Positions 1 to 10,867 of a DNA stretch of 10,867 nucleotides are shown here, one piece after another. The DNA comes from a virus (taxonomy: Duplodnaviria; Heunggongvirae; Uroviricota; Caudoviricetes). Within the stretch, counting starts at the first letter, position 1. The number at the start of each line of letters is the position of its first letter. Both the position numbers and the translations under genes were made by a program. Location: IMG/VR virus record IMGVR_UViG_2541047874_000002, positions 1 through 10,867 of that record; one strand, written 5' to 3'. Under the pieces are notes generated by a model. It was not told the origin of the DNA. It saw nothing but the letters and a program-made list of their open reading frames with translations, and searched no databases.

Positions 1-64
1 TTCCCCGTCGGGCTACGGTCATGGTTAATGCGGAAATACGGCGACGATGCAGCGCGGTATTTAA

Positions 65-84
65 TGTGCGACCACGGTCGCACA
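65..84. repeat. Copy 1 of dispersed near-palindrome TGTGCGACCACGGTCGCACA, about 20 nt downstream of the stop of the 103..414 minus-strand gene
   Basis: Read directly: 20-mer at 65-84; centre CCACGG on the plus strand. Same motif at 3105-3124, 7945-7963 and 10390-10407. Confidence 0.9.
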
Positions 85-102
85 CGAGAAACAAAGAGAT
101 TT

Positions 103-414
103 TTATGCTACAGAGGAACAAGCTGGCGGGTAATTCAGCGTAGTGAATACCGGCATCTCCATCTTGTATGCGTAATGATACTCAGCAGTTGCTCCAGCAG
201 ACGCTTTCCAGCCAGGAAGCATCAAAATAGCATCAGCACAACGAAGCATTGCAAAGCAAATATCCATGTATTCACGTTGTGTCAGACCATTAGGCAAAGT
301 GGCTGGATTCAAGACAGAGTGACCATGTCGTGACAAACGATCTGCCTCTTTATTAAAGGCGTCACGATTAAAGTTCTCATATCCAGTCATTGGCCCGGCA
401 ATATAAATTTTCAT
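103..414 (-). CDS. DUF4406 / nucleoside 2-deoxyribosyltransferase-like phage protein
   Basis: 103-aa ORF with N-terminal MKIYIAGPMTGY motif typical of this family (recalled, not searched); ATG at 414; follows the lysis cassette as a moron-like gene. Confidence 0.65.
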   Translation of the reverse strand: MKIYIAGPMTGYENFNRDAFNKEADRLSRHGHSVLNPATLPNGLTQREYMDICFAMLRCADAILMLPGWKASAGATAEYHYAYKMEMPVFTTLNYPPACSSVA

Positions 415-455
415 TCACTATCCAACAAATTGAGTTCGTTTTTGATACAGAGGGA

Positions 456-923
456 TTAATTCGGGCATTGCGTCTTGATGTATTCCTGAAGCGTTCTCAG
501 TGCTGTCTGGTCTCTGATGATTCCGTCCCGGATACCGAGAACGTTTCGTCCAGCAACTGGAGAGAGTTCGACGGTGGCATCATTGCCCATGCCGGAGGCG
601 CTGGAGGTTTCGGCTGAGGATGGCACAGAGCATTTTCCTTTGACGAGCACCCGACCACCATTATCAAGCTTGCGCCGAAGAGCATCATTTTCAGCTTTCG
701 CATCAGCCAACTCCTTCGTGTATTTTGCATCGAGCGCAGCAACATCACGCTGACGCTGCTGCATGTCAGCGATGGTGGCGGTCGCCTGCTTCAGCTCACT
801 GACTTTTTTATCACGCTGTTCTTTGTAGGCGATGGCGTTATCACGGTAATGATTAACAGCCCACGACAGGCAGACGATGATGCAGATAACCAGTGCGGAG
901 ATAATTGCGGTTACTCTGCTCAT
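456..923 (-). CDS. Rz: Rz i-spanin (lysis)
   Basis: Translation from the ATG at 923 ([30 protein letters not shown]...[19 protein letters not shown]) closely matches recalled phage lambda Rz; N-terminal transmembrane segment. The track ORF begins at a GTG at 935; the first ATG is preferred. Confidence 0.85.
497..703 (-). CDS. Rz1: Rz1 o-spanin lipoprotein, embedded out of frame inside Rz
   Basis: Embedded ORF in an alternate frame of Rz; ATG at 703 gives [21 protein letters not shown] with a lipobox (VVGC) and proline-rich segment [11 protein letters not shown], as in lambda Rz1. The annotated ORF is longer than lambda Rz1, so the exact extent is uncertain. Confidence 0.7.
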
Positions 924-1420
924 TGCTGCCCCCACAAACAGACTTCACGCTCAATCTCACGGCGAGTCATCAGCCCTTTCCATTGCTTGCCGCCAGCATA
1001 TGTCCAGCGACGTAGTTGATCACATGCACCTTTGATATCGCCCTGGTTGATTTTGCGAAGAAGTGTCGATGTACTGAAATTGCCTGCACCCACGTTGTAA
1101 ACGAACGAGTAAAGAGCACCACGCGTTGTTTCCGGTATATCGACTTTGATGTACGGGTTAATTTGTCTGGCGACAGTAGCAAGGTCTTTATTCAGGAGAG
1201 CTTTGCATTCTGCTTCGGTATACGTTTTACCGAGCATAATGTCTTTTCCTGTATGCCCGTAACATACAGTCCATACACCAACGATGTCTTTGTAGGGGTT
1301 ATGTCTCACACCTTCCAGACCATCGTTGCCGCTCGGACCAGAGATGAGCACAGATGCTATGGCAATAGCCCCGCCACCAATAGCAGTTGCGACAGCTTTG
1401 CGTAATGATGACTGCATCAT
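920..1420 (-). CDS. Phage lysozyme-type endolysin with N-terminal signal-anchor-release (SAR) segment
   Basis: 166 aa; N-terminal hydrophobic Gly/Ala-rich stretch ([20 protein letters not shown]) followed by a lysozyme-like domain; start ATG overlaps the holin stop (ATGA); lies between holin and Rz. Confidence 0.8.
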
Positions 1421-1689
1421 ATTTCCTTCGGTGCTCTCTTTCCCAATTCACCAATAACCATCGCCGTGGCGGAAATATTATTGGCATCAGTTTTATCCAA
1501 TATGTCCTGCAATATCTTCGTGCGCTTCATCTGCTCGCGTTTATTGAGCCGGTATGTAAGTACACCGAGGATAATGCTGAACGCGACACCGATAATGAAG
1601 CCCCAATCCTGCAATGACAGGCTGGCAAAGAACGCAGTAAGACCAGCACTACCATAAGATGCGCTGCTGTATCGTTCATCCATCTTCAT
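1417..1689 (-). CDS. Class II holin (pinholin-like) with MKM dual-start motif
   Basis: 90 aa, two predicted transmembrane segments ([32 protein letters not shown]), charged C-terminus, MKM start, GAGG Shine-Dalgarno upstream; directly upstream of the SAR endolysin. Confidence 0.75.
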
Positions 1690-1784
1690 ATCTCTTACCT
1701 CGCAATAGTTGCTGAGGTTTCGGCTTGGAAACTATACGGCGAGAAATAACCCCATCAAAAACGGCAGGGGAATATATTCTTCAG

Positions 1785-2861
1785 TTACTCAAATAACTTT
1801 TTCACTTCATCAACTGTCTGAAGATAACGTTCACCCTCAATCTCAATACCGATTGCCTGACGACCTAACTTCAGCGCGGCTTTAATAGTAGAGCCTGATC
1901 CCATAAAGAAATCGGCAACGATATCTCCGGGGCGGGAACTACTTTTTATAATATGTTCCATCATCGCTGCAGGTTTTTCACATGGGTGCTTGCCAGGATA
2001 ATATTGCACAGGAGGAAACTCCCATACATCGGTATAAGGTACATCAGCAGTAACATGAAATGGGCGGCGCAAATTTTCATACTGAGCCTTCAAATCATCA
2101 TACTGCTTCTTTACTTCCTCATAACGCAATTTCAGATCGCTATAACGCTTTTCATGTTCTGAATAATCAACATTAAAAGGATATGGACACGGGACACCGA
2201 GTGAATCTGCCTTCCTGCGAAATAATTCGCATAGTTTATTAAAATCACTTAATGATGGAAGCCGCCACTGCGAATAAGAAAACCAGTGCGAACACATCTG
2301 CTTTCCTGTTGCTGAATTAATGTCTGCGGCTGATATATCTAACTGACGGCGAGCCAGCGAAAAAGCATCAATTAGTGGAGAAAAAATATTTTTTCTTAAA
2401 TCTGCACATTTTGAAGCATAACCTGACTGACCTTTAGCATAACCTGACGCGCCGTAATGCTCTGCAAATAATATTCTTTCAGTGGCAGGAAAATAAGCCC
2501 TTAAACTTTCTTTATGACAACCGCGCCACATACCACTGGGTTTAGCCCAAATGATATGGTTCAGAACATTGAAACGGTCGCGAGTTAATAATTCAATTTT
2601 TGACGCAAGGCGAGAGCCGGTAAACATATACAGGCTGCCATTAGGGGCCAATATCCGCCAAAATTCTGCCAAAAATTCATCAATCCACCCCAAAAAGTCA
2701 GCATCGCTATCCCACTGGTTATCCCATGCGTTAGCCTTTACGCCGAAGTATGGTGGGTCTGTTGCAATCAAATTGACCGAGTTATCAGGGATGGTTTTGA
2801 TAAATTGCAGAGAATCTGCGCAAACGAGTTGCGCGCCATGAATATTAGTGGTTTTGAACAT
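1785..2861 (-). CDS. Beta-class amino-DNA methyltransferase (N6-adenine or N4-cytosine), orphan
   Basis: DPPY catalytic motif near the N-terminus and FxGxG-type AdoMet motif (DFFMGSGST) near the C-terminus. Start ambiguous: ATG at 2861 (MFKTT...) or ATG at 2906; neither has a strong Shine-Dalgarno. No restriction-endonuclease partner seen. Confidence 0.8.
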   Translation of the reverse strand: MFKTTNIHGAQLVCADSLQFIKTIPDNSVNLIATDPPYFGVKANAWDNQWDSDADFLGWIDEFLAEFWRILAPNGSLYMFTGSRLASKIELLTRDRFNVLNHIIWAKPSGMWRGCHKESLRAYFPATERILFAEHYGASGYAKGQSGYASKCADLRKNIFSPLIDAFSLARRQLDISAADINSATGKQMCSHWFSYSQWRLPSLSDFNKLCELFRRKADSLGVPCPYPFNVDYSEHEKRYSDLKLRYEEVKKQYDDLKAQYENLRRPFHVTADVPYTDVWEFPPVQYYPGKHPCEKPAAMMEHIIKSSSRPGDIVADFFMGSGSTIKAALKLGRQAIGIEIEGERYLQTVDEVKKLFE

Positions 2862-2953
2862 AGCTATTATTTTTTTGCCTGGGTAAGCTAACCCGGCGAT
2901 GCGCATCGCGGGTGGGCTTTAGGTTCAGCCTATAGCTCTGGCATGGGTTGACC

Positions 2954-2979
2954 GCAGGACAAGCTGCAACTTGTCCTGC
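2954..2979 (-). promoter_or_regulatory. Stable hairpin (10-bp stems, 6-nt loop) in the methyltransferase leader
   Basis: GCAGGACAAG-CTGCAA-CTTGTCCTGC inverted repeat read directly; not followed by a T-tract on the transcribed strand, so not a simple terminator. Confidence 0.4.
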
Positions 2980-2996
2980 GCCCACTTTTCAGGCAC

Positions 2997-3018
2997 AAAA
3001 AAACCGCCATAAAGGCGG
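2997..3018 (-). terminator. Rho-independent terminator (minus strand), candidate tR'-like late terminator
   Basis: Minus strand reads CCGCC-TTTAT-GGCGG followed by TTTTTTT; sits between the small-gene operon and the methyltransferase/lysis genes. Confidence 0.5.
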
Positions 3019-3057
3019 CTTGTTGGCTGTTGGGTACAAAAAACCCAACTTAACAAA

Positions 3058-3086
3058 ACAATAACTAAAAACCGTAATTTTGCCAA
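3058..3086 (-). promoter_or_regulatory. Candidate sigma70 promoter (minus strand): -35 TTGGCA, 16-17 bp spacer, -10 TATTGT
   Basis: Read on the reverse complement; lies about 40-60 nt upstream of the terminator at 2997-3018, resembling a PR'/tR' arrangement. Pattern match only. Confidence 0.3.
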
Positions 3087-3104
3087 GCTTTTTCGTTTTT
3101 GTGC

Positions 3105-3124
3105 TGTGCGACCGTGGTCGCACA
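3105..3124. repeat. Copy 2 of dispersed near-palindrome (TGTGCGACCGTGGTCGCACA), just downstream of the 3129..3356 gene stop and about 20 bp upstream of the candidate -35
   Basis: Read directly; opposite centre orientation to copy 1 (CCGTGG on plus); followed by AGTTTTT on the plus strand. Confidence 0.9.
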
Positions 3125-3128
3125 GTTT

Positions 3129-3356
3129 TTAGAAAGTTGCCTGCTTATATTCATCGGTCAAAGAATATCGACCAGACCCGCTACGCTTTGCAACCCCAAA
3201 ACAGATCATCTGTTCGATGATAAATTCAACGGCAGCTTGACTCAAAAAACAGGCTTCGCTTAACTCTTTCAGGGAAATGCGTGGGTATCCACGCATAACA
3301 CATTCCACACTCAGGGCCGCTTCAGTCATATTTCCACGAATTTCATTAATATTCAT
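3129..3356 (-). CDS. Hypothetical small protein (75 aa), possible winged-helix fold
   Basis: ORF with GAGAGG Shine-Dalgarno 4 nt upstream of ATG 3356; second gene of a two-gene operon; no family confidently recognised. Confidence 0.5.
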   Translation of the reverse strand: MNINEIRGNMTEAALSVECVMRGYPRISLKELSEACFLSQAAVEFIIEQMICFGVAKRSGSGRYSLTDEYKQATF

Positions 3357-3369
3357 AACGCCTCTCTAA

Positions 3370-3591
3370 TCAATCTTGAAACTGGAAATCAACATCAGCC
3401 ATAAAGCGGTTCAACTCAGCCAGTTTTGGCCCCATAGTCCCAACTAAGCGACCAGCCAGTCGGTCTGCCAGGTTGGTACTGTTGAAACCATATTCCTTTT
3501 CGAAACGTTCAACCTTCTGCCACAACTCATACAGTTCGTTAGCTATCTCCGCAACGTCGTCGCGCATTTTTTCGTTACCTTGATAATTCAT
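3370..3591 (-). CDS. Hypothetical small acidic protein (about 73 aa)
   Basis: Internal ATG at 3591 has a perfect GGAGG Shine-Dalgarno 5-6 nt upstream; the track ORF extends to 3609. No family recognised. Confidence 0.5.
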   Translation of the reverse strand: MNYQGNEKMRDDVAEIANELYELWQKVERFEKEYGFNSTNLADRLAGRLVGTMGPKLAELNRFMADVDFQFQD

Positions 3592-3680
3592 AATATCCTC
3601 CAAATTCATATAGTTAGTGGGTTATTGCCCCTCAATGACACGAACTGTAACTCTGCCAAACGAACACATCCAGTGTTATT

Positions 3681-3698
3681 TTTCACTTTTTAGTGAAA
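3681..3698. promoter_or_regulatory. 18-bp perfect inverted repeat TTTCACT-TTTT-AGTGAAA upstream of higB-like gene (candidate operator)
   Basis: Read directly; lies in the divergent promoter region between the 3591 operon and the toxin-antitoxin operon. Confidence 0.4.
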
Positions 3699-3756
3699 TT
3701 TTTAATTTGCGCTTTTTTCTTGTTTTGGTGTATTTTATGGCTATGGAGGCTATAAT

Positions 3757-4068
3757 ATGTTTAACGTGATAACCCACCCTGCAGCACTGGATGAACTGCT
3801 TGAACTACCAGATGATTTGCGAGGTCGCATGACCAGATTAATTGAGCGACTGGAGAAGGAAGGCAACAAACTGAAGATGCCCCATAGCCGTGTAATAGGT
3901 GGAGGGCTTTTTGAACTACGAGTAGGGGATAAAAACATCGCAAGAACGCTGTACGCCTACGCGACTGGTAACGAAATTTATCTATTGCATGCATTTGTAA
4001 AAAAGACACAGAAAACACCGGTGAAGGCTATCGAAATCGCCAGAACTCGCCTGAAGGAGATGAACTGA
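3757..4068 (+). CDS. higB: Type II toxin, RelE/ParE superfamily, HigB / Gp49-like
   Basis: 103 aa; C-terminal LYAYATGNEIYLLHAFVKKTQKTP motif characteristic of HigB/Gp49-like toxins (recalled); GGAGG Shine-Dalgarno; toxin-first order; stop overlaps the antitoxin start (TGATG). Confidence 0.8.
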   Translation: MFNVITHPAALDELLELPDDLRGRMTRLIERLEKEGNKLKMPHSRVIGGGLFELRVGDKNIARTLYAYATGNEIYLLHAFVKKTQKTPVKAIEIARTRLKEMN

Positions 4069-4355
4069 TGAAAGCAAAAGGCATCCCGTTTAACGAAGTA
4101 AAGGAAAAACTACTCAACACTCCAGAAGCTATCAAAGGATATGAAGAGGCCGATAAAGAACTGGAGATGGTCGAAATGTTATACGAAATGAGGGAAAGAG
4201 CAGGTTTAACGAAGTCAGCTCTGGCAGAACGAATGGGATTGCGCCCGTCCGCCATCAGCCGCCTGGAAAGCAATCCTTTAGGGGCAAGTATGAAAACTTT
4301 ATCAAAATATGCCCAGGCATGTGGCGCAACAATTAATATTAATGCCGTCTATTGA
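4068..4355 (+). CDS. higA: Type II antitoxin, HTH XRE-family (HigA-like)
   Basis: 95 aa with helix-turn-helix segment (LTKSALAERMGLRPSAISRLE); translationally coupled to the upstream toxin. Confidence 0.8.
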   Translation: MKAKGIPFNEVKEKLLNTPEAIKGYEEADKELEMVEMLYEMRERAGLTKSALAERMGLRPSAISRLESNPLGASMKTLSKYAQACGATININAVY

Positions 4356-4372
4356 TTAATCACTTTTCACTA

Positions 4373-4392
4373 CCCCGTCCAGAAGGGCGGGG
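4373..4392 (+). terminator. Hairpin between convergent genes (putative higBA terminator)
   Basis: CCCCGTCC-AGAA-GGGCGGGG, 8-bp stem with one G-U pair, 18 nt after the higA stop; weak U-tract, so termination efficiency is uncertain. Confidence 0.35.
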
Positions 4393-4398
4393 TGTGTA

Positions 4399-4617
4399 TC
4401 AATGATGTAAACACTCAACAGCAATCGCTTGTTGGCAATTCTGAGCAATCTCCCGCGACATACTAACAAGCCGTGAAATCTCGCCAAGATGCAAGCTAGC
4501 TTCGGGAGAAGCCAGAGCAACGTTAACCAGATCCAAAACGGCGTCGATGTCTTTTAGGTTTGATTCGAGTTCTTCAAGAGTTGATACAGATGCTTCAGTC
4601 ATTGAATCTAATACCAT
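4399..4617 (-). CDS. Small acidic helical protein (72 aa), putatively LexA/SOS-regulated; candidate antirepressor
   Basis: ORF begins 25 nt downstream of a near-consensus LexA box; no strong Shine-Dalgarno (alternative ATG at 4602); function inferred from context only. Confidence 0.5.
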   Translation of the reverse strand: MVLDSMTEASVSTLEELESNLKDIDAVLDLVNVALASPEASLHLGEISRLVSMSREIAQNCQQAIAVECLHH

Positions 4618-4639
4618 TTAATTAAAAAAGGTTATTTGA

Positions 4640-4659
4640 TACTGTATAAAATTACAGGG
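4640..4659. promoter_or_regulatory. LexA (SOS) box TACTGTATAAAATTACAGGG
   Basis: Matches the E. coli LexA consensus TACTGT-(AT)4-ACAGTA at 16 of 20 positions with the CTGT-N8-ACAG core intact; sits immediately upstream of the 4399..4617 gene in an AT-rich intergenic region. Confidence 0.6.
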
Positions 4660-4859
4660 TAAAACTCAAATTTTATAGCCAACTTTCAATGGATTAACTG
4701 GGTTAATAGTTTTGTAGTCAGATATTTATGTTCTCTTCCTACGCCTCACTCAACCACCTACAGAAGCCCATCATCACCATAAGAAAAGCTCTTTTCGCTT
4801 CGTTTGCGTATCATTTCAAAAAGCAATGCCTTTTTATCCATTTATCCCTCCGTGACCAG

Positions 4860-5186
4860 TCACGCTTTGAGCGCAAGTTTCAGCCTCGTGGTTGTAAGGT
4901 GGCATGAGCCTTCACCATCAAAAATGCATTCTGAAACAGGCATTTTTTGACCACATCGCGGACAAGCAGCAGATAGCTGCTTCTGCAACTCCTTATAGTT
5001 TTTCCTGATCAGAAGGCCGATAACTTCATTCTCTGAATATGGGACTCGCCCCGGTCTACGCAATACACAAATTTCCCCCAACATACGTAACTCGTCAGGT
5101 TCCAGAATCCAGTCCCGTCTTGATGTGCCTTCCTTCTTCAACCGTTCCCTGCGTCTCCTTTGCCGTTCTGCCGGTGTCAGCGCCAT
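4860..5186 (-). CDS. Hypothetical basic protein (108 aa) with C-terminal Cys4 zinc-ribbon-like motif
   Basis: AGGAGG Shine-Dalgarno 4 nt upstream of ATG 5186; Arg-rich N-terminus (ERQRRRRERLKKEG); C-terminal CPRCG...C...C. Possible regulator; family not recognised. Confidence 0.55.
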   Translation of the reverse strand: MALTPAERQRRRRERLKKEGTSRRDWILEPDELRMLGEICVLRRPGRVPYSENEVIGLLIRKNYKELQKQLSAACPRCGQKMPVSECIFDGEGSCHLTTTRLKLALKA

Positions 5187-5201
5187 AAATCCTCCTGAAA
5201 A

Positions 5202-5615
5202 TTACTTAACCCAATTAACTACACCGCCAGCGGCCACAACCGCCCTTTCACAGTCACGCTCATATCTCAAAGGTTGAAATACACCATCAATAAAATATTT
5301 ATCTCCACCAAACGCTGCAGGAAGTGAAACAGAAAACTGAATAGGATTATCATCCGGCACCACCGGCAGTGGCTGGGCTACATATAGTGACTGAACATAC
5401 CAGCCCTTTGATAACCAACTGTCAGCAATGTTTTTACTCCGGGTTATTGCCGGAATACCTAAGCCATTGTCTAAATGCAGCCATGCCACCGGTTCTGCTT
5501 CCAGCGAGGCTAACGCTATTTCATAAGCCCGGCGCTCAATATTGTCTCTCACGTCCAGGCTGCCTATGCGCTCTTTGATTTCTTTAATCAGTTCTTTGTC
5601 GGTAAAAGTGCTCAT
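5202..5615 (-). CDS. Hypothetical phage protein, paralog A (shares ALASLEAEPVAW and AQP-P motifs with 5617..6066)
   Basis: 137 aa; AAGGAG Shine-Dalgarno; start 2 nt after the stop of paralog B. Confidence 0.6.
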   Translation of the reverse strand: MSTFTDKELIKEIKERIGSLDVRDNIERRAYEIALASLEAEPVAWLHLDNGLGIPAITRSKNIADSWLSKGWYVQSLYVAQPLPVVPDDNPIQFSVSLPAAFGGDKYFIDGVFQPLRYERDCERAVVAAGGVVNWVK

Positions 5616-5616
5616 A

Positions 5617-6066
5617 TCAATCTCCTTTGGTACCGATATTTACAGCCTGGCAAGCCTCTTTGAGCACCCAGTCAACAGCGTCTTTCCATGCTCCGGTTTC
5701 GACTGGCGGATTTTCACGCTTTACCTGTTCATAGAAACGCACTGCTTTAATCAATCCTTCTGATGTCAGTGGCACAGGCTGAGCCGTGAATAACGCCTGA
5801 ATTTCATAGTTCGGCCTGTCGTTGCAATCCTCTTTTGTCGGTACATATTTCCAGTCACCAACCCACGGCTCCCCCTGAGAGTCCGTTACGCCTTTTTTCA
5901 TGTAGCGATATCGCCACGCTACCGGCTCTGCTTCCAACGATGCCAGCGCGATACGAAACACATCAGCAAGCAGACTGTCTAAAGATTGATTATCGTGCGC
6001 CGGGTCGCTCAGGAAGCCATTGATGAATGATTTAATCTTCGAGCTTTCTCTGGTAATAGTGGTCAT
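5617..6066 (-). CDS. Hypothetical phage protein, paralog B
   Basis: Start reassigned to ATG at 6066 (MTTITRESS...) with AAGGAGAG Shine-Dalgarno; the longer track ORF (to 6228) would overlap the upstream gene. Confidence 0.55.
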   Translation of the reverse strand: MTTITRESSKIKSFINGFLSDPAHDNQSLDSLLADVFRIALASLEAEPVAWRYRYMKKGVTDSQGEPWVGDWKYVPTKEDCNDRPNYEIQALFTAQPVPLTSEGLIKAVRFYEQVKRENPPVETGAWKDAVDWVLKEACQAVNIGTKGD

Positions 6067-6067
6067 A

Positions 6068-6694
6068 TCACTCTCCTTTGCGAAGCTCTGCGGCAAAGTC
6101 AGTCGCATGCTCACCGAGTAGTTTCCAGTTATCGCGTATATCAGATGCAAGCGCCTGTTCGGATTTTGAGTTACATCTCTGTGCAAACATCTCCAATCCC
6201 TGCGCCCGGACTTCAGCCAGGAAAGCATCGGTGGCTGGAATGGGCTTTTGTGGTGATATAGCTATGCGAATTGTCTCAAGGTCTGGATCCGTTTCCGCTG
6301 TTGGCACCTTGATATAACCCATCTGCACCCCATTCATGATGAACCTGCGGCGGTCCTCACACATCACCTTCAGTCTCGCATTCTCCGCCGCCAGCGCCGA
6401 AAACTTCTCGTGTGCCAACTTAACAGCCGAATCAGCCTGCTTAATTGACTCAATCGCTCTCTGGTGGTCTTCAGTCATCGCCGCTAAATTAGCCTCCAGT
6501 TCGGCTATGCGTTCGTTTAATGCATCTCGCTCATCCAACAGAGATAGCGTAATAATCGGTGAATGGCATTGGATATACCGCGTCAGTGTGCGCATATATC
6601 CATCAGCGTTCAAATCATCTTCAAGGCCTGTCCAGTTAATTTTACTGGCGCTCTCAGCTGCTTCACGCAGTACCTGATAATTGATTTCACTCAC
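6068..6694 (-). CDS. Ea22-like family protein (coiled-coil)
   Basis: N-terminus SEINYQVLREAAE and LLDERDALNE resemble recalled lambda Ea22 (MSEINSQALREAAE..., LLDERERNQQ); GTG start at 6694 with AGGAGG Shine-Dalgarno 6 nt upstream, overlapping the upstream stop (GTGA). Confidence 0.7.
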   Translation of the reverse strand: MSEINYQVLREAAESASKINWTGLEDDLNADGYMRTLTRYIQCHSPIITLSLLDERDALNERIAELEANLAAMTEDHQRAIESIKQADSAVKLAHEKFSALAAENARLKVMCEDRRRFIMNGVQMGYIKVPTAETDPDLETIRIAISPQKPIPATDAFLAEVRAQGLEMFAQRCNSKSEQALASDIRDNWKLLGEHATDFAAELRKGE

Positions 6695-7113
6695 AGTACT
6701 ACCTCCTGAAGATTTCCCTGATAAAACGCCAGCACACGCTGCATAACTTCGCTCTTCTGGCAATCGTGACAAATCATGTTCAAGCGCCTGTCGTAACGAC
6801 GTATTTCTCCGTCAGGTAATGACCAGATAAGGTCTGGATCAACCACTACCGATTTCTTCGGCTTTACTCTTGATAGTTTTTTACGGGCGTTTTGCCAGTC
6901 CTTGCGTGCTTGTGCAGACAGAAATATCCCGGAGCCAGAGATATACAAATCACCACTGGCAGCAAGCTCTCTTGATAAACGACTAACAGCACACCGGCTA
7001 ATACCAGTTTCATCCGCAAGTTGCCTAACCGTTCCTCGTCCATTCAGGCGCACGAGTTCCACAATTTGTTTATTCAGTTCTTCCCTCTGTTCTGGTGTAA
7101 AAGCCTTTGCCAT
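6691..7113 (-). CDS. Helix-turn-helix DNA-binding protein (140 aa), hypothetical regulator
   Basis: HTH-like segment (TVRQLADETGISRCAVSRLSRELA); C-terminal CHDC; start overlaps the exonuclease stop (TAATG). Confidence 0.55.
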   Translation of the reverse strand: MAKAFTPEQREELNKQIVELVRLNGRGTVRQLADETGISRCAVSRLSRELAASGDLYISGSGIFLSAQARKDWQNARKKLSRVKPKKSVVVDPDLIWSLPDGEIRRYDRRLNMICHDCQKSEVMQRVLAFYQGNLQEVVL

Positions 7114-7712
7114 TACGATTCTCCTTGCCCTTTTACAAGACGGGAGAAAATTGCGGATACATATTTAGCCTGATGAATAGCATCAGCCAGGGCATTGTGT
7201 CGTTCGCCATCAAATGGCATATCTTTTTTAGGATTAAAACCAATAAACTGACCAAGATTAACGATTGTTCTAACATCCTGATCATTAAAATATTCCCACG
7301 GACAGGCTAAGCCAACGCGCTCATAAACGCCGCGTAAAATTACATTATCGAACGTTGCTCCATTTCCCCATACTTTCAATGTTTTTAAATTACAAGCATG
7401 GCAAGTAATAAAGTGTGATAATTCAAAAAGTGCATCCTTAATATCAAGGGCATCATTAGTACAAATTGCGGCTCTGGCTTCCTTGCTCTGTCGCAACCAC
7501 CATAAAATGGTATCACCATCGGCAACACCACCATTTAACATCGAGCTTCTGAGATTCACTGGTACATAAAAAGTGGCACCTAATTCCTCACTTTCTGGAG
7601 AAAAAAACACTGCCCCGATAGAAACAATTGGAGCACATGTATTAGTACCCATTGTTTCAAGGTCAATCATTACATCAGACCGTTTCCTGTCGTAAATAAT
7701 CTGATTAGTCAC
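7113..7712 (-). CDS. DEDD-family 3'-5' exonuclease (DnaQ-like, phage-type)
   Basis: N-terminal MIDLETMGT Exo I motif and C-terminal H-x4-D (HNALADAIH) motif; GTG start at 7712 with GAGGAG Shine-Dalgarno (alternative ATG at 7670). Confidence 0.7.
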   Translation of the reverse strand: MTNQIIYDRKRSDVMIDLETMGTNTCAPIVSIGAVFFSPESEELGATFYVPVNLRSSMLNGGVADGDTILWWLRQSKEARAAICTNDALDIKDALFELSHFITCHACNLKTLKVWGNGATFDNVILRGVYERVGLACPWEYFNDQDVRTIVNLGQFIGFNPKKDMPFDGERHNALADAIHQAKYVSAIFSRLVKGQGES

Positions 7713-7735
7713 GAATAATTCTCCTCAATGTTTAT

Positions 7736-7939
7736 CTATGCCCAAAACTTCTGTTGATATGTTCTGGATGGTTTTGGCGCTCTTTCTGATTCAGGTAAAT
7801 GAACATAAACGCAATATCCATCACCTAAAAAATCAGAACGAACAACCAGAACTTTCTTACCACGCCGCCGATAAGTATCTGAAAGACGCTCTGCTTCATC
7901 ATGCGTCATCGGCCCCTGTTTAAATGGCGTTATTTTCAT
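7736..7939 (-). CDS. Hypothetical small protein (about 67 aa)
   Basis: First ATG at 7939; the track ORF starts at a GTG inside the palindrome at 7963; no family recognised. Confidence 0.4.
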   Translation of the reverse strand: MKITPFKQGPMTHDEAERLSDTYRRRGKKVLVVRSDFLGDGYCVYVHLPESERAPKPSRTYQQKFWA

Positions 7940-8240
7940 TTTCTTGTGCGACCACGGTCGCACCCTCTCTGATTTCCAAGTAACGCTTAATCCAAAGATT
8001 TTCTATATGCTTATTACCTGGCTGATTTGATAAATACCAATCGGCAATTACAGACTGCTTATTACTATCTGGTCGTGTCCTGTAACCACAAGTTGGACAC
8101 CAAATAACATATTCATTTCTTACCCCCGAATACCTTAATTCTGGCTTCGACGGTTTCCTGAACATAACTTGTTTACAAAGGCAGAATGGCACTTCCTGCC
8201 CGATGGCGTTTGATGATTTCACTGCGCTTCTCCGCCGCAT
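7920..8240 (-). CDS. Small zinc-ribbon protein, possibly Lar-family restriction-alleviation-like
   Basis: CxC...CPTCG cysteine pairs (FCLC, CPTCG) about 22 aa apart; ATG at 8240 overlaps the upstream gene by 68 nt, so the start is uncertain (alternative ATG 8165 would lose the first Cys pair). Confidence 0.4.
   Translation of the reverse strand: MRRRSAVKSSNAIGQEVPFCLCKQVMFRKPSKPELRYSGVRNEYVIWCPTCGYRTRPDSNKQSVIADWYLSNQPGNKHIENLWIKRYLEIREGATVVAQENENNAI
7945..7963. repeat. Copy 3 of dispersed near-palindrome (TGTGCGACCACGGTCGCAC), overlapping the 3' end of the Lar-like ORF and 6 nt upstream of the 7939 ATG
   Basis: Read directly; on the coding (minus) strand it is read in frame as A-T-V-V-A-Q. 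Confidence 0.9.
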
Positions 8241-8883
8241 TTAATAATGCGGTTCGATTTAAGCTCAGACATCGCGACTTAATTAAAAGCCAGCGTTCTT
8301 TATAATCTTGTCTCCAGCTATCAATAGATATATTCAGTAGAAAACTCAGATGCCTGTCCTGTTCTCTCTCATCAACTGCCTCAGCACACGTAAGTTCTGA
8401 TTTAACCTGTTGTGCCGCGTAATAAATCAATTTCCGCATGGCTTTTTTCGTGGAGGCCTTCATTTTTTTAAAGCCGCCCCCCGAATGAGCAACCAGAAAA
8501 TCAAGCCATAACCACTGACAAACAATCACATCATTGTTGTAATCAGGCTTGCATCCGTAGCAATAATAAAGCCAGGCTGATTCCTCGTTATTCAACTGAC
8601 CAATAGCCCTGCGCCAGCTGGCGCTCTGAAAATCAATATCAGTGAGCAACATTGATGATTGTTTAAATGTTTTCCCCTGATGGAATCTAACCGGCTCAGC
8701 AGGAACGGACACTTCGTATGAGTTATCATCCCCCACACTGATTGACCGGACTGGTTTATTGTTAAACCGTCCTGATCTACCGAGACGCATCTGCTCAAGC
8801 TGGACCTCCAGAATGCCACGCTGGCGATAATGAACATCAGCCAATGCCGTAGAGACGCAGCTGCGTATATACTCAAGCTCCAC
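8173..8883 (-). CDS. Hypothetical early protein (236 aa from GTG 8883; alternative ATG 8790)
   Basis: Long ORF immediately downstream of the cro-like gene; contains CYGC; function not recognisable by eye (replication or regulatory role possible). Confidence 0.5.
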   Translation of the reverse strand: MELEYIRSCVSTALADVHYRQRGILEVQLEQMRLGRSGRFNNKPVRSISVGDDNSYEVSVPAEPVRFHQGKTFKQSSMLLTDIDFQSASWRRAIGQLNNEESAWLYYCYGCKPDYNNDVIVCQWLWLDFLVAHSGGGFKKMKASTKKAMRKLIYYAAQQVKSELTCAEAVDEREQDRHLSFLLNISIDSWRQDYKERWLLIKSRCLSLNRTALLNAAEKRSEIIKRHRAGSAILPL

Positions 8884-9094
8884 GCTTACGACTCTCCTTA
8901 ATCGACTGCTTTACCCGCCGAGTTGTAAAGTCACTCTTCAGCTTATAAGCAGTACGAACTTCAATATCGCTTTGCCGCAATGAAGGAATCTCTCCAGCGG
9001 TTAACCATTGGTAAACAGCTCCGGGTGTTACACCTACCCCTGCCGCTGCTTTTTCTACACTGCCAAAATGGCGAATAAGTTCTTCTGGTTTCAT
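8873..9094 (-). CDS. cro: Cro-like repressor (P22 Cro-type HTH)
   Basis: MKPEELIRHFGSVEKAAAGVGVTPGAVYQW resembles recalled P22 Cro (DVIDHFGTQRAVAKALGISDAAVSQW); divergent from the CI-like gene across an operator-rich region. No obvious Shine-Dalgarno. Confidence 0.7.
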   Translation of the reverse strand: MKPEELIRHFGSVEKAAAGVGVTPGAVYQWLTAGEIPSLRQSDIEVRTAYKLKSDFTTRRVKQSIKESRKRGA

Positions 9095-9185
9095 GTTGTT
9101 ATTATAAACAATAAACAACAATTAAAGCCAGCTATAATAAATAAATTTTATAGCCAGCTATAAGAAGATCATTTATGATTACAGT
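9095..9185. promoter_or_regulatory. Immunity-region divergent promoter/operator segment
   Basis: Direct repeat of GCCAGCTATAA (9127-9137, 9153-9163); 16-bp near-palindrome TTATAGCCAGCTATAA (9148-9163) and half-related TTAAAGCCAGCTATAA (9122-9137); TTGTT...AACAA repeats at 9096-9120. The CI-like ATG has no Shine-Dalgarno, so a leaderless mRNA is possible. Confidence 0.55.
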
Positions 9186-9782
9186 ATGAAAACACGAGGC
9201 GAACGACTGAAAGCACGCCGTTTAGAGATGAAGCTGACGTTGCGAGAAGTTGCTGAGGCTGTCGATATCTCTATAGCAGGCGTCCAAAACTTAGAACGTG
9301 GCGACGTAATGCCGTCACTGGAGATAGGTATTGCCCTGGCTAAGTGCTTACGCAAGCCAGTGCATTGGGTGCTATATGGGACAGAATATGACCCTGATCG
9401 CATTCCTGTTATTGGCACAACTGAAAGTGGGCCGGATGAAGAGTGGAAGCCGGGACAGGTTCCAAATACTGAGCGATTCCTGCCATTCATCAGCCAGCGC
9501 AATACTGTGTATGCGTTAACTATCAGCAATCTTACGCAGGGAAACTATCAGCCAGGCGATTTTCTCCTGGTCGATTCTGCGCTGGAACTGGTCCCCGGCG
9601 AGGATGTTCTGGTTCGTGATACTGCAGGAAATATCACTATCCAGCGCCTGGCCCGTTTTGATGATGAAAATTACTATCTGGATGGAACAAACTCACAACG
9701 CGCCATCTTCAGGAAAAGCGATCTTGAATTTGTTCACCAAATAGTCGGAACGATCAAATCATTCATGGTTGAGGGTAGATGA
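9186..9782 (+). CDS. CI-like prophage repressor: N-terminal XRE HTH plus LexA/S24-like C-terminal domain with apparently degenerate catalytic Lys
   Basis: 198 aa; HTH (LTLREVAEAVDISIAGVQNLERG); C-terminal PGDFLLVD...NITIQRL aligns by eye with LexA GDLLAV...VTVKRL but has Gln where the catalytic Lys would be. Confidence 0.75.
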   Translation: MKTRGERLKARRLEMKLTLREVAEAVDISIAGVQNLERGDVMPSLEIGIALAKCLRKPVHWVLYGTEYDPDRIPVIGTTESGPDEEWKPGQVPNTERFLPFISQRNTVYALTISNLTQGNYQPGDFLLVDSALELVPGEDVLVRDTAGNITIQRLARFDDENYYLDGTNSQRAIFRKSDLEFVHQIVGTIKSFMVEGR

Positions 9783-9884
9783 CTTAATACGGGGTTTATT
9801 GTTTGCTGTAAATCTGGTTTAATGCAGGGCATATGTTCTGTGGGTTGACTCAGGTTACAGCAGCAGAAAAAAGACGAAAAAAAA

Positions 9885-9912
9885 CCCGAGTCGGCAAACT
9901 CGGGTCCTTTTC
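9885..9912 (+). terminator. Rho-independent terminator after the CI-like gene
   Basis: CCCGAG-TCGGCAAA-CTCGGG hairpin followed by TCCTTTTC and preceded by an A-tract (possibly bidirectional). Confidence 0.5.
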
Positions 9913-10026
9913 AGGAAGCAGCCACAACAACGCGACAGATTCCGTCAATTCAAGATGCGTTTATTGTGGCTGCTCCTGCGGATTTTTTCAACCCGAAAAA
10001 ACATAATTCGCATGGAATGGCTAAAA

Positions 10027-10866
10027 AATGACATTAAACGATTTCTATGCGGATCGCTTTGGCAGCGATCCGTTCTCGCTAATTGAAGCAGCACGGGATG
10101 AACTAACCGAGCTGGCACAGATGGCTGGTATCAACTGGCCTGCCTGTTCCGACAACATCCAACTCAACCCTCGCGGGGGGGTTGAGCGTTACTCTTCATA
10201 CAATAAAACATCTCCAGAAGCTCTCGAAAAGAGCCTGAAAGGACGCGTAGAAATTTACTCCAGGCTGGAACACAGCAAAGGGATTGATTACCCGTTCATT
10301 AACTTCGTCCATAAAGGCAGCGATGCTGGCTCATGGAGCGGTTTCTCCTTCCTGTTTTCTGAATATCGCCGTGAGCAACAACGGAATAATGCGACCGTGG
10401 TCGCACAACCGGAAGAAGAACGGGAAAGAATAGAACGTCAGGCCGAAGCACGTCGTCGCCGTGAAGAACAAAAACGAATTAATGACCTGAAAAACAACCA
10501 AATGGACCATGAACGTTTGCTGGGATGGCTGGCATTCCACAGCGCGTGGGAACATGCTCAGGCTGAAGACGGCTCATGGCCATATGCGATTAAAAAAGGT
10601 ATTCGTGACGTTTTTAGTTCATGTGATGTGCGTCGCGTGACCAGTCACGACAGTGCGAAATGGAGCCGGGGGCCAACCACATATATGGCTATCCCTCTGG
10701 CTCACCTGGACGGTCGTTATGATGGTCGTATTGTGGGTTGGCAGCGAATCGACAAACAAGGTGGGAAATACCAGACCAGCGCAGTAACCAGCGGCGATTT
10801 CGTCGGTGCCTGCTTTGTTATCGGTGAGCTGAAAGGGGCGCAAAACATCGCTGTTACAGAAGGTTT
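10027..10866 (+). CDS. Primase-like replication protein, N-terminal part (truncated by window end)
   Basis: Frame open from ATG 10027 to the window end (280 codons, verified codon by codon); charged linker EEERERIERQAEARRRREEQKR; ends in IAVTEGF, resembling the start of a TOPRIM acidic motif. Not in the ORF track because it has no stop. Confidence 0.5.
10390..10407. repeat. Copy 4 of dispersed near-palindrome (TGCGACCGTGGTCGCACA) inside the primase-like coding sequence
   Basis: Read directly; encodes A-T-V-V-A-Q in the plus frame, just before the charged linker. Confidence 0.9.
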
Positions 10867-10867
10867 T

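Follow-up and report, generated by a model that had tools for sequence, protein, structure and literature searches.

The four near-palindromes that recur in the window (the whole 10,867-nucleotide stretch of DNA analysed here) are most probably dispersed, parS-type centromere sites of a Sop partition system, carried by an N15-like linear phage-plasmid and corresponding to the N15 sites IR1-IR4. We assign this reading, drawn from sequence comparison, a probability of about 0.93, because the motif shares its core with the N15 sites as published, all four positions agree, three of the flanks are conserved, and relatives of the element encode an N15-type SopB. The identity of the motif is already known, and the finding is real but ordinary, since the N15 SopB/centromere system was reportedly described in 1999 by Ravin and Lane.

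A motif scan of the window with TGCGACCNNGGTCGCA reproduced the four exact copies of TGCGACC-NN-GGTCGCA named in the original prediction, with cores at 67-82, 3107-3122, 7947-7962 and 10390-10405. In shuffled sequences the mean was 0.30 matches, although as many as 3 mismatches were tolerated; four copies found against approximately 0.3 expected bear out the claim that their number is far beyond chance. The sole further match to TGCGACCNNGGTCGCA in the window, at 9387-9402, has 3 mismatches and is probably fortuitous. The copies extend beyond the core to 20 nt each at 65-84 and 3105-3124 (TGTGCGACC..GGTCGCACA), to 19 nt at 7945-7963 and to 18 nt at 10390-10407. They are single and spread over approximately 10 kb, with no tandem array of the motif in the window. 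The copies and the features discussed with them are as follows:

65..84: copy 1, TGTGCGACCACGGTCGCACA, a putative SopB-binding centromere site (exact match; position as that of N15 IR4)
3001..3021, minus strand: terminator-like hairpin with a T-run (terminator scan; a terminator is annotated at the matching place in N15 and phiKO2)
3058..3086, minus strand: late-promoter-like TTGGCA-17-TATTGT (consensus scan, 9/12 matches)
3105..3124: copy 2, TGTGCGACCGTGGTCGCACA, predicted orthologue of N15 IR3 (exact match, plus a flank common to N15 and phiKO2)
7945..7963: copy 3, TGTGCGACCACGGTCGCAC, predicted orthologue of N15 IR2 (exact match, plus conservation of both flanks)
8173..8883, minus strand: late antiterminator Q (Pfam Phage_antiter_Q, E = 4e-84)
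10028..10867, plus strand: N-terminal 280 codons of an N15-type RepA (primase/helicase replication protein), in an ORF that runs off the window; homologues are L001 RepA and N15 gene 37
10390..10407: copy 4, TGCGACCGTGGTCGCACA, predicted orthologue of N15 IR1 (exact match, plus a flank common to N15 and phiKO2)

Copy 1 is located 20 bp beyond the stop codon of a DUF4406 gene (ORF 103..414, minus strand). Copy 2 is found 6 bp beyond the stop codon of a gp51-like 75-aa ORF (3129..3356, minus strand) and 20 bp upstream of the -35-like TTGGCA (3086..3081, minus strand), so placed that the late-promoter-like sequence is directly downstream of it in the direction of transcription. The hairpin at 3001..3021 follows this promoter in a tR'-like position and is a possible target of Q antitermination. 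Copy 3 occupies the last codons of a conserved 106-aa zinc-ribbon ORF (7920..8240, minus strand), 8 bp before the start codon (ATG, 7939) of the small gene that comes next and approximately 210 bp downstream of the Q stop codon, and copy 4 lies inside repA (frame from 10028). Both are read in frame as A-T-V-V-A-Q, as had been noticed earlier (in RepA as N-A-T-V-V-A-Q, followed by a charged stretch); their identity as N15-type parS sites would explain the survival of the motif inside coding sequence. All the locations given in the original prediction (the DUF4406 gene, the stop at 3129 with its -35, the small-gene start and the primase-like ORF) proved correct.

The centromere sites of N15 (GTGCGACCNNGGTCGCAC; in full, GTGCGACC(AC/TC/AT/AC)GGTCGCAC; PMC7205306, Table 4) were found by a motif search of its genome at 33480, 35931, 41125 and 45562. 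Their invariant core, (G)TGCGACC-NN-GGTCGCA(C), is identical to that of the window copies and, like these, they are single and dispersed along the repA-to-lysis arm without forming an array. The four positions are also shared by N15, phiKO2 and the window: one site lies in repA, one follows Q, one precedes the late promoter and one is beyond the lysis genes. In all three, the gap between gene 51 (or its counterpart) and the site is 5-6 bp, and the site is placed approximately 20 bp upstream of the late -35 (in N15, site 41125, with the end of gene 51 at 41119 and the -35 at 41162); the late-promoter -35/-10 sequences annotated in N15 and phiKO2 are as distant from the site as their counterpart near copy 2.

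The surroundings of three of the sites are conserved as well. Copy 2 has the flank AAAACGAAAAAG(C/G)TTGGC in common with N15 and phiKO2, and both flanks of copy 3 are also conserved at N15 35931 and phiKO2 40346, the zinc-ribbon ORF ending there in ...KRYLEIREGATVVAQ in the window and in ...KRYLEIKEGATSVAR in N15. Copy 4 shares TTCTTCTTCCGG(T/C)TG...ATTCCGTTG with N15 33480 (gene 37) and with the site in phiKO2 gp35; this flank is also present in the oligonucleotide given for N15 IR1 (PMC7205306, Table 4). The N15 counterpart of copy 1 is found at 45562-45577, after gene 58. A comparison of the flanks of copy 1 with those of N15 IR4 and the phiKO2 site detected no homology, and its equivalence to them is therefore one of position only.

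Several differences from N15 were also observed. N15 and the window element share approximately 75% identity over 27% of the window. IR1 of N15 has one arm mismatch (AGCGACC), whereas its counterpart, copy 4, lacks a flanking G instead. The centres of the N15 sites are AC, TC, AT and AC, whereas every window copy has AC/GT (on the plus strand AC, GT, AC and GT for copies 1 to 4, exactly as first described). The 2-bp centre had been thought to confer polarity. Orthologous sites of N15 and phiKO2 have AC, TC or AT in this place, and site orientation is not kept between them and the window; since the polarity is not conserved, we ascribe no function to it.

The Klebsiella oxytoca linear prophage phiKO2 (NC_005857), whose genome was reportedly presented by Casjens et al. 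in 2004, carries four TGCGACCACGGTCGCA sites in the same four places as the window, all annotated in its RefSeq record as "putative plasmid partitioning site". The site at 48618-48635, after the gp58 nucleoside 2-deoxyribosyltransferase (DUF4406-like), corresponds to copy 1, the misc_feature at 45384-45401, which adjoins a "putative late promoter", to copy 2, and the site annotated at 37905-37922 in gp35 to copy 4. phiKO2 differs from the window element in its virion module, its larger genome and its centres, all of which are AC.

Judged by its homologues, the window represents the right arm of a linear, N15-like phage-plasmid from E. coli. It is covered to 80% or more by sixteen E. coli records, of which the 15 listed are 36-75 kb in size and 97-98% identical. 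The close relatives are replicons of approximately 46 kb with a protelomerase, sopA, sopB and an N15-type RepA, in which the sopA/sopB operon adjoins telRL. L001 encodes a protelomerase, SopA, a ParB-family protein and RepA (15657..19652, "plasmid replication protein, CyRepA1 family"), PhiR46_1 has telL/telR ends together with ParA/ParB, and YDC107_1 is classified in the genus Ravinvirus. None of sopAB, the protelomerase gene (telN) and telRL is present within the 10.9-kb window; from the 97-98% identical relatives, the cognate SopB would be encoded approximately 10-30 kb away. The original prediction, that the element encodes a dimeric DNA-binding protein for these sites, was therefore right as to the kind of protein, but that protein would be a ParB-family SopB encoded outside the window, and none of the five candidates proposed (zinc-ribbon, HTH, 75-aa, CI-like and Cro-like proteins) is the cognate one.

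SopB of L001 is 74% identical to that of N15 and matches the structures of F SopB (3mky, E = 6e-39). DNA specificity has been mapped to the HTH of SopB (PMC2910045), and the specificity segment (N15 SopB residues 179-200) reads GNVKSLAEAEGVDRNIISRCIN in L001 and GNVKALAEAEGIDRNIVNRCMN in N15. Beside the conserved Arg, the L001 protein has D-R-N, unlike the F-type S-R-K, which points to an N15-type recognition helix.

The statement that the motif does not match parS was thus mistaken, because there is a match to the Sop-type parS sites of both N15 and F. The sopC site of F (TGGGACCACGGTCCCA), a 16-bp inverted repeat to which a SopB dimer binds with its HTH motifs, differs from the window motif at one base per arm, just as the N15 and F sites are one nucleotide per half-site apart (PMC2910045); the window arms carry the C, not G, at the third base that distinguishes N15 sites from sopC. 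In F, 10-12 tandem 43-bp repeats are clustered beside sopAB, whereas the window sites are single and far from sopAB. N15 SopB also works on F sopC (PMC7205306), whereas F SopB does not work with N15 sites. An F-type centromere in the window can be ruled out, as a motif scan found no F-type site (TGGGACC..GGTCCCA) there, and no array is present. The chromosomal parS (TGTTNCACGTGAAACA) and the RK2 KorB operator OB are likewise 16-bp palindromes, recognized by ParB-family proteins and dispersed over the replicon, but their sequences and ParB subfamilies differ from those considered here. KorB sites have a role in transcriptional regulation as well. PMC3235114 and PMC5016525 mention dispersed centromeres.

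By analogy with N15 and F, where this is established, a SopB dimer would use its two HTH motifs to bind each of the 16-bp inverted repeats. SopB would then load as a CTP-dependent clamp, as does F SopB, and recruit hundreds of further SopB molecules to form a partition complex. SopA, a nucleoid ATPase, would separate these complexes, so that each daughter cell receives the low-copy prophage. The same mechanism presumably operates in the window element, any one site being sufficient and several additive. SopB bound beside repA, Q and the late promoter may, in addition, modulate the expression of late genes, as reported for N15 (Ravin et al. 2008, by its title as cited in PMC11652158).

This last effect could be taken further, with SopB complexes regulating or insulating repA, Q-dependent late transcription and the lysis module in a programmed manner, and the sites serving occasionally as exchange points between modules; we regard such an extension as unlikely. 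If it were true, its novelty would be confined to the fifth site of this lineage and to a role, if any, in recombination, as Sop is already reported to affect late expression in N15. The window lineage has five sites where N15 has four: the additional one lies just outside the window and forms a pair with copy 1, 220 bp away. Each whole relative contains exactly five, all in the repA-to-lysis arm and none elsewhere.

Placement near regulatory genes would also suit operators at which a different, window-encoded regulator (for instance the DUF977 HTH protein, a zinc-ribbon protein or the 75-aa gp51-like winged-HTH protein) controls late or replication genes. Copy 2 is 20 bp upstream of the late-promoter-like site and directly follows a gene whose wHTH matches are weak and fall short of the Pfam cut-offs, and copies 3 and 4 are beside Q and inside repA. 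Nevertheless, the identical N15 sequence is an experimentally used SopB centromere, on whose 4xIR array SopB foci form (PMC7205306), site specificity maps to the SopB HTH (PMC2910045), no evidence ties any window protein to the motif, and a regulatory side-effect of SopB binding explains the placement equally well. We therefore consider such operators very unlikely.

It is just as improbable that the main role of the copies is to offer mosaic phages short homologies for the exchange of modules, the recombination boundaries of the original prediction. The sites do lie between functional modules, and the megablast match to N15 begins at 7903, approximately 45 bp from copy 3. The ends of blastn homology between the window and about 120-240 related loci gave a rough breakpoint test, as these loci were picked for containing the motif and are not independent. 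Endpoints 60-100 bp from a site were slightly above a uniform model (9-13% vs 4-7%), but those within 30 bp amounted to 0.7% against 2.2% expected, and the main breakpoint clusters (0-1000 and 4250-5250) are away from the sites. Mosaic endpoints are thus not enriched at the copies. Moreover, at three of the four sites the flanks on either side are conserved among N15, phiKO2 and the window element, and a homology of 16-20 bp is short for RecA-type exchange.

The motif can form a GC-rich stem of 7-9 bp, and the GenBank record of N15 labels the IR4 region (45560-45584) "putative rho-indep. transcription terminator". A role as terminators or processing signals is nonetheless extremely improbable: none of the nine terminator-like sites in the window scan coincides with a copy, the stem is followed by A-rich or mixed sequence and not by a T-run on either strand, two copies are inside coding sequence, and a loop of no more than 2-4 nt would remain. 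That the motif belongs to a REP/BIME-like repeat family found throughout the host, or arose in assembly or cloning, can be virtually dismissed, with no point found in its favour, as the sites recur at identical places in complete, independent records that come from several hosts and countries, form no tandem array in the window and, outside N15-like contigs, are isolated singletons among the GTDB matches listed.

The distribution of the motif also speaks for the centromere reading. In IMG/VR, 115 of 183 sites are no more than 400 bp from homologues of the same four neighbour genes. In GTDB genomes (a sample, with E. coli chromosomes covered in part), the 18-mer occurs, among the matches listed, as singletons in unrelated, mostly GC-rich genomes, with a 46-kb Pseudocitrobacter contig as the one exception; 121 of the 122 sites listed lack an N15-like neighbour.

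Two further candidates were set aside. P2 Ogr/Delta-type late-promoter elements have the form TGT-N12-ACA; the window spacing is TGT-N14-ACA, and no Ogr-like activator is implicated. A methyltransferase or restriction target is unneeded given the match to N15 IR1-IR4.

The centromere identity opens no new biological question, and its practical value lies in annotation. Such 16-bp sites are seldom annotated (among the records examined, only in that of phiKO2) and are easily taken for novel operators or for terminators, the label that the N15 record gives to IR4. Recognized as an N15-type parS, TGCGACCNNGGTCGCA provides a quick diagnostic for N15-like telomere phage-plasmids on contigs without telN or sopAB.

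A pattern search of the window found TGCGACCNNGGTCGCA exactly at 67-82, 3107-3122, 7947-7962 and 10390-10405. A further match appears only when three mismatches are allowed and is probably due to chance; in dinucleotide-preserving shuffles, the mean number of matches was 0.30 even with 3 mismatches tolerated. The four-copy motif is real and occurs far beyond chance. A repeat finder returned the same extended copies and the same central dinucleotides as the original prediction, and the surroundings described there for each copy were also recovered, as follows.

Copy 1, 65-84, centre AC: 20 bp downstream of the DUF4406 stop
Copy 2, 3105-3124, centre GT: 6 bp after the stop of a 75-aa ORF, with a minus-strand -35-like hexamer 20 bp downstream
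Copy 3, 7945-7963, centre AC: within the final codons of a 106-aa zinc-ribbon ORF, in the frame A-T-V-V-A-Q, and 8 bp ahead of the start codon (ATG) of the following small gene
Copy 4, 10390-10407, centre GT: within the replication gene, read like copy 3 as A-T-V-V-A-Q and followed by a charged stretch

The late promoter near copy 2 (TTGGCA-17-TATTGT, 3086-3058) lies 20 bp from the site and is followed by a terminator-like hairpin (3021-3001). The frame of the two intragenic sites (A-T-x-V-A) is also found in N15 (GATSVAR); its common use may reflect chance (one in three, with two cases only) or a tendency to favour the frame that disrupts least.

The partition system of N15 includes four dispersed SopB-binding inverted repeats, IR1-IR4, which have been published with their flanks (Table 4, PMC7205306). 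They have the common core GTGCGACC-NN-GGTCGCAC, with the centres AC, TC, AT and AC, and SopB foci form on the array of the four sites (PMC7205306). The F plasmid counterpart is TGGGACCACGGTCCCA (PMC3597684), and the centromeres of F and N15 differ by one nucleotide per half-site (PMC2910045); F SopB is active on its own sopC only, whereas N15 SopB is also active on sopC (PMC7205306). Judged by its sequence, the window motif is identified as the N15 SopB-binding site. It represents an already described N15-type dispersed centromere, here in a close relative of N15, and what is specific to the lineage is confined to a fifth site and to centres that are AC/GT throughout.

The contexts of the four sites in both N15 and phage phiKO2 are those of the window copies. 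All four phiKO2 sites carry the RefSeq annotation 'putative plasmid partitioning site'.

N15, 33480: in repA (one mismatch)
N15, 35931: between Q and gene 41
N15, 41125: 5 bp past gene 51, with the annotated -35 about 22 bp downstream
N15, 45562: after gene 58
phiKO2, 37906: in the replicase gene
phiKO2, 40346: after Q
phiKO2, 45385: by the 'putative late promoter'
phiKO2, 48619: after gp58, nucleoside 2-deoxyribosyltransferase

An alignment of the sites with 25 bp of flank revealed site-specific conservation in three classes (repA, Q-downstream and late-promoter). Because the flanks are conserved at those sites, copies 4, 3 and 2 are assigned by alignment as the orthologues of IR1, IR2 and IR3, respectively, while copy 1 and IR4 have relative position alone in common. 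The N15 record AF064539 annotates none of its four centromere sites.

In a megablast search of complete E. coli genomes, 16 records span 80% or more of the window. Those listed, 15 in number, are replicons of 36-75 kb, 97-98% identical to it, whose annotations include a 'plasmid replication protein, CyRepA1 family', antiterminator Q and an XRE repressor. One close relative, p19KM1803_4 (45.9 kb), encodes a protelomerase, sopA, a ParB-family partition gene and a lambda-like virion module. Phage PhiR46_1 (46.3 kb, 97.5% identical) has been deposited as a linear prophage that is bounded by telL and telR and has ParA/ParB at one end, and YDC107_1 (98.4% identical) has been placed in N15's own genus, Ravinvirus. 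The repA-cB-cro-Q part of the window aligns with N15 and phiKO2 at about 75% identity. Because of this gene content, the telomere ends, the Ravinvirus classification and the alignment with N15 and phiKO2, the window is identified on comparative grounds as the repA-to-lysis arm of an N15-like linear phage-plasmid, in the orientation opposite to the N15 map.

Whole relatives carry exactly five perfect sites each, distributed from repA to the gene beyond DUF4406, with no further perfect site in the rest of the approximately 46 kb scanned. The E. coli lineage of the window's relatives thus has five sites, as opposed to four in N15 and phiKO2. The fifth (5494-5509 in p19KM1803_4; 18014-18029 in another close relative, L244) lies 220 bp leftward of copy 1 and some 150 bp past the window's left edge, and the 220-bp site pair also occurs in several IMG/VR loci (L005, L012, L016). 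Scanned for exact matches to GTGCGACCNNGGTCGCAC, IMG/VR yielded at least 119 loci, many with two to four sites; in the loci listed, 115 of 183 sixteen-mers lie within 400 bp of a homologue of DUF4406, the 106-aa ORF, RepA or the gp51-like protein. The same scan of GTDB (one genome per species) gave at least 120 loci, the chance expectation for 16 fixed bases in 596 Gb being about 140 matches. Among the GTDB matches listed, almost every one is a lone site in an unrelated and usually GC-rich genome, and an N15-like neighbour is present at one locus only, a 46-kb Pseudocitrobacter contig. Given these distributions, the motif is specific to the N15-like element family; a host repeat was rejected, the listed GTDB matches being nearly all singletons in unrelated genomes.

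The original prediction also considered the copies as recombination boundaries. When the window was compared with the fetched loci, homology endpoints were weakly enriched within 60-100 bp of the sites, but those at 30 bp or less amounted to 0.7% versus 2.2% expected and the main clusters fell at 0-1 kb and 4.25-5.25 kb, in a rough test with non-independent loci chosen for carrying the motif. The polarity ascribed to the 2-bp centre did not hold up either: orthologous sites differ in both centre sequence and orientation, and it therefore has no conserved meaning. Action as transcription terminators might be suggested by the N15 GenBank record, in which the IR4 palindrome (45560-45584) is labelled 'putative rho-indep. 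transcription terminator'. However, in a terminator scan no copy was terminator-like, the stems having no T-run after them, and this label most plausibly reflects erroneous annotation of the palindrome. Binding of the copies by a small DNA-binding protein encoded in the window found no support.

As for SopB, the protein assigned here to the sites, its gene lies outside the window. SopB of p19KM1803_4 is 74% identical to that of N15 and matches the solved DNA-binding domain of F SopB (3mky, E = 6e-39). All specificity determinants lie within residues 179-200 of N15 SopB (PMC2910045), and the corresponding segments are as follows.

SopB specificity segment, p19KM1803_4: GNVKSLAEAEGVDRNIISRCIN
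SopB specificity segment, N15: GNVKALAEAEGIDRNIVNRCMN

Around the conserved arginine of the recognition helix, both proteins have D-R-N and F has S-R-K; the positions beside this arginine are the likely discriminators of base 4 (PMC2910045). CTP-dependent clamp loading has been shown for F ParB (PMC12477601). The N-terminal part of the p19KM1803_4 protein keeps the arginine-rich ParB box (DGSRRRKAAI), which would be consistent with such loading by analogy with F.

The mechanism proposed here builds on the sequence identity with the N15 sites, on synteny, on conservation of the flanks and on a cognate N15-type SopB in near-identical replicons. In N15 and F, SopB dimers bind 16-bp repeats, which sets off the build-up of a large complex of SopB; these complexes are positioned by SopA, and sister plasmids thereby segregate. 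A partition system of this SopB-SopA type would operate in the window's element, where the several dispersed sites may add up. In N15, one site is reportedly enough for stabilisation, and the Sop system is said to aid late gene expression. The latter role would fit the conserved placement of one site by Q and of another that precedes the late promoter by 20 bp.

A RelE/ParE-family toxin and HTH antitoxin pair (3757-4068 and 4068-4355, both +; annotated in p19KM1803_4 at 9404-10002) corresponds to N15 genes 49/48 and represents a second plasmid-maintenance function in the arm.

The 106-aa zinc-ribbon ORF (7920-8240, -; FCLC...CPTCGY) is conserved and shares 68 nt with the 3' end of Q. Its N15 counterpart (35653-35973, +, in AF064539) has IR2 near its C-terminus; the ORF is unannotated in AF064539 and phiKO2 and named 'orf QD1' in YDC107_1. 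Its Pfam Lar_restr_allev match, at 21.1 bits, falls below the gathering cut-off of 28.6, and the earlier label 'Lar-like' is therefore unproven.

Between the cro-like and CB-like repressor genes, 9110-9161 contains two 26-bp direct repeats, each with AGCCAGCTATA; CB operators are annotated at the matching place in the N15 record, and the repeats are probably immunity operators. The window differs from its closest relatives at about 5350-6700 (megablast gaps from about 5359 to 6691). This segment holds two adjoining minus-strand ORFs (5202-5615 and 5617-6228) that have common stretches 80-90% identical (repeats D5 and D8), pointing to two paralogues in tandem within a slot for variable cargo.

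The YDC107_1 record (CP025712.1), which is without sopAB, is mirror-duplicated at 34650-46701 around the protelomerase/telomere, with telN, the anti-repressor genes and repA each present twice in inverted order. This looks like assembly read-through of a hairpin telomere rather than biology.

Follow-up and report, generated by a model that had tools for sequence, protein, structure and literature searches.

The probable late-transcription control region of an N15-like linear phage-plasmid and the conserved leader of its methylase gene

Gene order and relatives of the late region

The window, that is, the whole stretch of 10,867 nt that was analyzed, belongs by its sequence to an N15-like (Ravinvirus) linear phage-plasmid, or linear plasmid prophage. 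It is 98% identical to Escherichia phage YDC107_1 (Ravinvirus) and ~75% identical to N15 and phiKO2. The genes and features that concern late transcription are as follows.

456–1689, minus strand: lysis cassette with holin (1417–1689), lysozyme (920–1420) and Rz-like spanin (456–935); Pfam and annotation of relatives
1785–2861, minus strand: N6/N4 DNA methyltransferase, first late gene, homolog of N15 gene 52, ATG at 2861; PF01555 (E 1e-46), PHROG 67
2862–2996, minus strand: conserved structured leader, from terminator to methylase ATG; alignments, folding, covariation
2997–3021, minus strand: intrinsic terminator t52, stem AAGCCGCC/GGCGGTTT (3021–3001) with core CCGCC/GGCGG, T7 run at 3003–2997; folding, N15 and phiKO2 annotation
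3029–3049, minus strand: hairpin 1 of the short leader RNA (GTTGGGT-TTTTTGT-ACCCAAC); folding, conservation
3044–3052, minus strand: candidate sigma-dependent pause element TAAGTTGGG, a -10-like hexamer plus GGG at ~-1 to +8; invariant alignment columns
3058–3086, minus strand: late promoter, p52 homolog, with -35 TTGGCA (3086–3081), 17-bp spacer and -10 TATTGT (3063–3058); consensus match, conservation, N15 and phiKO2 annotation
3105–3124, no strand assigned: sopC-type centromere palindrome TGTGCGACCACGGTCGCACA, equivalent of N15 IR3; comparison with F sopC, phiKO2 annotation
3129–3356, minus strand: gp51 homolog, small winged-helix-like protein, last gene before the late promoter; PHROG 331, weak HTH_24 match
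7947–7962, no strand assigned: sopC-type palindrome directly downstream of Q, equivalent of N15 IR2; pattern search, phiKO2 partition site at the same relative place
8173–8883, minus strand: Q82-family late antiterminator of 236 aa, homolog of N15 gene 40; Pfam PF06323 (E 4e-84), PHROG 304

N15 and the window share the order gp50, gp51, palindrome, -35/-10, terminator, methylase and lysis genes. They also share a Q82-family Q gene 5–6 kb upstream, and in both the four dispersed palindromes occupy corresponding positions. A 301-nt stretch holding the late region aligns to N15 41124–41400 with 83.5% identity over 276 nt (E 1e-74), and this homology goes together with synteny (gp51, IR, promoter, terminator, gene 52). 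The two differ in the Q protein (only 66.5% identical), in compensatory changes in the 3' arm of hairpin 1 and in the P2 stem, and in the place of the palindrome, which in N15 lies 1 bp further from the promoter. The methylase frame of N15 is interrupted near its start, and N15 gene 52 is therefore annotated 234 nt further down.

Downstream of the promoter, lysis and morphogenesis genes follow in one orientation, as seen from 456–2861 of the window together with PhiR46_1, which is 97.5% identical across the 87% of the window that it covers. In PhiR46_1 the genes from methylase through tail fibre (14970 to ~43600) lie almost all on one strand. Of 5426 complete E. coli genomes, 16 had the region, each time on a plasmid, and a PLSDB search gave 210 matching plasmid records. 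A tRNA/tmRNA scan found none.

Late promoter, terminated leader and distant Q gene

The first-pass annotation had proposed a sigma70 promoter on the minus strand at about 3086–3058, a strong intrinsic terminator downstream of it, and a placement upstream of the methyltransferase and lysis genes. All three are present, with the terminator at 3021–2997, the methylase ATG at 2861 and the lysis cassette at 456–1689. The promoter hexamers match the sigma70 consensus at 9 of 12 positions, and each of the 13 aligned elements of the N15/phiKO2/PY54 group has the promoter, the +1 motif, hairpin 1 and the terminator. At the homologous place the N15 record annotates a -35, a -10 and a rho-independent terminator, while the phiKO2 record has a 'putative plasmid partitioning site', a 'putative late promoter' and a 'terminator'. 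The likeness to a PR'/tR' unit that needs antitermination, also suggested at first pass, gains support from this homology to N15 p52 with its annotated promoter and terminator. Consensus matching alone does not rise above chance. Promoter-like sites number 13 in the window and 18.2 ± 5.4 in shuffled sequence; for terminator-like sites the counts are 9 and 10.7 ± 3.2, with no enrichment of either. The support for promoter and terminator therefore comes from conservation and folding.

Two versions of the promoter are found among the clades, TTGGCA-17-TATYGT and TTGCAA-17-TAnnnT, and the register between -10 and +1 is kept in both. Judging from the spacing, the +1 is probably A3051. Around it, TAWGTTGG(G/C) at ~-1 to +8 is invariant across the aligned relatives. 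Lambda PR' has this layout too, in that its transcript also carries a -10-like hexamer followed by GGG at its start (AACGATGGG, as against TAAGTTGGG here). By analogy, TAWGTTGG at +1 appears to mirror the lambda PR' pause element, and polymerase may pause there as well. This observation goes beyond the existing N15 and phiKO2 records. Exact matches to TAWGTTGGS at 5077–5085 and 6414–6422 lie inside genes and lack a promoter context, and were taken as chance.

Directly after +1 lies a second conserved hairpin (hairpin 1, 3049–3029), which was absent from the first-pass annotation. Its minus-strand RNA is more stable than that of the opposite strand in 18/18 variants, and in the N15, PY54 and L022 variants the stem is kept via G.U wobbles on the mRNA strand, as read by hand. 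In the terminator, GGCGGTTTTTTT is invariant across all relatives. The 58-nt short leader folds with -23.5 kcal/mol (z -3.8), and the terminated RNA is predicted to be ~50–55 nt long. The block from +1 to terminator is the most conserved DNA between the E. coli and Yersinia elements. In PY54 this block is ~79% identical, yet Q is only 31% identical, so part of the conservation must serve something besides Q recognition.

The transcript terminated between ~3051 and 2997 might itself be a constitutive Hfq-type sRNA that acts in trans in the lysogen, which would be compatible with the antitermination switch proposed below. Its build fits (5' hairpin, single-stranded linker AGCCAACAA, U7 terminator), and the folding energy and the strong conservation of the block point the same way. 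There are also precedents. StxS is an sRNA from the terminated PR' transcript of Stx phage, whose promoter is described as always active in lysogeny (PMC7547250). It resembles the RNA predicted here as a short terminated late leader with a terminator hairpin and U tail, but has no sequence relation to it. The second precedent is IsrK (Rfam RF01394), the late leader of Gifsy-1; the IsrK model consensus matches, by eye, the Gifsy-1 late leader that adjoins a Q82-family Q gene. Against a role in trans, the linker sequence varies between clades, which leaves no conserved seed, and the RNA has no known target. The Rfam isrK matches, with at most 22 bits where the threshold is 50, owe their score to the terminator and differ in register between loci, and an isrK identity of the short leader was rejected on these grounds. 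Altogether we consider a trans-acting sRNA rather improbable.

The first-pass annotation saw no recognisable Q gene adjacent to the promoter. The gene is indeed not adjacent, with 5.1 kb and ~12 ORFs between its stop at 8173 and the -35 at 3086, but a recognisable Q82-family Q does lie in the window. It is the very 236-aa 'early protein' that had been listed as a candidate activator, and the missing-Q puzzle is resolved by its presence in the same window. The product of 8173–8883 matches PHROG 304 'anti-termination protein Q-like' with E 2e-72 and is the counterpart of N15 gp40, whose gene is labeled 'late transcription activator' in the N15 record. A distant Q is the known arrangement in N15, where late transcription from p52 is reportedly Q-dependent. 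A solved homolog of the Q82-family protein was looked for and none was found, and a Q-binding element could not be defined from the sequence. The late promoters that adjoin lambdoid Q82-family genes (Gifsy-1, PhiR47_2 and phiES15) share the architecture but show no sequence similarity.

With promoter, terminator and Q gene in place, the region is very likely where an N15-like linear plasmid prophage controls its late transcription, as a homolog of N15 p52 that works by a Q-antitermination switch. The sigma70 promoter would fire at ~A3051, and the first transcribed bases TAAGTTGGG most likely hold sigma70-RNA polymerase in a promoter-proximal pause. In the absence of Q, the transcript would form the 5' hairpin and stop at the intrinsic terminator as an RNA of ~50–55 nt. 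Induction would lead to synthesis of the Q82-family antiterminator from the cro-Q operon, 5.1 kb upstream, and this protein would load onto the paused complex. Polymerase would then become terminator-resistant and continue through the methylase and lysis genes and across cos into the head and tail genes, a unidirectional late operon of ~29 kb. The late switch, which is the main feature here, is not new; it has been described for N15 and is annotated in the N15 and phiKO2 reference genomes.

The lambda PR'-qut-tR' unit (6S RNA) is alike in several respects. In both, an intrinsic terminator close to the promoter ends the transcript, Q makes polymerase terminator-resistant (here predicted), and one long late operon serves lysis, head and tail. 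The two Q proteins lack sequence similarity and belong to different families, PF03589 in lambda and PF06323, the Q82 family, here (PMC9388147). The lambda Q gene abuts PR', whereas Q here is 5.1 kb away; the terminated RNA of lambda is 194 nt instead of ~50–55 nt, and lambda has no upstream partition site. The phage 82 type, as in Gifsy-1, is alike in its Q family and in the series of promoter, short structured leader and terminator, but its promoter and leader have no detectable similarity to those of the window, and its Q is adjacent. The invariant +1 motif is a concrete candidate pause element for the Q82 family, which is the sole Q family without a solved structure.

Partition palindromes and the late promoter

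Given a +1 at A3051, the palindrome at 3124–3105 spans -54 to -73 with its center at -63.5. At first pass this had been noted as the usual position of a class I activator site. Such sites are centered near -61.5, -71.5 and so on; the element itself is nevertheless a dispersed palindrome of the partition type. Its pattern occurs in four copies in the window against 0.01 expected, with one copy inside repA and another downstream of the lysis genes. It is a multi-copy 16-bp inverted repeat of the TGGGACCNNGGTCCCA type, and the repeat of F sopC (TGGGACCACGGTCCCA) differs from the one here (TGCGACCRYGGTCGCA) by one symmetric base change. PY54-type relatives have the exact F sopC sequence. The sequence marks the palindrome as a putative SopB partition site of the sopC type, of which the window has four in dispersed positions.

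The arrangement differs from that in the F plasmid, which has at least 10 sopC copies at 43-bp intervals beside sopB. The copies of the window stand singly, scattered over >10 kb, and one of them is in helical phase with the late promoter. In both the F plasmid and the N15-like element, ParA/ParB are encoded by the element; these genes lie outside the window and are found at 43667–45822 of PhiR46_1. In one group of elements the palindrome centers at -63.5 and in PY54-type elements at -52.5, which are 11 bp, or one helical turn, apart.

Such spacing is also what a class I site for a dedicated phage factor would show, in which case the promoter would depend on an activator and not on Q. A possible factor is the 108-aa protein encoded at 4860–5186, which matches PHROG 536 'transcriptional regulator'. 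We hold this to be highly improbable. The four copies include those inside repA and after the lysis genes, the sequence is a symmetric one-base variant of the F sopC unit (identical to it in PY54-type elements), phiKO2 is annotated with a partition site here, and the close relative PhiR46_1 encodes ParA/ParB. Furthermore, the terminator 30 nt past +1 and the Q82-family gene point to an antitermination switch.

A partition site may nevertheless act on the antitermination switch. The title of Ravin, Rech & Lane 2008 (J Bacteriol 190:3538) has the Sop system facilitating late expression in N15. Stimulation of the promoter by the palindrome would agree with that title and with the one-turn phasing, and SopB is the probable factor. 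By analogy with what is reported for N15, SopB bound to the palindrome (N15 IR3) would thus facilitate late expression. A helical phase that is kept in two architectures supports a direct, face-of-helix coupling between SopB and late transcription, the mechanism of which was left open by the N15 work.

Structure and possible strand of the 135-nt leader

The leader, which runs from the terminator to the methylase ATG, can be divided into the following elements.

2995–2990 with 2881–2876: proposed helix P0
2985–2980 with 2917–2912: proposed helix P1
2979–2954, no strand assigned: P2 hairpin with 10-bp stem, GCAGGACAAG-TTGCAG-CTTGTCCTGC, dG -17.7 kcal/mol
2948–2940: invariant ACCCATGCC
2911–2892: proposed helix P4 with invariant GCGC loop (2904–2901)

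The hairpin with a 10-bp stem before the methyltransferase start, and more generally a structured RNA downstream of the terminator, had been predicted at first pass. The hairpin is P2, and the structure is kept, with compensatory changes, in elements of E. coli through to those of Yersinia. P1 covaries (GTGGGC/GCCCAC versus ATGGGC/GCCCAT), and so does P0 in a hand reading of the alignments (GCCUG/CAGGC versus GCCUU/AAGGC). On the sense strand, the 135-nt leader folds with -56.1 kcal/mol (z -4.9). A peptide encoded by the leader is unlikely because of 1–2-nt indels between clades, and the upstream in-frame ATG at 2906 was rejected as the methylase start because it is lost in the phiKO2-type sequence (GATTGCGC).

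Searches with Rfam (the leader on either strand and the short leader, in the window and five relatives) gave no family at gathering threshold. The best scores were 27.3 versus 40 bits for AgrB, 22.9 versus 45 for ctRNA_pGA1 and 14–22 versus 50 for isrK, all of them driven by the terminator hairpin. In an IMG/VR scan, 48 of 119 matches to the leader motif were N15-type; two further matches (L050 and L089) were rejected as N15-type and regarded as chance. A metagenome scan gave 42 distinct segments, of which 35 were true. Outside N15-like elements, the genome scan gave 66 matches with two true ones, in Pseudocitrobacter and in a Klebsiella-type contig inside a 'Limoniibacter' assembly. The rest were discarded as chance matches in GC-rich genomes. 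The hosts named for the leader in N15-like telomere phage-plasmids are Escherichia, Klebsiella, Enterobacter and Yersinia. The leader analysis goes beyond existing records.

P2 pairs differently when read on the two strands. Read on the minus strand, the 16 P2 variants have 159 Watson-Crick pairs, 14 A.C and no G.U. Read on the plus strand, the same cells become 14 G.U and no A.C, and the plus-strand hairpin is the more stable one in 15/16 variants. Among the phiKO2, Kp and PY54 clades, 91.7% of the P2 cells are paired on the minus strand against 100% on the plus strand. The non-Watson-Crick cells represent ~7 separate changes, counted by hand. The functional strand of P2 is therefore uncertain, as the substitution pattern fits the plus strand better.

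The leader may be a cis-acting 5' UTR of the late mRNA, which would be made only after Q-mediated read-through; this we regard as plausible while putting its chances below even. The compact P0–P4 fold could stabilize the long late transcript, or the leader could govern how the methylase gene, which lacks a good Shine-Dalgarno sequence, is translated. Alternatively, the C-rich single strands ACCCAUGCC and AAAGCCCACCC between the hairpins could provide a second, Rho-dependent terminator as a back-up, which would let through only polymerase modified by Q. The leader lies inside the unit presumed to be transcribed and directly upstream of the first late ORF, and its sense-strand fold and the covarying P1 agree with such a role. 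So does P0, a covarying helix between the bases that immediately follow the terminator and bases ~15–20 nt before the ATG. The abstract of the N15 study reportedly mentions 'terminator sequences between p52 and the first ORF', which we count on the same side. The sense strand is A/C-rich and U-poor compared with the flanking genes, and selection for a high-C, low-G composition would also yield A.C and not G.U mismatches. On the other side, all 14 non-Watson-Crick P2 cells are A.C on the sense strand, with the lower pairing given above, and the leader matches no Rfam cis-regulatory family. For the Rho variant, the best 78-nt C/G ratio is only 1.3–1.6, at about the 90th percentile of the window, and this is not a striking rut site.

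The hairpins after the terminator could instead belong to a plus-strand transcript, as an antisense RNA over the methylase leader or as plus-strand terminators, a possibility that we view with some doubt. In the lysogen, such an element would dampen leakage from the methylase and lysis genes; alternatively, it would keep antisense transcription off p52. The pairing of P2 speaks for it, and in the clade of the window and N15 an 8-bp helix P3 (CAGCCUAU/AUGGGUUG) forms on the plus strand only, via two G.U pairs (hand reading); the plus-strand fold contains this pairing. The plus strand is the G+U-rich one, and it has a short U run after P1/P2 (UUUU in the window). Hairpin 1, upstream of the terminator, can serve as an internal control and shows the reverse bias. 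However, the U run after P1 varies, being UUUCC or UUCUA in some clades. Across 10 clades there was no conserved plus-strand sigma70-like promoter within 140 nt of the methylase start and no convincing one in the gene. N15 and PhiR46_1 have no downstream plus-strand genes to feed an antisense transcript, save one 58-aa ORF 4.6 kb away. Over the whole leader the plus strand is favored by -9.0 kcal/mol, but composition-preserving shuffles give -7.1 ± 4.2, and since these show an equal bias, the energy gap was rejected as evidence.

It is a still more doubtful proposition that the 135-nt block is an undescribed structured RNA specific to N15-like telomere phage-plasmids that works against the late mRNA as an antisense RNA or antisense-strand terminator, which is what the A.C-only mismatches on the mRNA strand would then mean. 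If true, methylase and lysis expression would be held in check by RNA as well, in a second safety layer beside Q antitermination and SopB. The leader, conserved and with strand-asymmetric covariation, can be tested as a candidate new phage RNA element in phage-plasmids of Klebsiella and E. coli that are clinically common.

Late promoter, terminator and gene order

The promoter and terminator proposed by the first-pass annotation, together with its 10-bp hairpin ahead of the methylase, were confirmed at the following coordinates.

Elements of the late unit, listed in minus-strand direction
3124-3105: 20-bp palindrome, spanning -54 to -73 relative to the inferred +1
3086-3081: -35 hexamer TTGGCA, followed by a 17-bp spacer
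3063-3058: -10 hexamer TATTGT
3051: inferred +1 (A), 7 nt past the -10
3049-3029: hairpin 1
3021-3001: terminator stem, with T7 at 3003-2997
2979-2954: 10-bp hairpin
2861: methylase ATG

Consensus matching alone is not significant: the window contains 13 promoter-like sites, where shuffles gave 18.2 ± 5.4, and 9 terminator-like sites, where shuffles gave 10.7 ± 3.2. Conservation and folding carry the case. The RNA of 58 nt that begins at +1 and extends to the U run has a folding energy of -23.5 kcal/mol (z -3.8). The -10 hexamers of all clades fit TAnnnT, and the terminator core CCGCC/GGCGG and the U7 are invariant across clades around a variable loop. The region is 83.5% identical to N15 41124-41400, and the N15 record has an annotated -35, -10 and rho-independent terminator at the homologous position (41162-41250). 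The phiKO2 record lists, upstream of the gp52 methylase and in this order, a 'putative plasmid partitioning site', a 'putative late promoter' (-35 and -10) and a 'terminator'. The late promoter-terminator unit is already known for N15 and phiKO2; the window, which comes from an E. coli lineage, carries a close homolog of it. In one relative (L074, IMGVR_UViG_3300036846_000707, 5605-6360) an IS3-family transposase gene has been inserted in place of the late promoter, of hairpin 1 and of the terminator's 5' arm, with the leader and methylase intact; this prophage may be unable to express its late genes.

Megablast of the whole window gave 98.4% identity over 87% to Escherichia phage YDC107_1 (Ravinvirus), 97.5% identity to PhiR46_1, and matches of ~75% to Klebsiella phage phiKO2 and phage N15. 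The gene order is that of N15, on the minus strand.

Genes of the window
beyond 10028: start of repA
9186-9782, plus strand: cB
8873-9121, minus strand: cro
8173-8883, minus strand: Q (PF06323)
between Q and the RelE/ParE pair: early genes
3757-4355, plus strand: RelE/ParE-type toxin and HTH antitoxin, homologs of N15 genes 48 and 49
3370-3609, minus strand: gp50
3129-3356, minus strand: gp51
1785-2861, minus strand: DNA methyltransferase, followed by holin, lysozyme and Rz

The RelE/ParE pair is embedded among early genes of the opposite strand. PhiR46_1 is a complete relative, a linear record with telL and telR as its ends, in which almost all genes from the methylase through lysis, terminase, head and tail to the tail fibre lie on one strand, and ParA/ParB are found at the far end. 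Of 5426 complete E. coli genomes, 16 carried the 301-nt region, in every case on a plasmid of ~46 kb or larger. The YDC107_1 record (CP025712.1) lacks the tail-fibre and par region, and its positions 28000-46701 are an inverted duplication around the protelomerase gene, like an assembly that has read through a hairpin telomere. A Klebsiella-type, N15-like late region was also found inside an alphaproteobacterial assembly ('Limoniibacter endophyticus', NZ_BMZO01000013.1); its leader is exactly the commonest Klebsiella-type variant, common to 21 other loci including phage 48ST307, and it is probably a contaminating contig.

Two further elements lie near cB. Between cB and repA there is a very strong terminator-like hairpin (9877-9912, minus strand, 16 pairs, T8) with a weak, sub-threshold NsiR1 match, the phiKO2 equivalent of which is annotated as a 'putative bidirectional' terminator. 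The cB-cro intergenic region (9110-9161) holds two adjacent 26-nt direct repeats (AATAAAYAA...AGCCAGCTAT), which are probably CB/Cro operators, as the N15 annotation has them.

Q, the +1 motif and the partition palindrome

The first-pass annotation found no recognisable Q adjacent to the promoter and put forward a 236-aa protein as a candidate activator. Q is indeed not adjacent, lying 5.1 kb upstream, but it is recognisable in the window, since this 236-aa ORF (8173-8883) matches PF06323 (E 4e-84), the Q82 family (PMC9388147), and is a Q antiterminator instead. No homolog with a solved structure was found for it. The N15 record names gene 40 a 'late transcription activator'. The Q of N15 reportedly sits 6 kb upstream of p52, the late promoter, and shows antiterminator activity, and terminator sequences are said to lie between p52 and the first ORF.

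Five variable bases after the -10, all clades have an invariant TAWGTTGG(G/C) at about -1 to +8, consisting of a -10-like hexamer (A2 and T6 kept) and then GG(G/C). The layout is that of lambda PR' (TAAATT-TGACTC-AACGATGGG), whose -10-like element keeps sigma70 bound at the pause at which Q is loaded. The motif is kept although the Q of PY54 is only 31% identical to that of the window, which fits reading by host sigma70 and not by Q. The -35/-10 spacer, unlike this motif, is not the same in the two Q groups.

The palindrome TGCGACCRYGGTCGCA occurs four times in the window (67, 3107, 7947 and 10390; 0.01 expected). As in phiKO2, whose partition sites have the same relative places, copies lie inside repA, immediately downstream of Q and ahead of the late promoter. 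Each arm departs by one symmetric G/C swap from the unit of F plasmid sopC, where ten copies of TGGGACCACGGTCCCA follow directly after sopB with 43-bp spacing. PY54, P840 and three further loci (L221, L213 and L022) have the exact F-type sequence upstream of their p52 equivalent, together with another promoter (TTGCAA/TTGCCA/TTGATA, 17 bp, TAnnnT). In a comparison of the window with L004, L005, L213, L221 and L226, the palindrome is centred at -52.5 in the PY54 type, and at -63.5 in the types of the window, of phiKO2 and of Klebsiella, the two arrangements having two different -35 hexamers; in N15 the centre is at -64.5. As -63.5 and -52.5 are 11 bp apart, one helical turn, there is a sequence-level hint that the binding factor may work on the promoter from a single face of the helix. 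This agrees with what the first-pass annotation suspected from the position, but the factor would be SopB. Mutation of IR2 or IR3, two N15 centromere palindromes, reportedly delays lysis and lowers p52 expression. Klebsiella phage 48ST307 has two copies instead of one upstream of its late promoter (L007 495-590), ~46 bp apart and so near the 43 bp of sopC.

The leader and the strand it may serve

The 135-nt leader between terminator and methylase is the part absent from database annotations. It folds at -56.1 kcal/mol (z -4.9), and the DNA from the U run to the ATG is conserved as far as Yersinia phages. Scans of genomes, IMG/VR and metagenomes found it only in N15-like elements, and no Rfam family matched either strand. 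The 27 distinct full-length sequences share the strings UGCCU, UGGGCGC, ACCCAUGCC, GCCCA, a GCGC loop and AGCYUA.

Proposed leader helices
P0: UGCCUG/CAGGCA, versus GCCUU/AAGGC in phiKO2 (hand reading of alignments)
P1: GUGGGC/GCCCAC in 14 sequences, versus AUGGGC/GCCCAU in 18
P2: the 10-bp hairpin, 2979-2954
P4: CCCGCGAU-GCGC-AUCGC(N)GGG, versus UUGCUGAU(U)-GCGC-(A)AUCAGCAA

Within the phiKO2/Klebsiella/PY54 clades both sides of P2 have changed at 4 of 11 pairs, and its covariation score and percent paired were reached by none of 500 shuffles; with structures shifted by one column only 11-23% of cells pair. The 16 variants of P2, taken on the mRNA strand, give 159 Watson-Crick pairs, 14 A.C and no G.U. 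These A.C cells, about seven separate changes by hand count, become G.U on the opposite strand. In a formal count for the phiKO2/Klebsiella/PY54 clades the minus strand has 91.7% of its cells paired and the plus strand 100%; in 15 of 16 variants it is the plus strand that folds more stably. Such a bias does not run through the whole region, because hairpin 1 is biased the opposite way: in 18 of 18 variants its mRNA strand gives the more stable fold, and in N15 (GUUGGG/CCUGAC), PY54 and L022 its stem is kept via mRNA-strand G.U wobbles (hand reading).

The asymmetry suggests selection of P2 on the plus strand, as antisense RNA or as a terminator for antisense transcription. Yet a conserved plus-strand promoter near or inside the methylase gene was looked for and none was found, no plus-strand genes downstream could feed such transcription, and the whole-leader energy gain of the plus strand (-9.0 kcal/mol) is matched by shuffles (-7.1 ± 4.2). 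We regard an antisense-strand role as rather unlikely, and the leader being an antisense-strand RNA element as unlikely. A cis role in the mRNA is possible, if doubtful: the sense leader is unusually A/C-rich and U-poor, and selection for such a composition, e.g., for a Rho loading site between the hairpins, would favour A.C over G.U, although its C/G ratio reaches only the ~90th percentile of the window.

The methylase gene opens with 30 nt (window 2861-2830) that are almost invariant in the phiKO2, Klebsiella, PY54 and L022 clades, synonymous sites included, and that contain a hairpin (CACTGT-N8-ACAGTG, then T5 on the plus strand; e.g., L002 about 11205-11235) which the window/N15 clade lacks. 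In N15 (L003 860-1100; N15 41383-41623) the frame from the homologous ATG stops after ~25 codons, and the annotated start of gene 52 lies 234 nt downstream of it. Unlike the methylase of all relatives, that of N15 appears to carry a frameshift or an N-terminal truncation. The PhiR46_1 record has a 53-aa CDS (14790-14951; window ORF 2925-3086) over promoter, terminator and leader, and a methylase start (14970) at an upstream ATG within the P4 loop (window 2906). As phiKO2-type sequences lack that ATG, this CDS and this start are probably artefacts of annotation.

Proposed mechanism

For this unit, with its observed homology, gene identities, conservation and covariation, we infer five steps from homology and the N15 and lambda literature, and consider the scheme as a whole very probable. 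The promoter would initiate at about 3051, and sigma70 would re-engage TAAGTTGGG and pause the polymerase. Without Q the RNA would end at 2997-3000; with the Q82-family Q (8173-8883) the polymerase would become terminator-resistant and transcribe the methylase, lysis and virion genes, while SopB on the palindrome would assist. That the short terminated RNA also acts in trans, by analogy with StxS (PMC7547250) and IsrK, is compatible with the other readings but quite unlikely. The candidate pause element, the helical phasing of the partition site with the promoter and the strand-asymmetric leader are small additions to the known N15/phiKO2 picture.

Follow-up and report, generated by a model that had tools for sequence, protein, structure and literature searches.

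The window, by which we mean the whole 10,867-nt stretch of DNA that was analysed, is, judged by its sequence, an N15-type (Ravinvirus) linear phage-plasmid rather than a classical lambdoid prophage. The Escherichia phages YDC107_1 and PhiR46_1 match it at this locus with 100% identity, and all 16 of its E. coli matches are plasmid-borne. Two small genes lie on its minus strand, with a 13-nt gap between them (3357-3369), and the features in and around them are as follows:

1785-2861, minus strand: gp52 DNA methylase (PF01555; Pfam N6_N4_Mtase, E 1.3e-46), with its start at 2861 as in the YDC107_1 annotation
2992-3021, minus strand: intrinsic terminator of the late leader (8-bp stem and T-run; terminator scan)
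3058-3086, minus strand: late promoter of the methylase/lysis operon (-35 TTGGCA at 3086, 17 nt, -10 TATTGT at 3058; consensus scan)
3105-3124, no strand: SopB-type centromere palindrome TGTGCGACCGTGGTCGCACA, 20 bp, orthologue of N15 IR3, 4 nt past the gp51 stop
3129-3356, minus strand: gene 51 homologue, 75 aa (pI 5.3), predicted stand-alone winged helix-turn-helix (ATG 3356, stop 3129-3131)
3361-3366, minus strand: Shine-Dalgarno GAGAGG, 4 nt ahead of ATG 3356, read from the sequence
3370-3591, minus strand: gene 50 homologue, 73 aa, acidic (pI 4.6), assigned by sequence to the YubE family, predicted antiparallel two-helix hairpin
3592-3609, minus strand: leader with an in-frame upstream ATG (3609) which is not the start codon
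3597-3601, minus strand: Shine-Dalgarno GGAGG, 5 nt ahead of ATG 3591, read from the sequence
3631-3653, minus strand: invariant 23-bp element GAGTTACAGTTCGTGTCATTGAG, with a -10-like TACAGT (3649-3644); inferred promoter/operator
3654-3677, minus strand: 5′ (left) edge of the cassette, an A-rich stretch with conserved ACTGGATGTG (ACTGGA 3674-3669) and a variable spacer of ~10 nt
3681-3698, no strand: palindrome TTTCACT-N4-AGTGAAA between the divergent genes, part of the higBA cassette
3757-4355, plus strand: type II toxin-antitoxin pair (HigB/Gp49-like toxin 3757-4068, HTH antitoxin 4068-4355)

As the window is N15-like and at this locus identical to deposited Escherichia phages, its small genes are those known in N15 as genes 50 and 51. 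The pair is 100% identical to the proteins annotated 'putative gp50/gp51' in YDC107_1, while the N15 proteins are 81% (gp50) and 75% (gp51) identical to those of the window by tblastn, and the phiKO2 proteins 70% and 69%. The order higBA, 50, 51, IR3, late promoter, terminator, methylase is that of N15, as read from the annotated N15 and phiKO2 regions and from DNA alignment, and both window proteins are orthologues of N15 gp50 and gp51. Both genes are under strong purifying selection (Nei-Gojobori dN/dS 0.04-0.09 where dS is unsaturated); this low dN/dS, the matches of gp50 to phrog_4830 (E 3.6e-40) and of gp51 to phrog_331 (E 3e-32), and homologues in the 74 loci of our comparison set (30 gp51 variants) place the gene pair beyond chance. 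The initial annotation is thus upheld in its description of two small genes with good ribosome sites, 13 nt apart and without recognisable function, and neither protein is a confident homologue of the ordinary structural or regulatory proteins of lambdoid phages, a finding that this annotation had named as counting against it. The position of the pair, with the early genes on one side and the lysis module on the other, was also correctly seen, the lambdoid prophage around it was not, and the pair is no strain-specific moron, as it occurs in every N15-like locus examined, with PY54 retaining gene 51 only. N15 gp50/gp51, PHROGs 4830 and 331 and Pfam YubE are all catalogued already, so no new kind of element is at hand.

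The upstream boundary of the pair does need revision. An ORF of 79 aa opens at ATG 3609, and the initial annotation ran the pair from 3129 to 3609; its downstream gene stands, whereas the upstream gene starts at ATG 3591. The GGAGG (3601-3597), kept as GGAG among homologous loci, is internal to the 79-aa ORF; positions 1-73 of the phrog_4830 profile align to residues 7-79 of that ORF, beginning at its second Met; an in-frame TAA follows the upstream ATG, before the true ATG, in N15 and in locus L041; and in phiKO2 an in-frame TAG stands just ahead of the upstream ATG. From the internal GGAGG, the start of the PHROG profile and the in-frame stops we conclude that the gene 50 product is of 73 aa (3591-3370), and the stops in N15, L041 and phiKO2 close the longer upstream extension that has been called in some homologues.

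AlphaFold2 (AF2) predicts gp50 to be two helices (residues 3-34 and 41-72; pLDDT 72). Pfam, NCBIfam and PADLOC family searches returned nothing for it, nor did a profile search of solved structures, and the fold search gave helical hairpins only, at non-significant E above 0.3. An exhaustive HMMER search with the gp50 profile reached 40 cluster representatives, nearly all of them short (~35-110 aa), with no informative domain fusion.

For gp51 the AF2 model is far more confident (pLDDT 94) and has H-H-H-H-wing topology; Foldseek matches it to MarR/IclR-type DNA-binding domains (TM 0.73-0.81, probability 1.0), which is a winged helix-turn-helix (wHTH) fold, and the gp51 profile aligns with the IclR-type wHTH of 2o0y at E 0.044, the G.YsL wing motif included. 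The protein scores below the curated Pfam wHTH cut-offs (HTH_24 17.7 versus 21.9 bits, PCI 21.1 versus 22, HTH_AsnC 14.9 versus 27), and an NCBIfam search gave no match. At 75 aa it is a wHTH alone, with neither a dimerisation nor an effector domain. On its modelled structure, then, gp51 is a stand-alone MarR/IclR-type winged-helix domain and a putative DNA binder. Membership of the PapI/PefI (FaeA) group was considered and dropped (PefI (2jt1) profile E 0.46, no Pfam FaeA match), the fold search leading to a generic winged helix. The protein is slightly acidic and has a hydrophobic/acidic recognition helix, an unusual trait in a DNA binder.

That the pair is divergent from higBA is borne out by Pfam, which identifies the neighbour as a HigB(Gp49)/HigA pair (Gp49 E 2.5e-29, HTH_3 E 1.6e-12). 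Wherever the flank is long enough, a divergent toxin-antitoxin (TA) locus adjoins the cassette, and it is of one of two types, higBA and hicAB, which swap with each other. This swap defines the left edge of the cassette: when higBA-linked and hicAB-linked loci are aligned, similarity starts exactly at the edge at 3654-3677. Genes 50-51 together make up a bicistronic cassette, ~560 bp long, that includes a conserved 5′ region of its own.

The palindrome TTTCACT-N4-AGTGAAA occurs in most higBA-linked loci (being replaced or degenerate in L009, L069 and L013), and unrelated sequence takes its place in hicAB-linked loci with near-identical genes 50-51. We therefore rejected it as an operator for gp51, as it travels with higBA and is gone from hicAB-linked cassettes. 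The N15 annotation calls its counterpart a putative stem-loop only.

The same comparison bears on whether genes 50-51 could be an addiction pair of toxin-antitoxin type in their own right, or extra parts of the neighbouring TA locus (for example a regulator and a modulator of HigBA/HicAB). Two close genes of ~75 codons, one product with a DNA-binding-type fold and the other acidic, with a TA locus invariably adjoining, would suit such a pair; but exchange of the TA for one of an unrelated family leaves genes 50-51 and their control region unchanged, and there is no similarity to toxin families. Nor are gp50 and gp51 an obligate pair, since PY54 lacks gp50 and more than 5000 YubE plasmids lack gp51, so that neither the obligate co-occurrence nor the toxin fold of a type II TA was found. 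We consider this explanation very improbable.

Within the 5′ region, the 23-bp element is unique in the window (0 expected by chance) and is kept in cassettes with protein identities of 31-80%, among them that of PY54, where gene 50 is absent. Searching IMG/VR for the 23-mer with at most 3 mismatches gave 43 loci, of which 40 have gp50/gp51, one is end-truncated and two are chance matches inside genes; a scan with a 14-mer gave mostly chance matches and was useful only once extended to the 23-mer. In-frame stops in the window, N15 and phiKO2 make the element non-coding, and such stops also led us to reject the reading of the conserved 5′ block as coding for an N-terminal extension (it appears as 'MRVTVRVVERG...' in some database entries). 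No stable RNA structure was detected for the element (fold z -0.22; no pairs by RNAalifold), and a covarying leader hairpin proposed by eye was dropped on the same two results.

The edge at 3654-3677 may hold a weak -35 region, set 18-19 nt ahead of the TACAGT inside the element. The consensus promoter scan made no call on this putative promoter of genes 50-51; no CB-type prophage-repressor operator was found in the control region, and a by-eye check for LexA box, sigma-54 and sigma-32 patterns gave unfit spacings. As the gp51 of PY54 is only 31% identical and its element almost unchanged, the element may serve a host factor or RNA polymerase and not gp51.

Downstream of gene 51, TGTGCGACCGTGGTCGCACA is one of four copies within the window and aligns to the N15 sequence which is equal to the IR3 oligonucleotide, a SopB-binding site (PMC7205306, Table 4); the phiKO2 counterpart is annotated as a 'putative plasmid partitioning site'. 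The late promoter aligns with the annotated N15 -35/-10 and with the phiKO2 'putative late promoter'; the terminator, conserved and annotated in both N15 and phiKO2, was the sole terminator-like site found (3021-3001), and gp52 is the first gene past the late leader. Because it is positioned downstream of the promoter-like site, the terminator is that of the late-operon leader and is not dedicated to genes 50-51. Of the two boundaries first proposed for the pair, palindrome copy 2 is the IR3 orthologue, and the terminator is the one that comes after the late promoter. The terminator is presumed to be the target of a Q-like antiterminator, a role that we infer from the Q-family gene at 8173-8883, and it probably also ends any read-through from genes 50-51.

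This arrangement suggests one further explanation: gp51, modulated by gp50, might act at or near IR3 and the late promoter to tune SopB silencing or Q-dependent late transcription, and so link partition to lytic development. The late gene expression of N15 is reportedly facilitated by its Sop proteins (Ravin, Rech and Lane 2008). Position is indeed fixed: in nearly all N15-like loci a SopB-type palindrome lies 5-6 nt past the gp51 stop (20 nt in PY54), with the late promoter, the terminator and then the methylase beyond it; lineages differ in their palindrome type (TGCGACC.., TGGGACC.. or GGGGCC..) while the arrangement stays constant; and PY54 retains gp51 despite its loss of gp50. Common descent among N15-like phages can, however, explain the fixed spacing, and the 23-bp element has no second copy anywhere in the window, the surroundings of the late promoter included.

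The cassette is also found outside this setting. An integrated P2-like Salmonella prophage carries the same cassette at the prophage end, beside host genes, with a GC-rich stem-loop of its own (seen by eye, outside the terminator scan) and no adjoining SopB site or methylase; in another P2-like element it adjoins ParA-type genes. These occurrences without an adjoining SopB palindrome, late promoter or methylase speak against a part in the late switch, which we regard as unlikely, and from them we take the cassette to be probably an autonomous accessory module and not a late-gene regulator. Autonomy is also favoured by the TA swap that sets the left edge, by the lack of a CB-operator-like site in the control region, and by the 23-bp element, which is specific to the cassette and persists in PY54 with gp51 alone. 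Each gene of the pair is also seen singly, gp50 on conjugative plasmids and gp51 in PY54. Clinical Klebsiella and E. coli phage-plasmids commonly carry this cassette.

Such a module might instead be cargo for defence or superinfection exclusion, with the pair, by itself or jointly with the TA genes, shielding the lysogen from other phages or plasmids. The ever-adjoining type II TA, the location next to host genes at the end of a P2-like prophage, as is typical of cargo, and a control region of its own without a site resembling a prophage-repressor operator are what one would expect of cargo. Against this, no PADLOC defence-system model has a family matching gp50 or gp51 (E up to 5), no enzymatic or effector-like domain is present in gp50 or gp51, and the pair is kept in essentially all N15-like genomes, unlike variable defence cargo. 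The YubE family to which gp50 is assigned is, moreover, concentrated in plasmid leading regions, which are enriched for counter-defence rather than defence genes; overall we find this explanation, too, improbable.

By sequence, gp50 is assigned to the YubE family (PF27407). A precomputed PF27407 match is present on 28 of 28 close homologues (70-99% identical) of the window protein, and NCBI names one copy 'YubE family protein'. Over its full length (73/73 aa) gp50 shares 34% identity with the IncF protein encoded at the yubE position (E 2e-14, pairwise), and it is 43% identical to the plasmid F protein over 46 aa (E 3e-12). YubE matched more than 5000 plasmid records, 3579 of them conjugative. 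In the leading region of IncF plasmids and F, the stop codon of a PF01555 methylase is where the YubE gene begins; this usual context, which is no formal criterion of YubE membership, is not that of the window, where gp50, under a 5′ region of its own, is followed by gp51 and the methylase comes ~270 nt past gp51, behind the late promoter. The adjacency of gp50 and a methylase is likewise absent from the P2-like contexts. The window gp52 is nevertheless of the same Pfam family as the methylase preceding YubE in IncF, with 52% identity over a C-terminal motif. For gp51 the distribution is narrow, with telomere phage-plasmids as nearly its sole home: it was found on 215 plasmids only, almost all phage-plasmid-sized and non-mobilisable, while thousands of YubE plasmids are without it, and it is unrelated to the genes after plasmid YubE (DUF1380 and a 256-aa protein).

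The F operon encoding a homologue of M.EcoGIX is induced in transconjugants (PMC12672017), M.EcoGIX protects entering DNA (PMC7736820), and methylases, TA genes and anti-defence genes are over-represented in plasmid leading regions (PMC11541004). We found no functional study of YubE or of N15 genes 50/51 in a literature search whose scope did not extend to the main N15 and phiKO2 papers. In a Klebsiella telomere-phage lysogen nine phage proteins were detected and gp50/gp51 homologues were not among them, although small proteins are easily missed (PMC12042878).

Considering these observations together, we tentatively favour, at somewhat less than even confidence, the possibility that genes 50-51 are an autonomous module of the plasmid lifestyle, with gp51 as autoregulator and gp50 as an establishment or anti-defence factor. 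The cassette would then stand outside the N15 late switch as an accessory module. A weak promoter, with its -10 TACAGT inside the 23-bp element and a start near 3637-3640, would drive it; gp51 would most probably bind the element and so autoregulate the cassette; and gp50 would make protein-protein contacts with a target, of the host or of the element, while the element becomes established in a new cell. This part for gp50 is suggested by its relatives, which lie directly after a homologue of a single-strand-specific methylase in an entry-induced operon of F-type leading regions. Transcripts running beyond gp51 would cross the SopB site and end at the terminator of the late leader. As each of gp50 and gp51 occurs alone, the two need not act together. 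The moron, defence or anti-defence function suggested in the initial annotation is possible but unproven: no PADLOC model matches, yet the gp50 family is typical of plasmid leading regions, themselves enriched in anti-defence genes.

More broadly, YubE might be a hitherto unrecognised establishment/counter-defence factor of leading regions and telomere phage-plasmids alike, packaged in the latter with a gp51 autoregulator and a swappable TA locus into a mobile cassette under the control of the 23-bp element; this wider proposal we hold to be rather doubtful. A bolder variant would have gp51 also read the adjacent SopB centromere, coupling partition status to late transcription.

Few uncharacterised genes of enterobacterial conjugative plasmids are as widespread as YubE, which is here tied to a genetically tractable phage-plasmid, in which the TA-swap comparison delimits a 560-bp cassette and an invariant control element. 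If YubE is an establishment or anti-defence factor, this would bear on how plasmids and phage-plasmids settle in new hosts.

Compared with known systems, genes 50-51 of N15 and phiKO2 encode orthologous proteins with the same strand arrangement and neighbours as in the window; nothing of substance differs, and the window version is a sequence variant already deposited (YDC107_1, PhiR46_1). PY54, in contrast, has gene 51 only (ORF59), with gene 50 absent and hicAB in place of higBA. The fold of gp51 is common to the IclR-family 2o0y and the MarR-family 3e6m and 6pcp, but gp51 lacks the dimerisation helices or effector domain of those regulators and is slightly acidic. PapI/PefI (2jt1) and the pNOB8 centromere-binding protein (4rs8), of 77-84 aa, are near it in size and fold; their likeness to gp51 is weak and non-significant (sequence E 0.46 or fold TM 0.69), and hundreds of other winged-helix proteins match it as well as these do.

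The YubE proteins of F and IncF plasmids, like gp50, are of 73 aa and carry the N-terminal motif MNYxGxEKxRxDVAExAN, and in YubE plasmids and the window alike a PF01555 DNA methylase is found within a few kb, as is a Sop-type partition element. In the plasmids, however, the methylase is upstream and DUF1380 and ArdA-type genes come next, whereas in the window the winged-helix gp51 comes next and the methylase is downstream of genes 50-51. With lambdoid morons the cassette shares its small genes, its own control region, its slot between early and late/lysis modules and its mobility between phage types; unlike them it lies upstream of the late promoter, and is near-universal in N15-like genomes rather than sporadic.

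Two minus-strand ORFs lie side by side at 3370-3609 (79 aa) and 3129-3356 (75 aa), and the initial annotation was right to describe two adjacent small genes with GGAGG and GAGAGG ribosome sites, 13 nt apart. Both are under strong purifying selection against their N15-group homologues, with dN/dS of 0.04-0.09 where dS was estimable, synonymous sites being saturated in the remaining comparisons. The two starts were read as follows:

3601-3597, minus strand: ribosome site GGAGG of gp50, between two in-frame ATGs, 5 nt 5′ of ATG 3591
3366-3361, minus strand: ribosome site GAGAGG of gp51, 4 nt 5′ of ATG 3356

The position of the GGAGG, the alignment of the 73-position gp50-family PHROG profile to residues 7-79 of the 79-aa ORF, and an in-frame TAA after the upstream ATG in N15 and in homologous locus L041 together place the gp50 start at 3591, giving a product of 73 aa (3591-3370).

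The element carrying the pair is an N15-type linear phage-plasmid rather than an integrated lambdoid prophage, so that the lambdoid framing of the initial annotation has to be corrected. Positions 2900-3800 match two Escherichia phages, PhiR46_1 and YDC107_1 (the latter of genus Ravinvirus), at 100% identity and the Klebsiella phage phiKO2 at 75%, and in complete E. coli genomes they were matched 16 times, in 16/16 cases on plasmids of about 36-75 kb. The window encodes a CI-like repressor, cro, a Q-family antiterminator and an exonuclease, together with a Gp49/HTH toxin-antitoxin (TA) pair, a PF01555 methylase and lysis genes. Repeats resembling TATAGCCAGCTATA occur in the cB-cro intergenic region (9123-9162), and a weaker copy (4674-4687) lies upstream of a 72-aa gene (4399-4617; phrog_6301, weakly similar to an anti-repressor). 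The prophage repressor probably uses these repeats as operators, one of which would precede an anti-repressor-like gene. A GC-rich 8-bp hairpin, CCCCGTCC/GGGCGGGG, with no U-run on either strand, occupies 4368-4393, where 43 nt separate the higA ORF from the convergent gene-47-like ORF.

Annotated records name the pair ‘putative gp50’ and ‘putative gp51’, its counterparts being N15 genes 50 and 51 and phiKO2 gp50/gp51. Since the exact sequence is deposited and named and both proteins belong to existing families, the pair counts as a known object; its genes are real, catalogued and conserved, and the known systems nearest to them are N15 gp50/gp51, plasmid F YubE and winged-helix domains of the MarR/IclR type. 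Three points are modestly new: N15 gp50 is linked to plasmid YubE, a TA swap reveals where the cassette begins and ends, and an invariant element is specific to the cassette.

Gp50 has no match in local copies of Pfam, NCBIfam or PADLOC. A precomputed match to PF27407, named YubE in gene tables, is present on 28/28 of the gp50 homologues listed (70-99% identity), and the NCBI name of one copy is ‘YubE family protein’. By tblastn, gp50 matched >5000 plasmids, of which 3579 are conjugative. In F and two IncF plasmids, the 73-aa yubE gene begins where a 227-aa PF01555 DNA methylase ends, at its stop codon; next come a DUF1380 gene, a further unknown gene and an antirestriction gene of the ArdA type. 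Gp50 is 34% identical to an IncF copy over its whole length (E 2e-14) and 43% identical to the F protein over 46 residues. Gp50 is acidic (pI 4.6) and its AlphaFold2 model is an antiparallel two-helix hairpin (pLDDT 72), for which a fold search returned no significant structural neighbour. An exhaustive profile search gave no more than 40 cluster representatives; almost all are short proteins of about 35-110 aa, and none is fused to an informative domain.

Gp51 is predicted to fold as a winged helix-turn-helix (pLDDT 94), which superposes on MarR- and IclR-type DNA-binding domains with TM 0.73-0.81. Its profile matches an IclR-type regulator at E 0.044, including the wing motif G-x-Y-S-L; it stays below Pfam cut-offs and has no dimerisation or effector domain. 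Only 215 plasmid records carry gp51, 211/215 of them non-mobilisable and mostly of 45-57 kb, and these are phage-plasmids; in the phage collection gp51 is confined to telomere phages (N15, phiKO2, PY54 and relatives).

Where near-identical genes 50-51 have different TA neighbours, similarity begins abruptly at AAGACTGGATGTG. Two features lie near this boundary:

3681-3698: AT-rich palindrome TTTCACT-N4-AGTGAAA, outside the cassette similarity
3653-3631, minus strand: invariant element GAGTTACAGTTCGTGTCRTTGAG, 3′ of a variable 10-nt spacer

Because cassette similarity begins only at AAGACTGGATGTG, the AT-rich palindrome is assigned to higBA and not to genes 50-51, presumably as the higBA operator. 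The 23-bp element is unique in the window, nearly invariant across cassettes whose proteins are 31-55% identical, and kept in PY54; in IMG/VR it occurs only 5′ of gp50/gp51, barring two chance intragenic matches and one cut locus. The element is not coding, since N15, phiKO2 and the window all have stops in frame, and it forms no significant RNA structure. Within it, 18-19 nt 3′ of a conserved ACTGGA, lies a -10-like TACAGT, which reads CTACAGT/CTAAAGT in some lineages, and we infer that a weak promoter overlaps a protein-binding site here. A consensus promoter scan made no call in this region, and the genes 50-51 control region has no sites like the CB-type repeats of the cB-cro region.

Downstream of gp51, and for the palindrome also elsewhere in the window, the following were found:

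4 nt past the gp51 stop: start of 20-bp palindrome TGTGCGACCGTGGTCGCACA, one of four window copies
67-84, 3107-3124, 7947-7964 and 10390-10407: the SopB-type palindrome TGCGACC(N2)GGTCGCA, its four copies being dispersed over the window
3086 (-35 TTGGCA) and 3058 (-10 TATTGT), minus strand: promoter-like site, from a scan
3021-3001, minus strand: terminator, from a scan, 3′ of the promoter-like site

TGTGCGACCGTGGTCGCACA aligns with N15 sequence TCGTGCGACCATGGTCGCACGGAATAGAAA, the IR3 oligonucleotide of the N15 centromere construction from Lane’s laboratory (PMC7205306, Table 4), and the equivalent phiKO2 palindrome is annotated as a putative partitioning site. Thus the palindrome said to bound the operon (‘palindrome copy 2’) is indeed present, and by these matches it is identified as a SopB-binding centromere site (IR3). 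Four IR centromere sites are described in N15 (PMC7205306), in agreement with the copy number here, and the whole N15-type set appears to lie inside the window. On the plus strand the 3105-3124 palindrome is followed by GTTTTT and could also terminate antisense transcription.

The promoter-like site and terminator are annotated in N15 and phiKO2 as late promoter and terminator, and a 130-nt leader and the methylase gene follow. As the palindrome lacks a U-run on the gp51 transcript strand, transcripts of genes 50-51 would end at the late-leader terminator; this terminator is not private to the two-gene operon, and the terminator assignment of the initial annotation has to be corrected. The leader itself (2862-2999, minus strand, core about 2912-2985), from late terminator to methylase start, is highly conserved among the window, N15, phiKO2, PY54 and other loci. 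Its consensus RNA structure has a long-range helix (GUGGGC/GCCCAC) around a hairpin with compensatory changes, 8/21 predicted pairs being preserved where both partners have changed; nothing in Rfam reached threshold, and the stretch may serve the late operon or methylase as a regulatory leader.

Our comparison covered 74 loci with 30 distinct gp51 proteins. A YubE homologue lies 5′ of gp51 in every locus with enough flank except PY54, which has no gp50 homologue and too little room for one. All loci with enough flank also have a type II TA in divergent orientation, of the higBA or the hicAB kind. In N15-like genomes a SopB-type palindrome begins 5-6 nt past the gp51 stop (20 nt in PY54), with a PF01555 methylase about 220-280 nt further 3′. 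The palindrome varies by lineage: TGCGACC.., F-like TGGGACC..GGTCCCA (L009, L072, PY54) or GGGGCC.. (L074, GTGGGGCCATGGCCCCAC, unlike the window type), which suggests at least three centromere specificities at one position. In some Klebsiella-type phage-plasmids (L052 and L056) two tandem SopB palindromes, in place of one, lie within the first 110 nt past the gp51 stop.

The gp50-gp51 gap is 41-51 nt in divergent cassettes (L006, L009, L069, L072, L074) and 9-14 nt, with no hairpin, in N15-like phages. In the two divergent loci read, L006 (4957-5000) and L009 (4954-5000), it holds a GC-rich hairpin that may be a processing or attenuation site. At L068 (1616-2577) a hicAB-linked cassette has a higA remnant further upstream, which looks like a scar of TA exchange. 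In Klebsiella phage Kpn74 (L005, 2750-3250) frameshifts break both genes into several short ORFs, as either sequencing errors or genuine pseudogenes. Several IMG/VR viral contigs carry the cassette twice in inverted orientation, as expected if assembly crosses the hairpin telomere of a telomere phage or captures its head-to-head replicative dimer:

3300045988_113976 (L021/L026)
2609459977_000002 (L058/L061)
2703718687_000004 (L048/L049)
2791355284_000001 (L038/L039)
2667527966_000002 (L057/L065)

Three loci depart from the TA-50-51-palindrome-methylase pattern. In an integrated P2-like Salmonella prophage, hicAB, yubE and gp51 follow tail gene D and close the prophage, with a GC-rich stem-loop of its own (read by eye) and neither SopB site nor methylase adjoining; another P2-like element has higBA, yubE and gp51 beside convergent ParA-type partition genes. 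These contexts indicate that the cassette is mobile and independent of the N15 late region. They also speak against a role in the late switch, as suggested by the fixed position beside IR3 and the late promoter and by a Sop effect on N15 late expression that Ravin et al. reportedly described in 2008.

We propose that the cassette would be an autonomous accessory module of plasmid-like elements. Gp51, which alone among its proteins is of DNA-binding type and alone persists in PY54, probably autoregulates it by binding GAGTTACAGTTCGTGTCRTTGAG. Weak points are its slight acidity (pI 5.3), set against the proposed DNA binding, and the lack of correlation between gp51 and 23-bp element divergence. 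Gp50 would probably contact other proteins while the element establishes itself in a new host, a role read from its associations alone. Those associations are shown by the analysis, as are gene identity, family membership, folds and cassette boundaries. The independent occurrence of gp50 and gp51 is a further weak point; because their co-occurrence is not obligate, it also contradicts a TA-like pair. A defence function fits the cargo-like position but is matched by no PADLOC model, and the earlier ‘accessory, possibly anti-defence’ reading may be right. Two more weak points of the proposal are that a literature search found no functional study of YubE or N15 genes 50/51, and that neither protein was among nine phage proteins seen in a lysogen of a Klebsiella telomere phage (PMC12042878).

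About 5 kb of plasmid F (L195, 49789-55071) holds yubE together with a PF01555 methylase and the partition locus sopAB-sopC. In the window the yubE homologue, a Sop centromere site and a PF01555 methylase fit into 2 kb (1785-3609), in a different order, and this clustering may be left over from a common ancestor of the two Sop-bearing elements. The role proposed for gp50 is read from plasmid biology: in leading regions orphan methylases and TA genes are over-represented, as are anti-defence and uncharacterised small genes (PMC11541004); M.EcoGIX, a single-strand-specific methylase, protects entering plasmid DNA (PMC7736820), and the F operon with an M.EcoGIX-type homologue is induced in fresh transconjugants (PMC12672017). 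The N15 slot shares the same ingredients with these leading regions, namely TA, YubE and a PF01555 methylase, the latter being 52% identical to the plasmid enzyme over the C-terminal motif.

Follow-up and report, generated by a model that had tools for sequence, protein, structure and literature searches.

Two plus-strand genes in the window, as the whole stretch of 10,867 nucleotides analysed here is called, very probably form an addiction module, a type II toxin-antitoxin pair of the Gp49/Tad-Ata family, on an N15-like linear phage-plasmid. The module is an already known one, since the pair is orthologous to gp49-gp48 of phage N15. According to papers that cite Dziewit et al. 2007 (J Bacteriol 189:1983), N15 gp49-gp48 is a plasmid-stabilising toxin-antitoxin locus of the Tad-Ata type. 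The function ascribed to the module below is taken from such published orthologues and from the family; the assignment to the family, the orthology, the anatomy of the operon, the selection acting on the genes, the pocket residues and the plasmid context come from the present analysis. The features of the locus and its surroundings are collected in Table 1.

Table 1. Features of the toxin-antitoxin locus and partitioning-site palindromes, in window coordinates
Feature	Position	Strand	Details
Centromere palindromes TGCGACC(A/G)(C/T)GGTCGCA	65-84, 3104-3125, 7946-7963, 10390-10405		script search
Interrupted inverted repeat TTTCACT-TTTT-AGTGAAA	3681..3698	.	7-bp arms, 4-nt spacer; candidate binding site of an antitoxin dimer or toxin-antitoxin complex
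Predicted sigma-70 operon promoter	3707..3736	+	-35 TTGCGC 3707-3712; -10 TGTATT 3729-3734
Toxin Shine-Dalgarno GGAGG	3745..3749	+	7 nt 5' of ATG; sequence
Toxin gene, orthologue of N15 gp49 (Tad / PF_gp49)	3757..4068	+	103 aa, PF05973
Antitoxin Shine-Dalgarno AAGGAG	4054..4059	+	within 3' end of toxin gene; sequence
Antitoxin gene, orthologue of N15 gp48 (Ata), XRE/Cro-type helix-turn-helix	4068..4355	+	95 aa, HTH_3
GC-rich hairpin, 9-bp stem, AGAA loop	4372..4393	.	ACCCCGTCC-AGAA-GGGCGGGGT

The toxin and antitoxin genes

Both open reading frames put forward in a first-pass annotation of this DNA are present as claimed, and so is the toxin-first order, in which the toxin stop codon TGA (4066-4068) and the antitoxin start codon ATG (4068-4070) share one base within TGATG. 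The genes of N15 gp49-gp48 are likewise overlapping and toxin-first. The TGATG overlap, together with the position of the antitoxin Shine-Dalgarno sequence inside the toxin gene, suggests that translation of the two genes is coupled. This AAGGAG sequence is kept in 7 of 7 aligned relatives, and the GGAGG of the toxin gene is kept in most aligned relatives (GGGGG in LSJC7). Strict and loose consensus scans of 3850-4068 returned no internal sigma-70-like promoter for the antitoxin gene, although a weak promoter would escape them. Such a promoter upstream of the antitoxin gene has reportedly been described for the module group.

The protein family search assigns the toxin to Pfam family Gp49 (PF05973), which is matched over profile positions 1-90 of 90 (E 2.5e-29; 101.6 bits, with a cutoff of 23.9). 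At E <= 0.1, the only further Pfam output was a sub-threshold match to PilZNR, and neither of the canonical HigB families (PF05015, PF09907) was returned. The earlier description of the toxin as HigB-like holds in terms of the RelE superfamily and the gene order, but the family is Gp49/Tad. In effect, the canonical HigB-HigA systems of Rts1 and E. coli K-12 share with the module the superfamily, the toxin-first order, the helix-turn-helix (HTH) antitoxin, plasmid stabilisation and palindromic promoter operators, while their toxins fall into other Pfam families.

The closest parallels of known structure are the M. tuberculosis HigB(TAC)/HigB1 (7NBU, 7AWK) and S. pneumoniae HigB-HigA (6AF3), whose toxins belong to the same Pfam family as the window toxin. 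Among PDB sequences, the toxin matches S. pneumoniae HigB (6af3) at E 5.5e-5 and M. tuberculosis HigB1 (7nbu) at E 0.035. These solved systems combine a toxin-first order with an XRE-HTH antitoxin, as the window module does, and have the motif F-x-K-K-T-Q-K-T-P and the E-L-R...N...R pocket residues in common with the window toxin, although the match is weak and covers part of each chain only. The residues proposed to form the catalytic pocket were described for ribosome-bound M. tuberculosis HigB(TAC) (PMC9098466). When the PDB-sequence alignment is read against that work, 9 of 9 are kept in the toxin: K58, E66, R68, N73, R77, F93, K95, Q98 and K99 correspond to R45, E53, R55, N60, R63, F80, K82, Q85 and K86, with R63, the equivalent of R77, offset by one within a loop. 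There is no equivalent of R117, because the shorter C-terminal helix ends the protein 3 residues past the K113 equivalent. A further difference is that the window module has no gene for a SecB-like chaperone.

PF_gp49 toxins are listed in the literature as ribosome-dependent mRNases with a toxin-first gene order, and the window toxin is predicted to be a ribosome-dependent mRNA endonuclease of the RelE superfamily. A single-sequence AlphaFold2 model, too weak for a fold search or to confirm the fold (mean pLDDT 45.3), places its elements in the order H-H-E-E-E-E-H, which would agree with the RelE/BECR fold of a four-stranded sheet with flanking helices and a long C-terminal helix. In Kpn74, whose sequence is 98% identical, small indels shift the reading frame and make the toxin look truncated; they may be sequencing errors.

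The second gene encodes an HTH antitoxin of the XRE type, as had been proposed. It matches Pfam HTH_3 with residues 38-88 (E 1.6e-12), among PDB sequences it is matched best by HipB, HigA2 and the HigA chain of 6af3, and PHROG 1373, to which it belongs, is a transcriptional regulator. The antitoxin has 86% amino-acid identity to N15 gp48, and the toxin 92.2% to N15 gp49; the nucleotide identity of the pair to N15 is only 76-80% owing to the saturation of synonymous sites. Both genes are under strong purifying selection, with a toxin dN/dS of 0.03-0.04 (dS 1.5-2.1) and a low antitoxin dN (0.08-0.12), the dS of the antitoxin against distant lineages being too saturated to compute.

The carrier and the history of the module

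The module is carried by a linear plasmid-prophage, not by an integrated prophage. By synteny, the IMG/VR window represents the right arm of a linear phage-plasmid of the N15-like (Ravinvirus) type, with a gene order (cB, cro, Q, exonuclease, gp46-gp51, methylase, holin-lysozyme-Rz) common to N15, phiKO2 and YDC107_1. Every matching place in complete E. coli genomes is plasmid-borne (19 of 19, with none chromosomal), and PLSDB gave 37 matches, of which 35 are non-mobilizable plasmids, many about 46 kb long. Additionally, the window contains 4 copies of a dispersed centromere palindrome, identical to the sequence that phiKO2 has under the annotation "putative plasmid partitioning site". An Rfam search of the whole window gave no match.

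N15 and phiKO2 carry the pair at this place and in this orientation too, between gp50 and gp47, and its flanks, gp50/gp51 and gp47/gp46, are in conserved synteny with N15. In YDC107_1, an annotated relative that is 94% identical, the toxin-antitoxin pair provides the sole plus-strand genes between cro/Q and the lysis genes, which bears out the first-pass claim of a single plus-strand operon between the early genes and the lysis module.

The same annotation had called the module a moron, an accessory insert with transcription of its own within a phage operon. The opposite strand, a predicted promoter of its own and a predicted downstream hairpin fit that description, whereas variable presence and a deviant G+C content do not appear. 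All N15-like relatives examined have the module at this site, and its G+C content is 0.44-0.46 versus 0.455 for the window. This fixed position and the G+C match to the surroundings point to an ancestral maintenance module and not to a recent insertion. The same cassette also occurs on unrelated replicons, namely IncK2/Z plasmids, IncF plasmids and chromosomes. In the copy on an E. albertii IncK plasmid, either an 18-bp deletion beside the repeat or a simple homology breakpoint (megablast boundary at 3716) fits equally well.

The control region and the inverted repeat

The -10 element of the predicted operon promoter is preceded by TG at 3726-3727, and TATTTT at 3731-3736 is an alternative -10. 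Because position 2 of TGTATT is not the usual A, this may be a weak promoter. In N15 the -10 is TATATT instead, and the promoter aligned in N15, phiKO2, KpLi5 and E. cloacae reads TTGyGT-N17-TATATT; in other relatives the -10 is TATAAT (Entomohabitans, Photorhabdus) or TAGAAT (LSJC7). A strict consensus scan did not call the operon promoter, and the sole promoter-like site that it returned, inside gp50, is irrelevant. A looser script gave two candidate promoters. One candidate, CTGCCA-N18-TATTTT (3653-3682), would place the repeat over the transcription start; it was dropped because its -35 and TG vary, whereas the downstream TATATT/TATAAT box is kept in every lineage.

Upstream of the predicted operon promoter lies the inverted repeat, which had been described as a perfect 18-bp palindrome. 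That description is wrong: positions 3681-3698 read TTTCACTTTTTAGTGAAA, while the reverse complement is TTTCACTAAAAAGTGAAA, so that only the 7-bp arms are symmetric and the TTTT spacer is not palindromic. A repeat search with a seed of 6 missed this 7+4+7 arrangement, and a script verified it. Its centre lies 5' of the -35, about 52 bp before the point where transcription is predicted to start. The chance of at least one such repeat in 147 bp of the same AT-rich composition is about 0.085, and the window contains 32 overlapping matches of this class versus 6.9 in Markov shuffles, most of them being other, longer palindromes. What raises the repeat above chance is its conservation and not its own statistics. 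It is 17-18/18 identical in N15, phiKO2 and KpLi5, against an identity of only 25-55% at four-fold degenerate sites; the N15 copy is fully identical.

The repeat is a credible but unproven operator of the toxin-antitoxin operon. Judged by the conservation of its footprint and its travel with the cassette, the proposal of an upstream operator remains a reasonable one. Symmetric variants occupy the same position in distant relatives (Xenorhabdus, LSJC7, Entomohabitans, Erwinia), with a modest covariation signal, equalled in 9 of 500 shuffles and confounded by phylogeny, and asymmetric changes of one arm occur in KpLi5, Pseudocitrobacter and E. cloacae. The repeat accompanies the cassette into a chromosomal context in Xenorhabdus and onto the IncF plasmid pSalMiami. 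Moreover, the recognition helix of the antitoxin, PSAISRLE, stays the same wherever most of the half-site core TTTCAC is preserved, and is altered where the half-site is altered. The position is less typical, as the operators of characterised HigA systems (Rts1, K-12) overlap the promoter and this repeat is upstream of the -35.

An alternative, which seems unlikely, is that 3681-3698 forms a hairpin, in RNA or DNA, and works as an insulator or weak intrinsic terminator, protecting the toxin-antitoxin promoter against transcription that arrives from the left. The N15 record annotates the identical 18-bp sequence as a putative rho-independent terminator stem-loop, the stem is followed on the plus strand by ATTTTTAATTT, double substitutions preserve its symmetry, and an A-to-G change in the E. 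cloacae variant retains a G-U pair. However, the stem has just 7 A/T-rich pairs (about -6 kcal/mol, z -2.2 to -3.1), the terminator scan does not call it, and no upstream plus-strand gene has a transcript that needs stopping. Arm changes in KpLi5/Limoniibacter and Pseudocitrobacter break pairs, and the half-site centres are 11 bp apart, a spacing that suits a dimeric HTH protein.

There is little to recommend the view that the repeat serves as a promoter or regulator site of the divergent minus-strand gp50-gp51 unit. It does lie in the divergent intergenic region 3592-3756, adjoining a conserved block at 3631-3655. Nevertheless, versions of it stand at the left edge of homology, with neither gp50 nor the 3631-3655 block, both in the Xenorhabdus chromosome (formate dehydrogenase flanks) and on pSalMiami, and neither strict nor loose scans give a minus-strand promoter-like site across it. 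The block at 3631-3655 is itself a second conserved element of this intergenic region.

At the other end of the operon, the proposed hairpin after the antitoxin gene is confirmed; it lies in the 43 bp that separate this gene from the convergent gp47 gene. Folding computed for both strands gave -23.2 kcal/mol for its 61-nt context (z -4.2). It is without a U tract and is common to YDC107_1, whereas N15 has a canonical terminator, a stem followed by a T-run, at the same spot. The terminator consensus scan of the window called nothing, this hairpin included. It is probably the transcript 3' end, or an insulator, for both directions.

Proposed function and alternative roles

In the lysogenic state, the operon would be transcribed rightwards from its own sigma-70 promoter, opposing the early-right phage operon, and the toxin and antitoxin would be produced by coupled translation. 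The HTH antitoxin would neutralise the toxin and, alone or together with it, could bind TTTCACT-N4-AGTGAAA 5' of the -35, so that the operon is autoregulated. After loss of the plasmid-prophage, the antitoxin would be degraded, and the freed toxin would be expected to cut mRNA in the ribosomal A site and arrest growth. Such an arrest would counter-select plasmid-free segregants. A comparable role is that of phd-doc, the addiction module of the plasmid-prophage P1, though its proteins are unrelated (a Fic/Doc kinase toxin) and its order is antitoxin-first. The earlier suggestion of prophage stabilisation agrees with the role that citing papers give to the N15 orthologue, but it needs rewording for a carrier that is a linear plasmid-prophage and not an integrated one.

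Defence of the lysogen against other phages, by abortive infection or superinfection exclusion, could instead be the main selected role, with plasmid stabilisation secondary; this is possible, although we consider it improbable. Prophage-borne toxin-antitoxin modules often serve in defence. A PF_gp49 HigB of an E. coli toxin-antitoxin-chaperone module has been reported in abortive infection (PMC11980606), and the C-terminal half of the window toxin matches the PADLOC model NsnC (E 2.6e-7). That match, however, represents one domain of a 293-position model and not a system, and the window module is without the chaperone gene. In addition, the papers that cite work on the orthologous N15 pair call it stabilising, and the great majority of the close relatives found are carried by plasmids and phage-plasmids. 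One role does not preclude the other.

A more elaborate possibility, to which we give a low probability, is that prophage induction drives antisense transcription over the module, lowers the amount of antitoxin and thereby deliberately releases the toxin in lytic growth or superinfection. Antisense transcription upon induction could occur because the early-right operon is convergent with the module and separated from it just by the hairpin without a U tract. If this were true, the module would be a switch-coupled device of host shut-off or abortive infection in addition to an addiction system, and the repeat at -52 would be something other than a simple repressor site. It is least probable of all that the toxin has lost its catalytic activity and the pair serves only as a transcription regulator, the role put forward for M. 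tuberculosis HigB2 and HigB3: non-toxic members of the Gp49 family do exist (PMC9098466), but the residues absent in HigB2/HigB3 (the K58, N73, F93 and K99 equivalents) are present here as R45, N60, F80 and K86, and the toxin dN/dS is 0.03.

With the plasmid-addiction role preferred, the significance of the locus lies mainly in its correct annotation, as the textbook addiction system of N15-type phage-plasmids, whose toxin family is named after N15 gp49. The occurrence of the cassette on IncK2/Z and IncF plasmids and on chromosomes illustrates how maintenance modules are exchanged between phage-plasmids and ordinary plasmids. Finally, the inverted repeat, which is constrained, borne by the cassette and subject to symmetric changes, provides a concrete candidate operator for a family about whose regulation little has been described.

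Identity of the toxin–antitoxin module

The module is the already described gp49-gp48 (Tad-Ata, or PF_gp49) addiction module of an N15-type phage-plasmid, so that the toxin–antitoxin interpretation of the first-pass annotation, which had called it HigB/HigA-like, was right in substance; both plus-strand ORFs also lie where it had placed them. In a Pfam search, the only toxin family matched by the toxin was Gp49 (PF05973), which takes its name from N15 gp49; the match runs over the full length and scores 101.6 bits (E 2.5e-29), the cutoff being 23.9. The antitoxin matched HTH_3 (E 1.6e-12) and related XRE models in Pfam and, weakly, HipB, MqsA-family and Y4mF-type antitoxin models in NCBIfam. 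Among PDB sequences, the toxin resembled HigB of S. pneumoniae (6af3_A, E 5.5e-5) and HigB1 of M. tuberculosis (7nbu, 7awk), while the antitoxin resembled HipB, HigA2 and the HigA chain that accompanies HigB in 6af3. In tblastn against phage genomes, toxin identity was 100% in PhiR46_1 and YDC107_1 (an annotated Escherichia phage, 94% identical to the window), 92.2% for N15 gene 49 and 91.3% for phiKO2 Gp49. The N15 and phiKO2 records share one layout, with gp51 and gp50 running leftwards, gp49 and gp48 rightwards, and gp47 and gp46 leftwards.

Tad-Ata pairs a COG4679/DUF891 toxin, linked to RelE, with an XRE antitoxin, and N15 gp49 is a named member (Makarova et al., PMC2701414). Dziewit et al. 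2007 is the reference given in several papers for toxin–antitoxin-stabilising systems homologous to tad-ata in N15 and the SXT element, and the N15 locus has been termed the 'chaperone-less gp49-gp48 locus' (PMC3581621). In a 2025 survey (PMC11980606), PF_gp49 toxins are listed as mRNases that depend on the ribosome, their genes preceding those of the antitoxins; one member belongs to an abortive-infection toxin–antitoxin–chaperone module. Additionally, the C-terminal half of the toxin (residues 43-95) matched positions 229-282 of the 293 in the PADLOC model NsnC (E 2.6e-7), which suggests that a RelE-like domain is embedded in this candidate defence protein.

In ribosome-bound M. tuberculosis HigB(TAC), analyzed by cryo-EM, the catalytic pocket consists of K58, E66, R68, N73, R77, F93, K95, Q98 and K99, and a long C-terminal helix is common to Gp49-like toxins (PMC9098466). 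These positions correspond in a HMMER alignment to R45, E53, R55, N60, R63, F80, K82, Q85 and K86 of the window toxin, R63 lying one residue off register in a loop, and all nine are either unchanged or replaced by a similar residue. Those residues that HigB2 and HigB3, which are not toxic, reportedly lack are all found in the window toxin. A single-sequence AlphaFold2 model of the toxin (pLDDT 45.3) is too poor to use; its helix/strand order matches the fold. Compared with N15, phiKO2 and KpLi5, the toxin gene is 79-80% and the antitoxin gene 71-76% identical in nucleotides, and their products are 89-92% and 83-86% identical in amino acids. The respective dN values are 0.06-0.07 and 0.08-0.12. 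For the toxin gene, dS is 1.5-2.1 and dN/dS 0.03-0.04; for the antitoxin gene, dS is saturated beyond computing and dN/dS is not computable. These values and the retained pocket residues are evidence for a functional module.

The phage-plasmid and its cassette

In gene order (cB repressor, cro, Q, exonuclease, gp46-gp51, DNA methylase, holin, lysozyme, Rz), the window agrees with N15, phiKO2 and YDC107_1; it constitutes the right arm of a linear, N15-like phage-plasmid. The palindrome dispersed in four copies is identical to a sequence that the phiKO2 record labels 'putative plasmid partitioning site', which marks the copies as dispersed centromere sites of the N15 type. The 2.3-kb module region occurs in 17 of 5,426 complete E. 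coli genomes, at 19 places that are all on plasmids (none chromosomal), and on 37 PLSDB plasmids, of which 35 are non-mobilizable and many measure about 46 kb. Since the element is a linear phage-plasmid with matches on plasmids, 'prophage' here means plasmid-prophage.

Positions of features in the window
Feature	Position	Strand	Detail
Palindrome TGCGACC(A/G)(C/T)GGTCGCA, four copies	65-84, 3104-3125, 7946-7963, 10390-10405		(C)TGTGCGACC(A/G)(C/T)GGTCGCACA(G)
DNA methylase ORF	1785-2906		373 aa
Inverted repeats, gp51/methylase	2956-2977, 3029-3049		AGGACAAGCTGCAACTTGTCCT and GTTGGGTACAAAAAACCCAAC
Conserved non-coding block	3631-3655		CTCAATGACACGAACTGTAACTCTG
Interrupted inverted repeat	3681-3698		TTTCACTTTTTAGTGAAA, reverse complement TTTCACTAAAAAGTGAAA
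GGAGG before toxin gene	3745-3749	+	sequence
Toxin ORF	3757..4068	+	103 aa, ORF listing
AAGGAG before antitoxin gene	4054-4059	+	sequence
Antitoxin ORF	4068..4355	+	95 aa, ORF listing
Half-site TTTCACT	4365-4371		solitary
Hairpin 3' of antitoxin gene	4372-4393		9-bp stem
cro	8873-9121	-	
Palindrome, cro/cB gap	9148-9163		TTATAGCCAGCTATAA, perfect
cB repressor gene	9186-9782	+	

The palindrome in the 64-bp gap between cro and the cB gene is likely an immunity-region repressor operator. The two inverted repeats between gp51 and the methylase gene presumably form a Q-dependent late control region; N15 and phiKO2 annotate a late promoter and a terminator there. The methylase accessory gene itself varies in length among relatives, as N15 gene 52 has 855 nt and the phiKO2 gene 1,062 nt.

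One base belongs both to the toxin stop codon TGA (4066-4068) and to the ATG (4068-4070) of the antitoxin gene, and in YDC107_1 the two genes are the only plus-strand genes from cro/Q to the lysis cassette. The hairpin proposed after the antitoxin gene is real (61-nt context fold -23.2 kcal/mol, z -4.2, the other strand being similar); it has no U tract, and a terminator scan of the window gave no call there. The convergent antitoxin–gp47 spacer (4356-4398; 4625-4665 in comparison locus L003) has been replaced between lineages: the window lineage has this GC hairpin, the spacer of N15 holds a terminator of canonical stem-plus-T-run form, and that of KpLi5 a third, different sequence. The half-site immediately 5' of the hairpin (TTTTACT in YDC107_1) may be a chance occurrence in an A/T-rich stretch.

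The cassette had been described as a moron inserted against the surrounding transcription. Its own promoter-like elements, 3' hairpin and opposite orientation, together with its standing alone on plasmids and chromosomes, indicate that it is mobile, and to that extent the description holds. There is no sign of a recent insertion within N15-like elements: the module occupies the identical site in every N15-like relative found, and its G+C equals that of its neighbours (0.44-0.46 against 0.455 for the window). On the E. albertii IncK2/Z plasmid pEA26_3 (L007 2440-3140), the cassette occurs alone, intact and 94% identical, flanked on one side by a topoisomerase gene and on the other by a hypothetical gene beside a DotA/TraY-family gene; upstream lies a degenerate TTTCATTTTTTGGTGAAA, which may reflect a recombination breakpoint or the loss of 18 bp. 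The copy on pSalMiami, an IncF plasmid of Salmonella (L008 2490-3150), is frameshifted, truncated and near repA. Chromosomal copies also exist. The toxin–antitoxin region of Klebsiella phage Kpn74 (L005 1501-2100), isolated from a river, is 98% identical to KpLi5, and small indels, either sequencing error or decay, frameshift both genes.

The upstream inverted repeat as candidate operator

Upstream of the toxin gene, the first-pass annotation had reported a perfect 18-bp palindrome. An inverted repeat is present, but its reverse complement shows that it is not a perfect palindrome: 7-bp arms flank a non-palindromic TTTT. Its own statistics are weak, as chance alone would place at least one repeat of this size in 8.5% of 147-bp stretches matched in composition; with up to three mismatches, the pattern occurs once in the window. 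It is the comparison with relatives that makes it interesting. Against N15, phiKO2 and KpLi5, 17-18 of its 18 positions and 13-14 of the 15 preceding ones (3666-3680) are identical, compared with about 40-65% at 3610-3630, 3656-3665 and 3699-3706, and 25-55% at four-fold degenerate sites of both genes.

The conserved non-coding block further upstream is likewise identical to these relatives at 23-24 of 25 positions despite saturated neutral sites. It is absent beside cassettes outside N15-like elements and thus belongs to the phage backbone, towards gp50; a search of it gave no promoter-like match. For gp50 (start region 3589-3609), the mechanical ORF starts at 3609, and an ATG at 3591, preceded by GGAGG (3597-3601, minus strand), yields the 73-aa product that the N15, phiKO2 and YDC107_1 records carry. 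Counted from that ATG, the divergent intergenic region spans 3592-3756.

A one-genome-per-species scan yielded relatives in other Enterobacterales at 57-92% toxin identity, in which repeat variants keep the window's spacing to the -10 box and start codon. At the equivalent position, Entomohabitans has TTTCACTT-TT-AAGTGAAA, Xenorhabdus TTTCTCT-TTTT-AGAGAAA, Enterobacteriaceae LSJC7 TTTCTATT-TT-AATAGAAA and Erwinia TTTAGTTATAACTAAA, both arms being changed with symmetry kept. In a 13-sequence alignment, two rows of which are poorly aligned, 82% of cells pair and three of eight pairs show double changes; the covariation score is 0.163 versus 0.085 in shuffles, and 9 of 500 shuffles attain it. These figures are supportive without being strong. 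The Xenorhabdus copy adjoins formate dehydrogenase genes, no N15 gene lies near it, and its homology to the window begins at the repeat. In the decayed pSalMiami copy, homology begins at window position 3669, to the immediate left of the repeat. The predicted antitoxin recognition helix reads PSAISRLE in nine of nine sequences with the half-site core TTTCAC or a one-arm difference, and in sequences with another half-site it reads SGINSLM, SGINRLE or STITQLE, a correspondence confounded by phylogeny. A distant Gp49-type cassette of Stx phages (Shigella phage 75/02; toxin 48% identical) encodes an antitoxin with another recognition helix, and a perfect 16-bp palindrome of its own, ATAACAAATTTGTTAT, adjoins the toxin start on the 5' side (L006 1395-1440).

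Taken together, conservation, symmetric changes, co-travel, the helix pattern and the 75/02 palindrome make the repeat a part of the cassette and, most simply, an operator, a role that is somewhat more probable than not. Three points count against this role: the repeat is centred near -52, 5' of the conserved TTGyGT-N17-TATATT promoter instead of covering -35/-10; in the N15 record the identical sequence is labelled a putative terminator; and some lineages carry one-arm changes. This comparative evidence for a constrained, co-travelling candidate operator is the only point that is even mildly new. For the module itself, a plasmid-prophage carrier provides an obvious job.

Follow-up and report, generated by a model that had tools for sequence, protein, structure and literature searches.

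How would a prophage respond to DNA damage if its repressor cannot cleave itself? The question is raised by the 10,867 nt of DNA analysed here (the window), which belongs to a linear, N15-like phage-plasmid. It has 98% identity to phage YDC107_1 across 87% of its length, and the segment at 4300-4800, containing antC, matches only plasmids in E. coli genomes (36-75 kb, mostly about 46 kb). In the related pAH01-1, lambda-like structural genes and a large RepA are present. A small gene behind a LexA box and a non-cleavable repressor, CB, make up the window's copy of a switch already known from N15, and the sequence evidence makes it very probable that this AntC/CB switch for SOS induction explains the locus as a whole.

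The repressor side of the locus has five features.
8173..8883, minus strand: Q-like antiterminator (Pfam Phage_antiter_Q, E = 4e-84), 3' of cro in the putative derepressed operon
8873..9094, minus strand: cro-like lytic repressor (Pfam P22_Cro, E = 2.5e-22), first gene of the putative CB-silenced operon
9122..9163, unstranded: operator region OR, a pair of 16-bp near-palindromes in the cB-cro interval
9186..9782, plus strand: cB prophage repressor, N-terminal HTH and degenerate LexA/CI-like C-terminal domain
9796..9835, unstranded: possible equivalent of the second N15 CB operator, between cB and repA, from alignment to N15 34030-34125

The ORF at 9186..9782 contains HTH_3 (Pfam, E = 3e-11) and its product is 78% identical to the CB of N15 and 100% identical to that of YDC107_1, while its score against Peptidase_S24 (PF00717) is 21.3 bits, below the 23.3 cut-off. 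For comparison, the reference-record sequences of E. coli LexA, lambda CI, and UmuD were aligned with CB by MAFFT. The ITIQRL of CB, which the first-pass annotation had placed opposite VTVKRL of LexA, does align there (FTFKKL in lambda CI, FTVKKL in UmuD), with Gln at the Lys position (LexA K156). The Ser-Lys dyad is not intact, and the loss exceeds the lysine that had been remarked upon. The Ser nucleophile of GxSM (LexA S119) is absent, with ISNLTQ in CB and VGNQIQ in N15 against GMSM, GNSM, and GDSM in LexA, CI, and UmuD, and so is the scissile Ala-Gly, with TTESGP (Ser-Gly) in CB and TTETGP in N15 against VAAGEP in LexA. In the same alignment the Vibrio telomere-phage repressors retain TQAGPD. 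The full-length CB proteins encoded beside AntC in related loci are all without the catalytic residues and have Q at the Lys position (46/46); among relatives this column varies freely (Q, Y, F, M, L, G), and one 42%-identical relative retains AG, GDSM, and VKRL. That Ala-Gly, Ser, and Lys have all been lost would mean that CB cannot be inactivated by RecA-stimulated self-cleavage.

It could be argued that CB is still cleaved or degraded during SOS by a non-canonical route, using other catalytic residues or a host protease, and that the LexA-box gene is accessory. A Ser-Gly dipeptide is left at the old cleavage position, and the AF2 model of CB (pLDDT 88) has its best Foldseek matches to lambda CI, 186 CI, and LexA (E 8e-7 to 6e-5, the lambda CI match being at 8e-7) and also matches UmuD, so that in the model the S24-like C-terminal fold of LexA and CI is kept. 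The Ser and Lys columns, however, hold non-catalytic residues and the Lys column varies freely, as expected of an active site that is dead and relaxed. In N15, the repressor, with the same ITIQRL, is not proteolysed under SOS with ciprofloxacin (Silpe et al. 2023, PMC10432266). Such a route is highly improbable, and a CB that has lost self-cleavage is the reading preferred here.

The two near-palindromes of OR (TTAAAGCCAGCTATAA at 9122-9137 and TTATAGCCAGCTATAA at 9148-9163) align with the region annotated in N15 as 'CB prophage repressor operator', and one operator is identical to that of N15. Between cB and repA, a degenerate operator-like site at 9796-9811, a pattern match with 3 mismatches, hints that 9796..9835 might be the equivalent of the second N15 operator. 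The cro ORF runs to a TTG at 9121; starting at the ATG at 9094, it encodes 73 aa, the form that RefSeq annotates in pAH01-1.

The features around the LexA box are as follows.
3757-4068, plus strand: RelE/ParE-like toxin, from the annotations of N15, phiKO2, YDC107_1, and pAH01-1
4068-4355, plus strand: HTH antitoxin, from the same annotations, forming with the toxin the equivalent of the N15 gene 49/48 pair
4368..4396, minus strand: G+C-rich hairpin directly 3' of the antC stop codon, likely terminator
4399..4602, minus strand: antC homologue, 67-aa acidic protein, starting at the second ATG (4602)
4640..4659, minus strand: LexA (SOS) box, TACTGTATAAAATTACAGGG; the antC coding strand reads CCCTGTAATTTTATACAGTA
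4641..4669, minus strand: putative antC promoter, -35 TTGAGT (4664-4669), 17-nt spacer, -10 TACAGT (4641-4646)

The LexA box proposed at 4640-4659 is confirmed, being the only CTGT-N8-ACAG in the window, where 0.10 would be expected by chance. It agrees with the consensus TACTGTATATATATACAGTA at 15 of 20 positions, and its five mismatches leave a search at up to 3 mismatches empty. This, and its location within A/T-rich intergenic DNA, would be in keeping with a chance match or with a site bound by a phage protein and not by LexA; a CB half-operator-like sequence, GGCTATAA, is indeed found just upstream of the box, but it is unconserved in the relatives. Against this, CTGT and ACAG are both exact at the N8 spacing, and the stricter pattern CTGT-W8-ACAGTA was seen in 0/200 shuffles. 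In all 53 further related loci there is an exact CTGT-N8-ACAG 36-40 nt 5' of the conserved ATG, and the box is intact in 22 of the 23 distinct upstream sequences, the exception being phiKO2, with ATGT in one half. The position of the box and its half-sites are constant while the flanking DNA and the AntC proteins diverge to about 50% identity, and the p95 box of phage 186, before tum, is built alike, over the -10. It is extremely improbable that the palindrome is anything other than a LexA site.

The -10 TACAGT of the putative promoter falls within the LexA box, in its promoter-proximal half. Across the 23 distinct upstream sequences, TTG-17 nt-TACAGT is invariant, and conservation of TTTG and TATACAGTAT, at constant spacing, is 90% or more. 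The antC promoter was not called by a consensus promoter scan because just 8/12 positions fit the sigma-70 consensus. L073, a distant AntC homologue, has no LexA box, so the members of the wider AntC family are not all under LexA control.

The small acidic gene described at 4399..4617 is present as a minus-strand ORF of 72 aa (pI 4.3; 12 D/E versus 3 K/R), and the box does lie just upstream, although the gap to the 4617 ATG is 22 nt and not 25. That ATG is not conserved: in YDC107_1 and pG749_3 translation from it would stop after 'MV', and in phiKO2 and KpLi5 it is replaced by CTG or CGG. The second ATG (4602) has a counterpart in 53/53 further related loci, and RefSeq annotates the 67-aa form. 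On these grounds the gene is most likely 4399..4602, encoding 67 aa and not the 72 first given, with the LexA box 37 nt upstream. The hairpin at 4368..4396 sits in the 43-nt gap between the antC stop and the convergent antitoxin gene; as RNA it folds at -20.6 kcal/mol (z = -3.96), with 0/200 shuffles as stable, and it is likely to be a terminator, though a clear U-tract was not found. The toxin-antitoxin pair (3757..4355), convergent with antC, is outside the induction circuit and serves as a synteny marker matching N15 genes 49 and 48. In the window, N15, phiKO2, KpLi5, YDC107_1, pAH01-1, and pG749_3 alike, antC is flanked by gene 47 on one side and by the convergent gene 48/49 pair on the other.

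The antC product has 54% identity over 68 aa (tblastn, E = 1e-16; 52-54% overall) to the translation of N15 39604-39807, and both proteins match phrog_6301 and phrog_10889 'anti-repressor' (6e-35 and 7.5e-7, respectively, for the window). With tblastn at E up to 1, all matches were to N15-like phages; the only others were two chance matches at E = 2. There are no Pfam or NCBIfam matches and no DinI domain. The protein is predicted to be a two-helix hairpin (AF2 model, pLDDT 84, helices 3-30 and 39-66), a generic shape for which there was no significant structural match.

The N15 ORF at 39604-39807 carries no annotation in the reference record. A LexA box precedes it, its upstream neighbour is gene 47, and the RelE/HTH pair converges on it from downstream. 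There are only two plausible LexA boxes in N15, before the umuD-like gene 26 and before this ORF, so that this would be the LexA-controlled antirepressor gene of the literature. By elimination and from secondary citations, we take the ORF to be the antC of Mardanov & Ravin 2007 (J Bacteriol 189:6333). That AntC is a LexA-controlled antirepressor of CB is stated in the passages on N15 in later papers (citing Mardanov & Ravin 2007: PMC3121763, PMC4488713, PMC11652158, PMC10432266), which describe binding of CB and relief of repression (PMC4488713) and LexA control with DNA-damage induction (PMC3121763, PMC11652158).

The small protein might instead be SOS-induced for some other role in damage (modulating RecA as DinI does, inhibiting division, or acting as a toxin), while CB is inactivated otherwise, for example by the immA AntA/AntB system of N15-like phages, located outside the window. 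N15 does possess a second anti-immunity locus (PMC4488713), and the small protein is covered by no curated family (Pfam, NCBIfam), is named 'hypothetical protein' in the databases, and has only a generic helical hairpin as its model. However, it is homologous to the sole N15 ORF with a plausible LexA box besides gene 26, and the papers just cited describe a LexA-controlled N15 gene product that counters CB. It has neither a DinI domain nor similarity to Tum/DinI, and it matches an 'anti-repressor' family. The AntC-bearing phage records are the same 13 as those with a CB of at least 76% identity, an exact coincidence with N15-type CB. Another role is very unlikely, and the protein is treated here as AntC.

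In the proposed AntC/CB switch, lysogeny would be held by CB, shaped like lambda CI and unable to self-cleave with RecA. In undamaged cells, host LexA bound at 4640-4659 would keep antC off, the box spanning both the -10 and the spacer of the putative antC promoter. DNA damage would activate RecA and lead to LexA self-cleavage, and the AntC then made would bind CB and remove it from the OR and OL operators, derepressing the cro-Q early operon. Read-through of this co-oriented operon into antC may provide positive feedback. By analogy, the window allele probably acts as AntC/CB of N15 does. The logic first proposed, of a LexA-repressed antirepressor acting against a non-cleavable repressor, is thus supported by the N15 literature, by homologues of both parts in the same order, and by the conserved box.

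Two AntC alleles that share 76-78% identity occur beside one and the same CB (99.5-100% identical); N15-type AntC (about 52% identical) pairs with a CB differing mainly in the C-terminal domain. It is conceivable, as a tentative suggestion, that N15-like plasmids resident in one cell fall into induction groups, cross-reacting or non-cross-reacting, set by their AntC alleles, with Gifsy-style crosstalk, and that in more distant relatives such as L073 the AntC module has exchanged LexA for a neighbouring transcription factor as its input. No description of such groups, or of such a swap, was found in the literature for the N15-type AntC family.

The circuit itself is already known, from the N15 switch in 2007 and confirmation in 2023 that the repressor is not cleaved. 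The value of this locus is in an annotation gap: the N15 reference record is without antC, the homologues looked up are named 'hypothetical protein' or 'gp47', and there is no Pfam or NCBIfam model, so that in a common Enterobacterales phage-plasmid family the induction switch goes unrecognised by automated pipelines. A labelling rule could look for a CTGT-N8-ACAG box followed by the gene of a small protein with the SPEASLH motif, beside a RelE/HTH pair, and would mark such plasmids as SOS-inducible and therefore quinolone-inducible.

With lambda CI, LexA, and UmuD, CB shares two-domain architecture and C-terminal fold, and like lambda CI it is a master prophage repressor with a divergent cro and multiple operators. 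It differs in having no Ala-Gly, Ser, or Lys, so that the SOS signal would enter via LexA and AntC and not by RecA-stimulated cleavage. Tum of coliphage 186 and the Gifsy antirepressors had been offered as precedents; they stand as functional analogues without detectable homology, the direct precedent being AntC of N15. In 186, the antirepressor promoter p95, before tum, has its -10 overlapped by a LexA box, and CI, among the best structural matches to the CB model, has lambda-CI-like architecture and is uncleaved. Tum, however, has 146 aa and one DinI-like half; AntC, at 67 aa, is a helical hairpin and contains no DinI domain, and homology between the two is not detectable (hhalign probability 0.2%).

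Nor is homology detectable (hhalign probability 0.3%) between AntC and STM1020.1n, the Gifsy-2 ORF after dinI and presumably the gftA product, which belongs to PHROG 4847 and not 6301. The Gifsy repressors are short and DicA/RacR-like, without an S24-like domain, and the LexA box there precedes a dinI-antirepressor operon. The likeness to GfoA, GftA, and GfhA of Salmonella is that these are small antirepressors (about 70 aa), directly controlled by LexA and encoded away from the immunity region, which bind a non-cleaved repressor (Lemire et al. 2011, PMC3121763).

Compared with N15, AntC is far more diverged than CB (52-54% against 78% identity), the loop at the former Ser motif differs (ISNLTQGN in the window, VGNQIQRN in N15), and the gene 47 homologue of the window is shortened by a deletion of about 80 bp. 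Both proteins are nevertheless homologous, and both CBs have ITIQRL and conserved OR operators. The order of gene 46, gene 47, LexA box, antC, and convergent HTH/RelE is shared, with cB-cro-Q about 4.6 kb off, and the LexA box and TTG-17-TACAGT promoter are at the same place.

From right to left, the window reads as the early and lysis region of a temperate phage, as judged from a six-frame ORF list and family scans, in this order:

Right end of the window: the beginning only of a very large replication gene
9186-9782, plus strand: the CI-like repressor CB (gene cB)
Divergent from the repressor: a P22-Cro-like gene, then the Q antiterminator, then a 3'-5' exonuclease
Next leftward: DUF977/Ren-like and Ead/Ea22-like genes, several small genes, then the small antC ORF
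Left of antC: a convergent RelE/HTH toxin-antitoxin pair, a DNA methylase, and the lysis cassette

By megablast, Escherichia phage YDC107_1 (genus Ravinvirus) is 98% identical across 87% of the window, and N15 and phiKO2 are about 75% identical to it over the immunity region. Where complete E. coli genomes carry the antC segment, it is always on a plasmid, 36-75 kb long and in most cases about 46 kb; one of these, pAH01-1, has the full N15 layout, with lambda-like structural genes and a 4-kb RepA. Together, these matches and this layout indicate that the window comes from an N15-like linear phage-plasmid. The RelE/ParE-type toxin (103 aa) and HTH antitoxin (95 aa) at 3757-4355 (plus strand) overlap by 1 base and are convergent with antC. 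They correspond to N15 genes 49 and 48 and presumably serve the phage-plasmid as a plasmid-addiction module. On the minus strand, a gene of the DUF4406 family (nucleoside deoxyribosyltransferase-like, 103-414) adjoins the lysis cassette, and one for a 373-aa DNA methyltransferase (1785-2906) separates the lysis genes from the toxin-antitoxin pair, as in pAH01-1. The homologue of N15 gene 47 (4740-4830, minus strand) is cut to about 27 codons, MDKKALLFEMIRKRSEKSFSYGDDGLL*, and approximately 80 bp present in YDC107_1 and the related element pG749_3 are absent from the window and pAH01-1 at about position 4765-4770.

There is no match or model for AntC in Pfam and NCBIfam. PHROGs assigns it to phrog_6301 (6e-35), a family of unknown function; phrog_10889, annotated 'anti-repressor', is matched more weakly. 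Among 50,697 phage records, tblastn found 13 that carry AntC, all of them N15-like (N15, phiKO2, YDC107_1, PhiR46_1, an Enterobacter Ravinvirus, and Klebsiella telomere phages), and allowing E up to 10 added only two chance matches, in an Agrobacterium phage (E = 2). The family is small, an exhaustive HMMER search having returned just 7 cluster representatives; one of these, P0103, is 1588 aa long with 14 matched stretches, and P0105 is a distant member.

The match in N15 is at 39604-39807 (54% identity, E = 1e-16), an unannotated stretch flanked by gene 47 and the convergent HTH/RelE pair of genes 48 and 49. The N15 sequence here is CCCTGTGTTTATATACAGTA, followed by an ORF beginning MVYDSMTDAAVS. 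The antC gene of Mardanov & Ravin (2007) was placed by surveying the entire N15 genome for LexA boxes. There are three CTGT-N8-ACAG sites, the first of which has a G+C-rich spacer and is inside the tape-measure gene, while the second, CTGTATAAAAAAACAG (21660-21675), is 17 nt before the umuD-like gene 26 and the third is before the ORF at 39604-39807, which by elimination would be antC, in keeping with the location of N15 antC between genes 47 and 48. Given the box before gene 26, the host SOS regulon takes in at least two genes of this phage-plasmid. Passages in the literature describe AntC of N15 as a LexA-controlled antirepressor, like Tum (PMC3121763; PMC11652158). By every sequence-level criterion the window protein is a member of the N15 AntC family. 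The antC gene, experimentally characterised, is unannotated in the N15 reference NC_001901.1, and its homologues are named 'hypothetical protein', 'putative gp47' or 'Gp47' throughout NCBI, UniRef, and IMG.

The first-pass annotation had proposed a LexA box preceding a 72-aa acidic ORF. The palindrome TACTGTATAAAATTACAGGG is indeed present at 4640-4659, as the single copy of CTGT-N8-ACAG in the 10.9-kb window (0.10 expected), and the stricter CTGT-W8-ACAGTA was seen in 0 of 200 shuffles. Both tetranucleotides are exact, the spacer is all A/T, and 15 of 20 positions agree with the 20-bp LexA consensus; because this leaves 5 mismatches, a search with that consensus allowing up to 3 gave no match. 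The ORF at 4399..4617 is also present and its product is acidic (pI 4.3), but the proposed start at the first ATG is not conserved, being ATG-GTA-TGA in YDC107_1 and pG749_3 and not a start codon at all in phiKO2 and KpLi5. The second ATG is common to all relatives compared, and RefSeq annotates the 67-aa form, which would make 4399..4602 most likely the antC gene, with the box ending 37 nt upstream of its start. A further 53 loci were collected, 2 from one-genome-per-species contigs and 51 from the far more productive scan of IMG/VR; all 53 have an ATG at the second position and an exact CTGT-N8-ACAG 36-40 nt before it.

The upstream regions of 55 loci collapse to 23 distinct sequences, in which conservation at fixed spacing is 90% or more for both half-sites of the box, a TTTG motif, and TATACAGTAT. 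On the basis of this conservation, TTGAGT-17 nt-TACAGT (4664-4669 and 4641-4646) is a plausible antC promoter, with its -10 inside the LexA box. Only 8 of the 12 hexamer positions agree with the consensus, and this accounts for a promoter and terminator scan of 4300-4900 having called nothing. The same overlap of LexA box and -10 is annotated for p95 of phage 186, before tum. Directly upstream of the inferred -35 there is one perfect CB half-operator (4673-4688, TTATAGCCAACTTTCA; GGCTATAA on the antC strand). Additional regulation of antC by CB through this site was considered and rejected, as it is a half-site only and is shared by neither YDC107_1 nor N15, which makes a chance match probable.

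AntC is modelled as two helices (3-30 and 39-66, pLDDT 84) folded into a hairpin; the loop holds an invariant SPEASLH motif, and helix 1 carries DAVLD. A Foldseek search of the PDB gave no informative neighbours, only generic helical hairpins at E of 2.4 or worse. A strong hairpin (z = -3.96) follows the antC stop codon. The gene is co-oriented with the cro-Q-...-gene 46 operon and no terminator between the two was detected by the promoter and terminator scan, so that read-through from the derepressed early operon could reinforce antC induction.

The repressor had been predicted to lack the catalytic Lys, and this is borne out by alignment with LexA and UmuD (MG1655 reference), lambda CI (lambda reference), and N15 CB, in which ITIQRL of CB aligns with VTVKRL, FTFKKL, and FTVKKL, placing Gln at the Lys position. 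The GxSM segment with the Ser nucleophile is also replaced (ISNLTQ in the window, VGNQIQ in N15), as is the Ala-Gly bond (Ser-Gly and Thr-Gly, respectively), so that of the four sequence features expected of a self-cleaving S24 repressor CB lacks three. In the same alignment, Vibrio telomere phage repressors keep AG, GDSM/GNSM, and K, and those of PY54 and P840 keep K with Ala in place of Ser. A 42%-identical database homologue retains AGPD, GDSM, and VKRL, and in closer relatives the Lys column holds Q, Y, F, M, L or G, the pattern of an active site that first lost its function and later drifted.

Pfam identifies an HTH_3 domain in CB, with a Peptidase_S24 match just under threshold. Against PDB sequences, phmmer is significant for the HTH domain only (UmuD at E about 0.7), and the S24-like domain is therefore visible only by fold search: the AlphaFold model (pLDDT 88) best matches lambda repressor, a lambda-186 hybrid, 186 CI, LexA, and UmuD. 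Model and alignment together indicate that the fold has been retained and the chemistry lost. The N15 repressor is experimentally non-proteolytic (PMC10432266). Between cB and cro there are two 16-bp near-palindromes, TTAAAGCCAGCTATAA and TTATAGCCAGCTATAA, which in alignment fall on the operator block annotated for CB in N15, one operator being identical to that of N15.

The 46 full-length CB copies that lie within 3.2-6 kb of AntC all have Q in place of the Lys, lack the Ser motif, and show S/T-G for A-G. Phage records with AntC and phage records with a CB at least 76% identical to that of the window form one and the same set of 13; PY54 and P840, with CB 33-40% identical, have no AntC match by tblastn of the phage records. 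The antC segment (4300-4770) is only about 81% identical to YDC107_1/pG749_3-type elements (AntC protein 75-78%), and outside it identity to YDC107_1-type elements is about 98%, with CB at 100%. This would suggest that the antC allele was exchanged by recombination independently of its target repressor.

The more distant N15-like contig IMGVR_UViG_3300036791_000702 (region 7431-8210) has a CB homologue that is 54% identical, with Leu at the Lys position and no Ser, and also P0106, a distant homologue of AntC. Upstream of P0106 this contig lacks a CTGT-N8-ACAG site; instead, a 106-aa ORF with an HTH-like segment lies just upstream on the opposite strand and there is no RelE/HTH pair. The SOS input may here have been exchanged for another transcription factor, in an arrangement reminiscent of TF-smORF modules (Silpe et al. 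2023).

The circuit read from the raw sequence in the first-pass annotation is thus real and was correctly understood, and it appears to be the already published AntC/CB switch of N15, in a close relative. Beyond what is known of that switch, there are the allelic diversity of AntC (76-78% identity between alleles) against a constant CB (99.5-100%), the distant homologue without a LexA box, and a gene annotated in no database looked up. By hhalign, AntC has no detectable homology to Tum (probability 0.2%) or the Gifsy antirepressors (0.3%). The likeness to these systems that had been proposed does hold for the logic, in which the circuit parallels Tum/CI (phage 186) and GfoA/GfoR (Gifsy prophages).

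Follow-up and report, generated by a model that had tools for sequence, protein, structure and literature searches.

The repA leader and first 280 codons of an N15-like phage-plasmid, with a predicted in-gene partition palindrome and a second conserved dyad

Genes and control region at the locus

The window analysed here is a 10,867-nt stretch of viral DNA, of which we describe the segment from 9783 to its end. Position 9783 is the first base past the stop codon of cB, so the interval includes a 245-nt leader. The cB gene (9186–9782, plus strand) is the upstream neighbour of repA and encodes a CI-like prophage repressor, with a Pfam HTH_3 match (E 3e-11) and a weak Peptidase_S24 match; it aligns with N15 gene 38 and phiKO2 gp36. 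The 5′ part of repA, assigned from its translation and its homology to N15 gp37, begins at an ATG at 10028 and comprises codons 1–280 (10028–10867, plus strand, 840 nt), the reading frame being open at the window end. A preliminary description of this DNA had reported an ORF of at least 280 aa, co-oriented with a CI-like gene and following it after a terminator, and this is borne out by the positions of cB, of the leader hairpin at 9877–9911 and of the repA start codon.

Escherichia phage YDC107_1 (Ravinvirus) is identical to the window at every nucleotide across 9000–10867, and in the same comparison N15 and phiKO2 are each 78% identical. In the relative identical to the window the complete repA gene has 1327 codons, so that the window covers 21% of it. 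The first 280 amino acids of RepA are 83% identical to residues 1–281 of N15 RepA gp37 (280/281 aa), and the full-length relative is colinear with gp37 at 76% identity (1323 aa). Synteny, like sequence identity, can be read directly: the order Q-cro-cB-repA, followed by an antirepressor operon and a protelomerase gene, is common to the closest relative, N15 and phiKO2, and in the closest relative ~2.6 kb separate the repA stop from the protelomerase gene that follows. The replicase gp35 of the Klebsiella phage phiKO2 and RepA of the Yersinia phage PY54 have the same architecture and the same place beside the repressor gene. Compared with N15, the genes upstream are mosaic, and megablast aligns just 27% of the 10.9-kb window to that phage. 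The sopAB genes, a telomere and telN were not found within the 10,867-nt window; a sopAB operon is present in N15. We found no evidence contradicting the identification of an N15-type repA, and we assign 9783–10867, with a probability of about 0.95, to an N15-like (Ravinvirus) linear plasmid-prophage, as its repA regulatory leader with the initial 280 codons of that gene. The gene, its place beside the repressor gene and the in-gene centromere described below are textbook features of the N15 family, so the finding mainly labels the window as an N15-like phage-plasmid.

A putative repA promoter, PL, and two OL-like CB operators were placed at 9795–9834 (plus strand) by aligning the N15 immB annotation (U45242.1) with the window. 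The putative −35 and −10 hexamers are TTTATT (9795–9800) and TTTAAT (9818–9823), and the OL-like operators that overlap them are TTATTGTTTGCTGTAA at 9796–9811 and TTAATGCAGGGCATAT at 9819–9834. Both sites retain the TA-N10-TA operator motif (as in PMC4997575), but their sequences, like some segments of the CB recognition region, have diverged from the N15 counterparts. In N15 and phiKO2 two OL operators overlap the repA promoter, and their occupation by CB reduces copy number (PMC4488713, PMC4997575); in phiKO2 the binding of CB to OL governs copy number (PMC4997575). By homology with these two phages, repA would be transcribed from PL, just 3′ of cB. Since the two OL operators overlap PL, we propose that CB, the repressor that maintains lysogeny, would also set plasmid copy number, the binding of CB at OL being taken over from the published work on N15, phiKO2 and PY54.

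The leader further contains a hairpin, AAAAAAAACCCGAGTCGGCAAACTCGGGTCCTTTT (9877–9911), with a 16-pair stem, which in N15 is annotated as terminating both the repA leader transcript and an antisense RNA, and in phiKO2 as "putative bidirectional"; its sequence is invariant in both phages. A terminator scan recognizes it on the minus strand (16 pairs and a T run), and its plus-strand T tail is weak. Downstream of it, a Pinc-like promoter on the minus strand (TTGAAA, 17 nt, CACAAT; 9963–9991) is the sole sigma-70-like match returned by a promoter scan of 9700–10867. It lies inside a 46-nt block (9956–10001) shared without change by the window, N15 and phiKO2, and the homologous N15 site is annotated as "Pinc; promoter of putative antisense RNA". 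The predicted Pinc RNA would be ~85 nt long, antisense to the repA leader, and would run from about 9956 down to 9870; an Rfam search of 9000–10867 gave just sub-threshold chance matches on the terminator hairpin, and no Rfam family exists for the Pinc antisense RNA. The hairpin is thus predicted to end the minus-strand antisense RNA and probably attenuates the plus-strand transcript from PL, and leader terminator and Pinc countertranscript together would probably form a second layer of control. Alignment and the promoter and terminator scans agree that the layout of cB, OL/PL, leader terminator, antisense promoter and repA is the published arrangement of N15 and phiKO2. The points on antisense control, like those on the N15 origin below, draw on secondary citations and GenBank annotation.

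The in-gene partition palindrome

The predicted SopB/ParB binding palindrome TGCGACCGTGGTCGCA occupies repA codons 121–126 (10390–10405) and was recognized as an IR1-type centromere site by its match to the N15 IR1 oligonucleotide. That oligonucleotide (PMC7205306, Table 4) matches the reverse complement of the repA site and its flanks, the palindrome falls on the same codons as N15 IR1 in a codon alignment, and N15 IR1 is itself located inside repA (PMC2847241); phiKO2 likewise carries an annotated in-gene partition site. The 14-bp core, GCGACC(GT/AC)GGTCGC, is present in exactly four copies in the window (eight strand matches against 0.04 expected), and the core pattern GCGACC-NN-GGTCGC is identical to that of N15 IR1–IR4. 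The copy in repA (10391–10404, codons 122–126) is the fourth. Copy 3 (7948–7961), downstream of Q, is the homologue of N15 IR2, as indicated by the phiKO2 partition-site annotation and the IR2 oligonucleotide (PMC7205306). Copy 2 (3108–3121), beside the late promoter and upstream of the methylase gene, corresponds to IR3 by the phiKO2 annotation and its syntenic position, and copy 1 (68–81) is probably the equivalent of IR4, given its core match and a fourth N15 site at 45563.

Conservation at the IR1 site exceeds what coding would need: synonymous-site identity there is 0.92, against a repA mean of 0.55 (sd 0.11). The clade of PY54, which is ~47% identical over the N-terminal region, has the F-type centromere GGGACCACGGTCCC at the IR1 position, with both arms altered symmetrically, and every copy within a PY54-clade locus is GGGACCNNGGTCCC, that is, the switch is concerted. 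The sopC centromere of plasmid F has the same 14-bp core design, in which a 2-bp centre of variable sequence separates two inverted arms of 6 bp, with the arm GGGACC in F and GCGACC in this phage; in contrast to the ten copies of F, which form one tandem array (PMC7205306), the sites here are scattered and one of them lies in coding sequence. N15 likewise has four dispersed copies.

On these comparisons we read the palindrome at 10391–10404 as the predicted homologue of the N15 IR1 SopB centromere site and not as part of an origin, contrary to one suggestion of the preliminary description, that it could be origin-related. By analogy with published work on N15, phiKO2 and PY54, the phage SopB partition protein would bind all four dispersed sites, and the copy in repA would serve plasmid segregation from a tolerant inter-domain linker. 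The same description had offered a domain boundary as an alternative meaning of the site. That suggestion stands in part: in a structural model the palindrome encodes a low-confidence linker that joins an N-terminal domain to a long helix, which is weak support given the poor quality of that model (see below).

A second conserved palindrome and the position of the origin

Since the palindrome in repA is a known partition site, the locus is ordinary but for a second conserved 14-bp palindrome. This dyad, CGTGACCAGTCACG, lies at 10636–10649 (codons 203–208), and both in-gene palindromes are thus where the preliminary description had placed them. Its other copy in the window (4851–4864) is at the stop of a gp46-like ORF, just upstream of the gp47-like start; 0.03 matches would be expected by chance. 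The syntenic N15 copy, at 39269, overlaps the stop of gene 46 and lies 13 nt upstream of the ATG of gene 47. The repA copy, exact in N15 and phiKO2 and, like IR1, on the same codons in N15 repA, is unchanged in 24/24 N15-clade loci, at +609/+612 of the gene. It sits in an 18-nt run, CGCGTGACCAGTCACGAC (10634–10651), which is the longest invariant run of repA among 10 clade representatives, and its synonymous identity is 0.90 (against the same mean and sd as above). In the PY54 clade this dyad is absent. A simple synonymous-constraint scan of repA picks up the in-gene centromere already known, together with a plausible position for the origin, discussed below, and the same scan flags this further invariant palindrome.

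One explanation, which we consider possible although the odds are somewhat against it, is that CGTGACCAGTCACG is an operator, or a second-class partition or silencing site, for an N15-clade factor, with three copies that couple repA with two antirepressor loci. The whole N15 genome has exactly three copies (0.15 expected), and N15, phiKO2 and YDC107_1 hold them at the same three syntenic positions, the one in repA lying within the invariant run. As read from the sequence, the immA copy precedes the leader of the antirepressor operon and is flanked by a −35-like hexamer and a −10-like one (TAAAAT); the third copy is followed, ~195 bp further on, by a LexA box and an antC-like ORF. The PY54 clade has a near-centromere sequence, GGGACCGTGGTCAC, at the position of the repA copy, and a full site downstream of repA. 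Against this explanation, the half-sites differ from those of the SopB inverted repeats despite equal spacing geometry, and a role at the RNA level, as a 14-nt self- or cross-complementary element, is an alternative. The LexA and CB operator consensus sequences did not match the dyad. More tentatively still, dyad 2 may be an undescribed cis-element common to all N15/phiKO2-clade phages, either the site of a dimeric protein or a diverged second-class ParB-type site, whose fixed copies in repA, in the antA/immA operon promoter region and beside the SOS-controlled antC might tie replication to the choice between lysis and lysogeny. No paper containing the string came up in a full-text search; the primary N15 and phiKO2 genome papers were outside that search, so the dyad may already be described. 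Should it prove to be the operator of a regulatory protein, replication and the antirepressor loci of telomere phages would be joined by an additional regulatory connection.

A different proposal, that the two in-gene dyads (10380–10660) mark the replication origin or RepA-binding iterons, is in keeping with an N15-type origin inside repA and with the surplus synonymous conservation of both. It is nonetheless very unlikely: the first dyad corresponds to the published SopB centromere site IR1 and recurs at three non-origin sites, dyad 2 is also found at two places outside repA, and 10380–10660 has no AT-rich dip (GC 0.48–0.52). The strongest synonymous constraint of repA lies elsewhere, at codons 1218–1242, where the relative has an inverted repeat of 53 bp that is AT-rich at its centre, and GATC sites (locus L001, 13692–13744, beyond the window; a computational pointer). 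The best origin candidate is accordingly placed by sequence ~3.66 kb downstream of the repA ATG, outside the window. This constraint peak agrees with the position of the N15 and PY54 origins, which we take to map to the 3′ part of repA. In N15, replication starts within repA (PMC2847241), and by analogy with the published N15, phiKO2 and PY54 systems RepA would start bidirectional replication at an origin inside its own gene.

Still less probable is conservation of the dyads merely through the peptides they encode (ATVVA and RVTSHD), with no function of the DNA itself. Both peptides are conserved inside the N15 clade, but among the 10 clade representatives just 15.8% of degenerate codons with an invariant amino acid are also codon-invariant, yet dyad 2, over six codons in a row, and the IR1 arms show no change; in the PY54 clade the IR1 peptide becomes GTTVP while the DNA remains a perfect palindrome of other specificity, and both dyad sequences recur in non-coding DNA. 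One other repA palindrome, the hairpin CTCAACCCTCGCGGGGGGGTTGAG at 10163–10186, was rejected as a chance structure: it lacks conservation, since synonymous changes in relatives disrupt its stem.

RepA architecture and affiliation

Domain content was read from a full-length relative, CP025712.1, a record identical to the window over 9000–10867. Toprim_3 (Pfam) was matched at residues 274–383, Herpes_ori_bp at 500–674 (E 4e-7) and NCBIfam CyRepA1 at 525–1034 (E 1.5e-75), the last two beyond the window. As the Toprim_3 envelope begins at residue 274, just seven TOPRIM residues, IAVTEGF (10847–10867, plus strand), fall inside the window; by the envelope and a motif alignment they include the catalytic Glu278 of the EGFATGAS motif. 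The ORF had been described as ending in a TOPRIM domain, which is correct in a narrow sense only, for these seven residues. Toprim_3 was matched in 6/7 family members (best E 2.6e-6); in the lineage of the window it scored 22.5 bits in the whole protein and 27.1 in the excised region, against a Pfam gathering cut-off of 27.2. The TOPRIM motifs EGFATGAS, DND and SDFNDL are invariant across clades in the motif alignment, so that the catalytic residues on which a primase assignment depends are in place, and an SF2-type helicase/origin-binding domain lies 3′ of the primase. With these matches the gene is, as first proposed, a replication gene of primase type. In RepA of N15 and PY54 a DnaG primase domain is joined to an SF2 helicase whose function has been demonstrated by experiment (PMC4889955), and by analogy the present RepA would be one large protein of ~1327 aa in which an N-terminal region is followed by a TOPRIM primase of DnaG type and an SF2-type helicase/origin-binding domain, its primase and helicase activities being carried over from the published N15, phiKO2 and PY54 work.

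The protein homologue search gave just fragments and one frameshifted product (P0004), and viral loci were used for the comparisons. An AlphaFold2 model of a homologue with 51% identity (P0007, 410 aa, 7-sequence alignment) had a mean pLDDT of 58 and was usable just at residues 1–123 and a long helix. Foldseek with this model found nothing in the PDB with E < 0.25, a T7 primase fragment (1nui) ranking second at E 0.45, and neither the first 500 aa nor a 7-sequence profile, searched against PDB sequences, produced a meaningful match. Compared with the CyRepA1 plasmid replication proteins of NCBIfam NF042913, it is the central helicase/initiator region of the relative that matches; that model covers residues 525–1034 alone, outside the window, and the N-terminal region and TOPRIM domain lie outside the model.

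The least credible of the alternatives, raised in the preliminary description, would assign the gene to the primase-type replicon of a P4-like satellite or integrative element: a TOPRIM-type primase with an EG(F/Y)AT motif is indeed seen in plasmid and P4-type primases, repA is co-oriented with the repressor gene and lambda O/P genes are absent, but the nearest relatives belong to Ravinvirus and have complete head, tail and lysis modules as well as a protelomerase gene, the helicase part matches Herpes_ori_bp and CyRepA1 and not the D5-type helicase models of P4 alpha (no Pfam match to a P4 alpha-like primase with a D5/SF3 helicase was found in the full-length relative), and no integrase is present in the window or in the 9-kb flanks of the relative. 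All E. coli copies, 22/22 among 5426 E. coli genomes, are on plasmids and none is chromosomal, which leaves the satellite or integrative reading unsupported. A lambda-type replication module, with O and P after cro and the origin in O, was likewise rejected; as had been noted, the layout is unlike that of lambda, with Q, a QD1-like ORF, an exonuclease gene and others following cro and replication on the cB side.

An N15-like repA thus remains the preferred identification, and it places the window in a type of element that is common on Klebsiella and E. coli plasmids, with 214 plasmid records carrying this repA type. The pJAZZ linear cloning vectors are based on N15. In RefSeq the E. coli copies carry the name CyRepA1.

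RepA identity and gene order

The interval 9783–10866 comprises the 5′ part of an N15-type repA gene, a known control region and a known in-gene centromere site. The system behind it is already known, and its sole novel remnant is a second 14-bp dyad (dyad 2) without an assigned role. As first described, an ORF of at least 280 aa follows the CI-like gene on the same strand after a hairpin (9877–9911); it begins with ATG at 10028 and its translation remains open for 280 codons, as far as the window's final base. The full ORF is 1327 aa long in Escherichia phage YDC107_1 (genus Ravinvirus; CP025712.1), which is 100% identical to window positions 9000–10867 at the nucleotide level. Identity over the same stretch is 97.5% for phage PhiR46_1 and ~78% for N15, phiKO2 and several Klebsiella and Enterobacter telomere phages, and the whole window matches YDC107_1 as a mosaic (87% coverage, 98% identity). 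The full-length YDC107_1 protein is colinear with N15 gp37 (RepA) over 1323 residues at 76% identity, and the 280 aa of the window share 83% identity with gp37 residues 1–281.

Domain scans of the full-length relative confirm a primase-type replication gene, with Toprim_3 at residues 274–383, Herpes_ori_bp at 500–674 and NCBIfam CyRepA1 at 525–1034 (E 1.5e-75). The facts of the first description all proved correct, with one qualification. The ORF had been described as ending in TOPRIM; it does reach the domain, which in the full-length protein begins at residue 274, but only its last seven residues (IAVTEGF) belong to it. Loss of TOPRIM catalytic residues was looked for in the full-length protein and not seen: the motifs EGFATGAS, DND and SDFNDL are unchanged between the N15 and PY54 clades, and six of seven diverse RepA family members match Toprim_3. 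A survey places the N15 and PY54 proteins among the SF2 helicases, notes a DnaG-type primase domain at their N terminus and describes their replicative-helicase function as confirmed by experiment (PMC4889955). A hairpin within repA, CTCAACCCTCGCGGGGGGGTTGAG (10-bp stem, 10163–10186), matched the terminator scan and was taken as chance, since relatives do not conserve it.

The surrounding genes follow the order of the N15 immB/replication region: Q, cro, cB and repA, followed by small genes, the antirepressor operon and the protelomerase gene. That repA runs in the same direction as the repressor gene is therefore no oddity but the arrangement that defines telomere phages. The 1085-nt interval has matches in 214 plasmid records, of which 176 are from Klebsiella and 28 from Escherichia. 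A search of 5426 complete E. coli genomes found it in 18, at 22 places, all 22 on plasmids and none chromosomal, and no integrase was found in the window or in 9 kb flanking it in the relative. The likeness to satellite or integrative elements proposed in the preliminary description is therefore unsupported. In CP025712.1, repA and the antirepressor genes appear a second time, inverted and in fragments, beyond the protelomerase region (duplicated stretches 28021–32004 and 41478–45458); this resembles an artefact of assembling a linear plasmid with hairpin ends.

The leader and copy-number control

Because position 9783 is the first base past the stop of the CI-like gene (9186–9782; Pfam HTH_3 and a weak S24 match), the interval includes a 245-nt leader. 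Leader features were transferred by aligning it to the annotated N15 immB record, and the functions assigned by this homology are putative. The alignment places the repA promoter PL at 9795–9800 (−35, TTTATT) and 9818–9823 (−10, TTTAAT), with OL2-like and OL1-like operator sites at 9796–9811 and 9819–9834, both of which retain TA-N10-TA and have otherwise diverged. The strong hairpin AAAAAAAACCCGAGTCGGCAAACTCGGGTCCTTTT at 9877–9911, a putative bidirectional terminator, is identical in N15 and phiKO2, as is a 46-nt block at 9956–10001. Inside this block lies a minus-strand promoter, TTGAAA-17-CACAAT (9991–9963), the only sigma-70-like match of the region in a promoter scan, annotated in N15 as Pinc, the promoter from which a putative antisense RNA against the repA leader would start. 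The repressor CB of N15 and phiKO2 binds two OL operators overlapping the repA promoter, which represses repA and reduces prophage copy number (PMC4488713, PMC4997575).

Synonymous conservation is raised (0.82–0.88) at repA codons 1–14. In this lineage an 8-bp inverted repeat with GATC sites, CGGATCGC / GCGATCCG, lies at 10049–10073, its stem imperfect in N15; it may be linked to translation initiation or Dam methylation.

A centromere site within repA and a candidate origin

Both dyads reported inside the coding sequence are present, at 10391–10404 and 10636–10649. The first belongs to a palindrome, GCGACC(GT/AC)GGTCGC, with exactly four copies in the window (68–81, 3108–3121, 7948–7961 and 10391–10404; ~0.04 chance matches expected), and the N15 genome likewise has exactly four GCGACC-NN-GGTCGC sites. 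These four N15 sites are IR1–IR4, the SopB sites used in experiments by Lane and colleagues, whose IR1 oligonucleotide TTCTTCTTCCGGCTGTGCGACCACGGTCGCACCATTCCGTTGG (Table 4, PMC7205306) is the reverse complement of window 10375–10420 but for three flanking bases. According to PMC2847241 the centromere site of N15 "lies within repA", and the phiKO2 record annotates a "putative plasmid partitioning site" at three syntenic positions, one inside the replicase gene. The palindrome in repA, suggested earlier to be origin-related, is thus a centromere and not an origin.

From 26 related viral loci, 23 distinct full-length repA genes were aligned by codon, and synonymous-site identity was computed in 6-codon windows over 12 representatives (mean 0.549, sd 0.107). 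The IR1 codons reach 0.92, the second-highest region anywhere in repA. Members of the PY54-like clade have GGG ACC ACG GTC CCA at these codons, an F-plasmid-type core GGGACCACGGTCCC changed symmetrically in both arms, the peptide changing from ATVVA to GTTVP, and the remaining palindrome copies of these loci are likewise F-type; therefore it is the DNA palindrome that is conserved, and the copies share one specificity. In two PY54-like loci the F-plasmid-type sopC core GGGACCNNGGTCCC occupies the IR1 position (L028 6373–6386, L029 6370–6383), with further full sites ~2.75 kb upstream and 4.7–5.1 kb downstream of the repA start. A domain boundary had also been proposed at the palindrome. It gains weak support from an AF2 prediction of low confidence for a homologue with 51% identity, in which the IR1 residues form a low-pLDDT linker (125–130) between a confident N-terminal domain (1–123) and a long helix (132–179).

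The GC profile showed no AT-rich dip at 10380–10660. The highest synonymous constraint in repA (0.99) falls at codons 1218–1242 of the full-length relative, on a 53-bp imperfect inverted repeat, GTGGATCGCGATTTGTCATT / AATGGTGAAACGCGATCCAC (YDC107_1 locus L001 13692–13744), ~2.8 kb past the window end, with an AT-rich centre TAAATATATATATG, one GATC site per arm and a local GC of 0.40. The repeat is a candidate in-gene origin; its position agrees with those of the N15 and PY54 origins, which lie in the 3′ portion of repA.

The second dyad and its surroundings

Dyad 2, CGTGACCAGTCACG, has two exact copies in the window, at 4851–4864 and 10636–10649 (0.03 expected), and as GTGACCAGTCAC exactly three in the 46-kb N15 genome (0.15 expected). 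One N15 copy is inside repA, one (L005 39269–39280) overlaps the stop codon of gene 46 and precedes the ATG of gene 47 by 13 nt, and one (L005 28550–28561) lies upstream of the leader of the antirepressor (immA) operon; phiKO2 and YDC107_1 are occupied at the same three positions. The repA copy, at +609/+612, is present in 24 of the 24 N15-clade loci covering that part of the gene, and in most of these loci the upstream and downstream copies are found as well. Of the degenerate codons whose amino acid is invariant among 10 N15-clade representatives, only 15.8% are invariant as codons too, yet CGCGTGACCAGTCACGAC (10634–10651) forms an 18-nt invariant run, the next-longest in repA being 14 nt; the run was computed as two adjacent 9-nt runs because an insertion in the PY54 clade adds gap columns.

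The PY54 clade is without dyad 2. The insertion it has there, GGGACCGTGGTCAC, differs at one base from the clade's own centromere core (L028 6629–6642, L029 6626–6639), and a full centromere site lies downstream of repA, which together hint that dyad 2 may be evolutionarily linked with partition sites. The dyad 2 half-sites showed no match to the SopB IR (in register), the CB operator or the LexA box, and the string was not found in a full-text literature search that did not extend to the primary genome papers, where it may already be described. Our best guess, held at about one chance in three, is an operator-like site for some dimeric protein.

Each of the two copies outside repA adjoins one of the two antirepressor loci. 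The immA-side copy (L005 28550–28561; L001 15003–15014) sits between −35-like and TAAAAT −10-like hexamers, and the copy at 4851–4864 lies ~195 bp upstream of an antC-like LexA box. This box, CTGTATAAAATTACAG (4642–4657), is perfect, is syntenic with one in N15 (L005 39564–39579), and lies immediately upstream of a minus-strand ORF of 72 aa (4399–4617), which is probably antC, the antirepressor under SOS control known from N15. A gp49-like ORF (Pfam Gp49/DUF891, HigB-type) followed by an HTH_3 ORF at 3757–4355 looks like a toxin-antitoxin pair (compare N15 genes 49/48). The gp47-like ORF (4758–4841), which starts right after the upstream dyad 2 copy, encodes 27 aa versus 73 aa in N15 and may be truncated in this phage.
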